DNA from: a virus
Length of the DNA stretch: 64,000 bases
Virus record (IMG/VR): IMGVR_UViG_3300005613_000006
Location: 96,001-160,000 of that record
Reading direction: 5' to 3' (one strand)
The notes below the pieces were generated by a model that saw nothing but the letters and a program-made list of their open reading frames with translations, did no database searches and was not told where the DNA came from. Positions 1 through 64,000 of the stretch are shown piece by piece. How positions within the stretch are numbered: position 1 is the first letter of the stretch; each line of letters opens with the position of its first letter. The position numbers were made by a program, and so were the translations under genes.

Positions 1-1414
1 CTCTAGCAGTAAGGATGCGAGTCTTGCCATTCTCGTCCTTGTAGGACCGCACGATGTTTAGTTTATCCAGGTCGAGACCCTTAATACCCCTCAAGTCCCG
101 CGTCTTTATTCTTCCTTCTACATTCAAAAAGTAGGTAGGTCTGCCTACTGCTTGTGCCTTTGCCAATATGTGTAGGGAGGTAACCGTGTTGTGTGTAATT
201 ACATGATTATCAGTTATGTATAGATGGTCTGGATGGTCAACTTGAATACATACTGCCTTTTTTTTGCCCAGATATGTAACCTTTACTATTTTGCGAGTAA
301 TATCACTTTTTTTTCTGCGTTTGCATCGTTTTAATTTTTCAGGATGACGAAATAAAACACTAGTATCATTGATTCTAATGTGGCATCTATAAGACTGAAA
401 TTGTTTTCCGTTACAAGTAGTGTGACGAAGCACAATCTTACATAATCCTCCTATAGATTGTATAAGCTGCTTGAAATCATTGGCCAAGTTTTCTGATGCA
501 GTTGTTAGAGAACAGTGACCTCTCTTACTTATTGTGCCATCTGTATCCATCAATCCCTGTATAAGTGCCACTCTTACATTATATGAATTGTATAGATACG
601 ATTTTGGAATAAACTTCTTATGAGAATTACAGCCCAACAATGCTAATCCGTCTAACTTATCTGCATAAATGTTGCGTTGTCCATTACAACGTAAATCATA
701 ATCTTTTACTGAATTAGCCTGTAGTTTGAGGAAGAATCCTGGCTCCAATTCAGCTTCAAAGTTTTTCAGCACTGCGTTATTGGTATTGGTAAAAGTGATG
801 TTTCTTCTGGTTATTCCGCCATCACCCAATAGTAGTCCTAACAAATATGGAGATATTGGAATGTGTTGCGAGTGATAACATGTATAATCTGGTAACGGTA
901 CTTGCCACTTGGGTCTATCGCTGTAAAACAAATCATCCATGAAATCTGACAGTTGCAGGACTTCATATTCATGTCGTTGTTGTGCCTTAACCTTCCACAA
1001 GTGTTCGTTACATGACCGCACCACATCGCCATTATCAAACTCAATTTCATATATTGGTTTGACTCCCTGTGGAAAAATCCTTGTCACTTGCGCGCTGCTA
1101 CTATCTGGTGTGCATACTACATCACCGGCTTTAATATCCCCAATGCGTTTAGGCCCATTGGGTGTATGGATAATAGAATCTATGTCTTGGCATTTACCAC
1201 ACTTGGGGTCTCCCGCAATCGTTACTACGCTGCCGCCTGGAATACCTCCCCCAAGCACCAAGTCTAGTTTAGGGCTAACGTGTACGAGGTCGTGCTGTGC
1301 ATCTTCCAGTTGTGCCCCGGTGATAAACGCCCCTGCTCCCAACTTCTTGATTAAGTCCTGACTAGTTTGTGGTCTCTTTGGTTTCTCTTTGCTCTCTTGT
1401 TTCTTCTTGGCCAT
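1..1414 (-). CDS. recA: RecA/UvsX-like recombinase with intein (3' end outside window)
   Basis: Manual translation from ATG 1414: MAKKKQ...LDLVLGGGIPGGSVVTIAGDPKCGK|intein|TVTSLHILAKAQAVGRPTYFLNVEGR; RecA-type P-loop. Confidence 0.9.
   Translation of the reverse strand, partial: MAKKKQESKEKPKRPQTSQDLIKKLGAGAFITGAQLEDAQHDLVHVSPKLDLVLGGGIPGGSVVTIAGDPKCGKCQDIDSIIHTPNGPKRIGDIKAGDVVCTPDSSSAQVTRIFPQGVKPIYEIEFDNGDVVRSCNEHLWKVKAQQRHEYEVLQLSDFMDDLFYSDRPKWQVPLPDYTCYHSQHIPISPYLLGLLLGDGGITRRNITFTNTNNAVLKNFEAELEPGFFLKLQANSVKDYDLRCNGQRNIYADKLDGLALLGCNSHKKFIPKSYLYNSYNVRVALIQGLMDTDGTISKRGHCSLTTASENLANDFKQLIQSIGGLCKIVLRHTTCNGKQFQSYRCHIRINDTSVLFRHPEKLKRCKRRKKSDITRKIVKVTYLGKKKAVCIQVDHPDHLYITDNHVITHNTVTSLHILAKAQAVGRPTYFLNVEGRIKTRDLRGIKGLDLDKLNIVRSYKDENGKTRILTAR
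188..1192 (-). mobile_element. Intein (335 aa) with LAGLIDADG endonuclease, inserted in the RecA Walker A motif
   Basis: Starts CQDIDSIIHTPNG, ends HVITHN followed by Thr; LGLLLGDGG and IQGLMDTDG motifs. Confidence 0.93.
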
Positions 1415-1877
1415 GTTCAATCTCTCTCAATTTACCAAATAGTGATTGACCGCGCGGCTTTGAAGGTTTACGCGGTTCTGATGTTGTTGAAACTGTCTCC
1501 ACAGCTTCCGCCAAAGCCTGTTTGTTTAGGGCGTCTATCTCCTTCTTCTTACGTTGTATAACTGGTTCGATGATGAACGTCGCACGGAACGACCGCATAC
1601 GTTTGCAACGCTTGTCCTTGAGTGCCGCGACCACGGCTTCCGCCCCATACTTGTTGATGAGAGCATTGACCGGCTTCGATTGCTGCGAGAAGAATCGAGC
1701 CCACTTCTTGTCGGCCTTCCAAAACTCGGGAGGAAGGGTCTGCTTGTTTTGGTGTGCGATAAGGGCGCAGAGTTGTTCTATGCAGTATTGTGCTGCTGTG
1801 ATATAGCGTGGACTACCATCGTCATTCGTGCCATACTGTGAGGGCCACCTACTTTTTTCAGTTTGATTTTTGCCCAT
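1362..1877 (-). CDS. hypothetical protein
   Basis: 171-aa ORF, operon-like overlap with recA. Confidence 0.7.
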   Translation of the reverse strand: MGKNQTEKSRWPSQYGTNDDGSPRYITAAQYCIEQLCALIAHQNKQTLPPEFWKADKKWARFFSQQSKPVNALINKYGAEAVVAALKDKRCKRMRSFRATFIIEPVIQRKKKEIDALNKQALAEAVETVSTTSEPRKPSKPRGQSLFGKLREIEHGQEETREQRETKETTN

Positions 1878-2006
1878 AGTGTTCTACTACTTTGCAACAC
1901 CAATCTAAGAAATTATCCTGATGTAGGTCTGACTTCATTGCGTTAATGTCTTTATGTACCCATTGTACATTGCCAGAAACATATCCTTGTGTGTTGTCTA
2001 TTCTAG
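1860..2006 (-). pseudogene. C-terminal fragment of an HNH-type endonuclease
   Basis: Reads SRIDNTQGYVSGNVQWVHKDINAMKSDL...*, no start codon. Confidence 0.65.
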
Positions 2007-2260
2007 AATGGAAAATAGCTGTGTCCAACCGTAAGATAACTGGTAATTTGTCGGGGATATATCAAGGGCTCGCCCTTGCCGGTCAACAGCATCGTGCTGA
2101 CCCCACCATCCCTAGCAAACCGACAACCAATCTCAAAGTTGCGCCAGTTTATCTCTGGCGAAGCGGGCGCGTTCTGCGCCGTCATTTTGGATACACAAAA
2201 AGGGCAGGCTGCATCACAAGCAGCCGTGCCCACAACAACGCTGAACGTCCCAATTTTCAT
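2003..2260 (-). pseudogene. truncated radical SAM protein (N-terminus only)
   Basis: CDAACPFC (CxxxCxxC) and LTGKGEP, stops after about 85 aa. Confidence 0.7.
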
Positions 2261-2469
2261 GGTGTTACGCACTCCGTAACTAGATTCAACCGATTGATTG
2301 CTCCACAGGCTGGACAAACAATAGTAGGATGGTCTACCACTGGAATTCTTTTCTTGAACACATGCGGGCAGTTGCCACACCAGATAGTTAGTTTGGGGCC
2401 ACAGAACATATTTAGGGTCCAACTCATGCTCATGCCCTCAAAACGTCGTGGCTCAACTACTGTTGGCAT
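2257..2469 (-). CDS. small Zn-ribbon protein
   Basis: CGNC...CPAC. Confidence 0.6.
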   Translation of the reverse strand: MPTVVEPRRFEGMSMSWTLNMFCGPKLTIWCGNCPHVFKKRIPVVDHPTIVCPACGAINRLNLVTECVTP

Positions 2470-2768
2470 TAGTCTTCCTCTTCTACAACTGCGATAATCG
2501 CGGTAAACATGACAAGGTGTACGTCCTCGCCATCAATGTGCAACTTCGTTGTTGAGTAGGGCTGGAAGATAACCACGTCGCCTTTCTTGACTGGAATTAC
2601 GTAGTGTTCGGGATGAGGGTGGCCGTGTTTCAGCCCAGGCCCCACTTCCAAAACTCTTCCCTTCTTCAACTTATCCGCCACCTTATCCGGCAGATAGATT
2701 CCACCCTTGCTCTTTACCTCTTTGATGGGCTCGATTACGACCCACTCTCCTATTGGATTCAGTTTTAT
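2469..2768 (-). CDS. groES: co-chaperonin GroES-like (probable ATA start)
   Basis: KLNPIGEWVVIEP...SKGGIYLP...GRVLEVGPG...VKKGDVVIF; frame extends upstream to ATA at 2768. Confidence 0.85.
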   Translation of the reverse strand: MKLNPIGEWVVIEPIKEVKSKGGIYLPDKVADKLKKGRVLEVGPGLKHGHPHPEHYVIPVKKGDVVIFQPYSTTKLHIDGEDVHLVMFTAIIAVVEEED

Positions 2769-3442
2769 TACTCTATCTCTCCTATGTTATCAAAAACAAC
2801 TGGAATGAGAAGCCGCATTTCCTTGAGCAGCGGTTTCATTACCTCTCGAATCTGCGGGTGGGCGGCGTGTGCTGTGCGTAGGTTGAATACGTGCCGCCAC
2901 TCCCGCAAGTTGTATGTCGCCACGATTTCAGTCTTGAGACTGTTGGGTAAGACGCTACGAGCCTCTTGTGCTGCCCACTTGAAATGTTTGCGAAGGGTAT
3001 GATACCAATGCTCAGCATCTAGCATTGCGATTATCCAAGCTGCGCCTGGGGTATTGGCATCGGCGTGAACACCCCCGCCCTCATAGGTTCCTGGGGCTAT
3101 ATCCAGCCACAGCGGCTTGATGAACTTGATATGCTCACCACCGTAGTCACAATAGCGGGTAGACTCCTGTGAGTACGCTGCCAACCTGTGTCGCACAAGT
3201 TCGTGACTTATGCCTCGGTCAATAACAAAGCGAACGCTCACACTCTCATGCTCAAGAACACTATGGTGTCCTCGCGCAATAATCTTCCGCACAAATTCAC
3301 GGGCGGAATCGTTGGTGATTGCTGCCTCACTCTTGTAACAGGTACGACCGGCTGCTTCAATGCGTTTGAGCATGTCCACGCCGGTCATTCCCTGCTTATG
3401 CAACGGAGTCAGAATCTCACAGCTAGGTAGTACGACTTCCAT
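2768..3442 (-). CDS. thyX: FAD-dependent thymidylate synthase
   Basis: HHSVLEH and RHRLAAYSQESTRY motifs. Confidence 0.96.
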   Translation of the reverse strand: MEVVLPSCEILTPLHKQGMTGVDMLKRIEAAGRTCYKSEAAITNDSAREFVRKIIARGHHSVLEHESVSVRFVIDRGISHELVRHRLAAYSQESTRYCDYGGEHIKFIKPLWLDIAPGTYEGGGVHADANTPGAAWIIAMLDAEHWYHTLRKHFKWAAQEARSVLPNSLKTEIVATYNLREWRHVFNLRTAHAAHPQIREVMKPLLKEMRLLIPVVFDNIGEIE

Positions 3443-3638
3443 GCTTTGCCTTCCACTTCTTATCTAGGGCTGCTAGTTTAGCGTCAAGGTCTGCCTTAGC
3501 CCGTTTCTTTTCGTTCCATTGGTGCCCACAAGTTAGACAATAGTAGTCGTTAAGGCGTCGAATGTCACCCCGACGATGGGTGCGCCTTTTATTACAGCGA
3601 GGACACCTGGGATGAAATCTAGGAGTAGGTGGCATCAT
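3423..3638 (-). CDS. small Zn-ribbon protein
   Basis: CPRC...CLTCGHQW; TAATG coupling to upstream gene. Confidence 0.55.
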   Translation of the reverse strand: MMPPTPRFHPRCPRCNKRRTHRRGDIRRLNDYYCLTCGHQWNEKKRAKADLDAKLAALDKKWKAKHGSRTT

Positions 3639-5533
3639 TAGTAGATTCCCTTCGGCTTCGCCGTTTCCTTCGCATTGTCCCACAGCATTCTCGGGCCAAT
3701 CACGAAGTCGTTAACACGTTCCTTCTCCCACTGGAAGAGACTACGAATATCGTCGGTTTCATCGTCATAAAGTAGGAACCAGGGCTGGGCTACCGCAGCA
3801 TCGCCATCGCGGGCAGCGACCGCCAGTGAACCAGCGGGACCAAACGACAATATGCCTTGGTTGTACAGGCTTTTGCCGGGTGGCAGTCGTAGTTTACGCT
3901 GCAACTCTTCACCCTCCAACACGTAGATTTGGTTGGGTGTCTGGGTTGCTGCCCACTTCAAGCTGGCTGGGTCTGCGGCCACGCCGCCCACACCAGGAAG
4001 GACACGGCTTTCGCCACGAAAGATGCCGGTGTCGTCGCCCCAGACTCCATGCTTGTCACTGGTTACAGCAACCGACATGTTCTGGGCCGTCCACTTCTGT
4101 CCTTCAAACCGTTCGTAAACCTTTGGCTTGATTCCGCCTATGGATGTAGCGACGATAACATCACCGATATTATCAGCCACCAATATGCTGTCACTGCCAC
4201 CGCCAATACCAACGTCAACCGGATGTACCAGCGTAGTTTGCTTTTCCAAGAGGACATTTTGTTTACCTGCCTCGTTTATGCGGATTATTTTCCCGCCGTT
4301 ACGGGGCAAGGCAACTACGAGTCCGTTGTCACGGTGCAACGCAATGCCGGTGGGCGCACTTGATACGCTAATCCACCCCAAAATCCTACCATGTTCATTC
4401 ACTTGGTAGACCTTGCCGGTCTCACCACTATCGCTGTCGCCAGTCGCAACGTACAAGACAAACGCTGGCGTTTGCTCTTTGTTGCCGGGTGGCTGTGCGC
4501 CAAGCTGGGGCTGCGTACCAGGGCCAGGAGTAGGTCCAATGCCTAAACCGTTGGGGCCAGGGCCGGTAGCTGGAGTTCCAGGGCCACCAGGACCGGGACC
4601 GCCTGGACCTGGGGCAGCGCCTTTCGCGGCGGGACCATCGACTGGTGCGCCGGGAGTATTACCTTCGCCAGGGGGAGGACCAGGGCCAGCACCAGGACCG
4701 AGACCTAGCACATCGCCAGGAGGGCCTTCTTCTGGAGCCGTTGGCCCTGATTCCTCGCCCTTGCCAGGACCGGGGGCAGACCCGATTGCCTTACCCCCGG
4801 CCTCGGCCTTCTCACCATCACCGCACTCACACCCTTCACCGACAGAGGCATCAGGACCGGGACTTGAAGAACCTTCAATGACGATATGTCTGCCCGGCCC
4901 CAATACCTTTGTTCCATCTGGACGTGTCACAGTTGTGGGTGTCCCATTACGAAGGACGATTGTATGGTTGTCTTTTTGAATGACAGTCGTAGTACCATCG
5001 CGTAGAATGATTCCACTGCCATCGGTTCCTCTGGGTATGATAGTGGTGTCTTCTTGTTCACTATATGTGTGAATCAATCGCTTTGGAATGACAGTTACAT
5101 CATTCGGCTTGACATACCTGTTCCACTTAACTGAATTTGGTTCATTCAGTATGTATCGCTTCGTTTTCATGTCTAGGCTTAACGGATAGACATATTGTGA
5201 ATACCCATCTTCCCAGATAGCCCCAGACACAGGCTTGAAGAGTGGTCTACGATGCCCGTCACCATCTAAGTAGAGGCCAGCGAAACGCTGACGCACGATG
5301 GCATCCCAATCGCCCTCAAAGATGAGCATATCGCCCTTGTATCCGTACAGACTACCAACTTTTTCACCCCTCACATTGGTGATTTTGAAGTTGTAGGCTT
5401 TCTGGGGGGTCTTGGTGACGTGAATTGTAAGTTGCTTACCCATTTGGGTGACGCGGGCCACGTCCCAATCCGCCGCCAACGCGGCAGATACCAACAAAAG
5501 GACCGCGATTGCGGCCAAAAGTGCCTTTTTCAT
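3638..5533 (-). CDS. secreted protein with Gly/Pro-rich linker and probable C-terminal beta-propeller
   Basis: Signal peptide MKKALLAAIAVLLLVSAALA; PGP repeats; NHL-like PTGIAL and PVDVGI. Confidence 0.7.
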   Translation of the reverse strand: MKKALLAAIAVLLLVSAALAADWDVARVTQMGKQLTIHVTKTPQKAYNFKITNVRGEKVGSLYGYKGDMLIFEGDWDAIVRQRFAGLYLDGDGHRRPLFKPVSGAIWEDGYSQYVYPLSLDMKTKRYILNEPNSVKWNRYVKPNDVTVIPKRLIHTYSEQEDTTIIPRGTDGSGIILRDGTTTVIQKDNHTIVLRNGTPTTVTRPDGTKVLGPGRHIVIEGSSSPGPDASVGEGCECGDGEKAEAGGKAIGSAPGPGKGEESGPTAPEEGPPGDVLGLGPGAGPGPPPGEGNTPGAPVDGPAAKGAAPGPGGPGPGGPGTPATGPGPNGLGIGPTPGPGTQPQLGAQPPGNKEQTPAFVLYVATGDSDSGETGKVYQVNEHGRILGWISVSSAPTGIALHRDNGLVVALPRNGGKIIRINEAGKQNVLLEKQTTLVHPVDVGIGGGSDSILVADNIGDVIVATSIGGIKPKVYERFEGQKWTAQNMSVAVTSDKHGVWGDDTGIFRGESRVLPGVGGVAADPASLKWAATQTPNQIYVLEGEELQRKLRLPPGKSLYNQGILSFGPAGSLAVAARDGDAAVAQPWFLLYDDETDDIRSLFQWEKERVNDFVIGPRMLWDNAKETAKPKGIY

Positions 5534-5570
5534 GGTATTTCCTCGGCTAGGTATGTGTAAACGCTACTGT

Positions 5571-5598
5571 AATATAGCGTGTCGGCGGGGTTTGTCAA
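5571..5598 (-). promoter_or_regulatory. sigma70-like promoter TTGACA-N16-TATATT
   Basis: Direct sequence match upstream of 5533. Confidence 0.65.
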
Positions 5599-6053
5599 GG
5601 TTGAATCGGGGGATTTTGAAAGAACCAAGGAGGTTCGGCTTCGTCCACCGGAATGATGGCATCCCGCTCCATAAGTAGCTCAGGAGTTTTGTACCATCGC
5701 TTGAGTATTGAATCCCCTATTTGAACTCCAGCCACTAAGTAGTGTTTGTTCTTAGAGCCCACTGCACAGTCACGCCGAATTCCCCGCGCGAAGTAGTAGC
5801 CTGGGGCATCGGGCGGCAAGGGCACAATATGCGACCTAAACCGCAGTTCCATTCCTACTATTCCTAAACCACTCTCCCCAAGATAATGACCGAGGCGTAT
5901 CCAAGCGCTAGGCTCGTCCACGCCCGGTCTTTCATCGTCCTGGTATACCTTTGTGCCGTCCGACAAAGTGGCTATCCAGATGGCCTTTTCCTCTAAGAAG
6001 TCATCTGGTTTTGTACATAGGTTATTGGACGGGTTTATCTGGGTCCATGACAT
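5595..6053 (-). CDS. hypothetical phage protein
   Basis: ORF in operon. Confidence 0.65.
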   Translation of the reverse strand: MSWTQINPSNNLCTKPDDFLEEKAIWIATLSDGTKVYQDDERPGVDEPSAWIRLGHYLGESGLGIVGMELRFRSHIVPLPPDAPGYYFARGIRRDCAVGSKNKHYLVAGVQIGDSILKRWYKTPELLMERDAIIPVDEAEPPWFFQNPPIQP

Positions 6054-6402
6054 GGAGTCGGTCCTTGTTGCCTTTGATGTAGTTGGTGCGAGACATGCGC
6101 TTCTCACGATTGGCGTCAGCCATTTCGCTTGCGCCCGGCGTCATCATCACGGCTCGCTTCTTGTCGTCGCGAGCAAACATCTTGCCGGTTCTATCTCTCT
6201 TGACCTTCTGCAACTTCTCTTTCCGGTCCTCGATGCTATCATCGGGGTCTGGAAGTGGCGGCAGTTCCTCAATGAACGCCTGGACTGTTTTCTCGCCAAC
6301 ACCCTTGGCGTTCATTTCCTTGGCGATTTCTTCCGCCGACATGGTGAGATAGTGATTCTCGATGAAAAACTTCTCTGGTTCGCTAAGTTCTCTCTTAGAC
6401 AT
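6022..6402 (-). CDS. hypothetical protein, possible HTH
   Basis: ORF; MSAEEIAKEMN. Confidence 0.65.
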   Translation of the reverse strand: MSKRELSEPEKFFIENHYLTMSAEEIAKEMNAKGVGEKTVQAFIEELPPLPDPDDSIEDRKEKLQKVKRDRTGKMFARDDKKRAVMMTPGASEMADANREKRMSRTNYIKGNKDRLHVMDPDKPVQ

Positions 6403-6928
6403 TTCTTACCTCTCTTTCCGCGTTAAGCAGATATGCCTTGTTTCTTGAACGCAGGAAGTTCAAGTAGTATTTGAAGCACAACTCGGTCACTCTACGATAT
6501 TTCCAGGCAGACTGTCCTGCATGTCTAGCATACTTGTGGTTTTGGCCTTCTGTGTATATGCCCCACGGGTCATAGAGTTCGCCCTTGGTACTCATCTTGA
6601 TGTAGTAGGCGACCACTCTTTCTCGGGGCTTTGGCTTGATTCTGACCTCTCGGCTGCGAGGAGGCTGTTGCTCATGGATGATGCGCTTCATAGCAATACA
6701 GTCGGGGTTGTCTACCAACTGTTTGATTTTAGGATTGCTGTCCTTGATTTTTACGGGAACAGTGATATTGGCCATGTTTCCCTGTTCATTACGTAGGCCA
6801 CCAGCCGCGTAACCGATTTCTTCGGTGTCGGACTCTGGCACAACAAATCCAGGCGCTTGTGGGGCATCGCCATCTTTGGGGCGGTGAATAGCGTTGAGCG
6901 CTTCTTCTCTCTTACTCATAAGGTTCAT
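6395..6928 (-). CDS. hypothetical phage protein
   Basis: ORF in operon. Confidence 0.65.
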   Translation of the reverse strand: MNLMSKREEALNAIHRPKDGDAPQAPGFVVPESDTEEIGYAAGGLRNEQGNMANITVPVKIKDSNPKIKQLVDNPDCIAMKRIIHEQQPPRSREVRIKPKPRERVVAYYIKMSTKGELYDPWGIYTEGQNHKYARHAGQSAWKYRRVTELCFKYYLNFLRSRNKAYLLNAEREVRNV

Positions 6929-7295
6929 CTCCCTTGACTGTTTTCAGTAGTATCTTTTGCACAAGCGTACCATCTTCCAGAGTCTCCATTTCTAACTCTT
7001 GGTTGACGATGGATGTGCAGTCGGTTTGCCCTAGATGGAACTTGCCCTGTAACTCGGTGATGTAAGACTTGTCTCCGCAGTGGGGACACTCGGCCACAAC
7101 CTCAGATTTGATTTTCATTTCTGGGCGTGTAATCCAGAGTTCAGCTAGCGGGGCGTTGCAGTTGGAGCAATACACGAAAACATCACCGCCGTCATACACA
7201 TAGATAGACTCGGCATCTACTTGGTCGGCTAGTCGCTGCTGGTCGGTGTCTCGGTGGACGATGATTCGTCGCTTTTTTGGTCTTCCTGTGTCCAT
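6912..7295 (-). CDS. Zn-finger protein
   Basis: CSNC...CPHC. Confidence 0.65.
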   Translation of the reverse strand: MDTGRPKKRRIIVHRDTDQQRLADQVDAESIYVYDGGDVFVYCSNCNAPLAELWITRPEMKIKSEVVAECPHCGDKSYITELQGKFHLGQTDCTSIVNQELEMETLEDGTLVQKILLKTVKGDEPYE

Positions 7296-7486
7296 GCTTT
7301 TTCAATCGCTTTCAGCCTCTTCTTCAAGTCGGCAATGCACTCTTCTTCTGTCTCTCCCACAACCTTCAAAATGAACCTATCGTGATGCACGGCTCTTGGA
7401 TGCCATGTTCCATCTGGGTTCTGTTTGTTCACGACAGCGTTGAGAACCACGACAGCTTGGTGTGGTATTTGTCCTTCGCTAGCCAT
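7229..7486 (-). CDS. hypothetical protein
   Basis: ORF from MASEGQ. Confidence 0.55.
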   Translation of the reverse strand: MASEGQIPHQAVVVLNAVVNKQNPDGTWHPRAVHHDRFILKVVGETEEECIADLKKRLKAIEKAWTQEDQKSDESSSTETPTSSD

Positions 7487-7886
7487 CTTTGTCTCCTGTT
7501 TCCATGTAGTTCTTCTGTTGCTCTTGGTCCATCTGGGCAACCTTTTCGGTGGGTTCGGTCTGTCCTGGCCATTCCTTCTTTTCCGGCTTCTCCCTCTCAT
7601 CACGCCTCATGCCGCCTGGGAGTTCGTGTTTGACCTGTTTGGCGGTCCTTTGTTGCCGTGCAAGTTCCTGCATTTCATCCTTCGACATGCGGGATGCGTT
7701 CTTGTCTGCCAACGCCCCTAAAGTGGTCGTCCCACCACTGACTTGAATCAGCATAGGAGCCCCAATCACGCGATGCCATGTTTCACTGCCACATTCAGGG
7801 CATTTCTCGGTCGGCTCAGCGTGAATCGACTGAAATTCTTCCTCTTCGTGCTTACAATCGTCACAACTATACTGATAAATAGGCAT
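7479..7886 (-). CDS. FmdB-family Zn-ribbon protein
   Basis: MPIYQYSCDDC...CPECGS. Confidence 0.85.
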   Translation of the reverse strand: MPIYQYSCDDCKHEEEEFQSIHAEPTEKCPECGSETWHRVIGAPMLIQVSGGTTTLGALADKNASRMSKDEMQELARQQRTAKQVKHELPGGMRRDEREKPEKKEWPGQTEPTEKVAQMDQEQQKNYMETGDKDG

Positions 7887-8604
7887 TCACCATCTCCTTT
7901 TTTCTATCAAGGAACACATGTGAACCTTGATACATATACTGCAAACATTTTCTGACCTGAATATTTCCATGTATACACAATACATAGGCATTAGATGGCT
8001 TTTGTAATTTTACAGATGTTCCAAGGGCGTTTTGTATGGTATCTAACACCATATATGTACCAACAAATTGCAATTTGGCATTTTTGGTTTTAGGGTTGAG
8101 ATAGAATGAACCATCGCCATCAAAATAACCCCTAATAACATGCCGTATTAAATCTAGCGACACATTGGGAAATGTCAACACAAGACTTTTGCGTGGAACA
8201 CATCCCAATTTAATCAAATCATCACACATCTTAGTAGAATAGTGAGTGCTAGATACTGTATTGTGAATATGAGATAAATTGATTTTTACTATCGAATCTA
8301 TTGCGGAATGCCATTTGACTATATGGTTATAATCTTTTTTGTGTAATCGAATTTGTACCTTTGGACTTTGGCTAATAGACACACAACCATCGGCCATAAT
8401 AAACCCTAACCAGTATGCTTTGAATTCGCTGTCTATATCTGCAAAGAAATCGTGATTGAATTTCAACCTTTGTGATTGGATGCCGTGATTTTTTAACTTA
8501 CGATGTATAGTATTTCTACTAACGCAAAATTTGGATGCAATACTGGTGATAGTATACCCTTGTTGTATCAATGTGACCACTTTTTGTATATCAATATCAA
8601 TCAT
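7867..8604 (-). CDS. free-standing LAGLIDADG homing endonuclease with N-terminal HTH
   Basis: YWLGFIMADG and IRGYFDGDG; AT-rich. Confidence 0.9.
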   Translation of the reverse strand: MIDIDIQKVVTLIQQGYTITSIASKFCVSRNTIHRKLKNHGIQSQRLKFNHDFFADIDSEFKAYWLGFIMADGCVSISQSPKVQIRLHKKDYNHIVKWHSAIDSIVKINLSHIHNTVSSTHYSTKMCDDLIKLGCVPRKSLVLTFPNVSLDLIRHVIRGYFDGDGSFYLNPKTKNAKLQFVGTYMVLDTIQNALGTSVKLQKPSNAYVLCIHGNIQVRKCLQYMYQGSHVFLDRKKEMVNAYLSV

Positions 8605-8736
8605 AATAATACTCCTACGCACAATTTGGCTATTATATTATACACCAAAATGTGCATAGATAACTATTTATAATTGCGCCTTTTACCCATAAAAAACTGG
8701 TCCGTACACTATTATACAGACCAGTTTGCGTGAAAA

Positions 8737-9423
8737 TCAAGTCAATTTTCGGTCACTTATGATATAAGCGACGTAGGTTTCCCATTCGGGTGGAATCTCC
8801 ATCTGATTCAAACCCAATACGATTTCCTGGTACGACGGCTGCTTGGGCCGCTTGTAGAACACCGTTCGTCCATTCACTTCCTTGCGAAGTTGCATATCCG
8901 CCTGTTCGGGGGTTCGGTTATCCTTCACACGGTTGCATTTGACGCAAGCACAAACGATGTTTTTCCAGTTGGTCGGGGTGTCTTGACCCTGCCCCTGCCA
9001 CATTGAACGAGGTACAACGTGGTCGATGGTCAAATTAGCGCGAGTGGGCTTCTTGCCACAGTATTGACAAGTATGGTTGTCTCTACGGTAGACGTTGACC
9101 TTGCTGAACATAATCTTACGGAAGGCCCGAGAAACGTGGTTGCGGTTGGCAATCACAGCAGGAATGGGCCATTCGTTGCCACGACCGTCACGGGCCGAGA
9201 AGTCGTAGTATTCAACCACTTCGGCTGGTCGCAAGTAGCCTTGGCCGTTGCAGTACGCACAGTTTGATATGTGGGCAGCAACACGAATAATCCCAGTACC
9301 TTCGCAGTGTTCACATTTCGTGTTATAAAGAGTCTTCTTAAAACCCTTCTTCCACGATACCGTGTTCAAAGGTATTCGGTCATCGTTCAAAACCAGTGTT
9401 TTGGTTCCTATTGGTACTGGCAT
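8737..9423 (-). CDS. HNH endonuclease with DnaJ-like Zn-finger insert
   Basis: RDNHTCQYCG, TIDHVVPRS, CVKCN; CEHCEGTG/CAYCNGQG. Confidence 0.88.
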   Translation of the reverse strand: MPVPIGTKTLVLNDDRIPLNTVSWKKGFKKTLYNTKCEHCEGTGIIRVAAHISNCAYCNGQGYLRPAEVVEYYDFSARDGRGNEWPIPAVIANRNHVSRAFRKIMFSKVNVYRRDNHTCQYCGKKPTRANLTIDHVVPRSMWQGQGQDTPTNWKNIVCACVKCNRVKDNRTPEQADMQLRKEVNGRTVFYKRPKQPSYQEIVLGLNQMEIPPEWETYVAYIISDRKLT

Positions 9424-9438
9424 GTAACTGTCCTTTCA

Positions 9439-11913
9439 CTACAAGCATTTGGACCATCCACAGGCAAGGCACTTTTTGCAGCCTTCCTCACGTATCAGGG
9501 GTTCCGCCCCACATGTTTCACATGGTTCTCCCACATCCTCAGTCCCGTCTGGTATGTACTTCTTGAGAGTACGGGCCATAGCTCTGGCAAAGCTATTCAT
9601 TTCTGTGTTCTCTCCTACTTTCTCCAACTGCTTCACAACAAAGTACATTTCTGCGCCATGTCGTAGTGCCGTGGAGGTCAATCGTGTAATCACTTCTTCC
9701 TGCGTGTTCATCATCGCCGTAATCGGTGAAAACTCCACGTCAGTACCTTCAAAAGAGACAGTATAGAAGTTCTTACGACGGCGTACAATAGTTCCACGTT
9801 TGACATTGCTGTTGATGTGTCCATTTCTGAGGGCAAATACCTCGTATGGGTCGCCCCCGTACAGCCCAACCAAGACGAGATAAGGCTCATGTTTGACTTT
9901 AACGTGATAGACTTCACAAGGGAGTTCCCGAGGGCGCTTCGGGGCCACTGTATGTATTATACCCCCTGATTTCGATTTGTCAAGCGACTTAATTACATTT
10001 TCTCTAGCCCCATCCCGATAGACAGTAATCCCCTTGCAACCAGCTTTCCACGCAGCGAGGTAGATGTTACCCACCTGGGTAGGGGTGGCGTTGGAGGGGA
10101 GATTGACAGTAGAGGAAATGGAATGGTCGATATGACGCTGCATCAGCGCTTGCATGGCGATGCGTTGTTTCCAGGGAACGTCATGCGCCTCATGTCCAGC
10201 CCACGGTGACTTGCTGAAATCTTTCTCGCCGGTCACGTCCCTCCATATACGAGCGGTCGGATGGATAGATTCAAACTCCATCCAATGGTCACCACTATCA
10301 TCTACAAAGTCTGTTCGGAAACCTTCGTCGCCAGGATTCCCCTTCTTTCTTCGCATGAATTGTATCGCCATAATCGGCTCACCCGCTGCGCTGCATCGAG
10401 CCTCAATCGCGCAGGAACCAGTGGGTGATTGGGTGAGGTTAGCAATGTTGCGTCGTCCGTAGCGCCCCATGCGGTTGTATATGGCCTCGCCTTTAATCAC
10501 ACGACCATCTTCAAGGTCAACTTCCTCTTCCTTAAAGCGGAGCAGGAATGGGTGGTCCTTTTCTTTGGCCCACTGCCACACAGGAAATGCCCCAAGGTCT
10601 TTTGCCATCTCTGTTGATGACCAGTATGAGGCGAACTTGAGTGTCCGATACGCTCGTTCTGTGAAGGTCAACGCCTCTCTACTATTGAAACCTATGCCCA
10701 GAGCGGCAAGCGTGTCGGCTAGACCTACTAAGCCCAAGCCTGTTCGTCGCCCATTGTAACACATGGCCTCAATGTGTTCCCAAAGTTCAAGTTCTGCTCG
10801 CTTGATATGGTCAGGCTCAGGGTCATCTTTGATTTTCTGAATAATGCGTCGGATGCACTCCAACTCCAAATCAATGATGTCGTCTAACAATCGTTGTGCC
10901 AAAATGGCATCGTCGTAGAATGCAGCCCAATCGAATCTCGCATTGTCTGTGAAAGGGTCAATAATGTAGGAGAGCAGACGCAGTATCAACAGCCGACAAG
11001 AATCGCCAGCCGGAAGCGGTAGTTCGCTACATGGGTTCGTTGCTACCGTTTTGAATTCATCCTCACAATAGCAGTCAGCGGGACTCTCTCGAATGACGGT
11101 ATCCCAAAACAAAAGCCCCGGCTCCGCGTGTGCATGTGCGTTATTGATAATGTCTTTCCAAACAACGCGGGCCGGGACTCTGTTCTTAATCACAGGTTGG
11201 TTGCCCTCGACGGGCCACTGTTGGGTGTAATCCTTGTTGTTGACGACCGCTTTCATAAATTGGTCCGTCAGACGAACAGATAGATTTGCTCCCGTAACCT
11301 GTGTTTTGTCTGTTTTGCAGCGAGCAAAGTCCACTACGTCGGGATGATTGACGTGTAGCGACAACATGAGTGCGCCACGTCTTCCATCCTGTCCGACCTC
11401 TCGTATGCTATGAGAGAATCGACCGGCGAAGCATACTGGACCTGTGCTGGTGCGCGAGGAGTTGCGAGTTGGAGCCGTATTGGGTCTCAACTCTGAAATA
11501 TCTGTGCCGCAGCCGCCTCTTCGCTTACTGATTTGCGTGATTTGCTGGTCAGTATAGTGGATGCCTCCGTAACTATCCAAAGGCGGGTCTATGGCGTAGC
11601 AATTCGATAGCGTGACGAACTGTTGAGTGTTTCCAATACCATACATACACCCGCCCTGTGGAATGATGCGCTTGAAGCCATCAAGTAAGTCGAAGATTTG
11701 GTCTTCGGTCAGGGCGTTATCACCATATTTCTTACGTTCGACGCGAGCAAATTCCTTTGCCATGCGTCGGTGCATATCGGTCGGTGTGAGTTCTAGGATT
11801 CGTTTCTTTTCGTCGCGTAGGGCATATTTGTCTACCCAAACTTGTGCCGCTAGGTCATTGCCGTCGAAGTATTTAATGGAGGCATCAAGAGCTTTTTTGT
11901 AGCTGTGAGCCAT
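9439..11913 (-). CDS. nrdJ: class II (B12-dependent) ribonucleotide reductase
   Basis: SNCY, GRRGALM, TNPCSEL, PTGS, KGITVYRDG, C-terminal Zn ribbon. Confidence 0.93.
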   Translation of the reverse strand: MAHSYKKALDASIKYFDGNDLAAQVWVDKYALRDEKKRILELTPTDMHRRMAKEFARVERKKYGDNALTEDQIFDLLDGFKRIIPQGGCMYGIGNTQQFVTLSNCYAIDPPLDSYGGIHYTDQQITQISKRRGGCGTDISELRPNTAPTRNSSRTSTGPVCFAGRFSHSIREVGQDGRRGALMLSLHVNHPDVVDFARCKTDKTQVTGANLSVRLTDQFMKAVVNNKDYTQQWPVEGNQPVIKNRVPARVVWKDIINNAHAHAEPGLLFWDTVIRESPADCYCEDEFKTVATNPCSELPLPAGDSCRLLILRLLSYIIDPFTDNARFDWAAFYDDAILAQRLLDDIIDLELECIRRIIQKIKDDPEPDHIKRAELELWEHIEAMCYNGRRTGLGLVGLADTLAALGIGFNSREALTFTERAYRTLKFASYWSSTEMAKDLGAFPVWQWAKEKDHPFLLRFKEEEVDLEDGRVIKGEAIYNRMGRYGRRNIANLTQSPTGSCAIEARCSAAGEPIMAIQFMRRKKGNPGDEGFRTDFVDDSGDHWMEFESIHPTARIWRDVTGEKDFSKSPWAGHEAHDVPWKQRIAMQALMQRHIDHSISSTVNLPSNATPTQVGNIYLAAWKAGCKGITVYRDGARENVIKSLDKSKSGGIIHTVAPKRPRELPCEVYHVKVKHEPYLVLVGLYGGDPYEVFALRNGHINSNVKRGTIVRRRKNFYTVSFEGTDVEFSPITAMMNTQEEVITRLTSTALRHGAEMYFVVKQLEKVGENTEMNSFARAMARTLKKYIPDGTEDVGEPCETCGAEPLIREEGCKKCLACGWSKCL

Positions 11914-12166
11914 CTGTCTTTTTCTTCCGTTGCAAAGTCTTTTTCTTCGTGTTGTTTTTCTTTCTGCGCCTTCGCAGCGGTGGCAATGAATTCTTGAAGA
12001 ACCAACCAGCTAGCGATGAAGGCTTGTGAGTTTTGTAGCGCTTCCTACGCCCTGTTGGGTTACCCGCGCCATCCCTTTCGCAAATGTCCAGTTCATACAT
12101 CGGGATGAAGATTTCCTCTTCTTCCGGTGCTTCTTGCTCAACGTCGAGTTTGAGTTCTTCGGTCAT
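11885..12166 (-). CDS. hypothetical protein
   Basis: ORF in operon. Confidence 0.55.
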   Translation of the reverse strand: MTEELKLDVEQEAPEEEEIFIPMYELDICERDGAGNPTGRRKRYKTHKPSSLAGWFFKNSLPPLRRRRKKNNTKKKTLQRKKKTDGSQLQKSS

Positions 12167-12690
12167 TTCCTGTGTTCCCGTATGGTTAGTTGGTGTGACA
12201 TAAGCCACGCAAGCACTTCAAAGTTCAGCTTGCGAGTCTCGTTCTCTGTCATTGATGCCTTATCTACGTCGTGTATGACTTCCACGATTCCCACTTGCCA
12301 CAACTTGCTCAGACATGGCACACATGGTTTGATGGTAACGTAAGCAATGCCACCTTCTGGGCGGTGTTCACAGTTGAGAATAGCATTCTCTTCGCCGTGA
12401 ATCATAAACGGATATTTCTCGTCGCGCATATTGGGCAACATCGAGTCATCAATAGCGCGGGGAAAACTGTTGTATCCGATACCCAAAATTTGATGGTTTG
12501 GATTGGTGATAACGCAGCCACACTGCGTTTGTGCGTCCATACTACGCTTCTTTACGACGTGTGCTATTTCCATCATCACGTCGTCCCAAGATGGGCGCTC
12601 AACTGGCTGAATCTTCCCCCCATCTTTCCATTTCTGGATGTGATTCAGCACTCTCAGACTTGGCTTCTGCAATAACTCTTTCCAATTCAT
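12163..12690 (-). CDS. dCMP deaminase
   Basis: GIGYN, HGEENAI, PCVPC. Confidence 0.92.
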   Translation of the reverse strand: MNWKELLQKPSLRVLNHIQKWKDGGKIQPVERPSWDDVMMEIAHVVKKRSMDAQTQCGCVITNPNHQILGIGYNSFPRAIDDSMLPNMRDEKYPFMIHGEENAILNCEHRPEGGIAYVTIKPCVPCLSKLWQVGIVEVIHDVDKASMTENETRKLNFEVLAWLMSHQLTIREHRK

Positions 12691-12874
12691 CTGTTTCCTT
12701 CCTTACGTTCTTTTCCACGCATCTGCAAAATACCACCTTGTCTCCTGTGACTGGGTGATTGAAGGTTTGATAACCTTTGCCATAGCAGTGCTTGCAATTT
12801 TCCTTGGCATAAAAAACAATCAGTTGAGGGTCATTACGTAAGTCCCTCAACCGATTTGCGTACTCTTTGCTCAT
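12599..12874 (-). CDS. small Zn-finger protein
   Basis: CKHCYGKG...CRC. Confidence 0.55.
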   Translation of the reverse strand: MSKEYANRLRDLRNDPQLIVFYAKENCKHCYGKGYQTFNHPVTGDKVVFCRCVEKNVRKETDELERVIAEAKSESAESHPEMERWGEDSAS

Positions 12875-12899
12875 TTTCTCGTCCTCTTTCTTATCCAGA

Positions 12900-13298
12900 C
12901 TACTCTTCTTCGTCGTCGTCCAGTCCCTCAATCTCAATCTCTGGATGCTCCGCTGCCTCTTCCAGAGAGTCGATAACTTCATCCACCCTGCGCTGTTGCA
13001 GGTTGGTTTCAATGGCCTCGTCGGTCTCTGGAGCCTCCGCTATTTCTGGCTCTTGCTGTTCATCGTCGTCGTCGTCAAACACAAGGGGATTCTTGTGGAG
13101 TTCAAGCAAGTCTCTTTGGACGCCCTTCACCACACGCTTGTCTTTGAAGTACAGATTGGCATATCCATCGGCACATATCCCTACTTTGTCTACCCGATGT
13201 AGTTCTCCAAAGCCGAAAAACTGGTTGCGAACTATGCCGTCTGGACAGTCTACGTCCAGATACATATTCGCCATGAATCTTACTCTTCCATTGCTCAT
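12900..13298 (-). CDS. hypothetical protein with acidic tail
   Basis: ORF. Confidence 0.6.
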   Translation of the reverse strand: MSNGRVRFMANMYLDVDCPDGIVRNQFFGFGELHRVDKVGICADGYANLYFKDKRVVKGVQRDLLELHKNPLVFDDDDDEQQEPEIAEAPETDEAIETNLQQRRVDEVIDSLEEAAEHPEIEIEGLDDDEEE

Positions 13299-13588
13299 TT
13301 TGGTCTCCCTTTACCGCAGCCTCCACAGCCAGCTTTTGCTGGGGGAGCGCCCGGCGGTTGCATAGTTTCTACGAGGTCTTTACTTAGATTGTGAACAACC
13401 CCGCGTATATGTCCTACGTTGTCGGGGAATTCAATGTCAACGGTTGTTGCTGATGGGGTGATGGCTTTGACAGGATAGCTTTGGCCGAATTCAATATGAT
13501 ATTGATTCTCGCGAGTGCGCATCTTGCCCTTGTCTAGGTATGTCTCAATGGTAAACAGGACAAACTGTTGAACAAACCGAACATTCAT
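13295..13588 (-). CDS. hypothetical protein
   Basis: ORF; ATGA coupling. Confidence 0.6.
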   Translation of the reverse strand: MNVRFVQQFVLFTIETYLDKGKMRTRENQYHIEFGQSYPVKAITPSATTVDIEFPDNVGHIRGVVHNLSKDLVETMQPPGAPPAKAGCGGCGKGRPK

Positions 13589-14250
13589 TGTCGAACCGCC
13601 AAGTAGTTGTTGGTGTGCCTGTGTTTGGTATAGTCTGTCAACGGTGGACCAAACTTGCCTCCCTTATGCATCATACCAAGTTCAAAGCCATGCTCCTCAA
13701 GCAACTGTTGAATCATTTCCCATGTGTATCCGCTGTCCTCTGAGGTATATCCGTACTCAAACTGAATCACGTCGATGTTGCGTTTGAGAAGCTGAAAGGT
13801 AGCCCCCTGCATTACTGGGTATTCATATCCCTCTACATCAATCTTCAAGAAATGTATGTGGTTAATGTTGTTGTTAATGCAGTAGGCGTCAATAGTAGTC
13901 ATTGGAACTTCGACTGTTCCATTCTTGACTATTTTGGGGGCGGTCTTCTGTCGTGGATTGAGGCAGCTTGTGCCAAAGAAACGCTTCTTAGTTCCCAGGA
14001 TATACAAGGTGCGCTTTCCTGGTACGTCTAAGACACCCACGTTGTTGGTGGTAACATTGACCTTTGCAGCGAACGTCTTCTCCAACTGTGGATAGGTGTG
14101 AGGAGAAGGCTCGAACGCATGTACGGTCACCGCTGGAAAATTTTGTGTGACCTTAGCCGACCATTCACCGATACAAGCCCCGACATCAAACACAGTTTGA
14201 CCGGGGCGAATGTACTTCTCAATGGCCATGACTTCAAACGGGTCGTTCAT
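13585..14250 (-). CDS. FkbM-family methyltransferase
   Basis: FDVGACIG, AFEP, LKIDVEGYE. Confidence 0.9.
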   Translation of the reverse strand: MNDPFEVMAIEKYIRPGQTVFDVGACIGEWSAKVTQNFPAVTVHAFEPSPHTYPQLEKTFAAKVNVTTNNVGVLDVPGKRTLYILGTKKRFFGTSCLNPRQKTAPKIVKNGTVEVPMTTIDAYCINNNINHIHFLKIDVEGYEYPVMQGATFQLLKRNIDVIQFEYGYTSEDSGYTWEMIQQLLEEHGFELGMMHKGGKFGPPLTDYTKHRHTNNYLAVRQ

Positions 14251-14264
14251 CACAACTCCCTCAG

Positions 14265-14346
14265 TAGCCGCCGCGAGAGTCGAACTCGCACGCCTCGAAG
14301 GCACCACTTTTTGAGAGTGGCGTGTATACCATTTCACCAGACGGCC
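14265..14346 (-). tRNA. tRNA-Leu(CAA)
   Basis: Cloverleaf, long variable arm. Confidence 0.9.
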
Positions 14347-14405
14347 ATGTTTGGTGTATAATAAAGGTAGACAAGTTCATTGAACCACACCAAGGAGTCT
14401 ACCCC

Positions 14406-14918
14406 ATGTCTCGCAAACGAAATTGGACTGACCAACAACTACGCCAAGCGGTTGGTGTATCACATTCTGTTGCACAAGTTCTATCTGCTTTGGGCTTACA
14501 AGCCAACGGCGGAAACTACAAGTCGTTCTATCATCATTGTAATAGACTGGGCCTTGACTATAATCACTTTACAGGACAAGGACATTTGAAGGGCCGAACT
14601 CACCATTGGAAACCTCGCATTCCGTTACAGGAGGTTATGGTTGCCGACTCTTCATATCGCAATTTAACCAGTCTCAAAAAACGAATAGTTGAAAGCGGTT
14701 TGATAGATTACGTGTGTTCTGAATGTGGACAGGAACCGATATGGAATAACAAGCCTCTGGTGTTAATACTAGACCACATCAATGGCATCAACAACGACCA
14801 TCGACTTGAAAACCTGCGATTTCTATGTCCAAATTGTAATGCTCAACAACCAACTTTTGCTGGTCGCAACAAAGGCAAAGCATCCCCACGGGGAATCGAA
14901 CCCCGGTCACTAGTCTGA
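14406..14918 (+). CDS. HNH endonuclease
   Basis: LDHINGINNDHRLENLRFLCPNC; GGTGTATAAT upstream. Confidence 0.9.
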   Translation: MSRKRNWTDQQLRQAVGVSHSVAQVLSALGLQANGGNYKSFYHHCNRLGLDYNHFTGQGHLKGRTHHWKPRIPLQEVMVADSSYRNLTSLKKRIVESGLIDYVCSECGQEPIWNNKPLVLILDHINGINNDHRLENLRFLCPNCNAQQPTFAGRNKGKASPRGIEPRSLV

Positions 14919-14952
14919 GAAACTAGTATCCTAGCCGCTAGAAGATGGGGAC
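14881..14952 (-). tRNA. tRNA-Glu(CTC)
   Basis: Cloverleaf. Confidence 0.9.
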
Positions 14953-15085
14953 GTAAAAAAAGCGGCAGTATGCTTCAACCATGTGGGAAGCGCGCGAACT
15001 AACCAACTGCCGCTTTACGGTGCTTTTCGGTTCACTCGCCTAAACGAGCCGGAAAAGCCACTGTCAAAACTGGTTAGTCCCAGAG

Positions 15086-15155
15086 TAGCGATGGAGGAAA
15101 TCGAATCCTCTTGGTGTCCGTATGAAAGACACTGAGTTACCAAACACACATCGCT
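15086..15155 (-). tRNA. tRNA-Met/Ile2(CAT), atypical D arm
   Basis: TGTCT-TTCATAC-GGACA anticodon arm; T arm present. Confidence 0.7.
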
Positions 15156-15156
15156 A

Positions 15157-15231
15157 TGGTCGCGCGACAGGTTTCGACGCTGTATCGCCGGTCTAATCAG
15201 GACCAGAGTGTTGCCATTACACCACGCGCGC
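15157..15231 (-). tRNA. atypical tRNA (GAT loop, 6-bp anticodon stem, encoded CCA)
   Basis: GCGCGCG acceptor, D arm, degenerate T arm. Confidence 0.5.
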
Positions 15232-15457
15232 TTTTACAACACCGTCTTTAATCAGACGTTGCATATGAACGCTATTGCCTTTTGGGTAATCACAAGCAAT
15301 ACAACGATACCTCATGCCTCCACGTAGGGCTGGATGAAAATATCGGCATTGTGGTGGATGGCCACAAGGTAATAGTTTATCGTTCATAGAGTCCTCCATA
15401 CGGAATCGAACTGTTTATACCTTTTTGGTGTATAATAAAATACGGCTCGATTCAAAG

Positions 15458-15525
15458 AGCCTCACCGGGGAATCGAACCCCGTTATCTCGGGTACAAACC
15501 GAAACTTAGACCCATCTAGCAAGGC
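15458..15525 (-). tRNA. tRNA-Thr(TGT)
   Basis: Cloverleaf, short D arm. Confidence 0.8.
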
Positions 15526-15531
15526 AAAGTT

Positions 15532-16029
15532 ATGTATCAATGTTTACACTGCGGCAAAGACACCAACAATCCTAAGTTTTGTTCAAGGTCATGTTCTGTT
15601 TCTTACAATAACAAAACCACAAAGCGAAAACATTCCCAACAACAATGTCCTAATTGTTCAAAATCAATTGAAAGCAGGGCCACCTATTGTTCTATGCAAT
15701 GTTGTCACGAACATAAGCGCAAATTGCGTTTTCGAGAGATAGAAAAAGTTCAAGCAGTTAATGTGCGAGACCCAAGACGTTGGGCCAAACTTTATCTATT
15801 CCACATTTATGGAGACAGATGCCAAATTTGCGGCATTGAAACTTGGCAAAGCAAACCAATCATTAAAATCTTAGACCATATTGATGGCAATGCTGACAAC
15901 TGGAAGCTGTCTAATCTTCGTTTGGTCTGCTCAAACTGTGACTCGCAACTGCCAACTTATAAGTCCAAAAATAGAGGCAACGGAAGACATCTCAGGCGTC
16001 AACGCTATGCCGAAGGCCAAAGTTACTAA
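15532..16029 (+). CDS. HNH endonuclease
   Basis: KFCSRSC, LDHIDGN...NLRLVCSNC. Confidence 0.9.
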   Translation: MYQCLHCGKDTNNPKFCSRSCSVSYNNKTTKRKHSQQQCPNCSKSIESRATYCSMQCCHEHKRKLRFREIEKVQAVNVRDPRRWAKLYLFHIYGDRCQICGIETWQSKPIIKILDHIDGNADNWKLSNLRLVCSNCDSQLPTYKSKNRGNGRHLRRQRYAEGQSY

Positions 16030-16125
16030 AGCAAAACAAATACGGGATGCAAAATCTCCGAGAACGCATTCGCGGAGGGCCGCGTCCGTACCTCTATTAT
16101 ACACCGAAAATCGGTCTCGTCAACC

Positions 16126-16794
16126 TCACCAGTCACATTTTAACGTGAAAAGATAATTCAACAGGTGAGACTTGGCGAGGTCGCCGGGCTCCATCCGGTT
16201 GTCAGAACGGTTCGGCATGAGGTCGTAGCCGCAGCCCAGGTTAAACGAAGCTGCCACGGCGGTCGAACACACCGGGTACACGTCGTTTATTTCCTTGGGC
16301 CTGTCGTCAATCGCCTCGTCGGTCACATACCACAGTCGAGCCCCCAAAAGGTGGTGCTTTGCTAACCACCACAAGCGGGACCAACCGTAGGGAAGGCCAG
16401 TCATTTTTCTCATGCAGTTGGTGACAGCCTTGGGGTTCAAGTGCATCGGCAGTTTGACTACCGAGTATGAATCCTCCAGGTGTACCAGCTTCAACACGTT
16501 GGTAGACGGCAAAGGACGATAAATGTCAATCTGTTCATCGTACTTCTCAACCTGTCTACTAAGGTTGCTGATGCGGCCTCCGCAACTTCCCTCACGAAAT
16601 TCAATACACTCCAAAATGGGGGGTTCGTCGCTGCCGTTGTGCCACGATGCCATAGCGGCATGGCTGTAACGGCTTCCACTGAATCGTTGGATGAGGCCCG
16701 AAATTATTCCCGTTCCTCGAAAAATCATCACGTCGGCTTCTTGAATTAAGTCGCGACCGATTGTCTTGTATGGAAGCATAACAGGTTCTATCAT
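16126..16794 (-). CDS. permuted papain-like (YiiX/YebB-type) hydrolase
   Basis: YSHAAM ... PVCSTAVA. Confidence 0.7.
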   Translation of the reverse strand: MIEPVMLPYKTIGRDLIQEADVMIFRGTGIISGLIQRFSGSRYSHAAMASWHNGSDEPPILECIEFREGSCGGRISNLSRQVEKYDEQIDIYRPLPSTNVLKLVHLEDSYSVVKLPMHLNPKAVTNCMRKMTGLPYGWSRLWWLAKHHLLGARLWYVTDEAIDDRPKEINDVYPVCSTAVAASFNLGCGYDLMPNRSDNRMEPGDLAKSHLLNYLFTLKCDW

Positions 16795-16796
16795 AG

Positions 16797-17147
16797 CTAA
16801 GCCTCCCCATGATGTCTGCGGTCAATTCTATCCATAGTGTTACCCATGCGCTCCATCGTTTCAGCCAACTTTTCTTGAGTGTGCGAAATTGATTGCACAG
16901 CCTCCAAGATTTCTTTCTGGGTTGATACCCATGAACGTGGCACATACCAAATGGGTGTACCGTCAGCGTCGTATTTGTTGTGCATTTCGTGCATCTTTAC
17001 ACACAATAGTTCTATGTTCTGGAGCTTAACCTTTTCGGCCATAGTTTCAGGATTGGCTTTCTTCAAGATGAACTCTATGAGCCACTTGATAATTTCTACC
17101 AATCCCAACACGACAGCCACTACGGCCCCGATTTCAAAAATGCCCAT
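16797..17147 (-). CDS. membrane protein with coiled coil (holin-like)
   Basis: N-terminal TM helix. Confidence 0.5.
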   Translation of the reverse strand: MGIFEIGAVVAVVLGLVEIIKWLIEFILKKANPETMAEKVKLQNIELLCVKMHEMHNKYDADGTPIWYVPRSWVSTQKEILEAVQSISHTQEKLAETMERMGNTMDRIDRRHHGEA

Positions 17148-17231
17148 AGTTTCCCTCTTAGTGAAAAAGGGGTCGGCCACCGGCTAAACCGATAACGCGA
17201 CCCCAGATTGTACAATTCGTACCGCGAACGC

Positions 17232-17783
17232 TTAGCCAGTCTTCGCTTCGTACTCAAGAGATTCAGGCAACTTACCTGTCCAGAGTTCTACGAGTTGACC
17301 AGGAACCGCTCTTGTTGGAATGACTGGACCAGCCGCGTTGTCGTCACCAAATTGGTCTTCCGTTTCCTTTGGTACGTCATAGGTTGGTACGCCAGTGGCA
17401 TAGTCCCACGAAAGGATATGCACAGTCCAACGGCTGTTAAGGAAGTGGATGCTTTGACGTTGGCCAAAGTCGCTGCCGCCGCTCTTGAGAACGCGCGTTG
17501 CAACTCCACCCGCGAGGGTCTCAGCCACTCTACGAATCATCCATTCTTCTGGATTCATACGTGCCCAGATGCCAGCAGTGATAACCTTCTGGTTGCCGAG
17601 TACAGCACTCTCAACTGGACGGGGTTGCTCTCTGCGGCCAGCGCCTAGAATCTGAGCGCCGGGGGCGTTGGTAACGGCATTGGCTGGTTGCCCAATAGAT
17701 GGGGTAGTGTTTACGTTGCCGCCACCCAAAACGGTTCCACCATTGTTTCGTGGACCACCGCTTGTAACTGGTTGTGTAGACAT
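17232..17783 (-). CDS. hypothetical protein, possibly virion
   Basis: G/N/T-rich ORF downstream of GGTGTATAAT. Confidence 0.6.
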   Translation of the reverse strand: MSTQPVTSGGPRNNGGTVLGGGNVNTTPSIGQPANAVTNAPGAQILGAGRREQPRPVESAVLGNQKVITAGIWARMNPEEWMIRRVAETLAGGVATRVLKSGGSDFGQRQSIHFLNSRWTVHILSWDYATGVPTYDVPKETEDQFGDDNAAGPVIPTRAVPGQLVELWTGKLPESLEYEAKTG

Positions 17784-17861
17784 TGCTTTTTCTTTCTTAA
17801 TGGCTACAAAACGAGTTCCTTTATTGTTCCTACCACTTTTATCCTAAGTCCTTCTACAGTA

Positions 17862-18377
17862 TTATACACCAACATCCACTTCTCGTAGCTCTTTCAGGGC
17901 TTTATTTATGATATATTGGATGCCCGGTGCGGTATAGCCGTACATGTCAGCTATTTCCTGCAAAGTGTGGTTGGATATGTAGCGGTCTCGCAGTATTTGG
18001 CGAGGCATTTCATCCAGGTATTCCAGCAGTTCTTCCACCAATATGGCATTCTGAACCGCAGAATCGTCAGCGGGTATGTCGCCACGTAAAGGCCCTGCTT
18101 GAATACGGTCGCCGTACTTAGCTCGCGCGGCGTTGTTGCATTCCCATTTGACAAATTTGAACAGAGAGGTAGTGAATTTTCGTTTGAAGCTGGGATTATG
18201 TGATTGAAGGGCTCGCCATAAGGCGTCTAGCCCGCATTGCTTGAGTTCATCGGAGGATAGGCTTGCCATATAATTGGTACATGCCGCGTGAATAATCTTC
18301 TGGTTATCTATGTTGTCTAGCGCTTCTTGAAACTCCTCATCTGTTATATGTCTCTTTCTACTCTTCCTCTTCTTCAT
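17862..18377 (-). CDS. sigma-70-like RNA polymerase sigma factor
   Basis: Region 2-like (LWRAL...KFTTSL) and region 4 HTH (TLQEIADMYG). Confidence 0.8.
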   Translation of the reverse strand: MKKRKSRKRHITDEEFQEALDNIDNQKIIHAACTNYMASLSSDELKQCGLDALWRALQSHNPSFKRKFTTSLFKFVKWECNNAARAKYGDRIQAGPLRGDIPADDSAVQNAILVEELLEYLDEMPRQILRDRYISNHTLQEIADMYGYTAPGIQYIINKALKELREVDVGV

Positions 18378-19059
18378 AGTCTACCTTTAACATCTTGATA
18401 GTCTCGAACCCCTCATCGCCAAGCACGGCGTCCATGAGGCCCCATTCGACCGCCTCCCGCGCGGTCAAGTACACGTCGTCTTTGTATGCAATCTGCTTCT
18501 CAATCTCAGCCCGTATTTTCTCCTCAGTCCAGTTTTGAAACTTCTTGCCAGCCTTACACTTCTCCACGTATATGTCTATCATACGTGGATTCGCTACGTT
18601 CTTGTAGAAGTCCACCCCACTGAACACAGTCTTGACATTACCACTATCTCCATACTCACCATCGTGCATCATAAAATAGGAAGTGGGCATAATAACCCGG
18701 TACTTCGCCGCTTGGGGAATGATGCTCGACATAGAGCGGGCGTGGGCGTAAGACAAGGTGGACACGTTGGCCAGCTTCGGGTCGGCATTGCTATGCTCGA
18801 TGGCGTCGTAGATGCCCATTGCATAGTCCCAAGAGCCACCACAAGTGATAAGGTGGACTAGGATGGGTTCTTTGCTGATGCTGTTGAGTATTTGTAGGTT
18901 GATAAGAAACTGTCGCGTGGTGTCCCAGTCAATCATCAGCGTTTCTTCGCTAGGCGAAATGAAGATTTCTCTCGTATCCAATATGAAGCCAAAGTTGTGG
19001 GCATCATAAATCATTTCAGAGCGTTGACTTATTGTGCGACGTTTTACAGTAGCGGGCAT
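18358..19059 (-). CDS. clpP: ClpP-family protease
   Basis: TCGGS, ARSMSS, FMMHDG, YLTAREAVEWGLMD. Confidence 0.88.
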   Translation of the reverse strand: MPATVKRRTISQRSEMIYDAHNFGFILDTREIFISPSEETLMIDWDTTRQFLINLQILNSISKEPILVHLITCGGSWDYAMGIYDAIEHSNADPKLANVSTLSYAHARSMSSIIPQAAKYRVIMPTSYFMMHDGEYGDSGNVKTVFSGVDFYKNVANPRMIDIYVEKCKAGKKFQNWTEEKIRAEIEKQIAYKDDVYLTAREAVEWGLMDAVLGDEGFETIKMLKVDYEEEEE

Positions 19060-19622
19060 TATTCATTACCTCTTGGTATCGAATGTTGTTTTAACCTCTC
19101 TATCCATTGTAAAAAATCTTTATATGATTGTTTTCTTTTGGCAAAATTACATTGATGACAACACGGAACACAATTATCAATTTGATAGCCCAACGCATTA
19201 TCTTTTCTATCAATGCCATTAACAATGATATTTCCATTCAATTTACCATTATTAGAACCTTTGGGAAAAATTGTTTGGGGTTGAATACCACAATAATGAC
19301 AACAAGATTGAGTCAGACGCTTAAATTCTGACAGAGATAACTGAAATGATAAATGTCTATTTTGTGCCCCTCGTTGATAAGCATTGTAATACGCATTATA
19401 TGCTGCAACTCCAACATCTTTGAGATTAGCTTCTCTCGCTCTATCTCTTTGTAAACAACCACAGCTTTGAGTATTGTTTCGTGTTAAAGAAGTGCCACGT
19501 ACAATAACTTTATTTCCACAGTCGCATCGACATTTCCACATTGCATTTCTTTTTTGAACACCTATATATTCAATCACAATTAAGCGACCAAAAGTTTGTC
19601 CAAGTAAATTTTTTACAGACAT
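19059..19622 (-). CDS. HNH-type homing endonuclease
   Basis: FGRLIV, WKCRCDCG, SCGC, GIDRKDN...CVPCCHQCN. Confidence 0.88.
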   Translation of the reverse strand: MSVKNLLGQTFGRLIVIEYIGVQKRNAMWKCRCDCGNKVIVRGTSLTRNNTQSCGCLQRDRAREANLKDVGVAAYNAYYNAYQRGAQNRHLSFQLSLSEFKRLTQSCCHYCGIQPQTIFPKGSNNGKLNGNIIVNGIDRKDNALGYQIDNCVPCCHQCNFAKRKQSYKDFLQWIERLKQHSIPRGNE

Positions 19623-19695
19623 ATTACAACCTCTTGTTTGAATTAGATTGCATCATATATTATATTATACACCAAAAGAAGATTTATGATGCACC

Positions 19696-20307
19696 TTATT
19701 CAGAACTCAATACCTGACCTCCTACAAGCTGTTGTGCAGCCTCAAATACGCGAAGCTGTTCCATGAATTGGGGGTAGTCTGACTGCTTTTTGGCTGTAAC
19801 GATACTGATATTGCCATTCGGCAGCACATAAATTCCCCAGTAGTCGGCAGTACGAGATAAGTCCTTACATGCTTCCAAGGCCCTGGACACTACGTCAGCA
19901 TCAAAGACGATGAGTTTGTTGACGTAGTGCTTTTGGTCGGAGTCAATAAGGATTTCTTCTATGTGCTTGCGCACTGTCGCAACATCAAAAAGTCCTGAGC
20001 GTGGAAATCCTATTCTCATACGATACCGGGTAAACACTTCAAGTGTTTCTACCCCAGGCACCGTATCTATAAGCCGCTCTGTCTCTTCCGTTATGTCAAA
20101 GTTGGTATGTAGTACCCAAAAGTCGAAGCGATTGGATGCCTTGTTGTGTTCGTTTAGCATTAGGAAACCGAAGGGCGTGTGAACCATAGGCCCCCCAGTT
20201 TTGATGTAATCGTCGTCGTTATCGTGGAAGGGTAGCTTGTCGTATTGATTTATCTCTTCGGGGCTTATTGGGTCGTGCCACGGCTCCCATACAAATTGCT
20301 TTCTCAT
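19696..20307 (-). CDS. hypothetical phage protein
   Basis: 203-aa ORF. Confidence 0.7.
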   Translation of the reverse strand: MRKQFVWEPWHDPISPEEINQYDKLPFHDNDDDYIKTGGPMVHTPFGFLMLNEHNKASNRFDFWVLHTNFDITEETERLIDTVPGVETLEVFTRYRMRIGFPRSGLFDVATVRKHIEEILIDSDQKHYVNKLIVFDADVVSRALEACKDLSRTADYWGIYVLPNGNISIVTAKKQSDYPQFMEQLRVFEAAQQLVGGQVLSSE

Positions 20308-20681
20308 TGGTCAAAAACCTCACTAGGTTTGATGTATGAGGTACGGGCTTCTTTCATTTGTTGTCTAGTGTGAGCGCAATGTGTCAGCACATGCTGTGTT
20401 AACGCTCTGCGGTCATGTTCCATGCCAAATCGACGCACGGCGTCGGTGACGTGTAAATCTAAGGCACCGGCAGAAACAGCCGCCAACAACCCACCCATTA
20501 CATCAGTGACAACGTGTGGAGATTCATTGACGGGCCAATCCACTTCTACATGAACATCATTTCTCTCATCCACACTGAAAGTAACACTGTATGGATAGCT
20601 TGAGCTAGAATGCAAGTGTTTCTCTAAACACCCTGAAATGCTCTTTTCTAATTCGCTTTTGAGCGAGTCGAAGTTCTTCAT
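20304..20681 (-). CDS. hypothetical protein
   Basis: ORF in operon. Confidence 0.6.
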   Translation of the reverse strand: MKNFDSLKSELEKSISGCLEKHLHSSSSYPYSVTFSVDERNDVHVEVDWPVNESPHVVTDVMGGLLAAVSAGALDLHVTDAVRRFGMEHDRRALTQHVLTHCAHTRQQMKEARTSYIKPSEVFDQ

Positions 20682-21000
20682 AGCTAAACCATTGAATGCC
20701 TTTTCTCAGTCTCACAGTTTGTGGTATGGTGGCCTTGAAGACCAGCACGATTTCACGCCCTTCCGGCAGGGACATATCATAAAATCGCACCGGCCCAATA
20801 GTTATCCAGTTAAGGTCAGCCATGATATACCGACCGGCCAACTCGACGCAGGCCCCATACGCGGTTGTCTCGTTATCTATGTATCGTTCTGGAAGGCCCA
20901 ATATATTCTCTTCCTCGATGAATGCAAACCGCATTTTTTCCTGGTCGAGGGGGTCCACCGACATAATCATCAGATTAACGGCTACTTGAAATGTTTCCAT
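20605..21000 (-). CDS. hypothetical protein (degenerate NUDIX-like fold possible)
   Basis: ORF in operon. Confidence 0.55.
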   Translation of the reverse strand: METFQVAVNLMIMSVDPLDQEKMRFAFIEEENILGLPERYIDNETTAYGACVELAGRYIMADLNWITIGPVRFYDMSLPEGREIVLVFKATIPQTVRLRKGIQWFSYEELRLAQKRIRKEHFRVFRETLAF

Positions 21001-21479
21001 ACCAATTCCCTAAGTTTCTTGGGGGATATGTCATCAATACGCACGAATGCTCTTGGTAGTATTACGTCACGTTGGAATAGTAGGATAGTGGCATTGCCGT
21101 CGCCGCCCTTCTCTATCGTGCGAAGAGGAGGGGTCTCATCTACAAACCTGCGGAGTTCTTCCACAGGTGTGAGCCAGACCGAATCCTGTAGTACATGACA
21201 CCAAAAATCAGCCCGAGTGATGCTAAGACCACTTGGCCGATTGCTTTTGGGGTTCCATGTTTCTATTGCAATGTTACCCGAACGGGTTGCGTACAAGTCA
21301 TATTTGACTTCCGTAGTGAATACCAGTGGCGCGGTGACGGTTTCAATATCATAGTATCGTCGCACGTCTTTGTCTTTGGGGTCAACCTTGTCGCAACCCC
21401 AACCACACGCTTTGTACAATTCAACTACTCTATCTTCCCCATTATCTCCGTTCGCTCTGTCACGTACAAATTTGCTCAT
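20982..21479 (-). CDS. PD-(D/E)XK-type nuclease-like protein
   Basis: YDI...EVKYD...SGNIAIE...SGL. Confidence 0.7.
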   Translation of the reverse strand: MSKFVRDRANGDNGEDRVVELYKACGWGCDKVDPKDKDVRRYYDIETVTAPLVFTTEVKYDLYATRSGNIAIETWNPKSNRPSGLSITRADFWCHVLQDSVWLTPVEELRRFVDETPPLRTIEKGGDGNATILLFQRDVILPRAFVRIDDISPKKLRELVWKHFK

Positions 21480-22083
21480 TGACTGCAACCCGTATTTTTT
21501 CGAGTCCATTTTTGATGCAATGATGCACAGCTTGACGGCTGATACCCAGTTGGGCAGCAATGTCCGTTTGAGACACGCCTTCAAGGTAATGCCACTCCAA
21601 ACACTGGCGCTGATGGTCTGTCAATGTGCTGACATCCAAGCACTCACGGGCTTGTTCCATCACTTCACGCATACGCTCTTGTTCTTTGTGTCGAGCGTCT
21701 TCCGTGACTTCGTACAACTGCATTCGTCCGTCACCACGGTTTTGTAGGTTCAATGATATTGGTGGGTCTTTCGACTGCTGCTTGTTCCACGTAGCTATCC
21801 AACGGTGAATAGCCCATGAAGCACACTGCTTCAAGTATCCACGATGGTTGCCTCGCCCGTCCCAACGAGTCGTGCCCTCCATGAGACAGTGCATAACGTG
21901 AGCGATAGCGTCTTCGTCACGCAGCATGATGCGAGCAACAGGACCAGCGACCAACGTACCAATACATTGCTTAGCAATGCTTTCGTACTCTTCCAAACTC
22001 AGCATCTTTGCTTCAAGTTCGGGGCTAGTCTCCAAGTAGTTGTTTTCCCTCTTGTGAACATGAATGTCGTAGAGGTTAACCAT
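21460..22083 (-). CDS. sigma-70-like sigma factor
   Basis: Region 4: LTDHQRQCLEWHY...SQTDIAAQLGISRQAV. Confidence 0.8.
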   Translation of the reverse strand: MVNLYDIHVHKRENNYLETSPELEAKMLSLEEYESIAKQCIGTLVAGPVARIMLRDEDAIAHVMHCLMEGTTRWDGRGNHRGYLKQCASWAIHRWIATWNKQQSKDPPISLNLQNRGDGRMQLYEVTEDARHKEQERMREVMEQARECLDVSTLTDHQRQCLEWHYLEGVSQTDIAAQLGISRQAVHHCIKNGLEKIRVAVNEQICT

Positions 22084-22189
22084 AGCAATCTCCCAATCAA
22101 TGTGTCTCCAAAAATAACAAACCACTGATTCGTCCAGGCTGGCTCAGTGGGAAGCCTTTATGGGAGCTATCGCCGCTGGCGTAGCTCAG

Positions 22190-22261
22190 TAGCCCATCAG
22201 GGTTCCGCCCCCCGTCTAACGGTTCCGAAGACCGTTGTGCTGTCTATCACACTCATGGGCC
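22190..22261 (-). tRNA. tRNA-Arg(TCG), non-canonical T loop
   Basis: Cloverleaf; T loop GGCGGAA. Confidence 0.75.
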
Positions 22262-22461
22262 TTAATGCAACAGGTCAATCTTACCCTTGCCTAACACTTG
22301 TTTCAGGCTGGCAGTTTTACCTGGACGATAGAGCGCAGCCGGTTTGTTGTTGTCCAAATGTTCTCCTAAGCGTGGGGTGGGAACGGCAGTCTCGCACTGC
22401 TATCTGTGGCGTTTTCGTTTTCTCGAACCGCTCTCGCTACGCGGAACCTCACCCACCCAAG

Positions 22462-22533
22462 CAGGCCATCGAGGTTACGCTCCCCGTCTAAACGCTTAGA
22501 AGGCGCTTGTGCTGTCTATCACACTCATGGCCC
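22462..22533 (-). tRNA. tRNA-Arg(TCT), non-canonical T loop
   Basis: Cloverleaf; T loop AGCGTAA. Confidence 0.75.
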
Positions 22534-22606
22534 GAATTACTCGAACCTGGGAAAAATGGTGTATAATATACTGAGGTTCCATTCTTTCAACAGTAGGAGA
22601 TTACCG

Positions 22607-23056
22607 ATGAAATGCCTAAATTGCCTCAAGGAAACACCAAATCCCAAGTTTTGTTCTCGTAGTTGCGCCGCTACCTACAACAATCGTAAACACCCAAAGC
22701 GCAAACCCGAGCATAAATGTACTATTTGTGGCGAACGCATAACCGCTGGTCGCTCACGATGCTCCCAACATCGTATTGGTCGTGACATGACCCTAGCGGA
22801 AGCAATCTACACCCAACATCATCGCAGCAGTGCCTTTGCGTTGGTACGTTCCAGAGCTAGAAAAGTTGCCCTGCAACTCGGTCGTACTACCTGTCAACAC
22901 TGCGGTTACAATTTACATGTTGAAGTTTGTCATCGTAAACCTATTGCAGACTTTCCAGAGGACACATTATTGAGTGTTGTCAATCATCCTGACAATCTAA
23001 TAGTTCTGTGTCCAAATCACCATTGGGAGTTTGACAACGGTTTATTACAACTGTAG
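22607..23056 (+). CDS. HNH endonuclease
   Basis: KFCSRSC, EVCHRKPI, NLIVLCPNHH. Confidence 0.88.
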   Translation: MKCLNCLKETPNPKFCSRSCAATYNNRKHPKRKPEHKCTICGERITAGRSRCSQHRIGRDMTLAEAIYTQHHRSSAFALVRSRARKVALQLGRTTCQHCGYNLHVEVCHRKPIADFPEDTLLSVVNHPDNLIVLCPNHHWEFDNGLLQL

Positions 23057-23127
23057 TAGCCCTTGGGGGAATCGAACCCAACCCATCCAGGTTTCGTAGA
23101 CCCGGTGCTAAATCCATTAGAAAGGCT
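23057..23127 (-). tRNA. tRNA-Arg(ACG)
   Basis: Cloverleaf. Confidence 0.8.
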
Positions 23128-23157
23128 ATAGTAAATCAGAATGTTTTCGTAGAAAAT

Positions 23158-23267
23158 GGCGACTAGGTTCGGAAAGACGGCGTATGTTGCACCAGCATTC
23201 TAGGCGGGGAATTGAACCCCGAACAATTCTTTTATAGAGAACATGTAGTCTTATCCAGGCATTCGCC
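23158..23267 (-). ncRNA. Y RNA-like (Yrl) RNA 1
   Basis: GGCGAATG...GACTACATG / GTCTT...TAGTCGCC stem with internal T arm. Confidence 0.7.
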
Positions 23268-23269
23268 AG

Positions 23270-23342
23270 TGGTACATCGAGGAGTCGAACCTACGCACAA
23301 CTGCCTTATCAGGGCGGTTCGCACAACCGGCGCGCATGTACC
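23270..23342 (-). tRNA. tRNA-Ile(GAT)
   Basis: Cloverleaf. Confidence 0.8.
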
Positions 23343-23379
23343 ATAGTACGCACAACAGGTTGCACGTACTGTATAATAA

Positions 23380-24010
23380 ATAGTGCCTATCACAAGTTCT
23401 CGGCAAAATCCGCGAGTGACTGGAGGTTTAGTATAGCGACAGTATTTCATGTACTCCATCTGTGAACACGGTAGTGAACCGCTTCACCCGCTTTGTCCCT
23501 GTTGTTGGGCGCTACCCCTCGCAACAGCACGACACTAGAGTGACACCTGTTCTGGGGTTCTCTCAGTGTAGTTGCAAGCTACCCTTGAGTCACTCCACAC
23601 AATCCTGCCACCCTCGGGCGGTAGCCGGTCTGTGTCCCTTTCGGGTTGGCGGTCTCGCCTTTCGGCTTGACCCGTAGACACTTCCAGTTGTCACACCCGC
23701 ATTTTAGGGGTTACCCCCATTTCCCGAGACTTGTTTATCTATTGCATAAATAGTCTGTAATCCGGTACTTCTGATAAATACGGAAAATCCACTATTCCTT
23801 CCAGTAGTATTCCATGAAAGGCCATGACTCTTACGTTCCGGCTACTCGGGCATTTCGTGGCACCCATACCACTTATCACCCACGCTACACGTTCCGTTGC
23901 CTGGGGTGTAACCCAGCCGTCAGAAACACGCTCTCGCATATTGGTCGGCAAGCCGACCGCCGTTCGCCCCGGTTAGGCAGAACAGTTTGAAAACCCTGCG
24001 ACAAAGGGTT
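23380..24010 (-). ncRNA. large structured ncRNA candidate (GOLLD/ROOL-like)
   Basis: About 630 nt between tRNAs, no credible ORF, several GC stems with GAAA tetraloops. Confidence 0.5.
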
Positions 24011-24013
24011 TAG

Positions 24014-24084
24014 AGACAGCAGGGGGAATCGAACCCTCAAGTTACGGTGTTGCAGACCGCACGCCCGCCATGAGCATCACTGTC
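24014..24084 (-). tRNA. tRNA-Cys(GCA)
   Basis: Cloverleaf. Confidence 0.8.
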
Positions 24085-24113
24085 TTATTCTTTCAGGCAG
24101 CTTTGCTGCCCAG

Positions 24114-24184
24114 TACGGGTACTCGGAATTGCACCGAGACCAACAGCTTGGAAGGCTGTCGTGCTGCTATTACACCACACCCGC
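24114..24184 (-). tRNA. tRNA-Gly(TCC)
   Basis: Cloverleaf. Confidence 0.88.
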
Positions 24185-24289
24185 ATATTGCCTACTTTCC
24201 AAGACCTAACACTGGATAAGGGTATTTCACCTTACCCAGGGTTTGCCCGAACATGCGTCGCTTATGTACCTTAGCGTAGAAAGTAAGAG

Positions 24290-24361
24290 TGGCTCCCTTC
24301 GGACTTGAACCGAAACCTAACGCCTTAAGAGGGCGCAATGCTACATTGACACCAGAGAGCC
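24290..24361 (-). tRNA. tRNA-Lys(CTT)
   Basis: Cloverleaf. Confidence 0.88.
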
Positions 24362-24808
24362 TTTGATTTTACATAAATGTTTTTTGTATACCTTTACCAA
24401 TCCAGCGTGGACTTTACGATGACAGTTAGCACAAATAACTGCGCACTTTCTGATTTCATCAAACACCTTGGGGCTTTTGTTGCGTGTCATTCGAGACACG
24501 CTTTGTTCCTTTTTGGTACTGTCTAGGTGATGAAAGTCTAAACATACAGGCTCGTTCTCACCACATAAACAACAAGTATTATCTTGTTTGATGTCGTTGA
24601 TTCGCTGCACAAACTTTTGCCGTTGTTTAGCAGCCCGAAGCGATGCTCTCTTGTCTTGTTTTTCCAAACGCTGATAAGAAGCGATAGCACCTTGCTTGGC
24701 ACAAATTTTACAGTACGAATGTCGGCCATCTTTGGTCGAGGCATTTTTATAGAATTCCGTTAAGGGCTTGGTTGCCCCACATTTGCGGCATTGTTTTGAT
24801 GTTGTCAT
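24341..24808 (-). CDS. small HNH endonuclease
   Basis: CLDFHHLD...KCAVICANCHRKVH. Confidence 0.88.
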   Translation of the reverse strand: MTTSKQCRKCGATKPLTEFYKNASTKDGRHSYCKICAKQGAIASYQRLEKQDKRASLRAAKQRQKFVQRINDIKQDNTCCLCGENEPVCLDFHHLDSTKKEQSVSRMTRNKSPKVFDEIRKCAVICANCHRKVHAGLVKVYKKHLCKIKGSLVSM

Positions 24809-24873
24809 AGTAGAATCTTCTTTCTACTATAATTATACACCAAAAATGTTAAAAGCCTCAACAAAATTCTAAG

Positions 24874-24946
24874 TGGACCCACTCGGAGTCGAACCGAGAT
24901 ACCTTGATTAAAAGTCAAGAATGTTAACCATTGACATTATAGGTCC
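24874..24946 (-). tRNA. tRNA-Lys(TTT)
   Basis: Cloverleaf. Confidence 0.9.
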
Positions 24947-24947
24947 G

Positions 24948-25020
24948 AGGCGGGTACAGGAGTCGAGCCTGTGGCTCAGGGTTATGAACCCTGCATGTTT
25001 ACTACCTACACTAACCCGCT
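24948..25020 (-). tRNA. tRNA-fMet(CAT)
   Basis: GGG/CCC anticodon stem, 1:72 mismatch. Confidence 0.8.
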
Positions 25021-25025
25021 TCAAG

Positions 25026-25098
25026 TAGGTCGTCAGGGAGTCGAACCCCGCCCTTGAAACCTTATAAGAGTTTCTGGCACCACCGATGCCCACGACCC
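25026..25098 (-). tRNA. tRNA-Ile(TAT)
   Basis: AAACT-CTTATAA-GGTTT arm. Confidence 0.8.
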
Positions 25099-25360
25099 AT
25101 ACGCACACGCTAAACTCTACGTCCCAATGGATTACGAACGCAAAACCGTGTGCGTCGATGGCATTCGCCATCCAAAGAGTCCTGACTGGTTCGCCTTCTG
25201 TGTTTATCCCTTGCAGCAACCCATAGGTGTCGCTTCAACTGCAAGGCCCAGTATCTCTCACCGTACATCTCAGGGCTGTTGCCAACCACGTTCGTCAGCT
25301 TACACCCAGGCTTTCGAGGCCCCCATCGGAAGACTACGGACTGCCGTTTTCTGGACTCAG

Positions 25361-25428
25361 TGGAGCGACGGGGACTCGAACCCCGCCTCCGACCGTGCAA
25401 AGGTCAGGTCTAGCCCTCTAGCCACCCC
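25361..25428 (-). tRNA. tRNA-Ala(TGC), reduced D arm
   Basis: G3:U70 pair, T arm. Confidence 0.8.
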
Positions 25429-25473
25429 TTTTTGCTCGTCGTACAAGGTATTATACACCGGGAATTCGGTTTG

Positions 25474-26103
25474 TCAACCAACTTTTTGAAGATTTTCATG
25501 GACAAACCAAGCATCCCAGCCAACTTCCCTCATCCAGGTGTATCCCTTATCCCTCAGAAAAGTGGTAATATCCTCCAAATACTTGCGGTCTCGCCCCTCA
25601 TGGCAGTTGTGTTCCACGGTGATAATTCCAAACACCCAGGTCCAGTCGTAGGATTTCAGAATGTCTAGCTCCGAGCCCTCTGTGTCGATGGACAGGTAGT
25701 TAACGTAGGAAGGAGCGCCGTGTTCGGCCAGGAGGTCATGTAACGTGACGCACGGAATCTCCACTTCCCTCCCAAACTGCTGTCTTTCTTTCTGATACGG
25801 CTGGTCGAGGTCAACAAACTCTGAAATGGTGGAGCAAACACCACCAGAAAAATCAACCTCGGTGAACTTCACGGTTCCGTTGTGGGTCCACACAGCCCGC
25901 TTGTCCCTCTTGCATGTACGCCCGAACTTGTCGTATTGTTCGTCGTTTATCAACGGGTCCACGCAAATTCCTTGCCACCCCGCCTCGTCTAACAAAAACG
26001 AGTTGCTGAAATGCTCCGCATGGCTTGCGCCGACCTCCACATAGAAGCCCTCGTTCCCTACTTTCTCCAACACGAACTTGTCCTGTCCTAACTGACTAGG
26101 CAT
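25474..26103 (-). CDS. FkbM-family methyltransferase
   Basis: SQLGQD, VEVGA, LSIDTEGSE. Confidence 0.88.
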   Translation of the reverse strand: MPSQLGQDKFVLEKVGNEGFYVEVGASHAEHFSNSFLLDEAGWQGICVDPLINDEQYDKFGRTCKRDKRAVWTHNGTVKFTEVDFSGGVCSTISEFVDLDQPYQKERQQFGREVEIPCVTLHDLLAEHGAPSYVNYLSIDTEGSELDILKSYDWTWVFGIITVEHNCHEGRDRKYLEDITTFLRDKGYTWMREVGWDAWFVHENLQKVG

Positions 26104-26719
26104 AACCCTTCTCCTTTAACCAAGGTCCAAAGGTGTCTTCAATCTGTTCTATCAACTTAGGGCTTAGAACTTCCTTGTAGTACCCAGGCACTCGCTTGGT
26201 GAAGTGTTGATGATGCAGCAAGTTCGTACTGTCATAGGTCGCGCTTGAATACTTGGAATGTTCCATGTCTTGCACAGCCCTCGCTATTGCCTGCGGTTCA
26301 CACCACAAGCCCATAACTTCGGCAATACTTTCAATCAACGAAACAGGCTCTCCTATCAGAAGTCGATACTCAAACTCGAACGTAGACAGGGGCCTGTAGT
26401 ATTCGTATCCCTCAACAGCGCTGTGTAATGCCCCTATTACATTGCTGGCGTTTACCCACTTCTTGAGCATGAGCGAGGCCGCAACGTCCCTCAAGTCGCG
26501 ATAGCAAGTAAAAATGACCGAACCCTCTACCAACTTAGGGGTCTTGTCATGCACCTTGATTACAGCCGCCTCAAAGTTTGCGCGCCAATCTGCCTGGAAA
26601 CTGGTGACGTATCCAACATGCACTGGGTCATAATGCTGCTCTGTCAACAGCCTCACGACGTTGTACAACCAAGTGCTGCCGCTTCGCGACATGCCAGCAC
26701 ATAGATACATTGGTTTCAT
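26096..26719 (-). CDS. sulfotransferase-like protein
   Basis: GMSRSGSTW (PAPS loop), RDLRDVAAS. Confidence 0.8.
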   Translation of the reverse strand: MKPMYLCAGMSRSGSTWLYNVVRLLTEQHYDPVHVGYVTSFQADWRANFEAAVIKVHDKTPKLVEGSVIFTCYRDLRDVAASLMLKKWVNASNVIGALHSAVEGYEYYRPLSTFEFEYRLLIGEPVSLIESIAEVMGLWCEPQAIARAVQDMEHSKYSSATYDSTNLLHHQHFTKRVPGYYKEVLSPKLIEQIEDTFGPWLKEKGYA

Positions 26720-26722
26720 AAG

Positions 26723-26795
26723 TACCCCGAGCAGGACTCGAACCTGCGGTCTTCGGATTAGGAATCCGCTGCGTTATCCTCTACGCCACCGGGGC
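26723..26795 (-). tRNA. tRNA-Arg(CCT)
   Basis: Cloverleaf. Confidence 0.92.
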
Positions 26796-27033
26796 GTTGG
26801 TTTTTCAGAAGTTCTTTCATCTGTCTGTCTGCTTCCAGAGACATAACAAGGTCTACCGCGCTCTGGTAGATTTCATCTCCATACGTCTTACGAAGTATGT
26901 CATGCAAAATTCCACCGGCCTTGCCGAGAAATTCGGCATGAGTCCACATACTGGTCCCGCCGTTGTTGTCGATAACATGCGTCTTAGTTACCGTCAGCGT
27001 TCCGTGTTTCGTGTGCCAAATCTGTGGTTTCAT
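26758..27033 (-). CDS. hypothetical protein
   Basis: ORF overlapping tRNA 5' end. Confidence 0.5.
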   Translation of the reverse strand: MKPQIWHTKHGTLTVTKTHVIDNNGGTSMWTHAEFLGKAGGILHDILRKTYGDEIYQSAVDLVMSLEADRQMKELLKNQRPGGVEDNAADS

Positions 27034-27868
27034 TTTGCAACATCCTGAGAATGTGGTTATACGTTGCTTCTAGTGTGAAGTATTCCGGCCACACTTCTCT
27101 CACCCTCTCTTGCTTGCGAGCAATGTCGGCGCTGGTATGACTCCTCAATATGTCAGGCAGCCTGTCAATATCATCTATGTGACATTGAACACTGAACTCG
27201 CACCAATTCAAAACGTCAGCGTAAGGAAGCCATAACACATCGTAGATGTAAACTGGTATAGCTCCGTAGGCCAGTGCCTCGCATATACGAAATGAAGTTC
27301 TTCCATATCCGCGTGGGCACAGCGCGAAAATACACTTGCCCATTCTGTGCAAGGGGTCATGCTTAGTATCTTTGATGGAGAAATCTGAGAGCCCCTTCAA
27401 CGCCTCGTTCATGCGCCCCCGAACACCAGTCCGGTTGTTAGGAGGGTTTTTGATATGTCCAGCAAAGTAAGCAAATACATCTCGGTCTCCTTTAACCGGG
27501 ACGGTAACGATGTTGTACGTCAGAGGAATCGGTATATCCCCTTTGCCACCAGCTCCAAAAACCAACAAGTTTTCTGGGGGCTCCTCATACAAACCATCAT
27601 CGGCTTGTACTATAGTGAACGATGGTTCTGTGACCTGTTCGTTCATAAACTTTTGAAGTTCTCGACTGTACTCCTTGTTGGACCCAGGCCCAATGCCATA
27701 CTTGCAGTACACATGTGTCCAAAAGATTGGTAAGTAGTGACGCCGAATGTTGTCGGGCGGATTGTTCAGCCATCGCTCGTAGAAATAGTCTTCTATCTTT
27801 GGACCCACCTTTGGGTATCCTCGACACATACGAGACAATTCACGAAATCTGCCCAATGTATCAATCAT
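26984..27868 (-). CDS. exostosin-like (GT47) glycosyltransferase
   Basis: FALCPRGYGRTSFRICEALAYGAIPV. Confidence 0.88.
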   Translation of the reverse strand: MIDTLGRFRELSRMCRGYPKVGPKIEDYFYERWLNNPPDNIRRHYLPIFWTHVYCKYGIGPGSNKEYSRELQKFMNEQVTEPSFTIVQADDGLYEEPPENLLVFGAGGKGDIPIPLTYNIVTVPVKGDRDVFAYFAGHIKNPPNNRTGVRGRMNEALKGLSDFSIKDTKHDPLHRMGKCIFALCPRGYGRTSFRICEALAYGAIPVYIYDVLWLPYADVLNWCEFSVQCHIDDIDRLPDILRSHTSADIARKQERVREVWPEYFTLEATYNHILRMLQNETTDLAHETRNADGN

Positions 27869-27870
27869 AG

Positions 27871-28193
27871 TAATCTCCTATAGCCGGGATTCTGTGGTAG
27901 CTACGCTACCGCTCAACATTTATCTTAGCACCTACCCGAGCATCATCGGCCTGTTCATCGCCTAGCTCTGTTTGGCTTGCACCCTCGGTAGTGCAGTCGG
28001 ATGCTGGATGGCGTAACAAGAACATTTCTTTAGCAGCTTCTTCGTCGTACCCCCCTCCGAAACAATCGTCAAAAGAGTCTTCCAACATGTCAGCAAGTTT
28101 ACATCTTGATAATGCCATCAGCATCCTCCTACCTTAAACAGTGGTGTCCTGAGCTTCCTGTAGGGCTACGCCCCACCGTTGAGCCAGAGATTA
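27871..28193 (-). ncRNA. rnpB: minimal RNase P RNA
   Basis: P1 TAATCTCT/GGAGATTA, P2 GCTCAAC/GTTGAGC, P3, CR-I AGGAAGCTCAGGAC, P5/P6/P7, P15 GGGTAGGTGCT, CR-IV AGATAAATG, CR-V ACAGAATCCCGGCTA. Confidence 0.85.
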
Positions 28194-28499
28194 TCTGCGT
28201 GGTTGTGCCTGTTGTCTGTACTGCCACTTCCACCATCGCGCTCTCGCATACGGTCTCCAAACTGGTGGCGCGTATGGATAGCGTGGTACTACCTGTGGTG
28301 GCACCGGCCCAGGCTGGTAGAGCCAGGGTCGAATCCACGGACGGTATGGGTATGGGGCCACGTATGGCTGCGCGTATGGCTGGCCGTAGTATGGTCCCGG
28401 CTGTGGGCCTTGCGGAGCCTGTGGCTCTTGTGCGTCAACAACGCCACATAGCCCAATGCAAAGCAGCACGGCTGCTACGATTGCTAGAATGTTTTTCAT
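28191..28499 (-). CDS. small secreted Pro/Tyr-rich protein
   Basis: Signal peptide, PY repeats. Confidence 0.6.
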   Translation of the reverse strand: MKNILAIVAAVLLCIGLCGVVDAQEPQAPQGPQPGPYYGQPYAQPYVAPYPYRPWIRPWLYQPGPVPPQVVPRYPYAPPVWRPYARARWWKWQYRQQAQPRR

Positions 28500-28711
28500 G
28501 GGTTCTTACTCCGTTCAAACTGTGTAATACAATCTTCTATTGTCGGTCCTATAAAGCTACGCACTTCTGCGCATTGATATGTGCCATCTGGTCGCCTAAT
28601 AGGTTTAGGCAGATTGCGCCAGATGCGCAACATCATATCGTTTCCTTGGGTCGGTGGGTCGTAGAAGATTCCCCACGACCATCCTTTTGGTACTTGTATC
28701 TTGATACTCAT
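28496..28711 (-). CDS. hypothetical protein
   Basis: ORF. Confidence 0.5.
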   Translation of the reverse strand: MSIKIQVPKGWSWGIFYDPPTQGNDMMLRIWRNLPKPIRRPDGTYQCAEVRSFIGPTIEDCITQFERSKNP

Positions 28712-28713
28712 AG

Positions 28714-28797
<84 letters not shown>

Positions 28798-28799
28798 AT

Positions 28800-29414
28800 T
28801 CACTTCGCTCTAACTAGATTGTCAATATCTCCATGTTTCCCAGGCAAAATGTAGATTACACCACGACGCCTACCAATAGCTTTGTCGTTATAATAGTGTG
28901 TGAAATTTTCTCCATAAATACCAACAACACTATCTCTGATATAGTGCCAATCTAAGCGACACTGCTTTTGTGCGCGAGGACATCTGTGTGCATCAAAGCC
29001 AAATCCACGGTATGGATTATGTATATCGTGTATTACTATAACTGAGTTGTCTTCTTTGTGCTTAGCAATCACATCTAGTTCATCTAACAAGGGCCAATCT
29101 GTTCGGTCGTGTGCGTCCAAGTAAAACAAAACAGGACGCTGGGTCTTCTCGTCAGACAAGATTTGCCCCAAAACAAATTGAGATGAGCCATGTTCAGCAT
29201 TGATGTTTTTATGGCCAAGGTCGTTGAAAAACTTTTGGGCCTCACAAAAATATCCCCTGTGCTTTTCAATGGTACACACCACAGGAACCATCTTTGCTAA
29301 GGCAACTGCGGTATGTCCTTTATCAGTTCCAGTTTCAACAATAGTTTGAATATCGAACTGGCAAACTAGCTTTTCAATGCTGTATCCTATGTGTGTGTCA
29401 TCTTCAAATGCCAT
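28800..29414 (-). CDS. SAM-dependent methyltransferase-like protein
   Basis: VETGT, FYLDAH, VIHD. Confidence 0.75.
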   Translation of the reverse strand: MAFEDDTHIGYSIEKLVCQFDIQTIVETGTDKGHTAVALAKMVPVVCTIEKHRGYFCEAQKFFNDLGHKNINAEHGSSQFVLGQILSDEKTQRPVLFYLDAHDRTDWPLLDELDVIAKHKEDNSVIVIHDIHNPYRGFGFDAHRCPRAQKQCRLDWHYIRDSVVGIYGENFTHYYNDKAIGRRRGVIYILPGKHGDIDNLVRAK

Positions 29415-29607
29415 TTTGCGGCCCTTCTTTGATTGTATAATTAGAGATTTTTGTACACGAAATAAACTCGCGAACTTGTTCTAGTGTGAGTTGGTAGTCT
29501 TTGTTGTCGAGTCTTATTGATGTATTGACGCAATGAGGACACCTACACTGACATGCTGAACACACCTCAAACTTCATGTTGGGAATAACGCACATTGCAA
29601 TCTCCAA
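29404..29607 (-). pseudogene. truncated radical SAM N-terminus
   Basis: EVCSACQCRCPHC followed by early stop. Confidence 0.5.
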
Positions 29608-29611
29608 TCAG

Positions 29612-29686
29612 TGGGCCATACTGGATTTGAACCAGCGACTTCCGCGATGTCAACGCGACACTCTAACCGGACTGAGTTAACGGCCC
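29612..29686 (-). tRNA. tRNA-Val(GAC)
   Basis: Cloverleaf. Confidence 0.93.
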
Positions 29687-30489
29687 TACTGTACCCCTAA
29701 TATACTCTTACACCATTCTTTCCCGAAATGTGACCGGCAGAAGGCTCTCAGATTAGCCCCGTCTGGGCTCTGTCGCAGCCGTCCGAGCGTTTCTTTGGCA
29801 AATGAGGGGTTAATTACCTTGGAGCCCTGCGCTTTTAATAGAAGGGCTCTGGCGCGTTCACAGTGCCAGCGTATAAAAGTGGTCAACTCGGGGTCTTTAC
29901 CCCCCTCTAGCTGGGTAAGGACCAGAGCATAGTTGGTGAACTGAACCATCTTCTCAAGGTCGTGCCCGTAGCTCCGGTCGCCTCGTCGTAGCAATCCCTT
30001 CTCTTCCAGGTCAAGTATCGCAGCCACTCCGTTGGTGTACGACACCCATTCATCCAACACATACAGAGGCTCGTTGTTCCAATACTGCGTCTGTTGTCTA
30101 AGGTACAGGTTGTATCCATTCCCTCGTAGTGAAGCCGGAACCTTTCCAGCTATCTGATTCAGTGTCATCTGAGGATGCGTCAACACACAAAGACGACCCT
30201 TCAAAACGTAGAGACAGGCTTTGCCTTGGAAATACTGCCTCCATTTACTGTTCAATCCATGTGTTGTTTCGTGTGTCCAGGTAATCTGGTCGCTGTCGGT
30301 ATAGATATGCCCGCGCGGCATCCGACTCTCTACGTCCCCAAGGACGGCCCCGAGATTCTCCGAAACTTTCCGGCTCGGTTCTATATTATACCAGCCCGTT
30401 TGCTTTTGTCCAGTGGCTCCTACGAAAATAAAGCCAAGTAGAACTAGGAGCAACAATGCTCCAAGATAGGTTGTACGGCGTTCTCCCAT
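29686..30489 (-). CDS. exported protein, putative zincin metallopeptidase
   Basis: Signal/TM segment; HETTH and downstream DEW. Confidence 0.6.
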   Translation of the reverse strand: MGERRTTYLGALLLLVLLGFIFVGATGQKQTGWYNIEPSRKVSENLGAVLGDVESRMPRGHIYTDSDQITWTHETTHGLNSKWRQYFQGKACLYVLKGRLCVLTHPQMTLNQIAGKVPASLRGNGYNLYLRQQTQYWNNEPLYVLDEWVSYTNGVAAILDLEEKGLLRRGDRSYGHDLEKMVQFTNYALVLTQLEGGKDPELTTFIRWHCERARALLLKAQGSKVINPSFAKETLGRLRQSPDGANLRAFCRSHFGKEWCKSILGVQ

Positions 30490-31532
30490 GAAAATGTCTC
30501 CGCTATGTCGATGCCCCGCTCATTGGGGGCAAGTTCTCTCTCCTGCTTTTGCCTATGTAGCTCCCTCATGTGAACTACCAACTGCTCAATCTCGGCCTCT
30601 CCTAGCTCGGCCCAGTTTCCACCACCACCCTTGAAGAATACTCCATCGAACGCTTCTTCTTTGTTGGGGGTATCTATACATCGACATACAGAGTCATCAA
30701 TGAAATCCATGTGTGCTGTGTTGAACGTGGCGATAGCATTCTTGCCACACGCCAGCATTTCCAGCAACTCCAAGTTCCAACCTTCGGCGCGAGCGGGCCA
30801 CACGCCCACATCAGCCTCTCGCATCTTCTTCGCTATGTCTACCTGTGTGCGTTGGCGTGGGAATATCTGAACCTTGCCAGCCCGGCCCATCTTGGACTTC
30901 ATGTACATGTCTTCCCACTCTGCCGTTTGCTCCTTGGTCAGGAACGGATTGCTGGGAATCATCCACAGTCGCACTCGGTCCTTGGGTTCAAATGCCCTGT
31001 TGAAGGCGTCAATCAGAACGTCGTGTCCCTTCCGAACCTCCCACTTCCCTATATTCAAAAACACCGTGTATGAGTACGGGTTCAATTCTGCCGGGAAGAA
31101 GATGGAGCGGTCCACGCCGAGCCCAGTGGTCACCACCAACGGGCAGTCGTCGCCAAGTTCGTTGCATACCGTATCAAACGCCCAGTTAGAACACACGAAC
31201 AACACATCCTGGTTACGTAGATGATGCTTCTCTTCATCGGTGAACTGGTCTAGCTCAAAGATGGGGAAGACACATCGCTTGCCAGTCCCACAGTGGTGGG
31301 CGAGGTCGTGCTGATGCCAGATTCTCAGGCTGTTGCCCTCGGGATAGAACGGTCGGTCCAAGCAGCGTTGCACCAGGGCAACGTCCTCTTGTGGGGGGTC
31401 AGTCTTGATACCATGAAAGACCGGCAAGTAAGACGGCTTCTTACCAGCCTTCACCAGTTGCTTCAAGACGTTCAGTCCAACTATGCCGTAGCCTAGCTGG
31501 TTAATCGGCGCTGTTAGGTTTATCATCGCCAT
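30444..31532 (-). CDS. GT4-like glycosyltransferase
   Basis: GKWEVRKG, EGWNLELLE. Confidence 0.88.
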   Translation of the reverse strand: MAMINLTAPINQLGYGIVGLNVLKQLVKAGKKPSYLPVFHGIKTDPPQEDVALVQRCLDRPFYPEGNSLRIWHQHDLAHHCGTGKRCVFPIFELDQFTDEEKHHLRNQDVLFVCSNWAFDTVCNELGDDCPLVVTTGLGVDRSIFFPAELNPYSYTVFLNIGKWEVRKGHDVLIDAFNRAFEPKDRVRLWMIPSNPFLTKEQTAEWEDMYMKSKMGRAGKVQIFPRQRTQVDIAKKMREADVGVWPARAEGWNLELLEMLACGKNAIATFNTAHMDFIDDSVCRCIDTPNKEEAFDGVFFKGGGGNWAELGEAEIEQLVVHMRELHRQKQERELAPNERGIDIAETFSWENAVQPILEHCCS

Positions 31533-31836
31533 CCTGCCTTGCCTCCTCTATCCTTTTGCGTGTAAAATCCAACGCCATTCGTTCTGCCAGCGACAAGCCG
31601 ACAACCTCGGCCAGAATCGTGAGTTCTTCTAGCGTACTCTCTGAGTCTAATCCAAAGTCATGCATATCACCCTTGGTTATTGCTTCCTCGCCCTCACCGG
31701 CCTTGGCAGCAAACTTCTTCGGACCCTCAATGACGATACCTTGTTTGATGGCCTTCTTCTTCGCGCCTGGGCCAGTGTAACACTTGCCTTCTTTGCCCCA
31801 GCGCCAGCCACCCTCTCCGCATCTCTGTAATGGCAT
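31501..31836 (-). CDS. hypothetical phage protein
   Basis: WRWGKEGKCYTG. Confidence 0.6.
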   Translation of the reverse strand: MPLQRCGEGGWRWGKEGKCYTGPGAKKKAIKQGIVIEGPKKFAAKAGEGEEAITKGDMHDFGLDSESTLEELTILAEVVGLSLAERMALDFTRKRIEEARQDGDDKPNSAD

Positions 31837-31837
31837 G

Positions 31838-32659
31838 TTATGCCTCCTCTTGTTTCAGTACGATTCTCTTGATGCCACCCATGTACTCAGCCACTTCGCT
31901 GAAACTACTTGGGCCTGCCAGGATGTATTGGCATCTGCTAAGCAAGTGCATTTCTACAGCGGCATCTTGAACAGGCAAATCATTGTCCGTGCGAAAGTCA
32001 GAACAGCCGTAGTGAATCACTCTGCCTGGATACTTTGCCTTGAAGCTATTAATGACGGCTGGACCGTTGGTTGCTAGGAGTATCGGTCTGTCTTCGTCTT
32101 GCAGGGCTTCGTGATACTGGTCTTCGTTTACCCATCTGTCCTTCCACTGTGGCCTACCAATATCTCCACGTCGGACATGAACCCCGACACACTCTCTGAG
32201 CGGATAGGTTTCAGCAAACCCTCTTACCTTGTCAACAATGTAGGGGTGCCACTGCATCTTGTTTTTCAAGATAGCTCCGTACTTCTTGCGGAAGTGGCGG
32301 CGCTTGCCTCCTACCTCGTCTTCGTCGCCCAGGTAACCCCAACACCAGATATTGTACACAACAACATCAACATCAACAAACTGTTCTCTCAACACGGTCG
32401 AATTGGTAATCTCTGATACGGGCCAGCCCTCATACTTCTTGGTGAAGTAATCCAAGGCCCCGTCTTTGTGTGCCGACTCGTAGACCGAGAAGCCGTTGTT
32501 GATAAACAGAGAGTTGAATGCGGCTCCCATCTTGTTGTAGCGGGTCCAGTATATGTCAAGGTAGCGGTCGAGGTCTTGTGCAATATGAATGCTGGTTGCC
32601 AGTGAACGCAAGCGATTACCCAAGCCCCCCTTTGCTACATATCCTAGAACTTTCTTCAT
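31838..32659 (-). CDS. fucosyltransferase-like (GT11/NodZ clan)
   Basis: GGLGNRL, GVHVRRGD, SSFS. Confidence 0.85.
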   Translation of the reverse strand: MKKVLGYVAKGGLGNRLRSLATSIHIAQDLDRYLDIYWTRYNKMGAAFNSLFINNGFSVYESAHKDGALDYFTKKYEGWPVSEITNSTVLREQFVDVDVVVYNIWCWGYLGDEDEVGGKRRHFRKKYGAILKNKMQWHPYIVDKVRGFAETYPLRECVGVHVRRGDIGRPQWKDRWVNEDQYHEALQDEDRPILLATNGPAVINSFKAKYPGRVIHYGCSDFRTDNDLPVQDAAVEMHLLSRCQYILAGPSSFSEVAEYMGGIKRIVLKQEEA

Positions 32660-33717
32660 GTGTCTTCCTCGCGATTGACAAAGAACTCTTTCACCCACTG
32701 TTTGAACGCCTGACCGTCTTTGGACAGCTTGTACAAACCGTTGGCCTTCTTCGTCAAGTCCCTTGTCGGGTCAAAGTCTAGCTCGCGAAACTTGAGTAGT
32801 CTGGTGCCATGTTGTCGAGCATCGCGAGAGCCATGATACAGGTGAAACACTTCCCCTTCAACATGGGCAAAACTGTGTCGAATGTAGCGTTGGCATTCTT
32901 CGGCCCAGGAGTAGTACATCCTACTGTGGGTGCCGCTATACTCTTGCTTGGCGTTAAGTTGTTCCTCTATCACCATCTTGGCTATCAACATATCTCCGCT
33001 GCCGATAACACACGTATCCAATAGTCCCCCTATCCGCAGAAGCACGTCTTTTCTAAACGCACAGGCATAACCTGGGTGGCCATACTCGGCATCTTGGCCA
33101 TAGATGCGGTCCACATACTCTTTTATGAAGCCCTTGATTTCATCACAGTCTCCAGTGTGTGCTGGAATATCGGTCAGCCCTGGCGGCATTCGGTAGCCAT
33201 AGCTATACGGTTGTACAACCATGTAGCTGTGCAATAGCTCTGACGTTTGCTCAACCCAATCATCTTGCTGGAACATCACGTCGCAGTCTACCCAACACAC
33301 CTTGTCACAGTCTTCGGGTAGGTGTTGCACACCGATATTCAGCAACGCCTCTTTTTGCCAGAGTATCTCGTCGTCGTCAGTAATCTGTAAGAGGTTGTGT
33401 GGCCTAAGATACTTCTGCAAGCGAAGCTGCTCTGGTCGCCCCGCCAATTCTACAATCAGGGTATCGGGACACTGCGTAATAAACCTATCGTAGAAACGCA
33501 GGAAGTTCGTCAGTCTACTATCAAAACCCATAGGATTGAAGTAACAACTAACACCCCACAATGACCCACGGGATTCAGTCGGAATCCTTGTGGGCATCCT
33601 TGGTGTCCAATCTTTTATCGAAACAGGAGCCTCTTTGACTGGCGCTGTCTGTCGCTTTGGCTTTGGCCCACTAGGTTTCTTTGCTTTAGCTGTGATGTTC
33701 GTGATGCGCATTGGCAT
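32656..33717 (-). CDS. GT-A fold glycosyltransferase-like
   Basis: WQKEALLN, WVDCDV, FHLYHG. Confidence 0.75.
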   Translation of the reverse strand: MPMRITNITAKAKKPSGPKPKRQTAPVKEAPVSIKDWTPRMPTRIPTESRGSLWGVSCYFNPMGFDSRLTNFLRFYDRFITQCPDTLIVELAGRPEQLRLQKYLRPHNLLQITDDDEILWQKEALLNIGVQHLPEDCDKVCWVDCDVMFQQDDWVEQTSELLHSYMVVQPYSYGYRMPPGLTDIPAHTGDCDEIKGFIKEYVDRIYGQDAEYGHPGYACAFRKDVLLRIGGLLDTCVIGSGDMLIAKMVIEEQLNAKQEYSGTHSRMYYSWAEECQRYIRHSFAHVEGEVFHLYHGSRDARQHGTRLLKFRELDFDPTRDLTKKANGLYKLSKDGQAFKQWVKEFFVNREEDT

Positions 33718-34369
33718 TGCTATATTTCTCGTATGCGCGGGTTAGTTTTTTCGGTCCTTTAAGGTCATGGATTGATACTGCGTCTACTTCTGTATCAAAG
33801 TGTTCAACGGTGTTAAAATGATGGCACCCAGGTAAGTGCGTTGGGAAAATTTCTAACTTAGACAACATATCAGACAACCAACAGTCTTCATGGAATGTGA
33901 TTTCTAAAGCAGGCAGACGACGCAAAAAAGTTGTCAGCTTGTGCAAACACGAACGACTCAAAAAAACCGCCCCTCCTCCAATCCATTTGATGGGTTGGCG
34001 ACTAGACCCAAAATGCTTGATGACGTTATCAATGTCTCCCATATACAAAGGCTCATCTATGTCATATTGAGACAGAGCCTTTAACATGGCGTCAACAAAT
34101 AGGCATGAATCATCATCAACCTTTACAAACCACTTCTTATCACCATGATAAGCTCTCATATATTGAAGTGTCATAAAGGTCTTTATGCTTAATTGGTTCC
34201 GGTAAATCACTCCTAGATTGATGCAGTTTGGCAAATCCGAACAGTTTTCGTCCGATATGAAGTAGACATTTGACAATCCCCGTGCCCATGTGTCGCGTAT
34301 AGCCAAGGCCAATTTACGTCGTTTCTTACACGTACTAACGTAGATTACAACATCGTCTATGGTTAACAT
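33686..34369 (-). CDS. GT31/Fringe-like glycosyltransferase
   Basis: WFVKVDDD, GGGAVFLS, HED. Confidence 0.85.
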   Translation of the reverse strand: MLTIDDVVIYVSTCKKRRKLALAIRDTWARGLSNVYFISDENCSDLPNCINLGVIYRNQLSIKTFMTLQYMRAYHGDKKWFVKVDDDSCLFVDAMLKALSQYDIDEPLYMGDIDNVIKHFGSSRQPIKWIGGGAVFLSRSCLHKLTTFLRRLPALEITFHEDCWLSDMLSKLEIFPTHLPGCHHFNTVEHFDTEVDAVSIHDLKGPKKLTRAYEKYSNANAHHEHHS

Positions 34370-34385
34370 TTGTTCTCCCCTCAAG

Positions 34386-34466
34386 CGGAAGGCAAGGGAC
34401 TCGAACCCTCAACCCTTTCGGGCACCCCGGTTCCAACGGGGCTCCTAGCCAATTCGGATACCTTCC
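34386..34466 (-). tRNA. tRNA-Ser(GGA)
   Basis: Cloverleaf. Confidence 0.9.
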
Positions 34467-34504
34467 AGTTCCCGTTCGGACATATCTTACTTCTTATGGG
34501 GGGT

Positions 34505-34882
34505 CTAAGTGTTGCAAAATGATGCAATTTCAGACCTGATATTCCCGTTCGGGTCAATGGCAACAAGGCACCCATCAATCTCAGCACGGCGTCTGATTCC
34601 TAACAAAGAATAGATTGCCAGCAAAATCTCGATGAAATCCTGACGGCGGGTGACGGTCCACTCATAGAGTGGCTTGTGGTTACGGTCAGGGTCTCCTTCA
34701 ACAGGGCCTCGAATATGCCCTATGTCGAACATCATACAACGTCTTACCACATCCTCGTCGGTCATTCGGATACGAAAAAACACTTTGTTTTTACCGATGT
34801 AACCTTCACCCTCCGCTAAACCAGCTAGCCATGCTAGATTGATGGGTGTCCAATGCTGCTTGTCAATGTGTCGATATTTCAT
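34505..34882 (-). CDS. single-motif LAGLIDADG endonuclease
   Basis: WLAGLAEGEG, MTDEDVV. Confidence 0.8.
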   Translation of the reverse strand: MKYRHIDKQHWTPINLAWLAGLAEGEGYIGKNKVFFRIRMTDEDVVRRCMMFDIGHIRGPVEGDPDRNHKPLYEWTVTRRQDFIEILLAIYSLLGIRRRAEIDGCLVAIDPNGNIRSEIASFCNT

Positions 34883-34937
34883 GGCGTATTCCTCCTAGAG
34901 ATTATACACCAAATGTTACCGCACAGTGACATTTCAG

Positions 34938-35363
34938 CTAGAACGGCACTTCGCCGTCCTTACCACCTTCACTCTTTCCGCTGGATTCGGGCTGTGAAGC
35001 TGGGGCACCACCGCCCCCGCCGCCACCGCCGCCGCCCTTTCGGTCGAGCATTTGCATACGCTCCCCGATGACTTTCAGCTTGGAGCGCTTGGCACCATCA
35101 TCGGTTTCCCAAGTGTCCAGTTTGAGGCGACCCTCAATCAAAACACATGAGCCCTTTTTCAGGTACTCACCAGCAACTTCGGCTGTACGAGCCCACAATG
35201 TCACATCGACAAAGGTAACCTCGTCTTCCCATTTGTCGTTACGCTTGATGCGGTCGTTAATCGCCAAGCCCAAATCGCACACGGCGGTGCCACTTGGAAT
35301 GTAACGTACTTCTGGGTCTCGGGTAACATTCCCAACCAAAACAACGCGGTTGAAACTAGCCAT
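34938..35363 (-). CDS. ssb: single-stranded DNA-binding protein
   Basis: [14 protein letters not shown], acidic tail ending VPF. Confidence 0.96.
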
Positions 35364-35437
35364 AACACAAACTCCTTCTTCAAAAAAGTAATGAGAGATG
35401 CAGCGCCAAGCTGCACCGAACTAAAGTAAGGACTGAT

Positions 35438-36286
35438 TCAGTCCTTGATATACTGTGTCGCCTTTCCACGGTCTGACAAAATCGTTAGAGGAATGTTTCC
35501 CATTAGACAGGCCGCTTGGTTGAAATTGCTTTTGCCAGCAATAATTTGTTTGCACCTCGACATTATCAACAGTTCAATCATAGCGTATTCAATAGCTCCG
35601 GCATGGCGACCATATTGTTGCCCTTGGTGTTTGAGCCTCAATACTTCTCCATATTGTTTTTCAAACTCTTCAATCGCTTGGTCGCCCTCTGCAAACAACG
35701 CAATGCTGTTAGTCAAGTTGTTGTCTTCAATGTACTGAAAGTAAGTGTTGTTTGACACGAATCTACAATGATGTGGGGCTCCTGGGCGCTCTATGTCACC
35801 GCGTCTAATATGGACTGCTGTTTTGTCGGACAGGTCGTGTTCTTGGCAAAAATCATCTGCTGCTTTCCAAACATGGTAATTCCATTCTATAAGGTTGTTA
35901 GCAACATAACTGAGTTCACTACGCCATGTCTTCAACTCCTCATTTGGAAAACGCCAGGGCCACATAACTGGAAACTTGCAGTAAATTGCAGTTTCCTTAA
36001 TGTCTTCCACGTTAACTCCAGGGAGTGGATTGACAATGCGATAAACACTATCTCCAAACAGCCTCTCTATTTCATCTTCTCCGTGGTTGCGGGCGGGGTT
36101 TAAGGGTTGTATCAATCTATTGGGGCAAACAACCCTTCGCATTGGAACACGACAGTGGTTGGGCTTCTCAGTCCAACAACACAAGTGCTTCAAACCATAA
36201 ACATGGGCCATTCTAGCAGCAATGACCAAATGCACTACTCTTGCCCCCAATCCATCTCCACGATTGGTTATAACGTACTCTGCCAT
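35438..36286 (-). CDS. fucosyltransferase-like (GT11/NodZ clan)
   Basis: DGLGAR, HIRRGD, SNF. Confidence 0.82.
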   Translation of the reverse strand: MAEYVITNRGDGLGARVVHLVIAARMAHVYGLKHLCCWTEKPNHCRVPMRRVVCPNRLIQPLNPARNHGEDEIERLFGDSVYRIVNPLPGVNVEDIKETAIYCKFPVMWPWRFPNEELKTWRSELSYVANNLIEWNYHVWKAADDFCQEHDLSDKTAVHIRRGDIERPGAPHHCRFVSNNTYFQYIEDNNLTNSIALFAEGDQAIEEFEKQYGEVLRLKHQGQQYGRHAGAIEYAMIELLIMSRCKQIIAGKSNFNQAACLMGNIPLTILSDRGKATQYIKD

Positions 36287-36299
36287 AATTCCCTCCAAG

Positions 36300-36370
36300 A
36301 GCGGCTACGGGGAATCGAACCCCGATGTTCGGCTTGGGAAGCCGTTGCACTGCCATTGTGCTATAGCCGC
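36300..36370 (-). tRNA. tRNA-Gly(CCC)
   Basis: Cloverleaf. Confidence 0.92.
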
Positions 36371-36698
36371 GCTAGCGCGGGCAATACGTGCAAGTGACAG
36401 AAATAGCTGCGCCATTAACACACGTTTCCCGCGTAGTTCGAGAAGTAGGCGGCGGCAGTCCCAAGTTAAGGTGGCTCACAAATAGAACCATGATAGCCTC
36501 ACCGGCTTGTCGCCCGCTCAACCCTCTGCTTGTTTTTTAGGAGGTTTGCAAGCGCCTCACAGAATTCATTATCATATTCTAATAATTGTAATTACGAGCA
36601 GCTTGTACCCGTCGCGTAAACTCAAGCCCCTATTTGACGATAGGCTCTATTGTCCGTACCGCGTTCACGGCTGTCACGCAGCCTAAGCTAGCAACTAC

Positions 36699-37394
36699 TT
36701 AGGCCCCAGCCTCTTCCACTTTACTTTGTTCTATCACGCCTTTCACGTATTGCAACATGGCTATCTTGTTAGGTACGCCCATTGTCCAATTTGCGTGGTG
36801 CATCAATATGTTGCGCGGAACATTCAACCCATGTCCTGGCTTCCATATACGTCTAGGACACCAAAATTGTTTTGCGTCAAGCAGCTTCCATCTAAACAAA
36901 GAGTTGTGATTATTAACGGCGTCTTGGTCATTGCCTTGGAAGATGCCTCTGCATTCATTAACAGCGTCTTGGTCTCCATATCTACGACCTTTGCTTCGCT
37001 CCATCAGTTCAATACACTTTTTGAAAACCTCTTTCATTGTGTCATTAGCTCGACAAATGAAAAACCCAGTACATAATGTAGAACCACTGTCTTTTTGTGC
37101 CGCAAGGTCACAATCATCTATGGCTTCCAATAGTATAGCTTTCGTGGGTCCAAAGAATTGTATGTCACAGTCTGAAAACACAAAATATCCGCCATAGTTT
37201 TCATCAATGGCGTCGAGTAGAATGTTAAACGTATGAGTGACGGTCTCTGCAAAACCAGGGGTCATAAATGTTCCGCTGCCTATTTGAGGAAACTGCTTCA
37301 CGGTTAACAGATACTCATTAGGTATCAACGACGGCAAGAAGTAGTCGTACATCATTTGCCGATGAGACTCAGTGAACATAGTGTACATTCGCAT
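36699..37394 (-). CDS. nucleotide-diphospho-sugar transferase (GT77-like)
   Basis: FSDCDI, CTGFF, DQD, HHANW. Confidence 0.85.
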   Translation of the reverse strand: MRMYTMFTESHRQMMYDYFLPSLIPNEYLLTVKQFPQIGSGTFMTPGFAETVTHTFNILLDAIDENYGGYFVFSDCDIQFFGPTKAILLEAIDDCDLAAQKDSGSTLCTGFFICRANDTMKEVFKKCIELMERSKGRRYGDQDAVNECRGIFQGNDQDAVNNHNSLFRWKLLDAKQFWCPRRIWKPGHGLNVPRNILMHHANWTMGVPNKIAMLQYVKGVIEQSKVEEAGA

Positions 37395-37396
37395 TG

Positions 37397-37735
37397 TTAT
37401 GCTTTCTCCGCAAAACCACAGGCTATCAAGGTCTCCGACAGATTGTTTCCGTTAATCCAAATCTCCCCCAATATCCTCTCAAAGCTGTGTATGTCTCCCA
37501 GTTGTAGATTGCTGCGCCCCGGCGGAACAAACAGGAGAACCTTGCCTTCGTAGGTGTCGAGTAGTTGAGTCACATGTTTGAAAGCCTTGGCGCTTATCTC
37601 TTTGTCTCTGTCGGGCACATTGCAGCCGAGCAGTCGAATCTTGACGGTGCGCTTAACTTCAACCTCAAGTGTGTCGGCATCAATTACCCGCACTACCTTT
37701 GCTTCGGTGGCTACGCCTTTTCTTGGTTCATTCAT
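37397..37735 (-). CDS. thermonuclease (SNase) family protein
   Basis: VVRVIDADT, IRLLG, RILG, LIACGFA. Confidence 0.8.
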   Translation of the reverse strand: MNEPRKGVATEAKVVRVIDADTLEVEVKRTVKIRLLGCNVPDRDKEISAKAFKHVTQLLDTYEGKVLLFVPPGRSNLQLGDIHSFERILGEIWINGNNLSETLIACGFAEKA

Positions 37736-38438
37736 GTGTGCTTACTTTCTGTAGTTCTTCCAGGTCGCAGCCCTTGCCATACCCCCACGTTTTCTCGCCA
37801 CTCTTTAAGTCTGATGGGCTAACCTTAACGTAGTGTTGTTCACAGCCAAGTCTGTCTCTGTGGGGACTATACGTTTTGAACTTAACTCGATGCACATGTG
37901 TGGCTTTGACAGTATGACATGGATTAAACAATCTCAGCCCGGCCCTATGAGCCCAGCTAGCTATCAAATTGTCGCAGCCAGGCTTGCCCAAGTAAAAGTC
38001 CGTGTTCTCCAGCAATACCGGATGGGCTGGTGCTACAAATACCCAGGCGTCTTGCGTTCGGTGTGGGTTTGGTATTCGCACCAACGGCTCGCCTTCATAT
38101 TTCTCCCAGCGAGATAGACACACAAAGTAGTGGGGGTTATGAAACTGTTCTAGCTCCGCAATGGATTCGTCAAACGCTATGTCAGCATTGACAATACAAC
38201 ACAGCGTATTTGGTAACAGTTGCTCGGTGGCATATTGGAACAGCGTCTTAAAAGTCGGTCTCTCGTCCAACTCTTTCAACACCAGTTTTTGATGCTCACG
38301 TATCTGAGCCCCTTTATCCGCCAGCGATATAACTGCATCTATGTGGGGATTCTCCAGGTTTCGACACAGCGCCTCGGCATATTCCTCGTTGCGTTGTTCA
38401 CTTGAAACACATGGCGAATTGATAATCAAGGTAATCAT
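37728..38438 (-). CDS. glycosyltransferase-like protein
   Basis: VNADI, LSRW, QDAW, GCDN. Confidence 0.75.
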   Translation of the reverse strand: MITLIINSPCVSSEQRNEEYAEALCRNLENPHIDAVISLADKGAQIREHQKLVLKELDERPTFKTLFQYATEQLLPNTLCCIVNADIAFDESIAELEQFHNPHYFVCLSRWEKYEGEPLVRIPNPHRTQDAWVFVAPAHPVLLENTDFYLGKPGCDNLIASWAHRAGLRLFNPCHTVKATHVHRVKFKTYSPHRDRLGCEQHYVKVSPSDLKSGEKTWGYGKGCDLEELQKVSTHE

Positions 38439-38851
38439 TTGTCGCCTGGGATACGTCCACAGTTAGGAACAACGTAGGGAACAAACTCTTTGGGTTGGTC
38501 ATTCATCGGAATATCCAACGGGAACACTGGAGGGTCTGGAAGTTGGGGAAGTTTCTGCCCCGAGCCATCGCCCTCTAGTTCTGGTCCCCAGATTATGTCC
38601 ATCATTCCTGGGCTGTCGCTTTGTAGCAAGTCACTTAGATGCCCGCTTCCGTTTACGCATGGGTGGTATTCCCAGCCTATACACGGGTCGAAAAGCAGCG
38701 GCCCCTTCATCGCTATGTGTCGATAGTCGTTGTCATAGTCTCGTTCCTCTGGCTCTGGCAGTTTGTCGCGCGGCTCTGTTATGGCCTTAGCCGCCGCCAG
38801 TGGAGCTAGGGCTATCCCAATCCACGTTGCCATAAATCCTCGTCTGTCCAT
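38435..38851 (-). CDS. hypothetical protein with twin-arginine signal
   Basis: MDRRGFM followed by hydrophobic segment. Confidence 0.6.
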   Translation of the reverse strand: MDRRGFMATWIGIALAPLAAAKAITEPRDKLPEPEERDYDNDYRHIAMKGPLLFDPCIGWEYHPCVNGSGHLSDLLQSDSPGMMDIIWGPELEGDGSGQKLPQLPDPPVFPLDIPMNDQPKEFVPYVVPNCGRIPGDK

Positions 38852-38861
38852 CCTTCTCTCC

Positions 38862-39074
38862 CTACATTAAACAAAGCAGTAGCATTAGCACACAGCCACT
38901 ACATGTTAGAAATGTGCGATACTCTACTCCTTCGGGAGCAAGTCCCTCGGGTGTAAATGCGTCTTCCGCAGCCCGATACTCTTCTATGGTACGGTACTGC
39001 TCTGGCTTTGGTGGGTTGTCGCGAATCTTCTGAGCCGCAATCTCACCCGCACTTTTCTTTTTTCTTCCAAACAT
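38862..39074 (-). CDS. hypothetical protein
   Basis: ORF. Confidence 0.45.
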   Translation of the reverse strand: MFGRKKKSAGEIAAQKIRDNPPKPEQYRTIEEYRAAEDAFTPEGLAPEGVEYRTFLTCSGCVLMLLLCLM

Positions 39075-39089
39075 TGCTTGTCCTCTCAG

Positions 39090-39158
39090 TGGAGCGTAAG
39101 GGAATCGAACCCTTCTGCCTTCGGTGCGAGCGAAAGCCCTAGCCCACTACGACGCCCC
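39090..39158 (-). tRNA. tRNA-Ala(CGC), reduced D arm
   Basis: G3:U70 pair. Confidence 0.8.
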
Positions 39159-39310
39159 AGTAGTGGCGAATTTGTAGAACAGATTGCAACGCTGTCTGAC
39201 GATGAACTGGTTGCGAATGGTTCTACTGGCCGAGTCACGGTTGCTATTGTATGCTTCGTCATGTGCAGGGACAATGTGAGAGCCGAGAGTCGTCGCCACT
39301 AACCATGTCT

Positions 39311-40261
39311 CTAGTCATCTTCCGAATGACCGTCATGCACTTTCTGCCCACATTCGTCACAGTTGTCGGGCTTGTAGAGGTAGAATTGATTCTTCCCCTT
39401 GGGTTTGCTGACTTTGCCCTCGGCGTCGTCTTCGGTTGCAGCCGCGCCTTCAATGTTCAGCTTCTTTAGTTCTTCCCACGTTGGGGGTTTCACCTTGGGG
39501 TCAAACAACCAGCTAACACCAGCCTCTTCACCCCACTTCACAAGTTCCCTAACTGGAACCACAAAGTTAAAGGTTTCACCGATGCCCTGTGTTAGCATAC
39601 CCATGTACTGCGGCGTCTGATTCTTCTTCTCAGGGATAATCCAAACCCCGCCGCCTGAGCTACCGGGAAACGCTGGCACGGCAGTTTGGTCGAACACTTG
39701 TTCGTCAAGGATGCGGCCCACTTGCGACAGTGGCCCCTTGGTGATACTGTTCGCACCGATTTGACCTTGCAAAGAACCACAGTGAATCAAGTCAGTACCG
39801 GCCTCTGGAATCTTGTCTCCCAGATAGAACTCGGCGCTACCCTCACCAAAATTCTTCTTCAAAATCAACAGAACGGTAACATCCCTCTCGTTGTCTGCGT
39901 CTGAGTATTTGATGACCTTACAAATCATCTTCTGCTCACCAACAGACCGCCCATCTTCTCGTTCCTCTTTCACAAGACCAAGTTCATCGAACTCAACCAC
40001 CTTGAATTCCTTCCCCTTGATGATGACAGTTCGCACATTGCGCTGGCCGTCTACAACGTGAGCGGCAGAAAGAATGAATGTGGTCGGGCGTTTCGTGCCA
40101 TCCTTCATAGGGATGTCGCGCTTGATAAGAACACCAGACCCCGACCCGCTATCGGTCTTTACCATGACCGAAACCTGTTGGCAATGTACGGACGCCTCGT
40201 CGGCAACCGCCATACCCACTAGTGCTACTAGCACCAGCATTACTCCTAGCAATCTCCTCAT
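39311..40261 (-). CDS. secreted trypsin-like serine protease
   Basis: GSGV, SAAHV, FPGSSGGG. Confidence 0.88.
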   Translation of the reverse strand: MRRLLGVMLVLVALVGMAVADEASVHCQQVSVMVKTDSGSGSGVLIKRDIPMKDGTKRPTTFILSAAHVVDGQRNVRTVIIKGKEFKVVEFDELGLVKEEREDGRSVGEQKMICKVIKYSDADNERDVTVLLILKKNFGEGSAEFYLGDKIPEAGTDLIHCGSLQGQIGANSITKGPLSQVGRILDEQVFDQTAVPAFPGSSGGGVWIIPEKKNQTPQYMGMLTQGIGETFNFVVPVRELVKWGEEAGVSWLFDPKVKPPTWEELKKLNIEGAAATEDDAEGKVSKPKGKNQFYLYKPDNCDECGQKVHDGHSEDD

Positions 40262-40301
40262 ATCAAACTCCTTGTTGAGAAAATCCAGTAACTAGTTACA
40301 G

Positions 40302-40385
40302 TGCCGAAGGAGAGACTCGAACTCTCACGGGATTACTCCCACCACGTTCTGAGCGTGGCGCGTCTGCCAATTCCGCCACAACGGC
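40302..40385 (-). tRNA. tRNA-Leu(CAG)
   Basis: Cloverleaf. Confidence 0.92.
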
Positions 40386-40822
40386 TACTCTTTTTTCATC
40401 ACCACCCGCAAATTGGGGTCATCAAATACATCATCCGGCTTCTTCCACCGAGGGTCAAAGCCGGTTGCTTGCTTGAACGCTTTACGCACTGTGCTAACAC
40501 AGTTCTCCCCCTTGAGAGAGGTGCGCATCCACCGGAAAATCGAGGCATACTTCCGGTACATAGCGCCGACCAAGGTTCGGGCATTTGTCGCCATTTTATT
40601 CCGCACTTCCGCCGGATAATAGCTGCGAAGCACAAGAATTTCGCCATAGCGATGGTAAAAAGTAGGCCAGTCCACGGTGAGTACCGCGTCTGGCCCTGCT
40701 TGTGCCTCTATTATTGTGTCATCGCCCACGAACATGGCTGCGTGATTCCAGTGACCAGGGCTGGTGTTCTTAGCCTCGTCAGCGTGTCTCGTCAGCAGTA
40801 TGTCGCCTACTTCCAAACTCAT
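40385..40822 (-). CDS. permuted papain-like (YiiX/YebB-type) hydrolase
   Basis: GDILL, WNHAAM, ENCVS. Confidence 0.75.
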   Translation of the reverse strand: MSLEVGDILLTRHADEAKNTSPGHWNHAAMFVGDDTIIEAQAGPDAVLTVDWPTFYHRYGEILVLRSYYPAEVRNKMATNARTLVGAMYRKYASIFRWMRTSLKGENCVSTVRKAFKQATGFDPRWKKPDDVFDDPNLRVVMKKE

Positions 40823-40825
40823 AAG

Positions 40826-40898
40826 AGCCCCCATAGGGAATCGAACCCTATTCTCGTCCTTACCAAGGACGCATGTTAACCTTTAGCACCACAGGGGC
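40826..40898 (-). tRNA. tRNA-Thr(GGT)
   Basis: Cloverleaf. Confidence 0.88.
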
Positions 40899-41103
40899 TA
40901 TTCATTTGCTTGATGGCTTGTTCAATGCTCTGCGTTGGCTTTGGTCGTTCGGCCTTTGCCATCTGCTCCATTGTCTTCTTCACCATCAACTTCCGCGCCT
41001 TCTTGAGGGCTTTCGCCGTAGGCCGGTTGGCGTTCAGCTTGCCCCACTCTTTCATGTGGCGCTCATTCTCTTTGCGCTTCTTCTTGTTTGCTTTGCTTCC
41101 CAT
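40876..41103 (-). CDS. small basic protein
   Basis: K/R-rich ORF with SD. Confidence 0.5.
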   Translation of the reverse strand: MGSKANKKKRKENERHMKEWGKLNANRPTAKALKKARKLMVKKTMEQMAKAERPKPTQSIEQAIKQMNSPCGAKG

Positions 41104-41130
41104 TACAATCTCCTGGTTGAAAAAGCAAAG

Positions 41131-41238
41131 GGTGACGAGTAGAATGCAGGACGATGGGAACCTTCTTCCCTTACTTATGAGGAGTCGAACCTCATCAAAA
41201 CAATTTGGAGTTTCATGTAGTCCTAGCTTGCATTCACC
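41131..41238 (-). ncRNA. Y RNA-like RNA 2
   Basis: GGTGAATG...GGACTACATG / GTCCT...CGTCACC; T arm TGAGG-TTCGACT-CCTCA. Confidence 0.7.
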
Positions 41239-41249
41239 CTTTGTCTTAG

Positions 41250-41321
41250 TGGAGCCGAGGGGAATCGAACCCCCAGTCTGCTGGCTGCCAGCCAGATATG
41301 TTCCCGTTACACCACAGCCCC
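41250..41321 (-). tRNA. tRNA-Ala(GGC)
   Basis: Cloverleaf. Confidence 0.9.
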
Positions 41322-41323
41322 AG

Positions 41324-41644
41324 TTATCGCTGTTTCTTACCTCTAACCAAACTTCCTGCCATCAGCGGCATGATTTTGTTTCCTTTGCAGACTTCACAGA
41401 TGACCCAAGTGTGGTCGTTATGAGGTCCGTATCCCTCTTTCACCTTTCCTCGTCCCTTACATTCCTTACAGGTACGGTCCAACGCTACAATCGCTACGCT
41501 GTGTTGAACGCGCGCCGCAAGACATGAATTACACAAATCTGCAAAGCCGTTGCCTTCACCCTTGATTGCTACTTGGTTTGTCTGCTCTTTTGATAGCAAC
41601 TGTTTGCAGTCGTCACAAGTAATCTCAACTATGGTCTTCCTCAT
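41324..41644 (-). CDS. Zn-finger protein (DnaJ-like CxxCxGxG)
   Basis: CKECKGRG, CEVCKG. Confidence 0.65.
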   Translation of the reverse strand: MRKTIVEITCDDCKQLLSKEQTNQVAIKGEGNGFADLCNSCLAARVQHSVAIVALDRTCKECKGRGKVKEGYGPHNDHTWVICEVCKGNKIMPLMAGSLVRGKKQR

Positions 41645-42126
41645 TTGAAAGCCTCGTCCAACAGTAGGTCAACTAGTCCTTTGATTTCCTTATAGACGGT
41701 ACTCTGCACCGTCATGTCAAACTTCTTCGTAGCCTTTGTCTTAATCCATTCCCGAAGGTCGTTGCCAAACTCTGCACTTCGCGCGGCCCAATCACAAACC
41801 AGTTCTGCGAGATACACTCTGGGCATCTTGTGTATGCCGCCCTCCCAGTATTCAGGATGGTGCCCATTTGTGTGTATGTGCTGATAGGTCGCGCCTTCAA
41901 ACGCTTTGGGATTGTTTTCCTTCACGTCGCCGTGAAGATACTCCCATTCAACTCCATGAAACTTGGAGTTGTCGTGCAACTGGCCGTTCGCAATCAGCCG
42001 ATGCCCCAGTTTGAGTTCGCCTTTCTCTATCAGACGTTCACCTAGAACCTGACAGTTCTTCCTTACGTTGTCAATGTGTCTCAACAAAACCTTGCGCCGT
42101 TTCGCATACGACTCTGGTTCGTTCAT
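41641..42126 (-). CDS. HD-like phage protein (DUF5662-like)
   Basis: HDNSK, NGHHPEYW, ELVCDW. Confidence 0.75.
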   Translation of the reverse strand: MNEPESYAKRRKVLLRHIDNVRKNCQVLGERLIEKGELKLGHRLIANGQLHDNSKFHGVEWEYLHGDVKENNPKAFEGATYQHIHTNGHHPEYWEGGIHKMPRVYLAELVCDWAARSAEFGNDLREWIKTKATKKFDMTVQSTVYKEIKGLVDLLLDEAFK

Positions 42127-42161
42127 TGGAATCCCTTCTACATAGGGTATCAAATCTCAAG

Positions 42162-42231
42162 AGCCCACGCCGAGAATCGAACTCGGAACCGTTCTTTACG
42201 GGAGAACAGTAAGTCCCAACTTTACGCGGGC
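42162..42231 (-). tRNA. tRNA-Thr(CGT), C33
   Basis: GTTCT-CCCGTAA-AGAAC. Confidence 0.75.
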
Positions 42232-42268
42232 AAGTGGGCCTGGAGGCGCTCGCATCCTCCTCCATGAG

Positions 42269-42341
42269 TGGAAGCCCTCGGAATCGAACCGAATCCTGTG
42301 GCTTTTCAGACCACCGTACAGACCACTTATACAAGACCTCC
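42269..42341 (-). tRNA. tRNA-Phe(GAA)
   Basis: Cloverleaf. Confidence 0.85.
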
Positions 42342-42346
42342 AAAGG

Positions 42347-42432
42347 CGGAAGTGGGGGGAATCGAACCCTAACCGACCGTTTTACCGGCGACTGTTTTCA
42401 GGACAGTTTAGCACCCAACTGCACTCACTTCC
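42347..42432 (-). tRNA. tRNA-Ser(TGA), C33
   Basis: Long V arm; paralog of tRNA at 43130. Confidence 0.8.
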
Positions 42433-42808
42433 GTAGTTTGTGTGATTCAAATTTATTGAGTCGCACTTCGTTTTTGGTTGTTATCTCTGCCCGAGGGATA
42501 GAGTAACAATCTCCGTTGTCACAAAGAACAAACAGTAGGTCGCATCCATGACCAAAGGTGGTGATTTTGTTCTCTGTCTTGTTTGGTCTCACAGTCTTAA
42601 CCTGAACAACATAGTGTTCATTGCGTTTATACTTGGTCGTTTTCACCTGGACGCGGAGAAACTCTTCATCCTTTTCAACTACCAAATCGTATTCCTGATT
42701 GTCAATCAGCGGGACCAGGACTGTGAAGCCCAATCTTTGGTACTGAAAGATGGCCGCAGCCATGCCAACAGCGCCTTGTTCAACCGTGGTTTTTATGTGT
42801 TCAAACAT
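42425..42808 (-). CDS. PD-(D/E)XK homing endonuclease (I-Ssp6803I-like)
   Basis: YDLVVE...RVQVKT. Confidence 0.85.
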   Translation of the reverse strand: MFEHIKTTVEQGAVGMAAAIFQYQRLGFTVLVPLIDNQEYDLVVEKDEEFLRVQVKTTKYKRNEHYVVQVKTVRPNKTENKITTFGHGCDLLFVLCDNGDCYSIPRAEITTKNEVRLNKFESHKLRK

Positions 42809-42869
42809 AGCAGTTTCCTTTTTACTATATTATACACCAAAAGGCGGTTTAGACTACCGTTTTCACCCT

Positions 42870-43109
42870 TCAAACCCACTCACTACCATCATCGCTCTTT
42901 TTGCGTTTTGGCTTTGGCTTTGGCTTACACAAACACTTTGGCAACTTTACATCAATGTCAATCTCCATATTCATTTCCAGAGATTGGGTTTGTGTGTTAT
43001 ATCGAAGGTTGTCATCCTTCTTTGCCATTTCTTCCAGCGTCTTAGCGCTAAAGGAATCACCAGTGCATGTCAAGACACCGGCTTTCAAAATCACAGTCCA
43101 CACGTTCAT
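42870..43109 (-). CDS. hypothetical protein
   Basis: ORF with SD. Confidence 0.5.
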   Translation of the reverse strand: MNVWTVILKAGVLTCTGDSFSAKTLEEMAKKDDNLRYNTQTQSLEMNMEIDIDVKLPKCLCKPKPKPKRKKSDDGSEWV

Positions 43110-43129
43110 GCGTTATCCTTTCTATTGAG

Positions 43130-43214
43130 CGGAAGATGGGGGAATCGAACCCGACCGACCGTTTTACCGGCAACTGTTTTCGAGACAGCTTAGCACCCAA
43201 CTGCATTATCTTCC
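43130..43214 (-). tRNA. tRNA-Ser(CGA)
   Basis: Long V arm. Confidence 0.85.
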
Positions 43215-43282
43215 ACAGAACCGTTTTTGATATGGATGAACGGCAACACCCTATGCGCAGCGTCTAACTTCTGCGTCTGTAC

Positions 43283-43582
43283 TTATAGTCCAAATTGGAA
43301 ATTCCATCCATTGCGGCCTCGGTATTGAAAATACCAGTTGTACCTACCGTAGTACGGATTGTAGTAATACTGGTATCTGTAGTCGTATGGTTGATACGGC
43401 ATCCGGTAGTAGTACGTTGGCGGCACCACGATTGGCGGATACATATATGGCTGCGGTTGCACATGAGCGTGTGGGTTTGGACAAGGCGGTGCCTTGTGAC
43501 CATGCCCAGGTTGTTGGGCAAGCGCCATCCCACTAAGGCAGACTACTAGTATCATCGCAGCTATCGCTGTAAGCAATCTCAT
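43283..43582 (-). CDS. small secreted Pro/Tyr-rich protein
   Basis: Signal peptide; Y/P-rich; ends FQFGL. Confidence 0.6.
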   Translation of the reverse strand: MRLLTAIAAMILVVCLSGMALAQQPGHGHKAPPCPNPHAHVQPQPYMYPPIVVPPTYYYRMPYQPYDYRYQYYYNPYYGRYNWYFQYRGRNGWNFQFGL

Positions 43583-44034
43583 TCGTTCTTCCTCTTATAC
43601 AGACCATTGTGCCACTTGACAAACTCACTCTTCGTCATGTAGCCGCTAGTTTGCCCCTTGATTGTTTGTTGTACCTTTTCGTCCCACTGTGTCACGTAGA
43701 TGGTAGGAACGTCTCCATCCCAAAGTTTGGCCTTCTTGTATGAATCGGCCACGGGCCTCTCTTTATCTATGTCCACATAGTAGACGATGTATCTTTCTCT
43801 CAGCTTCGGAAGTAGTGGAGCAATCTCTTTCTTGAGTTGCTTACACGGTGTACACCAGTCAGCAGTCAACAGAATCAGCATCGGCTTCTTCTGTTCGTAG
43901 GCCGTCGCCCACGCCTTGCCGTAACTCTCTTGTTCATTCACCTTATCCGCGCTAAGCGCTATCATAATGCCCGCAAATAAAACGAGAGCTAACCAAGTTG
44001 TAAGGCCGACCCAAAAGTTAACTCTGTTTCTCAT
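43579..44034 (-). CDS. exported thioredoxin-like protein
   Basis: ADWCTPC. Confidence 0.85.
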   Translation of the reverse strand: MRNRVNFWVGLTTWLALVLFAGIMIALSADKVNEQESYGKAWATAYEQKKPMLILLTADWCTPCKQLKKEIAPLLPKLRERYIVYYVDIDKERPVADSYKKAKLWDGDVPTIYVTQWDEKVQQTIKGQTSGYMTKSEFVKWHNGLYKRKNE

Positions 44035-44056
44035 GTTTCCCCTTTTGAAAAACGAT

Positions 44057-44188
44057 GGCGACAAGGGGTAAAAGGACTAGTTTTACGCGCTCTGCCAGTT
44101 AAGCTACCCCCTGTCGAAGTCAGGGGAGTGGGACTCGGACCCACATCTTCGGGTTATCAAGACCATGTAATCCTAAACGTCATTCGCC
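44057..44188 (-). ncRNA. YrlA-like Y RNA with permuted tRNA module
   Basis: GGCGAATG...GGATTACATG / GTCCT...TTGTCGCC enclosing T arm, looped acceptor stem (TCCCCTG/CAGGGGG) and D arm. Confidence 0.85.
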
Positions 44189-44536
44189 GTCGTTTGGTTC
44201 GTATCGGTAATCGGGGTCGTCACTTGGATAGCGTAGTTCTATCACCCTGCGACCCTCACGAAGTTTTTTCAGCAACGTCGCAATAGTTGCCTGGGCCACT
44301 GGTCCAAGTCCTACTTCTGCTTCCTCTGCCAAATCATCCAACAGTCTCGTATCAATCGCAACGTGCAACTCTTCAAACTCGGGACCAGTCCCGTCGTCTG
44401 GAAGGTCCACAATATCCCATTCCAGGTTGTTGTGGTCTACCATGCTCTTGACTTGATTCCTTCCTTCAAGCACCGCATGGTGCCGACTATGCACCATGAA
44501 CGATGTAGCGAAAGGAAACAGTCTGATACGATACAT
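44180..44536 (-). CDS. hypothetical protein
   Basis: ORF with GGAGG SD. Confidence 0.6.
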   Translation of the reverse strand: MYRIRLFPFATSFMVHSRHHAVLEGRNQVKSMVDHNNLEWDIVDLPDDGTGPEFEELHVAIDTRLLDDLAEEAEVGLGPVAQATIATLLKKLREGRRVIELRYPSDDPDYRYEPNDGE

Positions 44537-44552
44537 GTTCTTACCTCCAAGG

Positions 44553-44625
44553 GGTGACCGAGGGGATTTGAACCCCGCTCTTGCTGATTCACAGTCAGCC
44601 GTGCAACCGTTACACTACGGCCACC
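44553..44625 (-). tRNA. tRNA-His(GTG)
   Basis: G-1:C73. Confidence 0.92.
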
Positions 44626-44629
44626 ATAT

Positions 44630-45403
44630 TTAACACTTAGCGTTTACCCATCGTTCACCTGGCCAATCCCCAATATCTATGCCGTCTGCCTCTGGATTCA
44701 TCCACAAACTAAACACACTCAAGTTCGACGCCGCGCGAATTATCATACGACACTTGCTCAATGCGTAAGCATCAGCCAAACACTCTACTCCATGTCGATG
44801 TTTGTCGAGGCGGTCGTCGTAGTGTAGACCTATTGGCGACGAAAGACCTTCATTATTTCGCTGTACATTTAACGCCTGCACTTTTGACCCATATATCTGT
44901 TGTAATTGACTTAGAGCCTCCAGGCTGTCAGACGCCACAAATATGTTGTCATAGTTATCTATGACTTTATCAATCTCAGCGATATATCTCTTCATGTGCG
45001 GGTTGAAGGCTATCTTGTCAGTAAATCTTATGTGTACACCCAATGTGTTGTTTAGATTCAACTGTCTTAGACAAGTCTGAATGTAGTCATTAACTTTGGG
45101 TTGCAAAGTCACGTTTTCTTTGTAAAGAGTCCTCATTACTTTGCGGTTGACTTCTTGCATCCCATCCCAACCATAAAATCGTGGACGCCCAGGATTAACA
45201 TGCTCAAAATCTATCCCAGTATAGATTGGTTTGAAGAACTGCTCCCAGCCATTTGGGGTGTGCTTATCCCAGTATTGAAACCCACCACGCCAAAAAGGAA
45301 CTGGCATCAAGTTTTCACGTCTTGCACACTGAATTCCGTTTAATACAGAGTGCAGTTCTGAAAAAAAGCCTGATTGACGATTGGTGATAAACACTGGTTG
45401 CAT
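44630..45403 (-). CDS. NodZ-like fucosyltransferase
   Basis: GFFSEL, GVHIRFTDK, FVASD, SNLS. Confidence 0.82.
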   Translation of the reverse strand: MQPVFITNRQSGFFSELHSVLNGIQCARRENLMPVPFWRGGFQYWDKHTPNGWEQFFKPIYTGIDFEHVNPGRPRFYGWDGMQEVNRKVMRTLYKENVTLQPKVNDYIQTCLRQLNLNNTLGVHIRFTDKIAFNPHMKRYIAEIDKVIDNYDNIFVASDSLEALSQLQQIYGSKVQALNVQRNNEGLSSPIGLHYDDRLDKHRHGVECLADAYALSKCRMIIRAASNLSVFSLWMNPEADGIDIGDWPGERWVNAKC

Positions 45404-45419
45404 GGCTTCCCCCCACAAG

Positions 45420-45492
45420 CATACGCCCGATGAATCGAACCCCGCCACGGAGATTTGGAGTCTCTGTCGCCTGCCTTGGAACATTGGCGTAT
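45420..45492 (-). tRNA. tRNA-Trp(CCA), imperfect T stem
   Basis: AGAGA-CTCCAAA-TCTCC. Confidence 0.7.
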
Positions 45493-45560
45493 GTAAAACG
45501 TCGTTTGCTTGCATTCGCAGATTTGTTTTTGCCCCAGGTTTTTCGTGGTCTGCTTTCTTA

Positions 45561-45929
45561 CTATTTTCGTTTGTGTTTTGCGCGGTCGTCGTCCCACACG
45601 TTGCCGTCGTGAATTACCAGATGGCAGTTGGCGCACACTACGTCGCACTTATCAATCTCTGTTTGGATGCGCTGAATAGATGACCTGTTGTTGACTAAGT
45701 GACTAATTTTGTCGTCTTTCTTAGAAGCATCCCGATGATGAAACTGCAAACATTGCCAGCGACCTTCGCCGCACTGCGTACACTTCACATCATCGCGCTG
45801 TTTGTAGGACCGCACATATTGTCTGTTGCGTTCCAATCTGGCCTTGTCACGGGCCTTGTACTCAGCTTTGTTGGCATCATAATGACGCCGTTGGGCACTC
45901 TTCTGCTCATTTTTGTTTTTGAATGGCAT
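45561..45929 (-). CDS. small HNH endonuclease
   Basis: CLQFHHRD...KCDVVCANCH. Confidence 0.88.
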   Translation of the reverse strand: MPFKNKNEQKSAQRRHYDANKAEYKARDKARLERNRQYVRSYKQRDDVKCTQCGEGRWQCLQFHHRDASKKDDKISHLVNNRSSIQRIQTEIDKCDVVCANCHLVIHDGNVWDDDRAKHKRK

Positions 45930-45995
45930 GGCATATTCCTCCAAGAGATTATACACCAAATTCAGGATTGAGCGGCAGAAAATCGCTCAAACCTA

Positions 45996-46066
45996 CGAGA
46001 CCGAGGGGATTTGAACCCCCACTAAAGGATAGACAGTCCATCGTGCTACCATTACACTACGGCCCC
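45996..46066 (-). tRNA. tRNA-Asp(GTC)
   Basis: Cloverleaf. Confidence 0.88.
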
Positions 46067-46082
46067 AATTTACCAATCCAAG

Positions 46083-46155
46083 TAGCGAGAGTGGGACTCG
46101 AACCCACAGCATCCCAGTGTTTGAAACTAGGTGGTCTGCCGTTGCCTATCTCGCC
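46083..46155 (-). tRNA. tRNA-Leu(CAA), short variable loop
   Basis: Cloverleaf. Confidence 0.8.
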
Positions 46156-46187
46156 GTGGGCAGGATTACAAGTCCTGCCGTGTCTGC

Positions 46188-46427
46188 TTATACAGGAGGT
46201 TCTTCCTCAATAGCAATCTGCACCAAGTCAGCTTCAACTTGCGTCAACTCTGCCTCCGCTTTCAACTGCTCTCTAGCCTTCTGGCTTTCAAGGTTGCGAA
46301 TATGAGCCTCAAGTTGGGCTTTGCGAGTTGTTAGTTGTTCAGCGCTAACATAGCGAATATCGCCATCGTCAGCCGTAACCTTCCACTTGCCGTGTTCTGG
46401 TCGTTCATCAACCCAAACGTCTGCCAT
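46188..46427 (-). CDS. small coiled-coil protein
   Basis: ORF. Confidence 0.6.
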   Translation of the reverse strand: MADVWVDERPEHGKWKVTADDGDIRYVSAEQLTTRKAQLEAHIRNLESQKAREQLKAEAELTQVEADLVQIAIEEEPPV

Positions 46428-46473
46428 AGTAATCTCTCTCTCTGTTACGAATTTGGAAATTGCAATTCACCAG

Positions 46474-46546
46474 TAGCGTCGGTGAGACTCGAACTCACAG
46501 CATTCCTGGGTTTAAGCCTGGATGGTCTGCCATTGCCTACGACGCC
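46474..46546 (-). tRNA. tRNA-Leu(TAA), short variable loop
   Basis: Cloverleaf. Confidence 0.78.
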
Positions 46547-46552
46547 GCAAAG

Positions 46553-46627
46553 TAGTGAGGATGGGACTCGAACCCACACTGTCTAGTTCCTAAGACTAGT
46601 GCCTCCTGCCAATTGGGCTACCTCACC
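46553..46627 (-). tRNA. tRNA-Leu(TAG), short variable loop
   Basis: Cloverleaf. Confidence 0.85.
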
Positions 46628-46689
46628 GTGCGACCAGCGCGCGCAGTACCATACCGTGGCGGGAATCGAACCCGCTTTTACTGGTCAAG

Positions 46690-46763
46690 TCGGGGAGGTC
46701 AGATTTGAACTGACGATTTCCTGCTCCCAAAGCAGGCGGGATACCAGACTTCCCCACACCCCG
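46690..46763 (-). tRNA. tRNA-Pro(TGG)
   Basis: Cloverleaf. Confidence 0.92.
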
Positions 46764-46764
46764 A

Positions 46765-47232
46765 TTATACACCGCATTGAGGATAATGCAACTCAGCATG
46801 ACAATTCTTGCATACTAAATCACACTTATCCAACTCCCTTAGTATTGTTTCAAACTTTCTATGTCTCAGCAATTTCCAGTCAGGGTCTTTCTTTTGCGGG
46901 TCACGATGATGAAAGTCCAACGCCGCGATATTCTTGTTGTAGCCGCAATGAATACACTCGCCCCCTTTGTATTCGATAGCCTTTTGCTTATAGCTAATGT
47001 ATCTATCAACCTGTCTGCGAGACCGGCATTTCTTACAAGAAGTAAATCTACCCGCACTAAACTTGGATTTTCTGGTTTCTCCACAGTGTCGGCATTGATA
47101 CTTCTTGCGTGTTGTTAACTCAAACTTATTGAGCCAATACCTAATAGTCGTTTGTGAAACGCCGAGAGTTTGTGCAATTTGTCTCTGTGTTAAACCCTCT
47201 TCTACTAGTTGAGCCAACGTATCTTTGTGCAT
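46765..47232 (-). CDS. HTH + small HNH endonuclease
   Basis: TQRQIAQTLGVSQTT; ALDFHHRD...CKNCH. Confidence 0.88.
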   Translation of the reverse strand: MHKDTLAQLVEEGLTQRQIAQTLGVSQTTIRYWLNKFELTTRKKYQCRHCGETRKSKFSAGRFTSCKKCRSRRQVDRYISYKQKAIEYKGGECIHCGYNKNIAALDFHHRDPQKKDPDWKLLRHRKFETILRELDKCDLVCKNCHAELHYPQCGV

Positions 47233-47364
47233 AACATAGCTCCTTTCTACTATATTATACACCATATTTCATTTGGAAATCAAGTAAATTTTCCAAAATG
47301 AGCTAAAACGCCACTGTTTGCGGCAAGTGGCCAGCCGTCCTTGTCGATGCCTCCTGCACAGAGG

Positions 47365-47973
47365 CTACTGCTTACGCAGTATGTGGCTTACGCCAATGTC
47401 TTTATCGGACCACCAGACTACCTCGGTCCCTTCGGCAACAAACACCCACCATTCCCTTGGCTTGTCCCACTTCTTAATCTTCCATCCATAGATGGGACGG
47501 CGAACCGTGTAATACTCCGTGGTAGTCTTTCGTTTATTCCCACTGCCCTTTCGGACCTTACGTTCTTTTACAACGACCTTCCAACCAGTAATCGTATAGA
47601 CTTTCTGATAGGTTTGGACTCGTTTCTCACGATGGCCTAGTGACCGGACTCGATGTGGGATATTGTGTTCTTCTAGGTAGTCTTCCAAAAGCTGTTCGTC
47701 TTCGCGAAACCTCCAACTCCATCGTGGCCAAGGGCGAACCGGAAACACCATTCGGTGTTTCTTGCCTCGACCGCCGCAGCGGTATTGTTTTGCTCGTTTC
47801 ACCTTCCAGGTCTTCTGGTGACAGCATGGGTAGTCGTCCCAAGGGTCAGGAAGCATCGCTGGGCGGCGTCTGCCGCGAACGTAGGGAAGATGCTCGGGGT
47901 CGCTGTTTGCCCGGCGTTCGGGCGTGGTCTTAACCCCTCTGTACCACTTCTGAAACTTCGTTTTGTCGCGCAT
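47365..47973 (-). CDS. basic hypothetical protein (LPDPWDD family)
   Basis: RGRRRPAMLPDPWDD. Confidence 0.7.
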   Translation of the reverse strand: MRDKTKFQKWYRGVKTTPERRANSDPEHLPYVRGRRRPAMLPDPWDDYPCCHQKTWKVKRAKQYRCGGRGKKHRMVFPVRPWPRWSWRFREDEQLLEDYLEEHNIPHRVRSLGHREKRVQTYQKVYTITGWKVVVKERKVRKGSGNKRKTTTEYYTVRRPIYGWKIKKWDKPREWWVFVAEGTEVVWWSDKDIGVSHILRKQ

Positions 47974-48063
47974 GTTTCCTCCACAAGTAAGGTTTTGTTA
48001 GAACATACTAACGCCTGTTACTTGTGGAAATAATGGATTGACTGGTCATGCTTTCGCTCCAGA

Positions 48064-48405
48064 CTATGGTGGTAGTACCAACTTCTTCGACGGCTTGACG
48101 ATTTGTTTCTCGCCCCAGCACCGTTCTTTGTACCCCTTCGCTAGTCCCTCTTTGGCCGTTGCCACGTACAGCACCTTGTCAGCGCCGATAGTCACTTGGT
48201 CTTCCTCGGTCAGTGCGATGAAGTCTATCAGGCCGCATTCCCCAGATTGTGGATTCACGAATACAATCTGTGGTTTGATAAGCGTGATAGAGTCGTCAGC
48301 ATCCGAGGGGTCAACTTTGGCAATGACCTCTTCGCCGCTCACCAGCTTGACAATCGCTATAAATGGTTCCGCCACGATTACATCCTCTCTGCTGTCTTTC
48401 CTCAT
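48064..48405 (-). CDS. Sm-like fold phage protein
   Basis: IVKLVSGEEVIAKV. Confidence 0.65.
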   Translation of the reverse strand: MRKDSREDVIVAEPFIAIVKLVSGEEVIAKVDPSDADDSITLIKPQIVFVNPQSGECGLIDFIALTEEDQVTIGADKVLYVATAKEGLAKGYKERCWGEKQIVKPSKKLVLPP

Positions 48406-49007
48406 TGATTTTGTTTCGACCAATATCCGCGCGGTGGCTTGTTTATACCATACGTCTTACACCACTTTTCAATCGCCTTATCACTCACACCCAAGTTTTT
48501 AGCTAGTTGAGATGTGGGTCTTTGCCACACTAATTTTTCCAGTTCTTGTTTAGTTGGTCTATCAACTTTTCTGGTGTTTGGTCTTGGTTTAGAAGAAATC
48601 CTTTTGCCAAGTTCTTGTGGAGTCTTTTTGGTTGCGTAGTCAGTAAAATTTAGAAAATCTTCATACCACCAAAAGGAACATGCGTTATCAGGAATTGTTG
48701 TTTGTAGTGTTATTCCGCCCAGAAGTATTGACGGATATGCTACTTTGTCTACTGTTGGTAAATATACAGCATAATAATCAAAATCATTACTATTGTATGT
48801 ATATTTGCCTTTGCGGGTCATAGAATAATTTCTCACAATGCCATTGCTAGCGTATTTTACCTGTAATCTCCACACTGTTTCTTGTAAGCATAATAAGTCT
48901 GCCTTGGGGTGGTCGTTAATTGGCAAGTATACTTCATAATGTTTGCCAATCAAGTCAGCAATCACTTTTGCTAATGCAATGTCGCCCTTGGTATTTGTGT
49001 CGTTCAT
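48402..49007 (-). CDS. PD-(D/E)XK endonuclease with C-terminal HTH
   Basis: KGDIA, ADL...RLQVKY; PPRGYW. Confidence 0.82.
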   Translation of the reverse strand: MNDTNTKGDIALAKVIADLIGKHYEVYLPINDHPKADLLCLQETVWRLQVKYASNGIVRNYSMTRKGKYTYNSNDFDYYAVYLPTVDKVAYPSILLGGITLQTTIPDNACSFWWYEDFLNFTDYATKKTPQELGKRISSKPRPNTRKVDRPTKQELEKLVWQRPTSQLAKNLGVSDKAIEKWCKTYGINKPPRGYWSKQNQ

Positions 49008-49053
49008 TTGAACCTACCTTTCTGTATACATTATACACCAAAGTAAGTTCGAG

Positions 49054-49125
49054 AGCGCCTAGAGGAAATCGAATCCTTCTCTTCAACCATGGCAAGGTTG
49101 CGTGCGACCATCACACTGTAGGCGC
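49054..49125 (-). tRNA. tRNA-Gly(GCC)
   Basis: Cloverleaf. Confidence 0.85.
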
Positions 49126-49126
49126 T

Positions 49127-49279
49127 TATAGTCCAAGGAATGATAGCAGTCCAAAGATTTTCAACAATACTATCAGGCTAAATAATGCACCTAAGCCAGA
49201 AGTAATCGTCCGTATCAATTCCATAAAATGATTGTGCTTATCTAACCATAGTTCTGTTCGGCTTCGTCTTCGTTGCATG
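49127..49279 (-). CDS. small membrane protein (50 aa)
   Basis: MQRRRSRTELWLDKHNHFMELIRT followed by TM segment; GGAG SD. Confidence 0.55.
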
Positions 49280-49295
49280 ATAGACTACTCCGAAG

Positions 49296-49386
49296 CGGAA
49301 GAGGGGGGAATCGAACCCAAACCGTCCCGATTTTACGGGAACTGCATTAGCGGTGCAGCAGGGCTACCAACAGCCGTGACTCTTCC
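49296..49386 (-). tRNA. tRNA-Ser(GCT), C33
   Basis: Long V arm. Confidence 0.8.
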
Positions 49387-49408
49387 GAATCAAATGTATG
49401 AAGTTTAG

Positions 49409-49480
49409 TGGGCGAACAGGGAATCGAACCCCGGTTTGTTGGGTGTAAACCAACTGCACTGGCCATTGTACTACACGCCC
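49409..49480 (-). tRNA. tRNA-Val(TAC)
   Basis: Cloverleaf. Confidence 0.92.
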
Positions 49481-49481
49481 G

Positions 49482-49586
49482 TGGTGAGACCCGACCGGGA
49501 GTTGAACCCGGCTCTAGCCACCATGTTGTAATAGACGGACTCGAACCGCCTGCTAGGGGGAGCTACCCCATCTCCAAGCAAGTCTC
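49482..49586 (-). ncRNA. tRNA-like RNA with two T arms and encoded CCA
   Basis: GAGACTT/GGGTCTC-A-CCA; GGCGG-TTCGAGT-CCGTC and CCGGG-TTCAACT-CCCGG. Confidence 0.6.
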
Positions 49587-49589
49587 AAG

Positions 49590-49690
49590 TGGGGAGCGGG
49601 GGAATCGAACCGCCACGGCGTCCTCCATGTTTGTATTATGCCAACAAGGGTACTATGGCGCGCTTGCCTTGTCACATGGAACACACCCCA
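49590..49690 (-). ncRNA. tRNA-like RNA without a canonical anticodon arm
   Basis: TGGGGTG acceptor, T loop, TCCATGT/ACATGGA inner stem. Confidence 0.5.
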
Positions 49691-49698
49691 TTCTCAAG

Positions 49699-49787
49699 TG
49701 GGAGATAAGGGAATTGAACCCCCTGGCCGACCACCTAGCATCTTATAAGGCCATCTGATTTACAGTCAGACGCTAGGAATACCTCCC
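49699..49787 (-). tRNA. tRNA-Tyr(GTA) lacking a D arm
   Basis: TCTGA-CTGTAAA-TCAGA; CCTAGC complementary to GCTAGG in the variable loop. Confidence 0.75.
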
Positions 49788-50173
49788 GTTTTATATTGTT
49801 GATACTTCTTGCCTAGATTGATGCGATTTACACATTTTACAATACTTGTCGGTATTGAATATGAATCACCATTATCACATAAAACAAAAAGTAGGTCAAC
49901 TTGTTTTGGGTTGAACTTCTTGACTACTCCACCCCAACTTTGATTGCCTCCGCAGACCCTCAAGCCCGCTGAGTATACTCCGTATGGAGTTTGTGATGCC
50001 GTAGACTTGACTTGCACCTTGTTAAGTTTCTTACCGTCGTCAACAATCAAGTCATAGTCTTGGCTATCAGTGAGAGGAATACACACTGTATAACCTTGTT
50101 GGGTGTAGTATGCAATCGCAGCACCTAACCCAACGTCACCTTGCTGCTTACTGTTTTTGGTATTCTCAAACAT
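49766..50173 (-). CDS. PD-(D/E)XK homing endonuclease
   Basis: QGDVG, YDLIVD...KVQVKS; paralog of 42425. Confidence 0.85.
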   Translation of the reverse strand: MFENTKNSKQQGDVGLGAAIAYYTQQGYTVCIPLTDSQDYDLIVDDGKKLNKVQVKSTASQTPYGVYSAGLRVCGGNQSWGGVVKKFNPKQVDLLFVLCDNGDSYSIPTSIVKCVNRINLGKKYQQYKTGGIPSV

Positions 50174-50230
50174 AGTAGTTTCCTCCTACTATATTATACA
50201 CCAAACAGCGGAGTAATACACTCTTCTAGG

Positions 50231-50300
50231 TGGACACGTCGGGACTCGAACCCGTCATTCTCGGTGCAAACGAGACATGCTCCCATTACATCAACGGCCC
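50231..50300 (-). tRNA. tRNA-Ala(TGC), bulged acceptor stem
   Basis: Cloverleaf. Confidence 0.75.
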
Positions 50301-50440
50301 ATCGTAGCCCGTAACGTGGGCTAATCGGGGGACGACTCAAGAGCCGCCTTCACCACCAACTTTTGACAGAAGTTGGAAACTGGGAGGGTAGCCGAAGCCA
50401 CTCCCACCGCCACCAGTTCTTTATGGAAACTGGAAACCAG

Positions 50441-50513
50441 CGACCCTAGCGGGAATTGAACCCGCGTCGAGAGGTTGAAAGCCTCACATCCTAGTCCACT
50501 AGAAGATAGGGCC
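50441..50513 (-). tRNA. tRNA-Glu(TTC)
   Basis: Cloverleaf. Confidence 0.92.
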
Positions 50514-50579
50514 ATGTTTTGGATGGTAGCCCTTTCAATGCTACTTTTAGGGTACGGCCTCACGGCAGGCACATCCAAG

Positions 50580-50652
50580 CACCGGGTAGAGGACTCGAAC
50601 CTCAAACTAGCGGTTTAACAGACAGCCGTGCTACCTATTACACCAGCCCGGT
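50580..50652 (-). tRNA. tRNA-Asn(GTT)
   Basis: Cloverleaf. Confidence 0.85.
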
Positions 50653-51063
50653 ATGTTTTTTCACTCTGTCAATCAATTTCTGAGGGACTTCCACTATACC
50701 CTCTTCAACTTCCGCATGGTAGTTGCTACAGACTAAGATGCACTTCCTAGCTTCTGCTAATGCTCTGTCCCAACCTCGGGTCTGCCCTCCCATTGACAAT
50801 CCAAACTCTTTTGTCTCTGGAAAAACGTGATGAAACCCCAACGCCCGCTCACATTTATCATAGCCACATAGTTCGCATTGTCCCCCAAAGTGTTTAACCA
50901 GCTTCGGCTTGAGATTCTTGCGATACCGAGCAACCTTTTCCACCCGACACTTCTTGCAACGAAAGGTGCTTCCCTCTGCCACATGCTCAGTCAGGCCGTG
51001 CTTCTTACATTGGAAAAAAGGCGACAAGTTAGTTGGCCGACATTTCTTGATATTTGGAATCAT
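50638..51063 (-). CDS. small HNH endonuclease (C-to-Y change in CxNC motif)
   Basis: ALGFHHV...KCILVCSNYH. Confidence 0.8.
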   Translation of the reverse strand: MIPNIKKCRPTNLSPFFQCKKHGLTEHVAEGSTFRCKKCRVEKVARYRKNLKPKLVKHFGGQCELCGYDKCERALGFHHVFPETKEFGLSMGGQTRGWDRALAEARKCILVCSNYHAEVEEGIVEVPQKLIDRVKKHTGLV

Positions 51064-51085
51064 GTAGTCGTGCCTTGCATTCGCC
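51020..51085 (-). ncRNA. minimal Y RNA-like RNA 4
   Basis: GGCGAATG...CGACTACATG / GTCG...TTGTCGCC followed by U-tract; starts 5 nt after TATAAT. Confidence 0.65.
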
Positions 51086-51090
51086 GTTAT

Positions 51091-51118
51091 ATTATAGCCT
51101 GAGAATTGGTTTTGTCAA
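51091..51118 (-). promoter_or_regulatory. sigma70 promoter TTGACA-N16-TATAAT
   Basis: Perfect consensus hexamers. Confidence 0.85.
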
Positions 51119-51162
51119 CCACCTTCTCAGAATTTTTTCACCATTCGCTTGGTGCATACTAG

Positions 51163-51190
51163 ATTATACACCGCAAATCGCTGTTGTCAA
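51163..51190 (-). promoter_or_regulatory. promoter TTGACA-N16-TATAAT including the GGTG extension
   Basis: Perfect consensus hexamers. Confidence 0.85.
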
Positions 51191-51193
51191 CCC

Positions 51194-51232
51194 AAAAAAA
51201 ACGGGCGGTCGGAAATTTCTCCCGCCGCCCGT
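51194..51232 (-). terminator. intrinsic terminator
   Basis: ACGGGCGG...CCGCCCGT hairpin followed by T-run. Confidence 0.8.
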
Positions 51233-51266
51233 GAATAGTGGTCGTTCTAAACGAGGATTCGTCCTC

Positions 51267-52064
51267 TTACTGCACTATTGGGGGTTGCGGTCGAACAGCG
51301 TTCTCGCTGGCTTCGCCTGGGGATACGCCACCGGCACCATCAGGAGTGATACCATCACCAACTGGTACGGATGGGGTAGACACGTCACGCAAGCGGTCTT
51401 CGGTGAAGAACGCATTGTATGGATGGTCTAGCCACTCATACACTGGAATGCTGGCGCTTGGGTTGTAGCCCGTAAAGTCTTCTGGCTTCAACAGGAAGTC
51501 AGGAGCCTTCGCTAGTTCCAAGTCGGCATTGAACAGTTCCACAGCCATCAAACGATAGGCTTCGCGGAACGGTTTCTTCATTTCGGTCGCGCTAACGGTC
51601 GTCCAGTCGTTTGTCCAGGTATTGGCTTCGGCCATCTGAACCAGATTGCCAAGACCATACAAGTACAACTCAATCCAACGCTTGCACCAGCGGTTCTTCA
51701 CGTCGAAGTAACGCACTGGGTAACGTCGGAACTTACGTCGAACCGGCGTAATGTGAGCGAAGTCCAATCGACTCTCATTGTCTTCTTTCGTTCGTGCGTC
51801 GATGAAACGATTCAATCGCACAAACATGTTGTGATGCGCCTTGACACAATCAATACTTGGTGGATTGTGTACGAAGAAATCGCGCATGTTGGACAGAGTA
51901 AGCATGTGACGGTTCACTGTCTCAAACAGTTCTGCCATAGCAGCGTTCTCTGTTTCCACGTTATCACCCAGGTTTACAATCGCCCAGGTAATGCCCTCGT
52001 ATGGGTAAGGCAAAATTGCATCATGCAATGCGATACCTGGGGCAACTACTACACTCTCAGCCAT
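51267..52064 (-). CDS. hypothetical protein, possibly structural
   Basis: 265-aa ORF. Confidence 0.7.
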   Translation of the reverse strand: MAESVVVAPGIALHDAILPYPYEGITWAIVNLGDNVETENAAMAELFETVNRHMLTLSNMRDFFVHNPPSIDCVKAHHNMFVRLNRFIDARTKEDNESRLDFAHITPVRRKFRRYPVRYFDVKNRWCKRWIELYLYGLGNLVQMAEANTWTNDWTTVSATEMKKPFREAYRLMAVELFNADLELAKAPDFLLKPEDFTGYNPSASIPVYEWLDHPYNAFFTEDRLRDVSTPSVPVGDGITPDGAGGVSPGEASENAVRPQPPIVQ

Positions 52065-52106
52065 AACACTCTCTCCTACTAGTAAAAAAACAGGTTAACC
52101 TTTGTC

Positions 52107-54293
52107 TTATTGTCTGCGTGGTTCACCCAAAATCTGCCGCACCAACTGAGGTACGCAGCTAAATCGTGCATCGTCTGGATGCCTCTTTGCAACTTCATCG
52201 ACTGCATTCAACACTGCTTGGGCGTCGTACAGGCGACCTGGAAATTCTGGAGGCACCGGGCCTTGACCTTGTTTAGGGTCATAATTCGCCATAACGTATG
52301 CTATTGGCATAGGCTCTATTGGCGGTGGCGGCTGTCGATAATCAGGATGCATTATTGGTGTCGGCTCTGGGGTTGGCACCGGCACTGGCGCTGGCTCACT
52401 GGTTGGTAGTGGCGGTGGAGTTGCTTTATGTTCTGGGAATCTCTTGTTAAAGAGCCCCACCAGAATGGCCTCAACCTTCTCTGCAATGTCGCGAGCCGCG
52501 TCACCATCGAGGCCAGCCTTGTCGGATGCTCCCTCGATTACGTCTTGAACTTTGTCAATCTTGGCCTTGCCTCGACGCTTGTACCAACATCGTCCTACAT
52601 AAGATAATACACCGATTCCCAGGATTCCGAGCAGTCCAGTGGCCACATTTCTATGATTTGTGACCGTTTTGGTCTTCAATTCTAGCTTATTCTTGGCTAA
52701 AATGACCACTCTAGCCTTGTCAACAATTTCTTCCATGTCCTTGCTTTGCTTGGTCACCAGACCCTTGAATTTGTCAACCAAGGCTCCAGATTCGGCCAAT
52801 TTGCTCTGGGTCGCATTGAACTCGCCAACCAACACGTCGTATTGTTGACGGGCCTCCATAAGTTTCTTATGCGATTCGCCGTACTTGTCTTTCCACTCAA
52901 GGGAATTCTCATACTTCTTAGCCAAGTCTTCAATCTCAGCCTTCAAAAGCATCAGTACAAACGCTTGTGCCTTAACCTTTCTCAAAGCCTCGTCGCGTTC
53001 CTCAATAGTTGACTGCAATTCTGCTTCCAGATTGGGATTGGCATACGGAGGCAATGTCTCTGGTGTTGGCTCTGGGGTTGTCTCGGGTTCTGGGTCCACT
53101 GGTCCAGGGATTGGCAGTGGCGCTGGATTGTCTGGCACTGGTAACTGCGGGTCTGGTCTTGGTGGAGCCGGTGTCGGCGTCTTGTCGTCTGGCAATGGTA
53201 TTGGAATTGGCGCTGGCCCTGGTATGTTGGGCTGCGGCGCGGGCGCGGGCGCGGGCGCGGGCGCTGGCCCTGGATTAAACGGTCGAATTGGGTCGCAAGG
53301 ATACGGGTTGCGTGGTCCTGGTTGACAATAGGGCCGCACAGGAACGAGTGGTCGTCTTGGTGCGTGCCTGGGAATTATGACGCCTGGACGGGCCTGCCAG
53401 ATACGGCGCAAGAACCAACACTTAATCGTGGTGCCCACTGGCACGTTAACAGAGCCGTCAAGATTCTTGAGGTAAAATCTACCGTCCCCACCCAACACAT
53501 ACGCATCCAAGAATGGTCTACCATCTGGGGCACATAGTTTGTCGGCGTTTGCTGGCAAACATACGTTGCAGTTCATAAAGTTGCTTGGGATGGCGCGTGG
53601 TCGATAAGGCTTCCCGGCCATAACCGTTCTAATCACCTTAATTGGAATAACCCCACCCAAGACATACTTCTTGGACTGCTTGTTCATAGAAATACGCCAA
53701 GTGATGATGCCTCCAACCCTAGTTTGTAGTTCGCCCTGCCTGTCTCTTACGTTAATCAACACCCCACTTCCGCTCTGACCCGGCAACACTTCTGAAATGT
53801 AGAAGCGCCAGTTCTCGGTGGCATACACGCGGCCTTTTCTTACCAGAGCATCGAGCCCCATTGGGCAAGTCCCGGTCATAAAGAACGTGTCTCTCTTTAT
53901 CTCTGCATTCTCATCTGCTAAGGGAATTATGCGAGGCTTGAAGTACCCAAGGTCTTTCTTCGGCACGGTAAGCAAAGCAAAGTCTACGTTGGTATTTGGA
54001 GTGAAACTCTTCCATACTAGCGTGGCGTTTGTGCCCTTGCTACGGTATCCGTTGCGGAAGAAGTACGTCTTGAACGCACGGTTGTTGTTTACAACATGAC
54101 CATTGGTAAATATCCAATACTTATCTGGGTCATCAGCAATACAAGTACCAGTCCCGGTAGACCACTTACCATCTGGCCTCTGGGCCGCAACTCGACAGGT
54201 TCCCTCCAAGACTTGCTCCATCGTCAATGGCTTAGCGTTTACAGCCGTAGCCACTGCAAAAATCAGGCACAAGGCCATAAGTAAGCGTTTCAT
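52107..54293 (-). CDS. exported trypsin-like protease with Pro-rich stalk, coiled coil and TM anchor
   Basis: TGT, TNGHV, VDFA, PGQSGSG; PAPAP repeats. Confidence 0.8.
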   Translation of the reverse strand: MKRLLMALCLIFAVATAVNAKPLTMEQVLEGTCRVAAQRPDGKWSTGTGTCIADDPDKYWIFTNGHVVNNNRAFKTYFFRNGYRSKGTNATLVWKSFTPNTNVDFALLTVPKKDLGYFKPRIIPLADENAEIKRDTFFMTGTCPMGLDALVRKGRVYATENWRFYISEVLPGQSGSGVLINVRDRQGELQTRVGGIITWRISMNKQSKKYVLGGVIPIKVIRTVMAGKPYRPRAIPSNFMNCNVCLPANADKLCAPDGRPFLDAYVLGGDGRFYLKNLDGSVNVPVGTTIKCWFLRRIWQARPGVIIPRHAPRRPLVPVRPYCQPGPRNPYPCDPIRPFNPGPAPAPAPAPAPQPNIPGPAPIPIPLPDDKTPTPAPPRPDPQLPVPDNPAPLPIPGPVDPEPETTPEPTPETLPPYANPNLEAELQSTIEERDEALRKVKAQAFVLMLLKAEIEDLAKKYENSLEWKDKYGESHKKLMEARQQYDVLVGEFNATQSKLAESGALVDKFKGLVTKQSKDMEEIVDKARVVILAKNKLELKTKTVTNHRNVATGLLGILGIGVLSYVGRCWYKRRGKAKIDKVQDVIEGASDKAGLDGDAARDIAEKVEAILVGLFNKRFPEHKATPPPLPTSEPAPVPVPTPEPTPIMHPDYRQPPPPIEPMPIAYVMANYDPKQGQGPVPPEFPGRLYDAQAVLNAVDEVAKRHPDDARFSCVPQLVRQILGEPRRQ
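53234..53265. repeat. (GCGGGC)n microsatellite encoding Pro-Ala repeat
   Basis: Seen directly. Confidence 0.8.
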
Positions 54294-54373
54294 ATTACCA
54301 CCTTTGATTTGGTTCTCTCTCTACTATATTATACACCAAAAAAAGTCACCATATAAGGAAGGAAATGGCAACT

Positions 54374-54655
54374 TTAGGCAAGTGGTCGGACCTGGAAGGT
54401 GTCTCGAATCATCAGAATGAAGTCTTCGTGAAGCCCTCGGGCCTCTGCTTCCAGCGATGCCATAACAGGATAGTCAGGCAAGAACATAAGAACAGCGGCT
54501 AGATTTTCAGCCGCTTCATGTTTACCACTTCTCTCAAAATCCCTGATAGCCGCTCTTATCCCTTTGATAATCTTGCGTCCATCAACACACGAACAGGCCA
54601 CGGTTGTGTCTCCCTGTTTAATGTAGCCCTTGCCTCCGCAAAATGGGCAGTTCAT
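54374..54655 (-). CDS. small Zn-finger protein
   Basis: MNCPFCGGKG...CSC. Confidence 0.6.
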   Translation of the reverse strand: MNCPFCGGKGYIKQGDTTVACSCVDGRKIIKGIRAAIRDFERSGKHEAAENLAAVLMFLPDYPVMASLEAEARGLHEDFILMIRDTFQVRPLA

Positions 54656-54900
54656 AGTCTCTCTCTTTGAGGTAGGAGTCAGTGGACGGCGCGGGAATTG
54701 AACCCGCGTCCTGCGATACCTCCAAAGCAAACGTCTACGTGTGTAGTTTGTTGTTAGGCTGCACAACAAACAAAGCTGTCTCGATGGTGGATATGCCTCT
54801 TGTTTTTTTAGGCACAAGAATAAGCCGTCCCGCGCTTGCCGTTAGGCTGCGCAGGCCAGAATGCCGTTATACTCGGCAGTTAAATTTGGTAGTCGATTTT

Positions 54901-55395
54901 TTATACACGATTCGCTTTTAAGTATTGGATTGCATTTTGTAGCAGGGCAATATCGTCCTGTAAAAAACCAATCCCGCGATTGCATTTGTTACACAACAGA
55001 CCTCGTATTTGTCCAGTCTGGTGGCAATGGTCTATTGCTAGTTTGCAATCTTTACCATGTCCAACTTCAACTCCACAGATTTGACATTGTTCACCGAATT
55101 TTGAAACAAGTTCTTCATATTGCGCAAGCGACTGAGCATCTAAGTGTATGCAATGATTACATTGATACTTGCCGTTGCTCAATAATTGTGGAAAGTTTGA
55201 CAATGGTAATAGTTTGCCACAGTTTTTACATGTGGCCTTGCCGTTTTTTGTATTCTTGGTTTTCGGTTTGTGCAAACCAAGATTAACGGCTTTGTAACGC
55301 AAGGTGGTATAGTTCATGCCAAGCTGACGAGCAGCTTTTCTTAAAGACATTCCACTTTTCACCAAGTTTACAATCTGTTGTTCAACTTCGGTCAT
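54901..55395 (-). CDS. endonuclease VII-type HNH with N-terminal HTH
   Basis: LAIDHCHQTGQIRGLLCNKCNRGIG; own promoter and SD. Confidence 0.92.
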   Translation of the reverse strand: MTEVEQQIVNLVKSGMSLRKAARQLGMNYTTLRYKAVNLGLHKPKTKNTKNGKATCKNCGKLLPLSNFPQLLSNGKYQCNHCIHLDAQSLAQYEELVSKFGEQCQICGVEVGHGKDCKLAIDHCHQTGQIRGLLCNKCNRGIGFLQDDIALLQNAIQYLKANRV

Positions 55396-55466
55396 TGGTG
55401 TTTCCTCCCTATTATTATACACCAGAACTGACCAAAATCGACCAATGCTTAAAAGCGAATCGTGTA
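54904..55466 (-). mobile_element. intervening sequence bounded by a 25-bp inverted repeat
   Basis: TACACGATTCGCTTTTAAGCATTGG (55466-55442) vs CCAATACTTAAAAGCGAATCGTGTA (54928-54904), 24/25 paired. Confidence 0.85.
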
Positions 55467-55537
55467 ACCGTGGCCCTTCGACCAACCACGACACGCGGTT
55501 CACAGCATCAGCACCCAGTCGAAACCTAAATGCCGCC

Positions 55538-55870
55538 CTAAACACTGTCTAACAAAGCAGCGACTTCCTCAACTGTCGCCTCGGCTCCTGTATGTAAGAT
55601 TGCGTCAACAACCTTGCCTCCATGTAGTCTAAACTCACGGAAGCCCATTTCTCGCCTAACACGACGAGCTAACGCCCGCTTCTCCAACCATGTTGGATTT
55701 TGTGCCATGAAAGATACCTCTTCTGAGGACTTACGGCAGCGGTCGCGAATCAGTGGAATCAAACCAATAGCAACTTCGGTAAGCAATAGCAAGAGCGCGG
55801 CGCTCAGTGCCACATTTTGCTCACCCGGTAGATTCAGAACTGTTCTCTCAGCAAAGTCTTCTGGTGTCAT
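55538..55870 (-). CDS. hypothetical membrane protein
   Basis: TM segment. Confidence 0.6.
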   Translation of the reverse strand: MTPEDFAERTVLNLPGEQNVALSAALLLLLTEVAIGLIPLIRDRCRKSSEEVSFMAQNPTWLEKRALARRVRREMGFREFRLHGGKVVDAILHTGAEATVEEVAALLDSV

Positions 55871-55897
55871 TGCTCTCTCTCTTTCTTTTCTAAACAG

Positions 55898-55971
55898 TCG
55901 GAATGACAGGATTTGAACCTGCGGCCTTCCGCCCCCCAGACGGACGCGCTACCAAGCTGCGCTACATTCCG
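55898..55971 (-). tRNA. tRNA-Pro(GGG)
   Basis: Cloverleaf. Confidence 0.93.
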
Positions 55972-56044
55972 TTATAATCTATATGCAGACGCCCACTTAC
56001 AAAGTTTGGTCTGAACCTCCTACTATTATTATACACCGCGACTG

Positions 56045-56242
56045 CTAATCCTTCTGGATTTCGCTGCCGATTTCCTTTACTTCATCCTCGACTTCCTTGA
56101 ACCCCTTCTTGAAGGAGGGTATCGCCTGCCCCACTGAACGGGCAACTTTTGGAAGCTGCGAGCCGAACAAGAGGACGGCCACGATGCCGATAATGACAAG
56201 TTCAAAGGGTCCAGGGGTGAAAAAAGCAAACAGACTACTCAT
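56045..56242 (-). CDS. tatA: twin-arginine translocase TatA/E
   Basis: GPFELVIIGIVAVLLFGSQLPKVARSVG...FKKG. Confidence 0.9.
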   Translation of the reverse strand: MSSLFAFFTPGPFELVIIGIVAVLLFGSQLPKVARSVGQAIPSFKKGFKEVEDEVKEIGSEIQKD

Positions 56243-56840
56243 TGGATACCTCCCAATCGGGAACATAGTTCATGGACTCTTCGACGGTGACCTTTGGCAC
56301 CATTTGAGTATAATCGAAGAACATCCAACGTCTTAATGTATCGCACTCTGGTGCTGTGTGTACCAAGTATAGATACGTCTTGATTTCATCCCAACTACCA
56401 AAAAGGTGGCAGTGTGGAAATGTCCCAACCAACCAGTCGGGAACTTGTTTCTTTCCTCCCTCAATATGAATCAGCGTCGGGTTCTTTAAGCGATTGCCCC
56501 AGAACGCTTCTTCATACGTACCACAGGCATGAACCTCAGGGTCAATGTTGACTATCAGGAAGTCAGACATATCCACCATGCGAAGGTCTACAACTCGTAG
56601 TAACTTGATTTCTTTAGCAAGTGTTTCCCACTGGCCTATTTCCTTTAGGTGCCGCCTACGGTTTCTGTCCTCAATTCCCTCAAGTCCAATACTAATAGGC
56701 TTTCTGGTTGGGTCTAAAACCACAATACCCAACTTATCCAAAAAAGGTGTTATGTCTCGTCGCCATCCTACGCCGTGGTCAAGAGCCCGGTCCATTGCTC
56801 CGATGAGGTAGCAGCGCATCCCCCAAAGTCTGTGATTCAT
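56235..56840 (-). CDS. nucleoside 2-deoxyribosyltransferase-like protein
   Basis: YLIGAM, DLRMVD, GTYEE. Confidence 0.75.
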   Translation of the reverse strand: MNHRLWGMRCYLIGAMDRALDHGVGWRRDITPFLDKLGIVVLDPTRKPISIGLEGIEDRNRRRHLKEIGQWETLAKEIKLLRVVDLRMVDMSDFLIVNIDPEVHACGTYEEAFWGNRLKNPTLIHIEGGKKQVPDWLVGTFPHCHLFGSWDEIKTYLYLVHTAPECDTLRRWMFFDYTQMVPKVTVEESMNYVPDWEVSNE

Positions 56841-56841
56841 C

Positions 56842-57021
56842 TTACAACTCCCGAAAGGCTTTTTTCAACGCTGTCCAAAAGACGCTGAACCTACTTGGTC
56901 CTGTACATTTCCCAATTTCTTCATAAATACGCTTCGGACAGTCTGGGGTACACCCTCTGTATTGAGTGCTACAACCGCTAGCGTGAAATCTCCAAAACTT
57001 GTATGGAACACGCCACTTCAT
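56842..57021 (-). CDS. small hypothetical protein (59 aa)
   Basis: MKWRVPYKF...CSTQYRGCTPDCP; ATGA coupling. Confidence 0.5.
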   Translation of the reverse strand: MKWRVPYKFWRFHASGCSTQYRGCTPDCPKRIYEEIGKCTGPSRFSVFWTALKKAFREL

Positions 57022-57272
57022 ACAACGTCATCCTTTCTTTCTAAATGGGTAATTCGGTCTTCTAGCTTCTCCCACAGGGTAATAAGCTGGTTTACGGTGT
57101 CCGTACACTCTGCATATCGTCGGCGCATAAACTGTATGACCAACATCGCGTCCGTGATACGGCCCTCAAGCCGATTTATCCGGTCTCGATAGCCCTGTAG
57201 ATAGGCATGGAGTACCTCCATTTGACTATCACTGAGCATCAGGCCCAGATTTTCAAGTTCTTCTGGTCCCAT
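57018..57272 (-). CDS. coiled-coil hypothetical protein
   Basis: Follows TTGACA-N16-TATAAT (about 57276-57303), possibly leaderless. Confidence 0.55.
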   Translation of the reverse strand: MGPEELENLGLMLSDSQMEVLHAYLQGYRDRINRLEGRITDAMLVIQFMRRRYAECTDTVNQLITLWEKLEDRITHLERKDDVV

Positions 57273-57308
57273 TGTATTATAGCACACGAATTGAGTTTGT
57301 CAACCTCG

Positions 57309-58490
57309 TTAGTCTCTTATTCCCATCCTTCGTAGCGGAGCATATGGGATGGCTTCGCGTTTTCCGCAGAAACCTATAACCGATTTGGGGTTAAGGTCGC
57401 CTGGCACAAGAGGAATCTCTGCCAACACATGGTTCAAATCCCAGGCTCCGGTTTTGAGATAGTAAACTACCAGATTAGTCTTCACGTTCTCCAAAATAGC
57501 AAACGAACACTCATTGGTTTTTTCTACAAGTAGGTCAACATCAATGTTGCTAACCACTTCCTCATGCCAACTCTCTATCAATCGTCGTCGTAAATCTTCG
57601 GTTGGCAAGTCAAAGTGTATAACCTCGTCAATGCGACCAGGACGTTTGAACGCTGGGTCGAGATTTTGAATGTCTTCATTGGTGGTGAAGATGCGAACCA
57701 CCGCGCCCTTATTCTCCCCTATGCCATCGAGCGCCGATAGCAACGCGCAGGCCATGCGTCCATCGCCCCCTGCTTTGCGATTCAGGTAGGCTGTGTCAAT
57801 ATCATCGAAGAAAAGTACATCAGCCGAGTTAACCACGTACTGTAAACTGTCTCCAGAAAAACCTTCTTCCAAAGCCGATGCTGACACGGTATCGTAGGTC
57901 TTGTTGTGTAATCCACACAAGCCCTTGATGTAGTTACACAACATCGTCTTACCGTTCCCAGGAGGCCCAGTAAATAATAGCCCGCGCCCCGCCCTAACAG
58001 CATATTGCTTTAAGCGGCGGCGGTTTTGTAGGAAGCGGATTGAATTGTCCAACGCGGTCTCCAACACCCCATCTGCCAAAACGGGTTTGAGTATGTTCGC
58101 CTTGACATACTGCTGACGTGACAGTTGATGATGCTTGATTATCGCCCTGAGTTTGCCTCGCTTGTAGACCAGAAATGTGTATAGGTAGTTGTAACCCGTT
58201 GGGTCGAGCAGAGTGACTATCAAGTATTGGGCTTCGCCTGCCTGATACTTGGCCACTCCAAAAATCTTAGTCCCCTGCTTCATAATCGGCAAGTCTCCCA
58301 ACTGAGTGATTGAAACACGCCGGTCGTTGTAGTTCTCTGTCCTGTTGTGTTTGTAATAGTCGGAACCCAACCAGTCACTAGTTCGGTCGGGAGTCATAAG
58401 GATACACAAGTCTTCTTCCTTACATTCCAACTCTTGGGCAAACTGGGGTAAGTATTCATTCAGTCGTATCTTGTGTTCCATTTTGTTCAT
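57309..58490 (-). CDS. AAA+ ATPase
   Basis: GPPGNGKT, FFDDID, TTN, RPGRID. Confidence 0.92.
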   Translation of the reverse strand: MNKMEHKIRLNEYLPQFAQELECKEEDLCILMTPDRTSDWLGSDYYKHNRTENYNDRRVSITQLGDLPIMKQGTKIFGVAKYQAGEAQYLIVTLLDPTGYNYLYTFLVYKRGKLRAIIKHHQLSRQQYVKANILKPVLADGVLETALDNSIRFLQNRRRLKQYAVRAGRGLLFTGPPGNGKTMLCNYIKGLCGLHNKTYDTVSASALEEGFSGDSLQYVVNSADVLFFDDIDTAYLNRKAGGDGRMACALLSALDGIGENKGAVVRIFTTNEDIQNLDPAFKRPGRIDEVIHFDLPTEDLRRRLIESWHEEVVSNIDVDLLVEKTNECSFAILENVKTNLVVYYLKTGAWDLNHVLAEIPLVPGDLNPKSVIGFCGKREAIPYAPLRRMGIRD

Positions 58491-58492
58491 GG

Positions 58493-58924
58493 TCAGTCTC
58501 CTGTTGAACCAAATCCACCTATTCCGCGTTCGGTTTCATCTAAGGAAGTGACTTCTTGGATTTGTACGATTGGCACCGGGACAACAATACCCTGTACGAT
58601 TTTGTCACCGCGTTCTATGACGCGACCGTTCTGGTCGAGGTTAATCAAACACACCTTCCACTCGCCTCGATAATCACAGTCAATGACTCCCGCAATGACA
58701 TGTAGACCACCAGTAACGGCCATACCGCTCCGGTCGCAAAGCAACACTCCAAACCCCGGTGTGATTGCTGTCTCAATGCCAAGTGAAATGAGTTCTCGCT
58801 TGCGCGGCCAGATTTTCTTGGTCTCGGCGGCAAAGAAGTCGATACCAAAATCGTTCTCATGCGCCTTCACTGGTAACTTACTGTGTTCCCACAGTCGTTT
58901 CACTTTCATATCTACAAGCATCAA
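58493..58924 (-). CDS. dut: dUTPase
   Basis: RSG, GVIDCDYRGE, RGIGGFGSTG. Confidence 0.95.
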   Translation of the reverse strand: MMLVDMKVKRLWEHSKLPVKAHENDFGIDFFAAETKKIWPRKRELISLGIETAITPGFGVLLCDRSGMAVTGGLHVIAGVIDCDYRGEWKVCLINLDQNGRVIERGDKIVQGIVVPVPIVQIQEVTSLDETERGIGGFGSTGD

Positions 58925-59490
58925 AGACTCCTGATAAATGTTAGCGTTTCAGTAAAGTCTGCGTATTGCTTTTTCAACCGCTTTGCTTTGTTTTCAACGC
59001 TGGCTACGTTGACATTCAACTCCCATTCTTTGATGAGATTTCTCAACTGGTCGTTAGAAAGGTAAGTACATCGCAAACGAATTTCCCCATCATCAAACAT
59101 TAGTTCAGCAGAGGCGTCACCTTCTGACCATATCTGATAGTTACCGTAGAAGTGGCCACACGAACTTACGTCAAAAAGTTTGGCGATGGCATCACACTTT
59201 GAATCGTTAAGATGAGTGTTTGCTTCAAAAGTGGTAACCATATTGGTGTGTTCTGCTAGATTCCACACCAACACCTTGAATATACCACGTTCTTTTGCTA
59301 GGGCTGCGCGTATGTTATTCCTGCGCTGTATCACCGTTGCTTGTTCGGCATAAAGTTGTTCCTGCTTCTTCTCTATGTCTATAAGTTGGATGTTCCTGAG
59401 CCCAAGTTCTTCCTCCAAGTGCATGTCAAAACTCCTCAAAGATTTCGTCTTTGTCCATTTCTTCCCAACATCTATGTCCACACACTTCAC
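58921..59490 (-). CDS. hypothetical protein
   Basis: ORF. Confidence 0.55.
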   Translation of the reverse strand: MKCVDIDVGKKWTKTKSLRSFDMHLEEELGLRNIQLIDIEKKQEQLYAEQATVIQRRNNIRAALAKERGIFKVLVWNLAEHTNMVTTFEANTHLNDSKCDAIAKLFDVSSCGHFYGNYQIWSEGDASAELMFDDGEIRLRCTYLSNDQLRNLIKEWELNVNVASVENKAKRLKKQYADFTETLTFIRSL

Positions 59491-60022
59491 AGTTGTCAGG
59501 ACACATGATATGCTTCCGGCGCTTGTCTACTTTGACGCCAGCCGAGGCTACTCGCAGCCGCGTTCGCGGCCTGGGTATCGACGGGTCGATAGATTCGCGG
59601 ATACTGACGTTGGGTAGCCCGTTGAGTCGATATAAGGCCCCTACGAGGTCCACACTGCGCGTTGTGGTGCGGAATAGGACTTCGGGGCAGGCTCGCGCGA
59701 TTCTAAACCACTTGTTGACGTATGGCTCAGAGTAGAAGTCCCCGCTCACATGAATACGAAAGTAGCGAACGCCACTCTTCTTGATTTCAGCTATCATGCG
59801 GGTTTCAAAGTCGCTTTGCTTGCTTGCCTCGTACCGGCGCTCGAAAGATGCTACGACATTGGGCCACGTTAGCCGCCCACGTAACGCATAGCAGCGAGGC
59901 TTACCAGCTTTGCCCTTCAAACACCACTTGGACGGCCTACAAGTCTTGACTGGCGGCAGACTAAACGTAGCGACGTTCGGCCCCATTTTCTGGTTGCCGA
60001 TTCCAATGAGTTTGTTTGACAT
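59426..60022 (-). CDS. Gp88-like (radical-SAM-related) phage protein
   Basis: FSLPPVKTC...CYA, RIHVSGDFY. Confidence 0.75.
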   Translation of the reverse strand: MSNKLIGIGNQKMGPNVATFSLPPVKTCRPSKWCLKGKAGKPRCYALRGRLTWPNVVASFERRYEASKQSDFETRMIAEIKKSGVRYFRIHVSGDFYSEPYVNKWFRIARACPEVLFRTTTRSVDLVGALYRLNGLPNVSIRESIDPSIPRPRTRLRVASAGVKVDKRRKHIMCPDNCEVCGHRCWEEMDKDEIFEEF

Positions 60023-60035
60023 GACTTCCTCTCAT

Positions 60036-60076
60036 AAAAAAGACCCTACGGCATCAACCACAGACACCGTAGGGCC
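60036..60076 (-). terminator. intrinsic terminator
   Basis: CCCTACGG/CCGTAGGG hairpin followed by T-run. Confidence 0.65.
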
Positions 60077-60173
60077 GTTCTCCGAACCTCATCACGGGAG
60101 ATTACCATGCGCAACCACGGTGTTCACCTATGCTTCAAAAAAACGATGTTTCTCAAAATCCAACTGACCACTT

Positions 60174-60506
60174 TTAGTTGTCGGCTTCATGGTGTAGTTT
60201 GGCGTGGCAGTTTAAGCAGTACACGTCACACTTCGCTATCTCAGCAAGGATACGTTCGATGCTGAAACACCTATTTACCATTACTGCGATTCCCATTTCC
60301 TTTTGAGCCGGGTCTCGATGGTGAAAGCACAAGCACGCTGGATGGTTTTCGCCACATTCCTTACATTGCTTGTCTTTCTTGTATTCTCTCAACCACGCCC
60401 ACTTCTTTTTCCTCAGTTTGGCTTTATTGGTGGCGTAGTTGGTCTTGTTGGCCTCATAGTGCTTCTTGCTTAATTCTCGGCGCTTCTCAGGGTCTTTGTA
60501 TGGCAT
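60174..60506 (-). CDS. small HNH endonuclease
   Basis: CLCFHHRD...KCDVYCLNCH. Confidence 0.88.
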   Translation of the reverse strand: MPYKDPEKRRELSKKHYEANKTNYATNKAKLRKKKWAWLREYKKDKQCKECGENHPACLCFHHRDPAQKEMGIAVMVNRCFSIERILAEIAKCDVYCLNCHAKLHHEADN

Positions 60507-60589
60507 CGGAGCCTCCTGATTTGGGGTACACTACATTATACACCAAATCAGACTGCAAAGAAGTCTTGAACCCCTAAGTTTCTAAAAAG

Positions 60590-60664
60590 GCCCGCCGAAA
60601 GGGTGTCGAACCCCTCACCACGACTCGCGCGTTGTGGTGGTGTGTCCACGCTACACTCGACGGT
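60590..60664 (-). ncRNA. tRNA-like RNA
   Basis: CCGTCGA/TCGGCGG acceptor, T arm, 15-nt central loop. Confidence 0.45.
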
Positions 60665-60766
60665 TGTGACACTAGGGAAGACGTGCGCCCGCCTCCCCTA
60701 GTGTTTGATTCACTGCGCTTGTCCAGCTATTCCAAAAAAAGCGATTCAATTACGCAAAGCATTAAA

Positions 60767-60866
60767 GACGACAAAACGATGCTGGGAAGTGTGCTTAAAC
60801 CTCCTTCGGTTTTGCTGGATTCGCGACTCTTTTCGTCATTTGCATGTAATCCCAACTACATTCGCC
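60767..60866 (-). ncRNA. Y RNA-like RNA 5, immediately downstream of Ro60
   Basis: GGCGAATG...GGGATTACATG / TTCCC...TTGTCGTC. Confidence 0.72.
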
Positions 60867-60922
60867 TGCCCGCTACCCTGGTCGGCTTGAATCTACCGGC
60901 CAGGGCGACAATATGCGGGCGA

Positions 60923-62494
60923 TTAGTCTCCTGAGTAGTTTTCCACGATGGAAACAAAGTCTTCGCCGCTTTCACGGTTGAAGAAGTCGTCCATCACGGT
61001 GAATACGGCATCGCTGAAACCACCCACGTTCAACACAACGCCTTCGCGTTCTGGTGTCTGCGTGGTAGTGTTTGGCGTAATGTCGATGTTCACCAACTTA
61101 CTCTTTGGGTTTCTACTGTGGAACTCAGTCCACTCTTGGGCCGTACCGCCTCGACCACCATGACGACCAAACCAACTTTCGTTGTCCGATACGTAGATGA
61201 TGTTCTCAGCCTTGGCTCTTGTGTTGTTCAAGTGTCGTAGTGGAACCGAGCAGTCGGTTCCCCCACCACCAAAGCTGCGCAAGGTCTGCGCATTGGTCAT
61301 AACACTGTCAAACGGGTTCAAGTGTGCATTGTACAAACGGTTGTCGAATGGCATGATGCTGGCGTTCTTGTTTTGACGGAGTACGCACACTGCGAACAGG
61401 GCGGCTACGTCAACACACTTGGTAACGCTGTACGAACCAGTACGACGGCCCATTGCAACCCAACTCATTGAGCTTGACACGTCCACACCAACCACAGTGC
61501 GGCCTCGGAAGGTCGGCACGTTTTCCGTAGCAATTTCCATAGCTTCCTGCAAGGCGTTACTGATACGGCTGTCGATGGTCACGTTTTGGTACGTGGTCAA
61601 CAGTTGGTATGGGAAGACGTTGCACTGGCGAACCAATTCTGGATTGGCCAACTTCGCGGCCACTTCGTCCACAAATGCGCTGCTACCGAACACACCACGC
61701 TTTTCGAGCATGTTCAAGTTCATACGCAAAGTGTTCCAGGGCATGTTGCGAGCAATGTCACGCCATGCGTTGACACCCAACTTCAAGTTCGTCAAAGCGC
61801 GAAATGGAACGTCTGGGATTTCGTACTCATCTGGCACGTCACCCATTTCCTTCAACGCTTCAAACTGTTGAATGTCTTCTGGTAGGTACTGGTAGTTTTC
61901 GTCGCTCAACTTACCAATCAAGTACGAGAACATAGCTTGCTGTTCTCTACCCACTGGACGTGGGTGTACCATCTTGATAGCATCGGCAAGCGACGGGTTG
62001 CTGTGACCTACGCTGGCGATGTACAGCTTGTACGCACTGCGGTCTTGCAGCCATCGCTGGATGCAACGCTTTACGGCAGTACCAAAGCTACGTCGGCCAA
62101 CGGCACCACTACGAATCAAGTGCATGAAGTTCAACAGCATCTTGCTGTTGTTACACACACGATTGAAGATGGTCTTGACCAACTCGGTTTCGCCTCTGGC
62201 GGCTAGAGTAGCCAACAGGTAAGCAGGAACGTCCTTCATTCGACCAACCTCACGGCTGTAGACCGCTAGCTTGGCCAAAAACTCTGACGAACATTCGTTT
62301 GCCAGCGCTTGGATTTCCTTGACTTGTTCACCGGCGCTGACATAGAAGGTGTTGCTGAACGTACCAGTTACGGCGTACTGTGCCAGGGCATGTTCGTTGG
62401 TCTTGCTGTACGCAAGGCCACCAGCGTGATTTCGCGTGTCTGGACGAGGCGTGTTACGCGAACGACAACGGTTTCTGAAAAGATTCTTGTTCAT
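60923..62494 (-). CDS. rsr: Ro60/Rsr TROVE-domain RNA-binding protein
   Basis: NHAGGLAY, TROVE core, vWA DVSSSM...GGGTD...SDNESW. Confidence 0.93.
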   Translation of the reverse strand: MNKNLFRNRCRSRNTPRPDTRNHAGGLAYSKTNEHALAQYAVTGTFSNTFYVSAGEQVKEIQALANECSSEFLAKLAVYSREVGRMKDVPAYLLATLAARGETELVKTIFNRVCNNSKMLLNFMHLIRSGAVGRRSFGTAVKRCIQRWLQDRSAYKLYIASVGHSNPSLADAIKMVHPRPVGREQQAMFSYLIGKLSDENYQYLPEDIQQFEALKEMGDVPDEYEIPDVPFRALTNLKLGVNAWRDIARNMPWNTLRMNLNMLEKRGVFGSSAFVDEVAAKLANPELVRQCNVFPYQLLTTYQNVTIDSRISNALQEAMEIATENVPTFRGRTVVGVDVSSSMSWVAMGRRTGSYSVTKCVDVAALFAVCVLRQNKNASIMPFDNRLYNAHLNPFDSVMTNAQTLRSFGGGGTDCSVPLRHLNNTRAKAENIIYVSDNESWFGRHGGRGGTAQEWTEFHSRNPKSKLVNIDITPNTTTQTPEREGVVLNVGGFSDAVFTVMDDFFNRESGEDFVSIVENYSGD

Positions 62495-62554
62495 AGGATT
62501 TCTCCCTTCATTCAGCAAAAGTCTGACAAAATTTCCTGGGCCTAAAAGCCCAAC

Positions 62555-62588
62555 ATTATAGTATACACCGAGCAGAGCCGTTTGTCAA
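62555..62588 (-). promoter_or_regulatory. sigma70-like promoter for rsr
   Basis: TTGACA-N17-TATACT(ATAAT). Confidence 0.7.
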
Positions 62589-62589
62589 C

Positions 62590-62775
62590 TTACCGGCCAG
62601 TAATATCGTCCAAATAGTTCCGCTGCCACTTGTGACCCCAGTAAGTGGAGCTTTTTGAGGGATTTTCCTGCTCATCTTTTTCCTCTTCACGTACTTTCAG
62701 CCATCCGAGGACGACTCCGACCGCGATTACGAGTAGAAAAACGATGTAGGCTCCGTATCCAAGTTGAGGGTCCAT
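62590..62775 (-). CDS. small membrane protein
   Basis: TM helix. Confidence 0.55.
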   Translation of the reverse strand: MDPQLGYGAYIVFLLVIAVGVVLGWLKVREEEKDEQENPSKSSTYWGHKWQRNYLDDITGR

Positions 62776-62776
62776 G

Positions 62777-63178
62777 TTACACCTGTGTGGTTACTAAGTG
62801 TTTGATAAACTCGTCCATGTCCCCACCGAAAGCGCCATCATGGAGCGCCCGCTTGATTTTCTTCACGGCTTCCGGCTTTTTGAAGCCCAGGCCCATCAGG
62901 GCGTCGATTGCGGGCTCAAATTCGACCAAATCGGCCTTTTTTGGAGCCACTGGCGCAACTACGGCGACCGGAACGGCCTTCGGCGCGGCCTTGGCCTCTT
63001 TTTTGTAGACTACCTTGCCTTTGATACACTCAATGAGGTCAAAATCCAAGATTTGTCCACATTCACACACGCCTTTGTCAATAATTTGAACTTCTCGCAT
63101 CGACCGCCACGTTTCAGCGTTGCATTTTGGGCAGAAGTAGACAAAATCGTGTTCAACTCGCTTTGGTTTAAGTCCCAC
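62777..63178 (-). CDS. Zn-ribbon + RuvA C-terminal-like domain protein
   Basis: CPKC/CECG; AIDALMGLGFKKPEA. Confidence 0.75.
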   Translation of the reverse strand: MGLKPKRVEHDFVYFCPKCNAETWRSMREVQIIDKGVCECGQILDFDLIECIKGKVVYKKEAKAAPKAVPVAVVAPVAPKKADLVEFEPAIDALMGLGFKKPEAVKKIKRALHDGAFGGDMDEFIKHLVTTQV

Positions 63179-63693
63179 TAGTCCGACTCCTGTTCAGCAA
63201 CCTTCTTTTTCTGTTGTTCTTCCAATCGGGTCTTCGCATTCTGCTGCCTCCACCAAATCATGTACTTGATGGCGGCTGGCAGTGTTCTAAACCGATGCCG
63301 ACCGGGACATAAATCCCAACTGCCGTCCCTACATTTCATCATCAGTGCGTATGGCGGTGATTGAGGGTTAATCCCCATGAAGGTCTCACCGTGCCGAATG
63401 CGGAAGTTCCCACAAGTGCTGTCCCACGACTCGGATTCGAGGCCATAGTATTTTTCTCGGCTTTGAATCTCCACAGGGTCAGTACACTCTGAGATAAACT
63501 GCATCAGATACGGCAAATTCTCGGATTTTGCAGAGATAGACCGGGCTTCTTTGGGTGAGACAAGGGTAGCAGGGTTAATGTCAGGATAGGCTATGCCTTG
63601 AATGATGAAACCAGCACCACATGCTGGGCAATGTCTTGACCTGGGGCCTACAGCGTGCCCACATTTCTTACAGTTTTTGTGTCCTTTTGGCAT
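63178..63693 (-). CDS. Zn-finger hypothetical protein
   Basis: MPKGHKNCKKC...CPAC. Confidence 0.6.
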   Translation of the reverse strand: MPKGHKNCKKCGHAVGPRSRHCPACGAGFIIQGIAYPDINPATLVSPKEARSISAKSENLPYLMQFISECTDPVEIQSREKYYGLESESWDSTCGNFRIRHGETFMGINPQSPPYALMMKCRDGSWDLCPGRHRFRTLPAAIKYMIWWRQQNAKTRLEEQQKKKVAEQESD

Positions 63694-64000
63694 GCTAAAT
63701 AAGCTCAAAAAGTGGCAAATTCCTATCAGGACTAATTCTCGCAAAGGTCGTCCAAATACCCATCCAGCATCGGCTAAAAGCGGTCTACTGGGTTCTATAT
63801 TCGGTTCTTTGACTGTTGTATCTTACGTACATGGTGGATGTTTGTGTCGTTGTGCTTGTGGTCAAGACAAAATTGTAACACCAGCAAGGTTGTTGAATGG
63901 TAGTTACAAATCTTGTGGATGTGCCAAATTTCGACGTGGCCCTGACAGCCCACAATGGAAAGGTTACAAAACTATTCCCAAACAATACTTTCTATCTCTC
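63692..64000 (+). CDS. HNH-type homing endonuclease (partial; start uncertain)
   Basis: FGSLTV...CRCACG...KSCGC...PQWKGY, similar to 19059-19622. Confidence 0.7.
   Translation, partial: MLNKLKKWQIPIRTNSRKGRPNTHPASAKSGLLGSIFGSLTVVSYVHGGCLCRCACGQDKIVTPARLLNGSYKSCGCAKFRRGPDSPQWKGYKTIPKQYFLSL

Follow-up and report, generated by a model that had tools for sequence, protein, structure and literature searches.

A mobile nuclease gene in the first pseudoknot of a phage tmRNA gene, enclosed by a helix that includes its own last codons

The gene for the ribosome-rescue RNA (tmRNA) of a 173-kb uncultured phage is split within its first pseudoknot (pk1) by a mobile nuclease gene. The locus lies in a stretch of 64,000 nucleotides of this phage (hereafter the window). 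The insert occupies a site shared with other phages, is present in some relatives and absent from others, and its closing helix is kept up, like the helices of the tmRNA, by compensatory changes. It is probably a site-specific mobile nuclease cassette that is insulated from the tmRNA by an RNA helix. The initial annotation of this DNA had proposed a stem-closed, non-intron HNH cassette in the pk1 loop, and the comparisons below bear the proposal out; what is said of RNA processing and of the tagging activity of the interrupted tmRNA is predicted from sequence.

A 2025 census of 97,179 tmRNA sequences recognised three gene forms, namely the standard, the T-loop-intron, and the permuted form, with all known introns in the T loop, and its authors noted that interruptions elsewhere may have been missed (PMC11915505). 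The window locus and its relatives are an example of such a missed class of interruption. A helix-closed nuclease cassette as an interruption of tmRNA genes is not described in the literature searched.

Anatomy and detection of the interrupted gene

The hallmarks of a tmRNA that had been listed earlier, which include an acceptor with G3:U70, the pk1 helices, the resume context TTTAACT-GCC, and the tag, are all present on the minus strand (Table 1). The tRNA-like domain comprises a 7-bp acceptor stem with its G3:U70 pair, a discriminator A, and a canonical T arm, and a resume codon opens a short, stop-terminated tag reading frame 3' of pk1. The gene is colinear and not permuted: no acceptor piece is encoded upstream of the coding piece, and RF04321 scores merely 11.9 bits, on the T arm only.

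ARAGORN calls no tmRNA on the intact stretch. For six deletion boundaries around 54904-55466, it calls a tmRNA of 290-294 nt with the tag AEYNGILACAA; a length of about 293 nt had been anticipated for the gene minus its insert. On the intact locus, the match to RF00023 is confined to the 3' part (54690-54936; 36.3 bits, E 1e-12) and falls below the gathering cut-off of 47 bits. As ARAGORN is silent and Rfam stays below its cut-off, interrupted phage tmRNA genes are probably under-counted.

The insert had been placed in the pk1 connecting loop at 54904-55466. The site stands, and natural empty alleles shift the limits to 55468-54903 (+/-3 nt). Earlier inspection had seen no group I or group II intron core in it, and several observations agree. 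The Rfam models of both intron groups give no match at E up to 10 over 54500-55700, and none at E up to 1 in the sister-cassette loci L022 and L024. The non-coding share of the window insert is about 75-85 nt, and about 73-86 nt lie outside the ORF across the inserts. A group I ribozyme core (P3-P9) is absent and the site is the pk1 loop instead of the T loop; the junctions lack the U at -1 and the terminal G of group I introns, as the upstream flank ends in ...CCACG and the insert in ...GTGTAT. Likewise, neither the domain V/VI nor the reverse transcriptase ORF of a group II intron is found, the ORF encoding a 164-aa HNH nuclease.

Table 1. Features of the interrupted tmRNA gene and its cassette, in window coordinates.
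Feature	Position	Strand	Description and basis
Interrupted tmRNA gene, whole, 856-nt precursor span	54683..55538	-	ARAGORN with the insert deleted; partial Rfam RF00023 match; sequence reading
tmRNA 5' segment, 70 nt	55469..55538	-	Acceptor 5' strand GGGCGGC, TTTCGAC D-loop analogue, P2 5' strand, pk1 S1 hairpin bearing S2 5' strand
Insert, ~566 nt, limits +/-3 nt	54903..55468	-	In loop between pk1 S1 3' strand and S2 3' strand; boundaries from empty alleles L075, L028, and the run X3 contig
tmRNA 3' segment, 220 nt	54683..54902	-	A-rich pk1 loop, S2 3' strand, tag ORF, downstream pseudoknots, P2 3' strand, T arm, acceptor 3' strand
Acceptor stem	GGGCGGC 55538-55532 / GCCGTCC 54690-54684	-	7 bp, includes G3:U70
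Discriminator A	54683	-	Sequence reading
T arm GCGGG-TTCAATT-CCCGC	54691..54707	-	Sequence reading, RF00023; compensatory changes in relatives
pk1 S1	CGTGG 55490-55486 / CCACG 55473-55469	-	Sequence reading
pk1 S2	TGGTCGA 55484-55478 / TCGACTA 54896-54890	-	Sequence reading
Tag reading frame GCC...TAA, AEYNGILACAA*	54842..54877	-	ARAGORN; downstream of pk1
Nuclease ORF, 164 aa	54901..55395	-	N-terminal HTH and endonuclease VII-type HNH nuclease; Pfam PF02945 E 3.9e-19, HTH families
Shine-Dalgarno GGGAGG of nuclease ORF	55404..55409	-	In loop of small TGGTGT/ACACCA hairpin; sequence reading
Phage promoter motif GTGTATAAT, extended -10 type, without -35	55414..55422	-	Window copy count, contexts
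Two phased TTGGTC repeats TTGGTCGA, TTGGTCAG	55428..55445	-	20 and 10 nt upstream of TATAAT; first copies pk1 S2 5' strand
Closing helix, 5' arm	55442..55466	-	Pairing, covariation
Closing helix, 3' arm	54904..54928	-	Last eight sense codons of ORF (QYLKANRV); pairing, covariation

The nuclease gene and its expression signals

The assignment of the ORF to the endonuclease VII-type HNH nucleases is confirmed by its Pfam match, and the catalytic and zinc residues of this family (D122, H123, H125, N139, C104, C107, C135, and C138) are intact and invariant. The protein is 34% identical, over 87% of the query, to F-CphI of cyanophage S-PM2, and is predicted from sequence to act as a homing nuclease on a putative target at its insertion site. 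For the nuclease genes of L024, L022/L023, and L074, dN is 0.30-0.41 and synonymous sites are saturated, so that dN/dS is not computable between cassettes.

The gene had been credited with its own promoter and Shine-Dalgarno sequence. The latter holds, and the promoter takes the form of a recurrent phage motif, GTGTATAAT, which the window contains 21 times, with 0.47 occurrences expected, and which in most cases lies immediately 5' of a gene. The -35 part of a promoter falls away: no -35 match was found for the cassette promoter, which the sigma-70 consensus scan missed. The same geometry of TTGGTC repeats recurs in L024, L022, and L074.

Filled, empty, and decayed alleles among relatives

The same pk1 site is occupied in L024, L022/L023, and L074, which belong to other metagenomic phages and encode nucleases that are 48-57% identical. 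Filled alleles are thus seen in the window, a contig of sequencing run X1, L024, L022, and L074, and the empty alleles that had been called for in related phages exist in L075, L028, and a contig of run X3, the last joining 55469 to 54894. The natural empty alleles L075 and L028, which have flanks about 85% identical to those of the window, score 92.8 and 101.1 bits with RF00023. At pk1 S2, empty alleles of the L027 type read TGGTCGA/TCGACTA, L075 has the compensated variant TGGTCAT/ATGACTA, and the X3 contig has GTGACTA. Among near relatives, whose flanks are about 85% identical, the cassette is full (window, X1 contig), decayed (L071), or absent (L075, X3 contig); such a presence/absence polymorphism at one homologous site is the pattern of a homing gene, and the near relatives capture invasion, decay, and loss as states of the cassette life cycle. 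These phages occur at marine and wetland sites. No RNA sequencing run was listed as containing the locus; four DNA sequencing runs contain it in small shares, and their contigs comprise one that bridges the empty allele and one filled allele.

The decayed nuclease of L071 has lost its Shine-Dalgarno sequence and ATG by deletion together with the nuclease domain, and deletions have removed more than half of the insert with the helix kept. Its acceptor reads G3:C70, which should abolish alanine identity. Other relatives show signs of decay as well. L022 has a non-canonical T loop (GGCAGTT) and receives no ARAGORN call even when spliced in silico, the tmRNA of L073 is internally deleted with loss of the P2 and pk1 5' strands, and L072 has no tmRNA gene. 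The acceptor, P2, the T stem, and pk1 S2 covary in the interrupted alleles. L071, L075, and L073 have an open tag frame of the same length, which differs from that of the window by 3-5 synonymous codons. The pk1 loop site tolerates extra structure. For example, a 34-nt hairpin occupies this loop in the high-scoring tmRNAs of L054 and L057 (106-112 bits), and a hairpin can replace PK1 in E. coli (PMC3968760).

No viral contig matched an exact-pattern search for the T arm and acceptor sequence, and the INPHARED phages held no close relative, only a tRNA-Pro being matched. A 110-aa protein encoded upstream has no relatives in viral contigs and has some in a large protein database. Thirteen viral loci with endonuclease VII relatives have no tmRNA nearby, and more distant full-length homologues of the nuclease (33-35% identity) are free-standing between protein genes. 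A scan of genome contigs with the pk1 word matched eight unrelated bacterial MAGs and gave no clue to the host.

The closing helix

An inverted repeat of 25 bp with 24 paired positions, whose 3' arm is formed by the last codons of the ORF, had been read from the window alone, and exactly this is found: 55466-55442 and 54928-54904 form 24 pairs and one C.A mismatch. The arm duplex has an energy of -41 kcal/mol (z = -9.1 against shuffled arms), and of the 33 pairs in the extended duplex of the arms, 19 recur in the minimum free energy (MFE) fold of the whole 856-nt precursor. Across the embedded cassettes the helix has 24-31 pairs and -35 to -41 kcal/mol, with z = -4.5 to -9.1 for the arm pairing, and each of the three full precursors that were folded contains it in its MFE structure. 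It begins 1-5 nt from both junctions in every cassette, and G.U pairs on the tmRNA strand are among its pairs. No such helix occurs in twelve free-standing relatives of the nuclease (z = -1.1 to +2.2).

Covariation was scored on a MAFFT alignment built from sequence alone, with four related cassettes and 21 pairs. Thirteen of the 21 scored pairs have changed on both sides and 91.7% of the cells pair; over the whole structure, covariation amounts to 0.47, compared with 0.06-0.10 when the partners are slid, and none of 500 shuffles reaches the observed value. The helix also persists in L071, in which the nuclease is dead, and compared with the window it shows two double compensatory changes there. 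On this alignment, the closing helix is maintained by compensatory mutations in the four related cassettes. The suggestion that the insert is looped out hence gains strong comparative support, from the compensatory changes in four cassettes and from the absence of the helix in free-standing relatives.

Proposed mechanism and its alternatives

A mobile cassette has probably colonised the pk1 connecting loop in the tmRNA genes of a tRNA-rich phage clade, with a cargo consisting of an HTH and endonuclease VII-type HNH homing nuclease under its own phage promoter and Shine-Dalgarno sequence. No splicing would be involved; rather, the first ~25 nt of the cassette would have acquired complementarity to the final codons of its own ORF. 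Within the long transcript, a helix of 20-30 bp would then close off the whole ~570-nt insert and reunite the halves of pk1; with the insert insulated in this way, the tmRNA body could fold and would most likely remain functional. Retention of tmRNA function by the interrupted gene seems fairly probable. Against it stands the dispensability of tmRNA in this phage group, in view of L072 and L073. Furthermore, homing with co-conversion could repeatedly place cassettes in fresh alleles, and conserved flanks therefore do not prove a long survival of interrupted genes.

Of the routes to a mature RNA, the one rated most likely is cutting of the closing helix by host RNase III, as in rRNA intervening sequences (IVSs), whose product would be a two-piece tmRNA joined by the acceptor stem, P2, pk1 S2, and the helix stump. 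By analogy with the IVSs, excision to two pieces is put forward tentatively; a one-piece RNA that retains the insert as a side arm is rather unlikely. RNase III, SmpB, RtcB, and RNA ligase were sought in the phage and none was found, so that processing would depend wholly on the host.

The tmRNA gene may instead be dead, the cassette having landed in a dispensable accessory gene and the helix being of use to the cassette, for instance if read-through transcripts were processed or silenced through it and the nuclease thus came only from its own promoter. We regard this as unlikely. The absent tmRNA of L072, the deleted one of L073, the G3:C70 pair of L071, and the odd T loop of L022 would fit it, as would the location of the internal promoter downstream of the 5' arm, which leaves only read-through transcripts able to form the helix. 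However, G3:U70 and a canonical T arm are preserved in the window, in L024, and in the near relatives, together with pk1, P2, and an open tag frame, and compensatory and synonymous changes are seen there; L071, moreover, retains a compensated helix after the destruction of its nuclease gene. Free-standing relatives, which likewise face read-through, lack such a helix, and a helix that starts so close to both junctions fits the rejoining of flanks and not the control of a Shine-Dalgarno sequence.

It is very improbable that the insert is removed and the RNA rejoined into an ordinary one-piece tmRNA, whether through a cryptic ribozyme that overlaps the ORF and splices itself out or through cut-and-ligate enzymes, namely a nuclease and an RtcB-type ligase. 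Group I introns are known in tmRNA genes, in the T loop only (PMC11915505), and a weak Ro60-like (TROVE) match at another place in the genome is faintly suggestive of RNA repair. Nonetheless, the intron models stayed silent at the thresholds given above, little of the insert is non-coding, the upstream exon ends in G and not U, the insert end is not G, the L071 insert lost over half its length with its helix kept, and no RtcB or RNA ligase was found in the phage. No more credible is a reading in which the inverted repeat represents the terminal DNA repeats of a transposon-like element, bound by a protein, instead of an RNA helix; its location at the very ends of a mobile insert would suit this. 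Repeats recognised by a protein would keep their sequence, whereas the arms differ between cassettes with their complementarity kept, as the 13 doubly changed pairs show, and some of their pairs are G.U on the tmRNA strand. Besides, an HNH/endonuclease VII nuclease is not a transposase, all copies lie at one homologous site, the nuclease search of the genome found no other copy of the element, and conserved codons constrain the 3' arm.

If the cassette is indeed cut out by RNase III, the gene that bears it would represent a fourth natural form of tmRNA gene, with a live homing-nuclease gene in the pk1 loop that is removed by double-strand cleavage of a helix made from its own codons, giving a two-piece tmRNA broken upstream of the tag; this full scheme is possible but doubtful. 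The helix cut would then remove the stop codon of the nuclease mRNA on the precursor, and productive synthesis of the nuclease would consequently come only from the internal promoter. The TTGGTC copies would act as decoys, and pk1 would form only after removal of the insert. Next to introns and inteins, the cassette would give homing endonucleases a third means of residing in a gene that is not destroyed by them, in which the insulating is done by a plain RNA helix evolved from the coding sequence of the element. For tmRNA structure, it would be a natural test of how far pk1 can change, and possibly a new two-piece topology.

The TTGGTC repeats

A conformational switch had been suggested from pairing between the insert and pk1. 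It is thermodynamically possible in three cassettes, in which pairing of the TTGGTC copies with the pk1 3' strand is as favourable as the pk1 pairing or more so, but a DNA operator fits the TTGGTC spacing equally well, since in four cassettes the distance of the copies from the -10 element is constant. The TTGGTC(GA) repeats could be an operator for the HTH domain of the nuclease, by analogy with I-TevI; an RNA-level role, through competition for the pk1 3' strand, is equally open, and such competition could prevent pk1 from forming in the uncut precursor. Covariation of TTGGTCRA copies with the pk1 strand in every cassette was considered and rejected, since it holds in only three of the four; in L074, pk1 reads ...GA and the copies ...AC.

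I-TevI reportedly represses its own expression through an operator that resembles its homing site, a finding attributed to Edgell and colleagues in 2004. The cassettes are alike in having target-like TTGGTC(GA) copies just 5' of the -10 element, with fixed spacing in four of them. They differ in that the operator is putative and the case one of analogy only.

Comparison with known systems

The closest parallel to the proposed mechanism is found in the IVSs of bacterial 23S and 16S rRNA. For example, the IVS of Coxiella burnetii 23S rRNA has 428 nt, contains an internal ORF, and is excised by RNase III (PMC4990558). Like the cassette, IVSs are non-intron inserts in a structural RNA gene that replace or extend a loop of the host RNA, their ends pair into a long helix, and they may contain an ORF. 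The interrupted rRNA works as fragments without re-ligation, and the same mechanism is proposed here for the tmRNA. The cassette differs in its host RNA, a tmRNA, and in its location in the loop of a pseudoknot. Its ORF encodes a homing nuclease that is evidently live and has a promoter of its own, the 3' arm of the helix is coding, and cleavage by RNase III is predicted.

The T loop of tmRNA genes can harbour group I introns, and some of these contain a gene for a LAGLIDADG homing endonuclease (PMC11915505). They too are mobile elements with a homing nuclease that interrupt a tmRNA gene, presumably without destroying its function. The cassette differs from them in having no ribozyme core, in lying in the pk1 loop, in encoding an endonuclease VII-type HNH nuclease, and in joining its flanks by a simple helix and not by splicing. 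Two-piece tmRNAs arise from circularly permuted genes in alpha- and beta-proteobacteria and cyanobacteria (PMC3968760, PMC11915505). If its helix is cut, a cassette-bearing tmRNA would similarly consist of two base-paired pieces, but the gene is colinear and the break would fall in pk1, upstream of the tag. It would yield a short 5' piece and a long piece with the tag and the T arm, through a double-strand RNA nuclease instead of the enzymes that process tRNA ends.

The records LN828717 and AJ630128 of cyanophage S-PM2 carry the annotation 'F-CphI: homing endonuclease'. This enzyme resembles the cassette nuclease in its protein family, in being phage-borne with its own expression signals, and in a presence that varies between relatives, whereas its gene is free-standing between protein genes and the cassette lies inside an RNA gene with a closing helix. 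The F-CphI gene presumably adjoins psbA.

The interrupted tmRNA gene and its nuclease cassette

The minus strand of the window, bases 96001-160000 of a 172,878-bp IMG/VR virus record, encodes 37 tRNAs, and a tmRNA gene on the same strand is interrupted in the connecting loop of pseudoknot 1 (pk1) by a nuclease cassette (see table). Its 5' start (GGGCGGC, with TTTCGAC as D-loop analogue) and its 3' end (GGAC-GCGGG-TTCAATT-CCCGC-GCCGTCC-A), both read on the minus strand, form an acceptor stem of 7 bp that includes G3:U70, and the T arm is canonical. ARAGORN makes no tmRNA call on the intact stretch and a 290-294-nt call with the expected tag after each of six deletions around 54904-55466, in line with the tmRNA proposed in the initial annotation. 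The Rfam tmRNA model (RF00023) aligns the 3' part alone of the intact locus at 36.3 bits (E 1e-12), below its cut-off of 47 bits.

The Endonuclease_7 domain of the ORF is matched at E 3.9e-19, its catalytic and zinc residues are invariant across relatives, and its characterised relative, at 34% identity, is F-CphI, a free-standing homing endonuclease from cyanophage S-PM2. The non-ORF part of the insert is only about 73 nt, and none of the Rfam models for group I and group II introns hits the locus at E up to 10, which agrees with the earlier claim that an intron core is lacking. Upstream of the ORF lie GGGAGG and the nonamer GTGTATAAT. The window has 21 copies of this nonamer where 0.47 are expected; 18 lie on the coding, minus strand, and most copies stand immediately before genes, with a T-rich run upstream. 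This enrichment and position make it reasonable that the cassette has its own promoter, as had been suggested; a sigma-70 consensus scan does not pick that promoter up. A -35 element is missing at most copies, with TTGACA 17 nt away in a few. The motif is promoter-like and typically follows TTTTGG (for example, 54328-54336, 56028-56036 and 60535-60543).

A 413-nt ARAGORN 'tmRNA' at 25360-25772 (minus; tag GGYYHFSEG*) overlaps tRNA-Ala(tgc) at 25360-25428 and includes GTGTATAAT at 25450-25458. The Rfam tmRNA model gives just 13.4 bits there, on the tRNA part alone. The ARAGORN call is probably false.

Features of the interrupted tmRNA gene and of related loci (L) and sequencing-run contigs (X)
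Feature	Location	Strand	Description
Interrupted tmRNA gene	55538-54683	minus	sequence reading; ARAGORN after insert deletion
Insert	55468-54903	minus	~566 nt; one ORF inside
Nuclease ORF	55395-54901	minus	164 aa; N-terminal helix-turn-helix + Endonuclease_7 (HNH)
Closing helix	55466-55442 with 54928-54904	minus	24 pairs, one C.A mismatch
pk1 helix S1		minus	CGTGG/CCACG; sequence reading
pk1 helix S2		minus	TGGTCGA/TCGACTA; sequence reading
Resume context		minus	TTTAACT-GCC
Tag		minus	11 codons, AEYNGILACAA*
Other internal tmRNA parts		minus	two more pseudoknot-like regions; P2 3' strand
Filled	L024		same tmRNA site; nuclease 55% identical to window
Filled	L022/L023		same tmRNA site; nuclease 57% identical
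Filled	L074		same tmRNA site; nuclease 48% identical; contig stops short of ORF stop codon
Filled	run X1 contig (marine)		tmRNA 3' part + nuclease 3' end, ~86% identity
Empty	L075		flanks ~85% identical to window; 92.8 bits (RF00023) despite contig cutting 3' end; tag ANTNGTLACAA*
Empty	run X3 contig (wetland)		55469 joined to 54894 via nine other letters
Empty, more distant	L028		syntenic; 101.1 bits; tag like that of interrupted L024
Decayed cassette	L071		syntenic 22.7-kb contig; SD, start codon, whole nuclease domain deleted; 220 nt left
Internally deleted tmRNA	L073		P2/pk1 5' strands gone
tmRNA absent	L072		sample shared with window
tmRNAs with 34-nt pk1-loop hairpin	L054:6491-6934, L057:1181-1624		106-112 bits

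The closing helix

The inverted repeat, noted initially as 24/25 paired, was recovered as such, with its 3' arm inside the ORF (codons QYLKANRV). The two insert ends form a duplex of -41 kcal/mol, with z = -9.1 relative to shuffled arms. When the complete precursor (856 nt) is folded, its minimum-energy structure contains 19 of the extended duplex's 33 pairs. Likewise, the closing helices of L024, L022/L023 and L074 (-35 to -37 kcal/mol each) appear in the minimum-energy folds of their own precursors. When the window, L071, L024 and L022 were aligned with MAFFT from sequence only, the individually predicted helices coincided in the alignment columns of all four. Within the closing helix, 13 of 21 pairs have changed on both sides and 4 are invariant, with 91.7% of cells paired; double changes also occur in the acceptor stem, P2, the T stem and pk1 S2. 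Over all seven helices, 92.8% of cells are paired versus 34-46% with partners slid by 1-3 columns. The covariation score, no probability with n = 4, is 0.47 versus 0.06-0.10 for slid partners; 0/500 shuffles reached the observed values, and the slid-partner controls make it unlikely that chance or relatedness alone is the cause. In 12/12 free-standing EndoVII relatives the leader does not pair with the end of the ORF (z -1.1 to +2.2), which indicates that the helix is tied to life within the tmRNA gene and is no general trait of the nuclease family.

Related cassettes and allele states

Three full-length nuclease homologues occupy the same site in diverged tmRNA genes. ORF comparisons give saturated synonymous sites and dN of 0.30-0.41, and hence the embedded cassettes are old lineages with intact genes. 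Further relatives were located through the upstream 110-aa gene, and the empty alleles sought in related phages were found in L075, the X3 contig and L028. The X3 flanks are 96-98% identical to the window and include part of the upstream protein gene. The decayed L071 retains both helix arms, with two double compensatory changes relative to the window (ACACG/CGTGT to GTACG/CGTAC) and its lone mismatch moved by one pair. These states match the invasion, decay and loss expected for a homing endonuclease gene, and they show the tmRNA to be an accessory gene within this phage group.

In L073 (1074-1246) the tmRNA is lost from TCGA of the D-loop analogue to TCGAC of the pk1 3' strand, apparently by deletion between these two short repeats, and the middle pseudoknots are gone too. 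L072 has no tmRNA at 3330-3370. Directly downstream of the empty tmRNA in L028 (873-1390), a different nuclease-like ORF with a zinc-ribbon start and an HNH-like end replaces the 93-aa gene of the window.

Each cassette contains two copies of TTGGTC, 10-11 and 20-21 nt upstream of the -10 hexamer. In 3/4 cassettes at least one copy is identical to the pk1 S2 strand of its own tmRNA (TTGGTCGA or TTGGTCAA), L074 being the exception. In pairing with the pk1 3' strand, the copies can equal or outdo the true partner (-13.0 versus -12.2, -16.4 versus -10.7 and -9.8 versus -8.1 kcal/mol), so that the conformational switch suggested earlier is possible; the fixed promoter spacing fits equally well a candidate operator for the helix-turn-helix domain. 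I-TevI offers a parallel for an operator bound by a nuclease. The empty alleles of the two near relatives have compensated S2 variants, altered on both strands (TGGTCAT/ATGACTA in L075:400-450; GTGACTA in the X3 contig), as would be expected of target sites that resist cleavage and still fold.

Function of the interrupted tmRNA

It is fairly likely that the interrupted tmRNA keeps its function. The window and L024 retain all tmRNA hallmarks with compensatory changes, the helix survives in L071 where the nuclease is dead, and L054 and L057 bear their hairpin at the same pk1 loop in otherwise high-scoring tmRNAs. PK1 of E. coli is required, yet a hairpin can substitute for it (PMC3968760). The L054/L057 hairpin could be what is left of a vanished cassette or could have arisen as a separate expansion; its loop contains GTGTATG, similar to the promoter motif. 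The window, L071, L075 and L073 share one tag-frame length, replacements are limited to codons 2, 3, 6 and 10, and the window differs from each of the others by 3-5 synonymous codons.

Against retained function, no RNA sequencing runs containing the tmRNA locus were found, and the tmRNA is gone in L072 and deleted in L073. The acceptor 3' strand of L071 (3425-3450) reads GCCGCCC in one Logan contig, which may be an error; the resulting G3:C70 in place of G3:U70 would abolish alanine identity. In the interrupted L022 (2180-2217 and 1287-1310), the T loop is GGCAGTT and the D-loop analogue is changed, with AGAATCGAC where GGTTTCGAC is usual, so both sides of the usual D-loop/T-loop contact are altered, through either decay or a co-varied elbow; ARAGORN does not call this tmRNA, even spliced. 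Homing could also renew the flanks through co-conversion, in which case their conservation is no proof that interrupted genes have lasted long.

Proposed maturation and comparison with known forms

The tmRNA gene begins at the upstream ORF's stop codon. Its 5' end must thus come from cleavage of a longer transcript, presumably by RNase P on the model of tRNAs and tmRNA. The closing helix can form within this transcript; rRNA intervening sequences, such as the ORF-bearing Coxiella element (PMC4990558), offer RNase III this type of substrate, a helix of 20-30 bp. The two pieces left by such a cut would stay attached through pairing in the acceptor stem, in P2 and in pk1 S2 and through the remaining stump of the helix; rejoining of the pieces has no support. 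No RNase III, SmpB, RtcB or RNA ligase was found in the phage genome, and the phage would rely on its host. Transcripts from the internal promoter would lack the 5' arm and thus keep the nuclease ORF intact.

A 2025 census recognises three tmRNA gene forms (standard, T-loop group I intron and permuted) and concedes that interruptions at other sites were possibly missed (PMC11915505). Full-text literature searches turned up no account of tmRNA with an insertion in pk1 or with an intervening sequence of the RNase III type. The locus joins two known kinds of element, the intervening sequence and the free-standing homing endonuclease; new are the host RNA and site. Its closing helix is built from the element's own coding sequence.

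Other features

On the minus strand of the window, a wcaG RNA motif (RF01761; 50342-50441) scores 47 bits against a 42-bit cut-off and adjoins tRNA genes, and a 553-aa open frame at about 61589-62320 matches TROVE (Ro60-like) weakly, at 17 and 15 bits, both short of the cut-off. A second Endonuclease_7 gene of the same phage (89 bits) lies outside the window, at 164475-164711 of the whole genome record (G000:C1).
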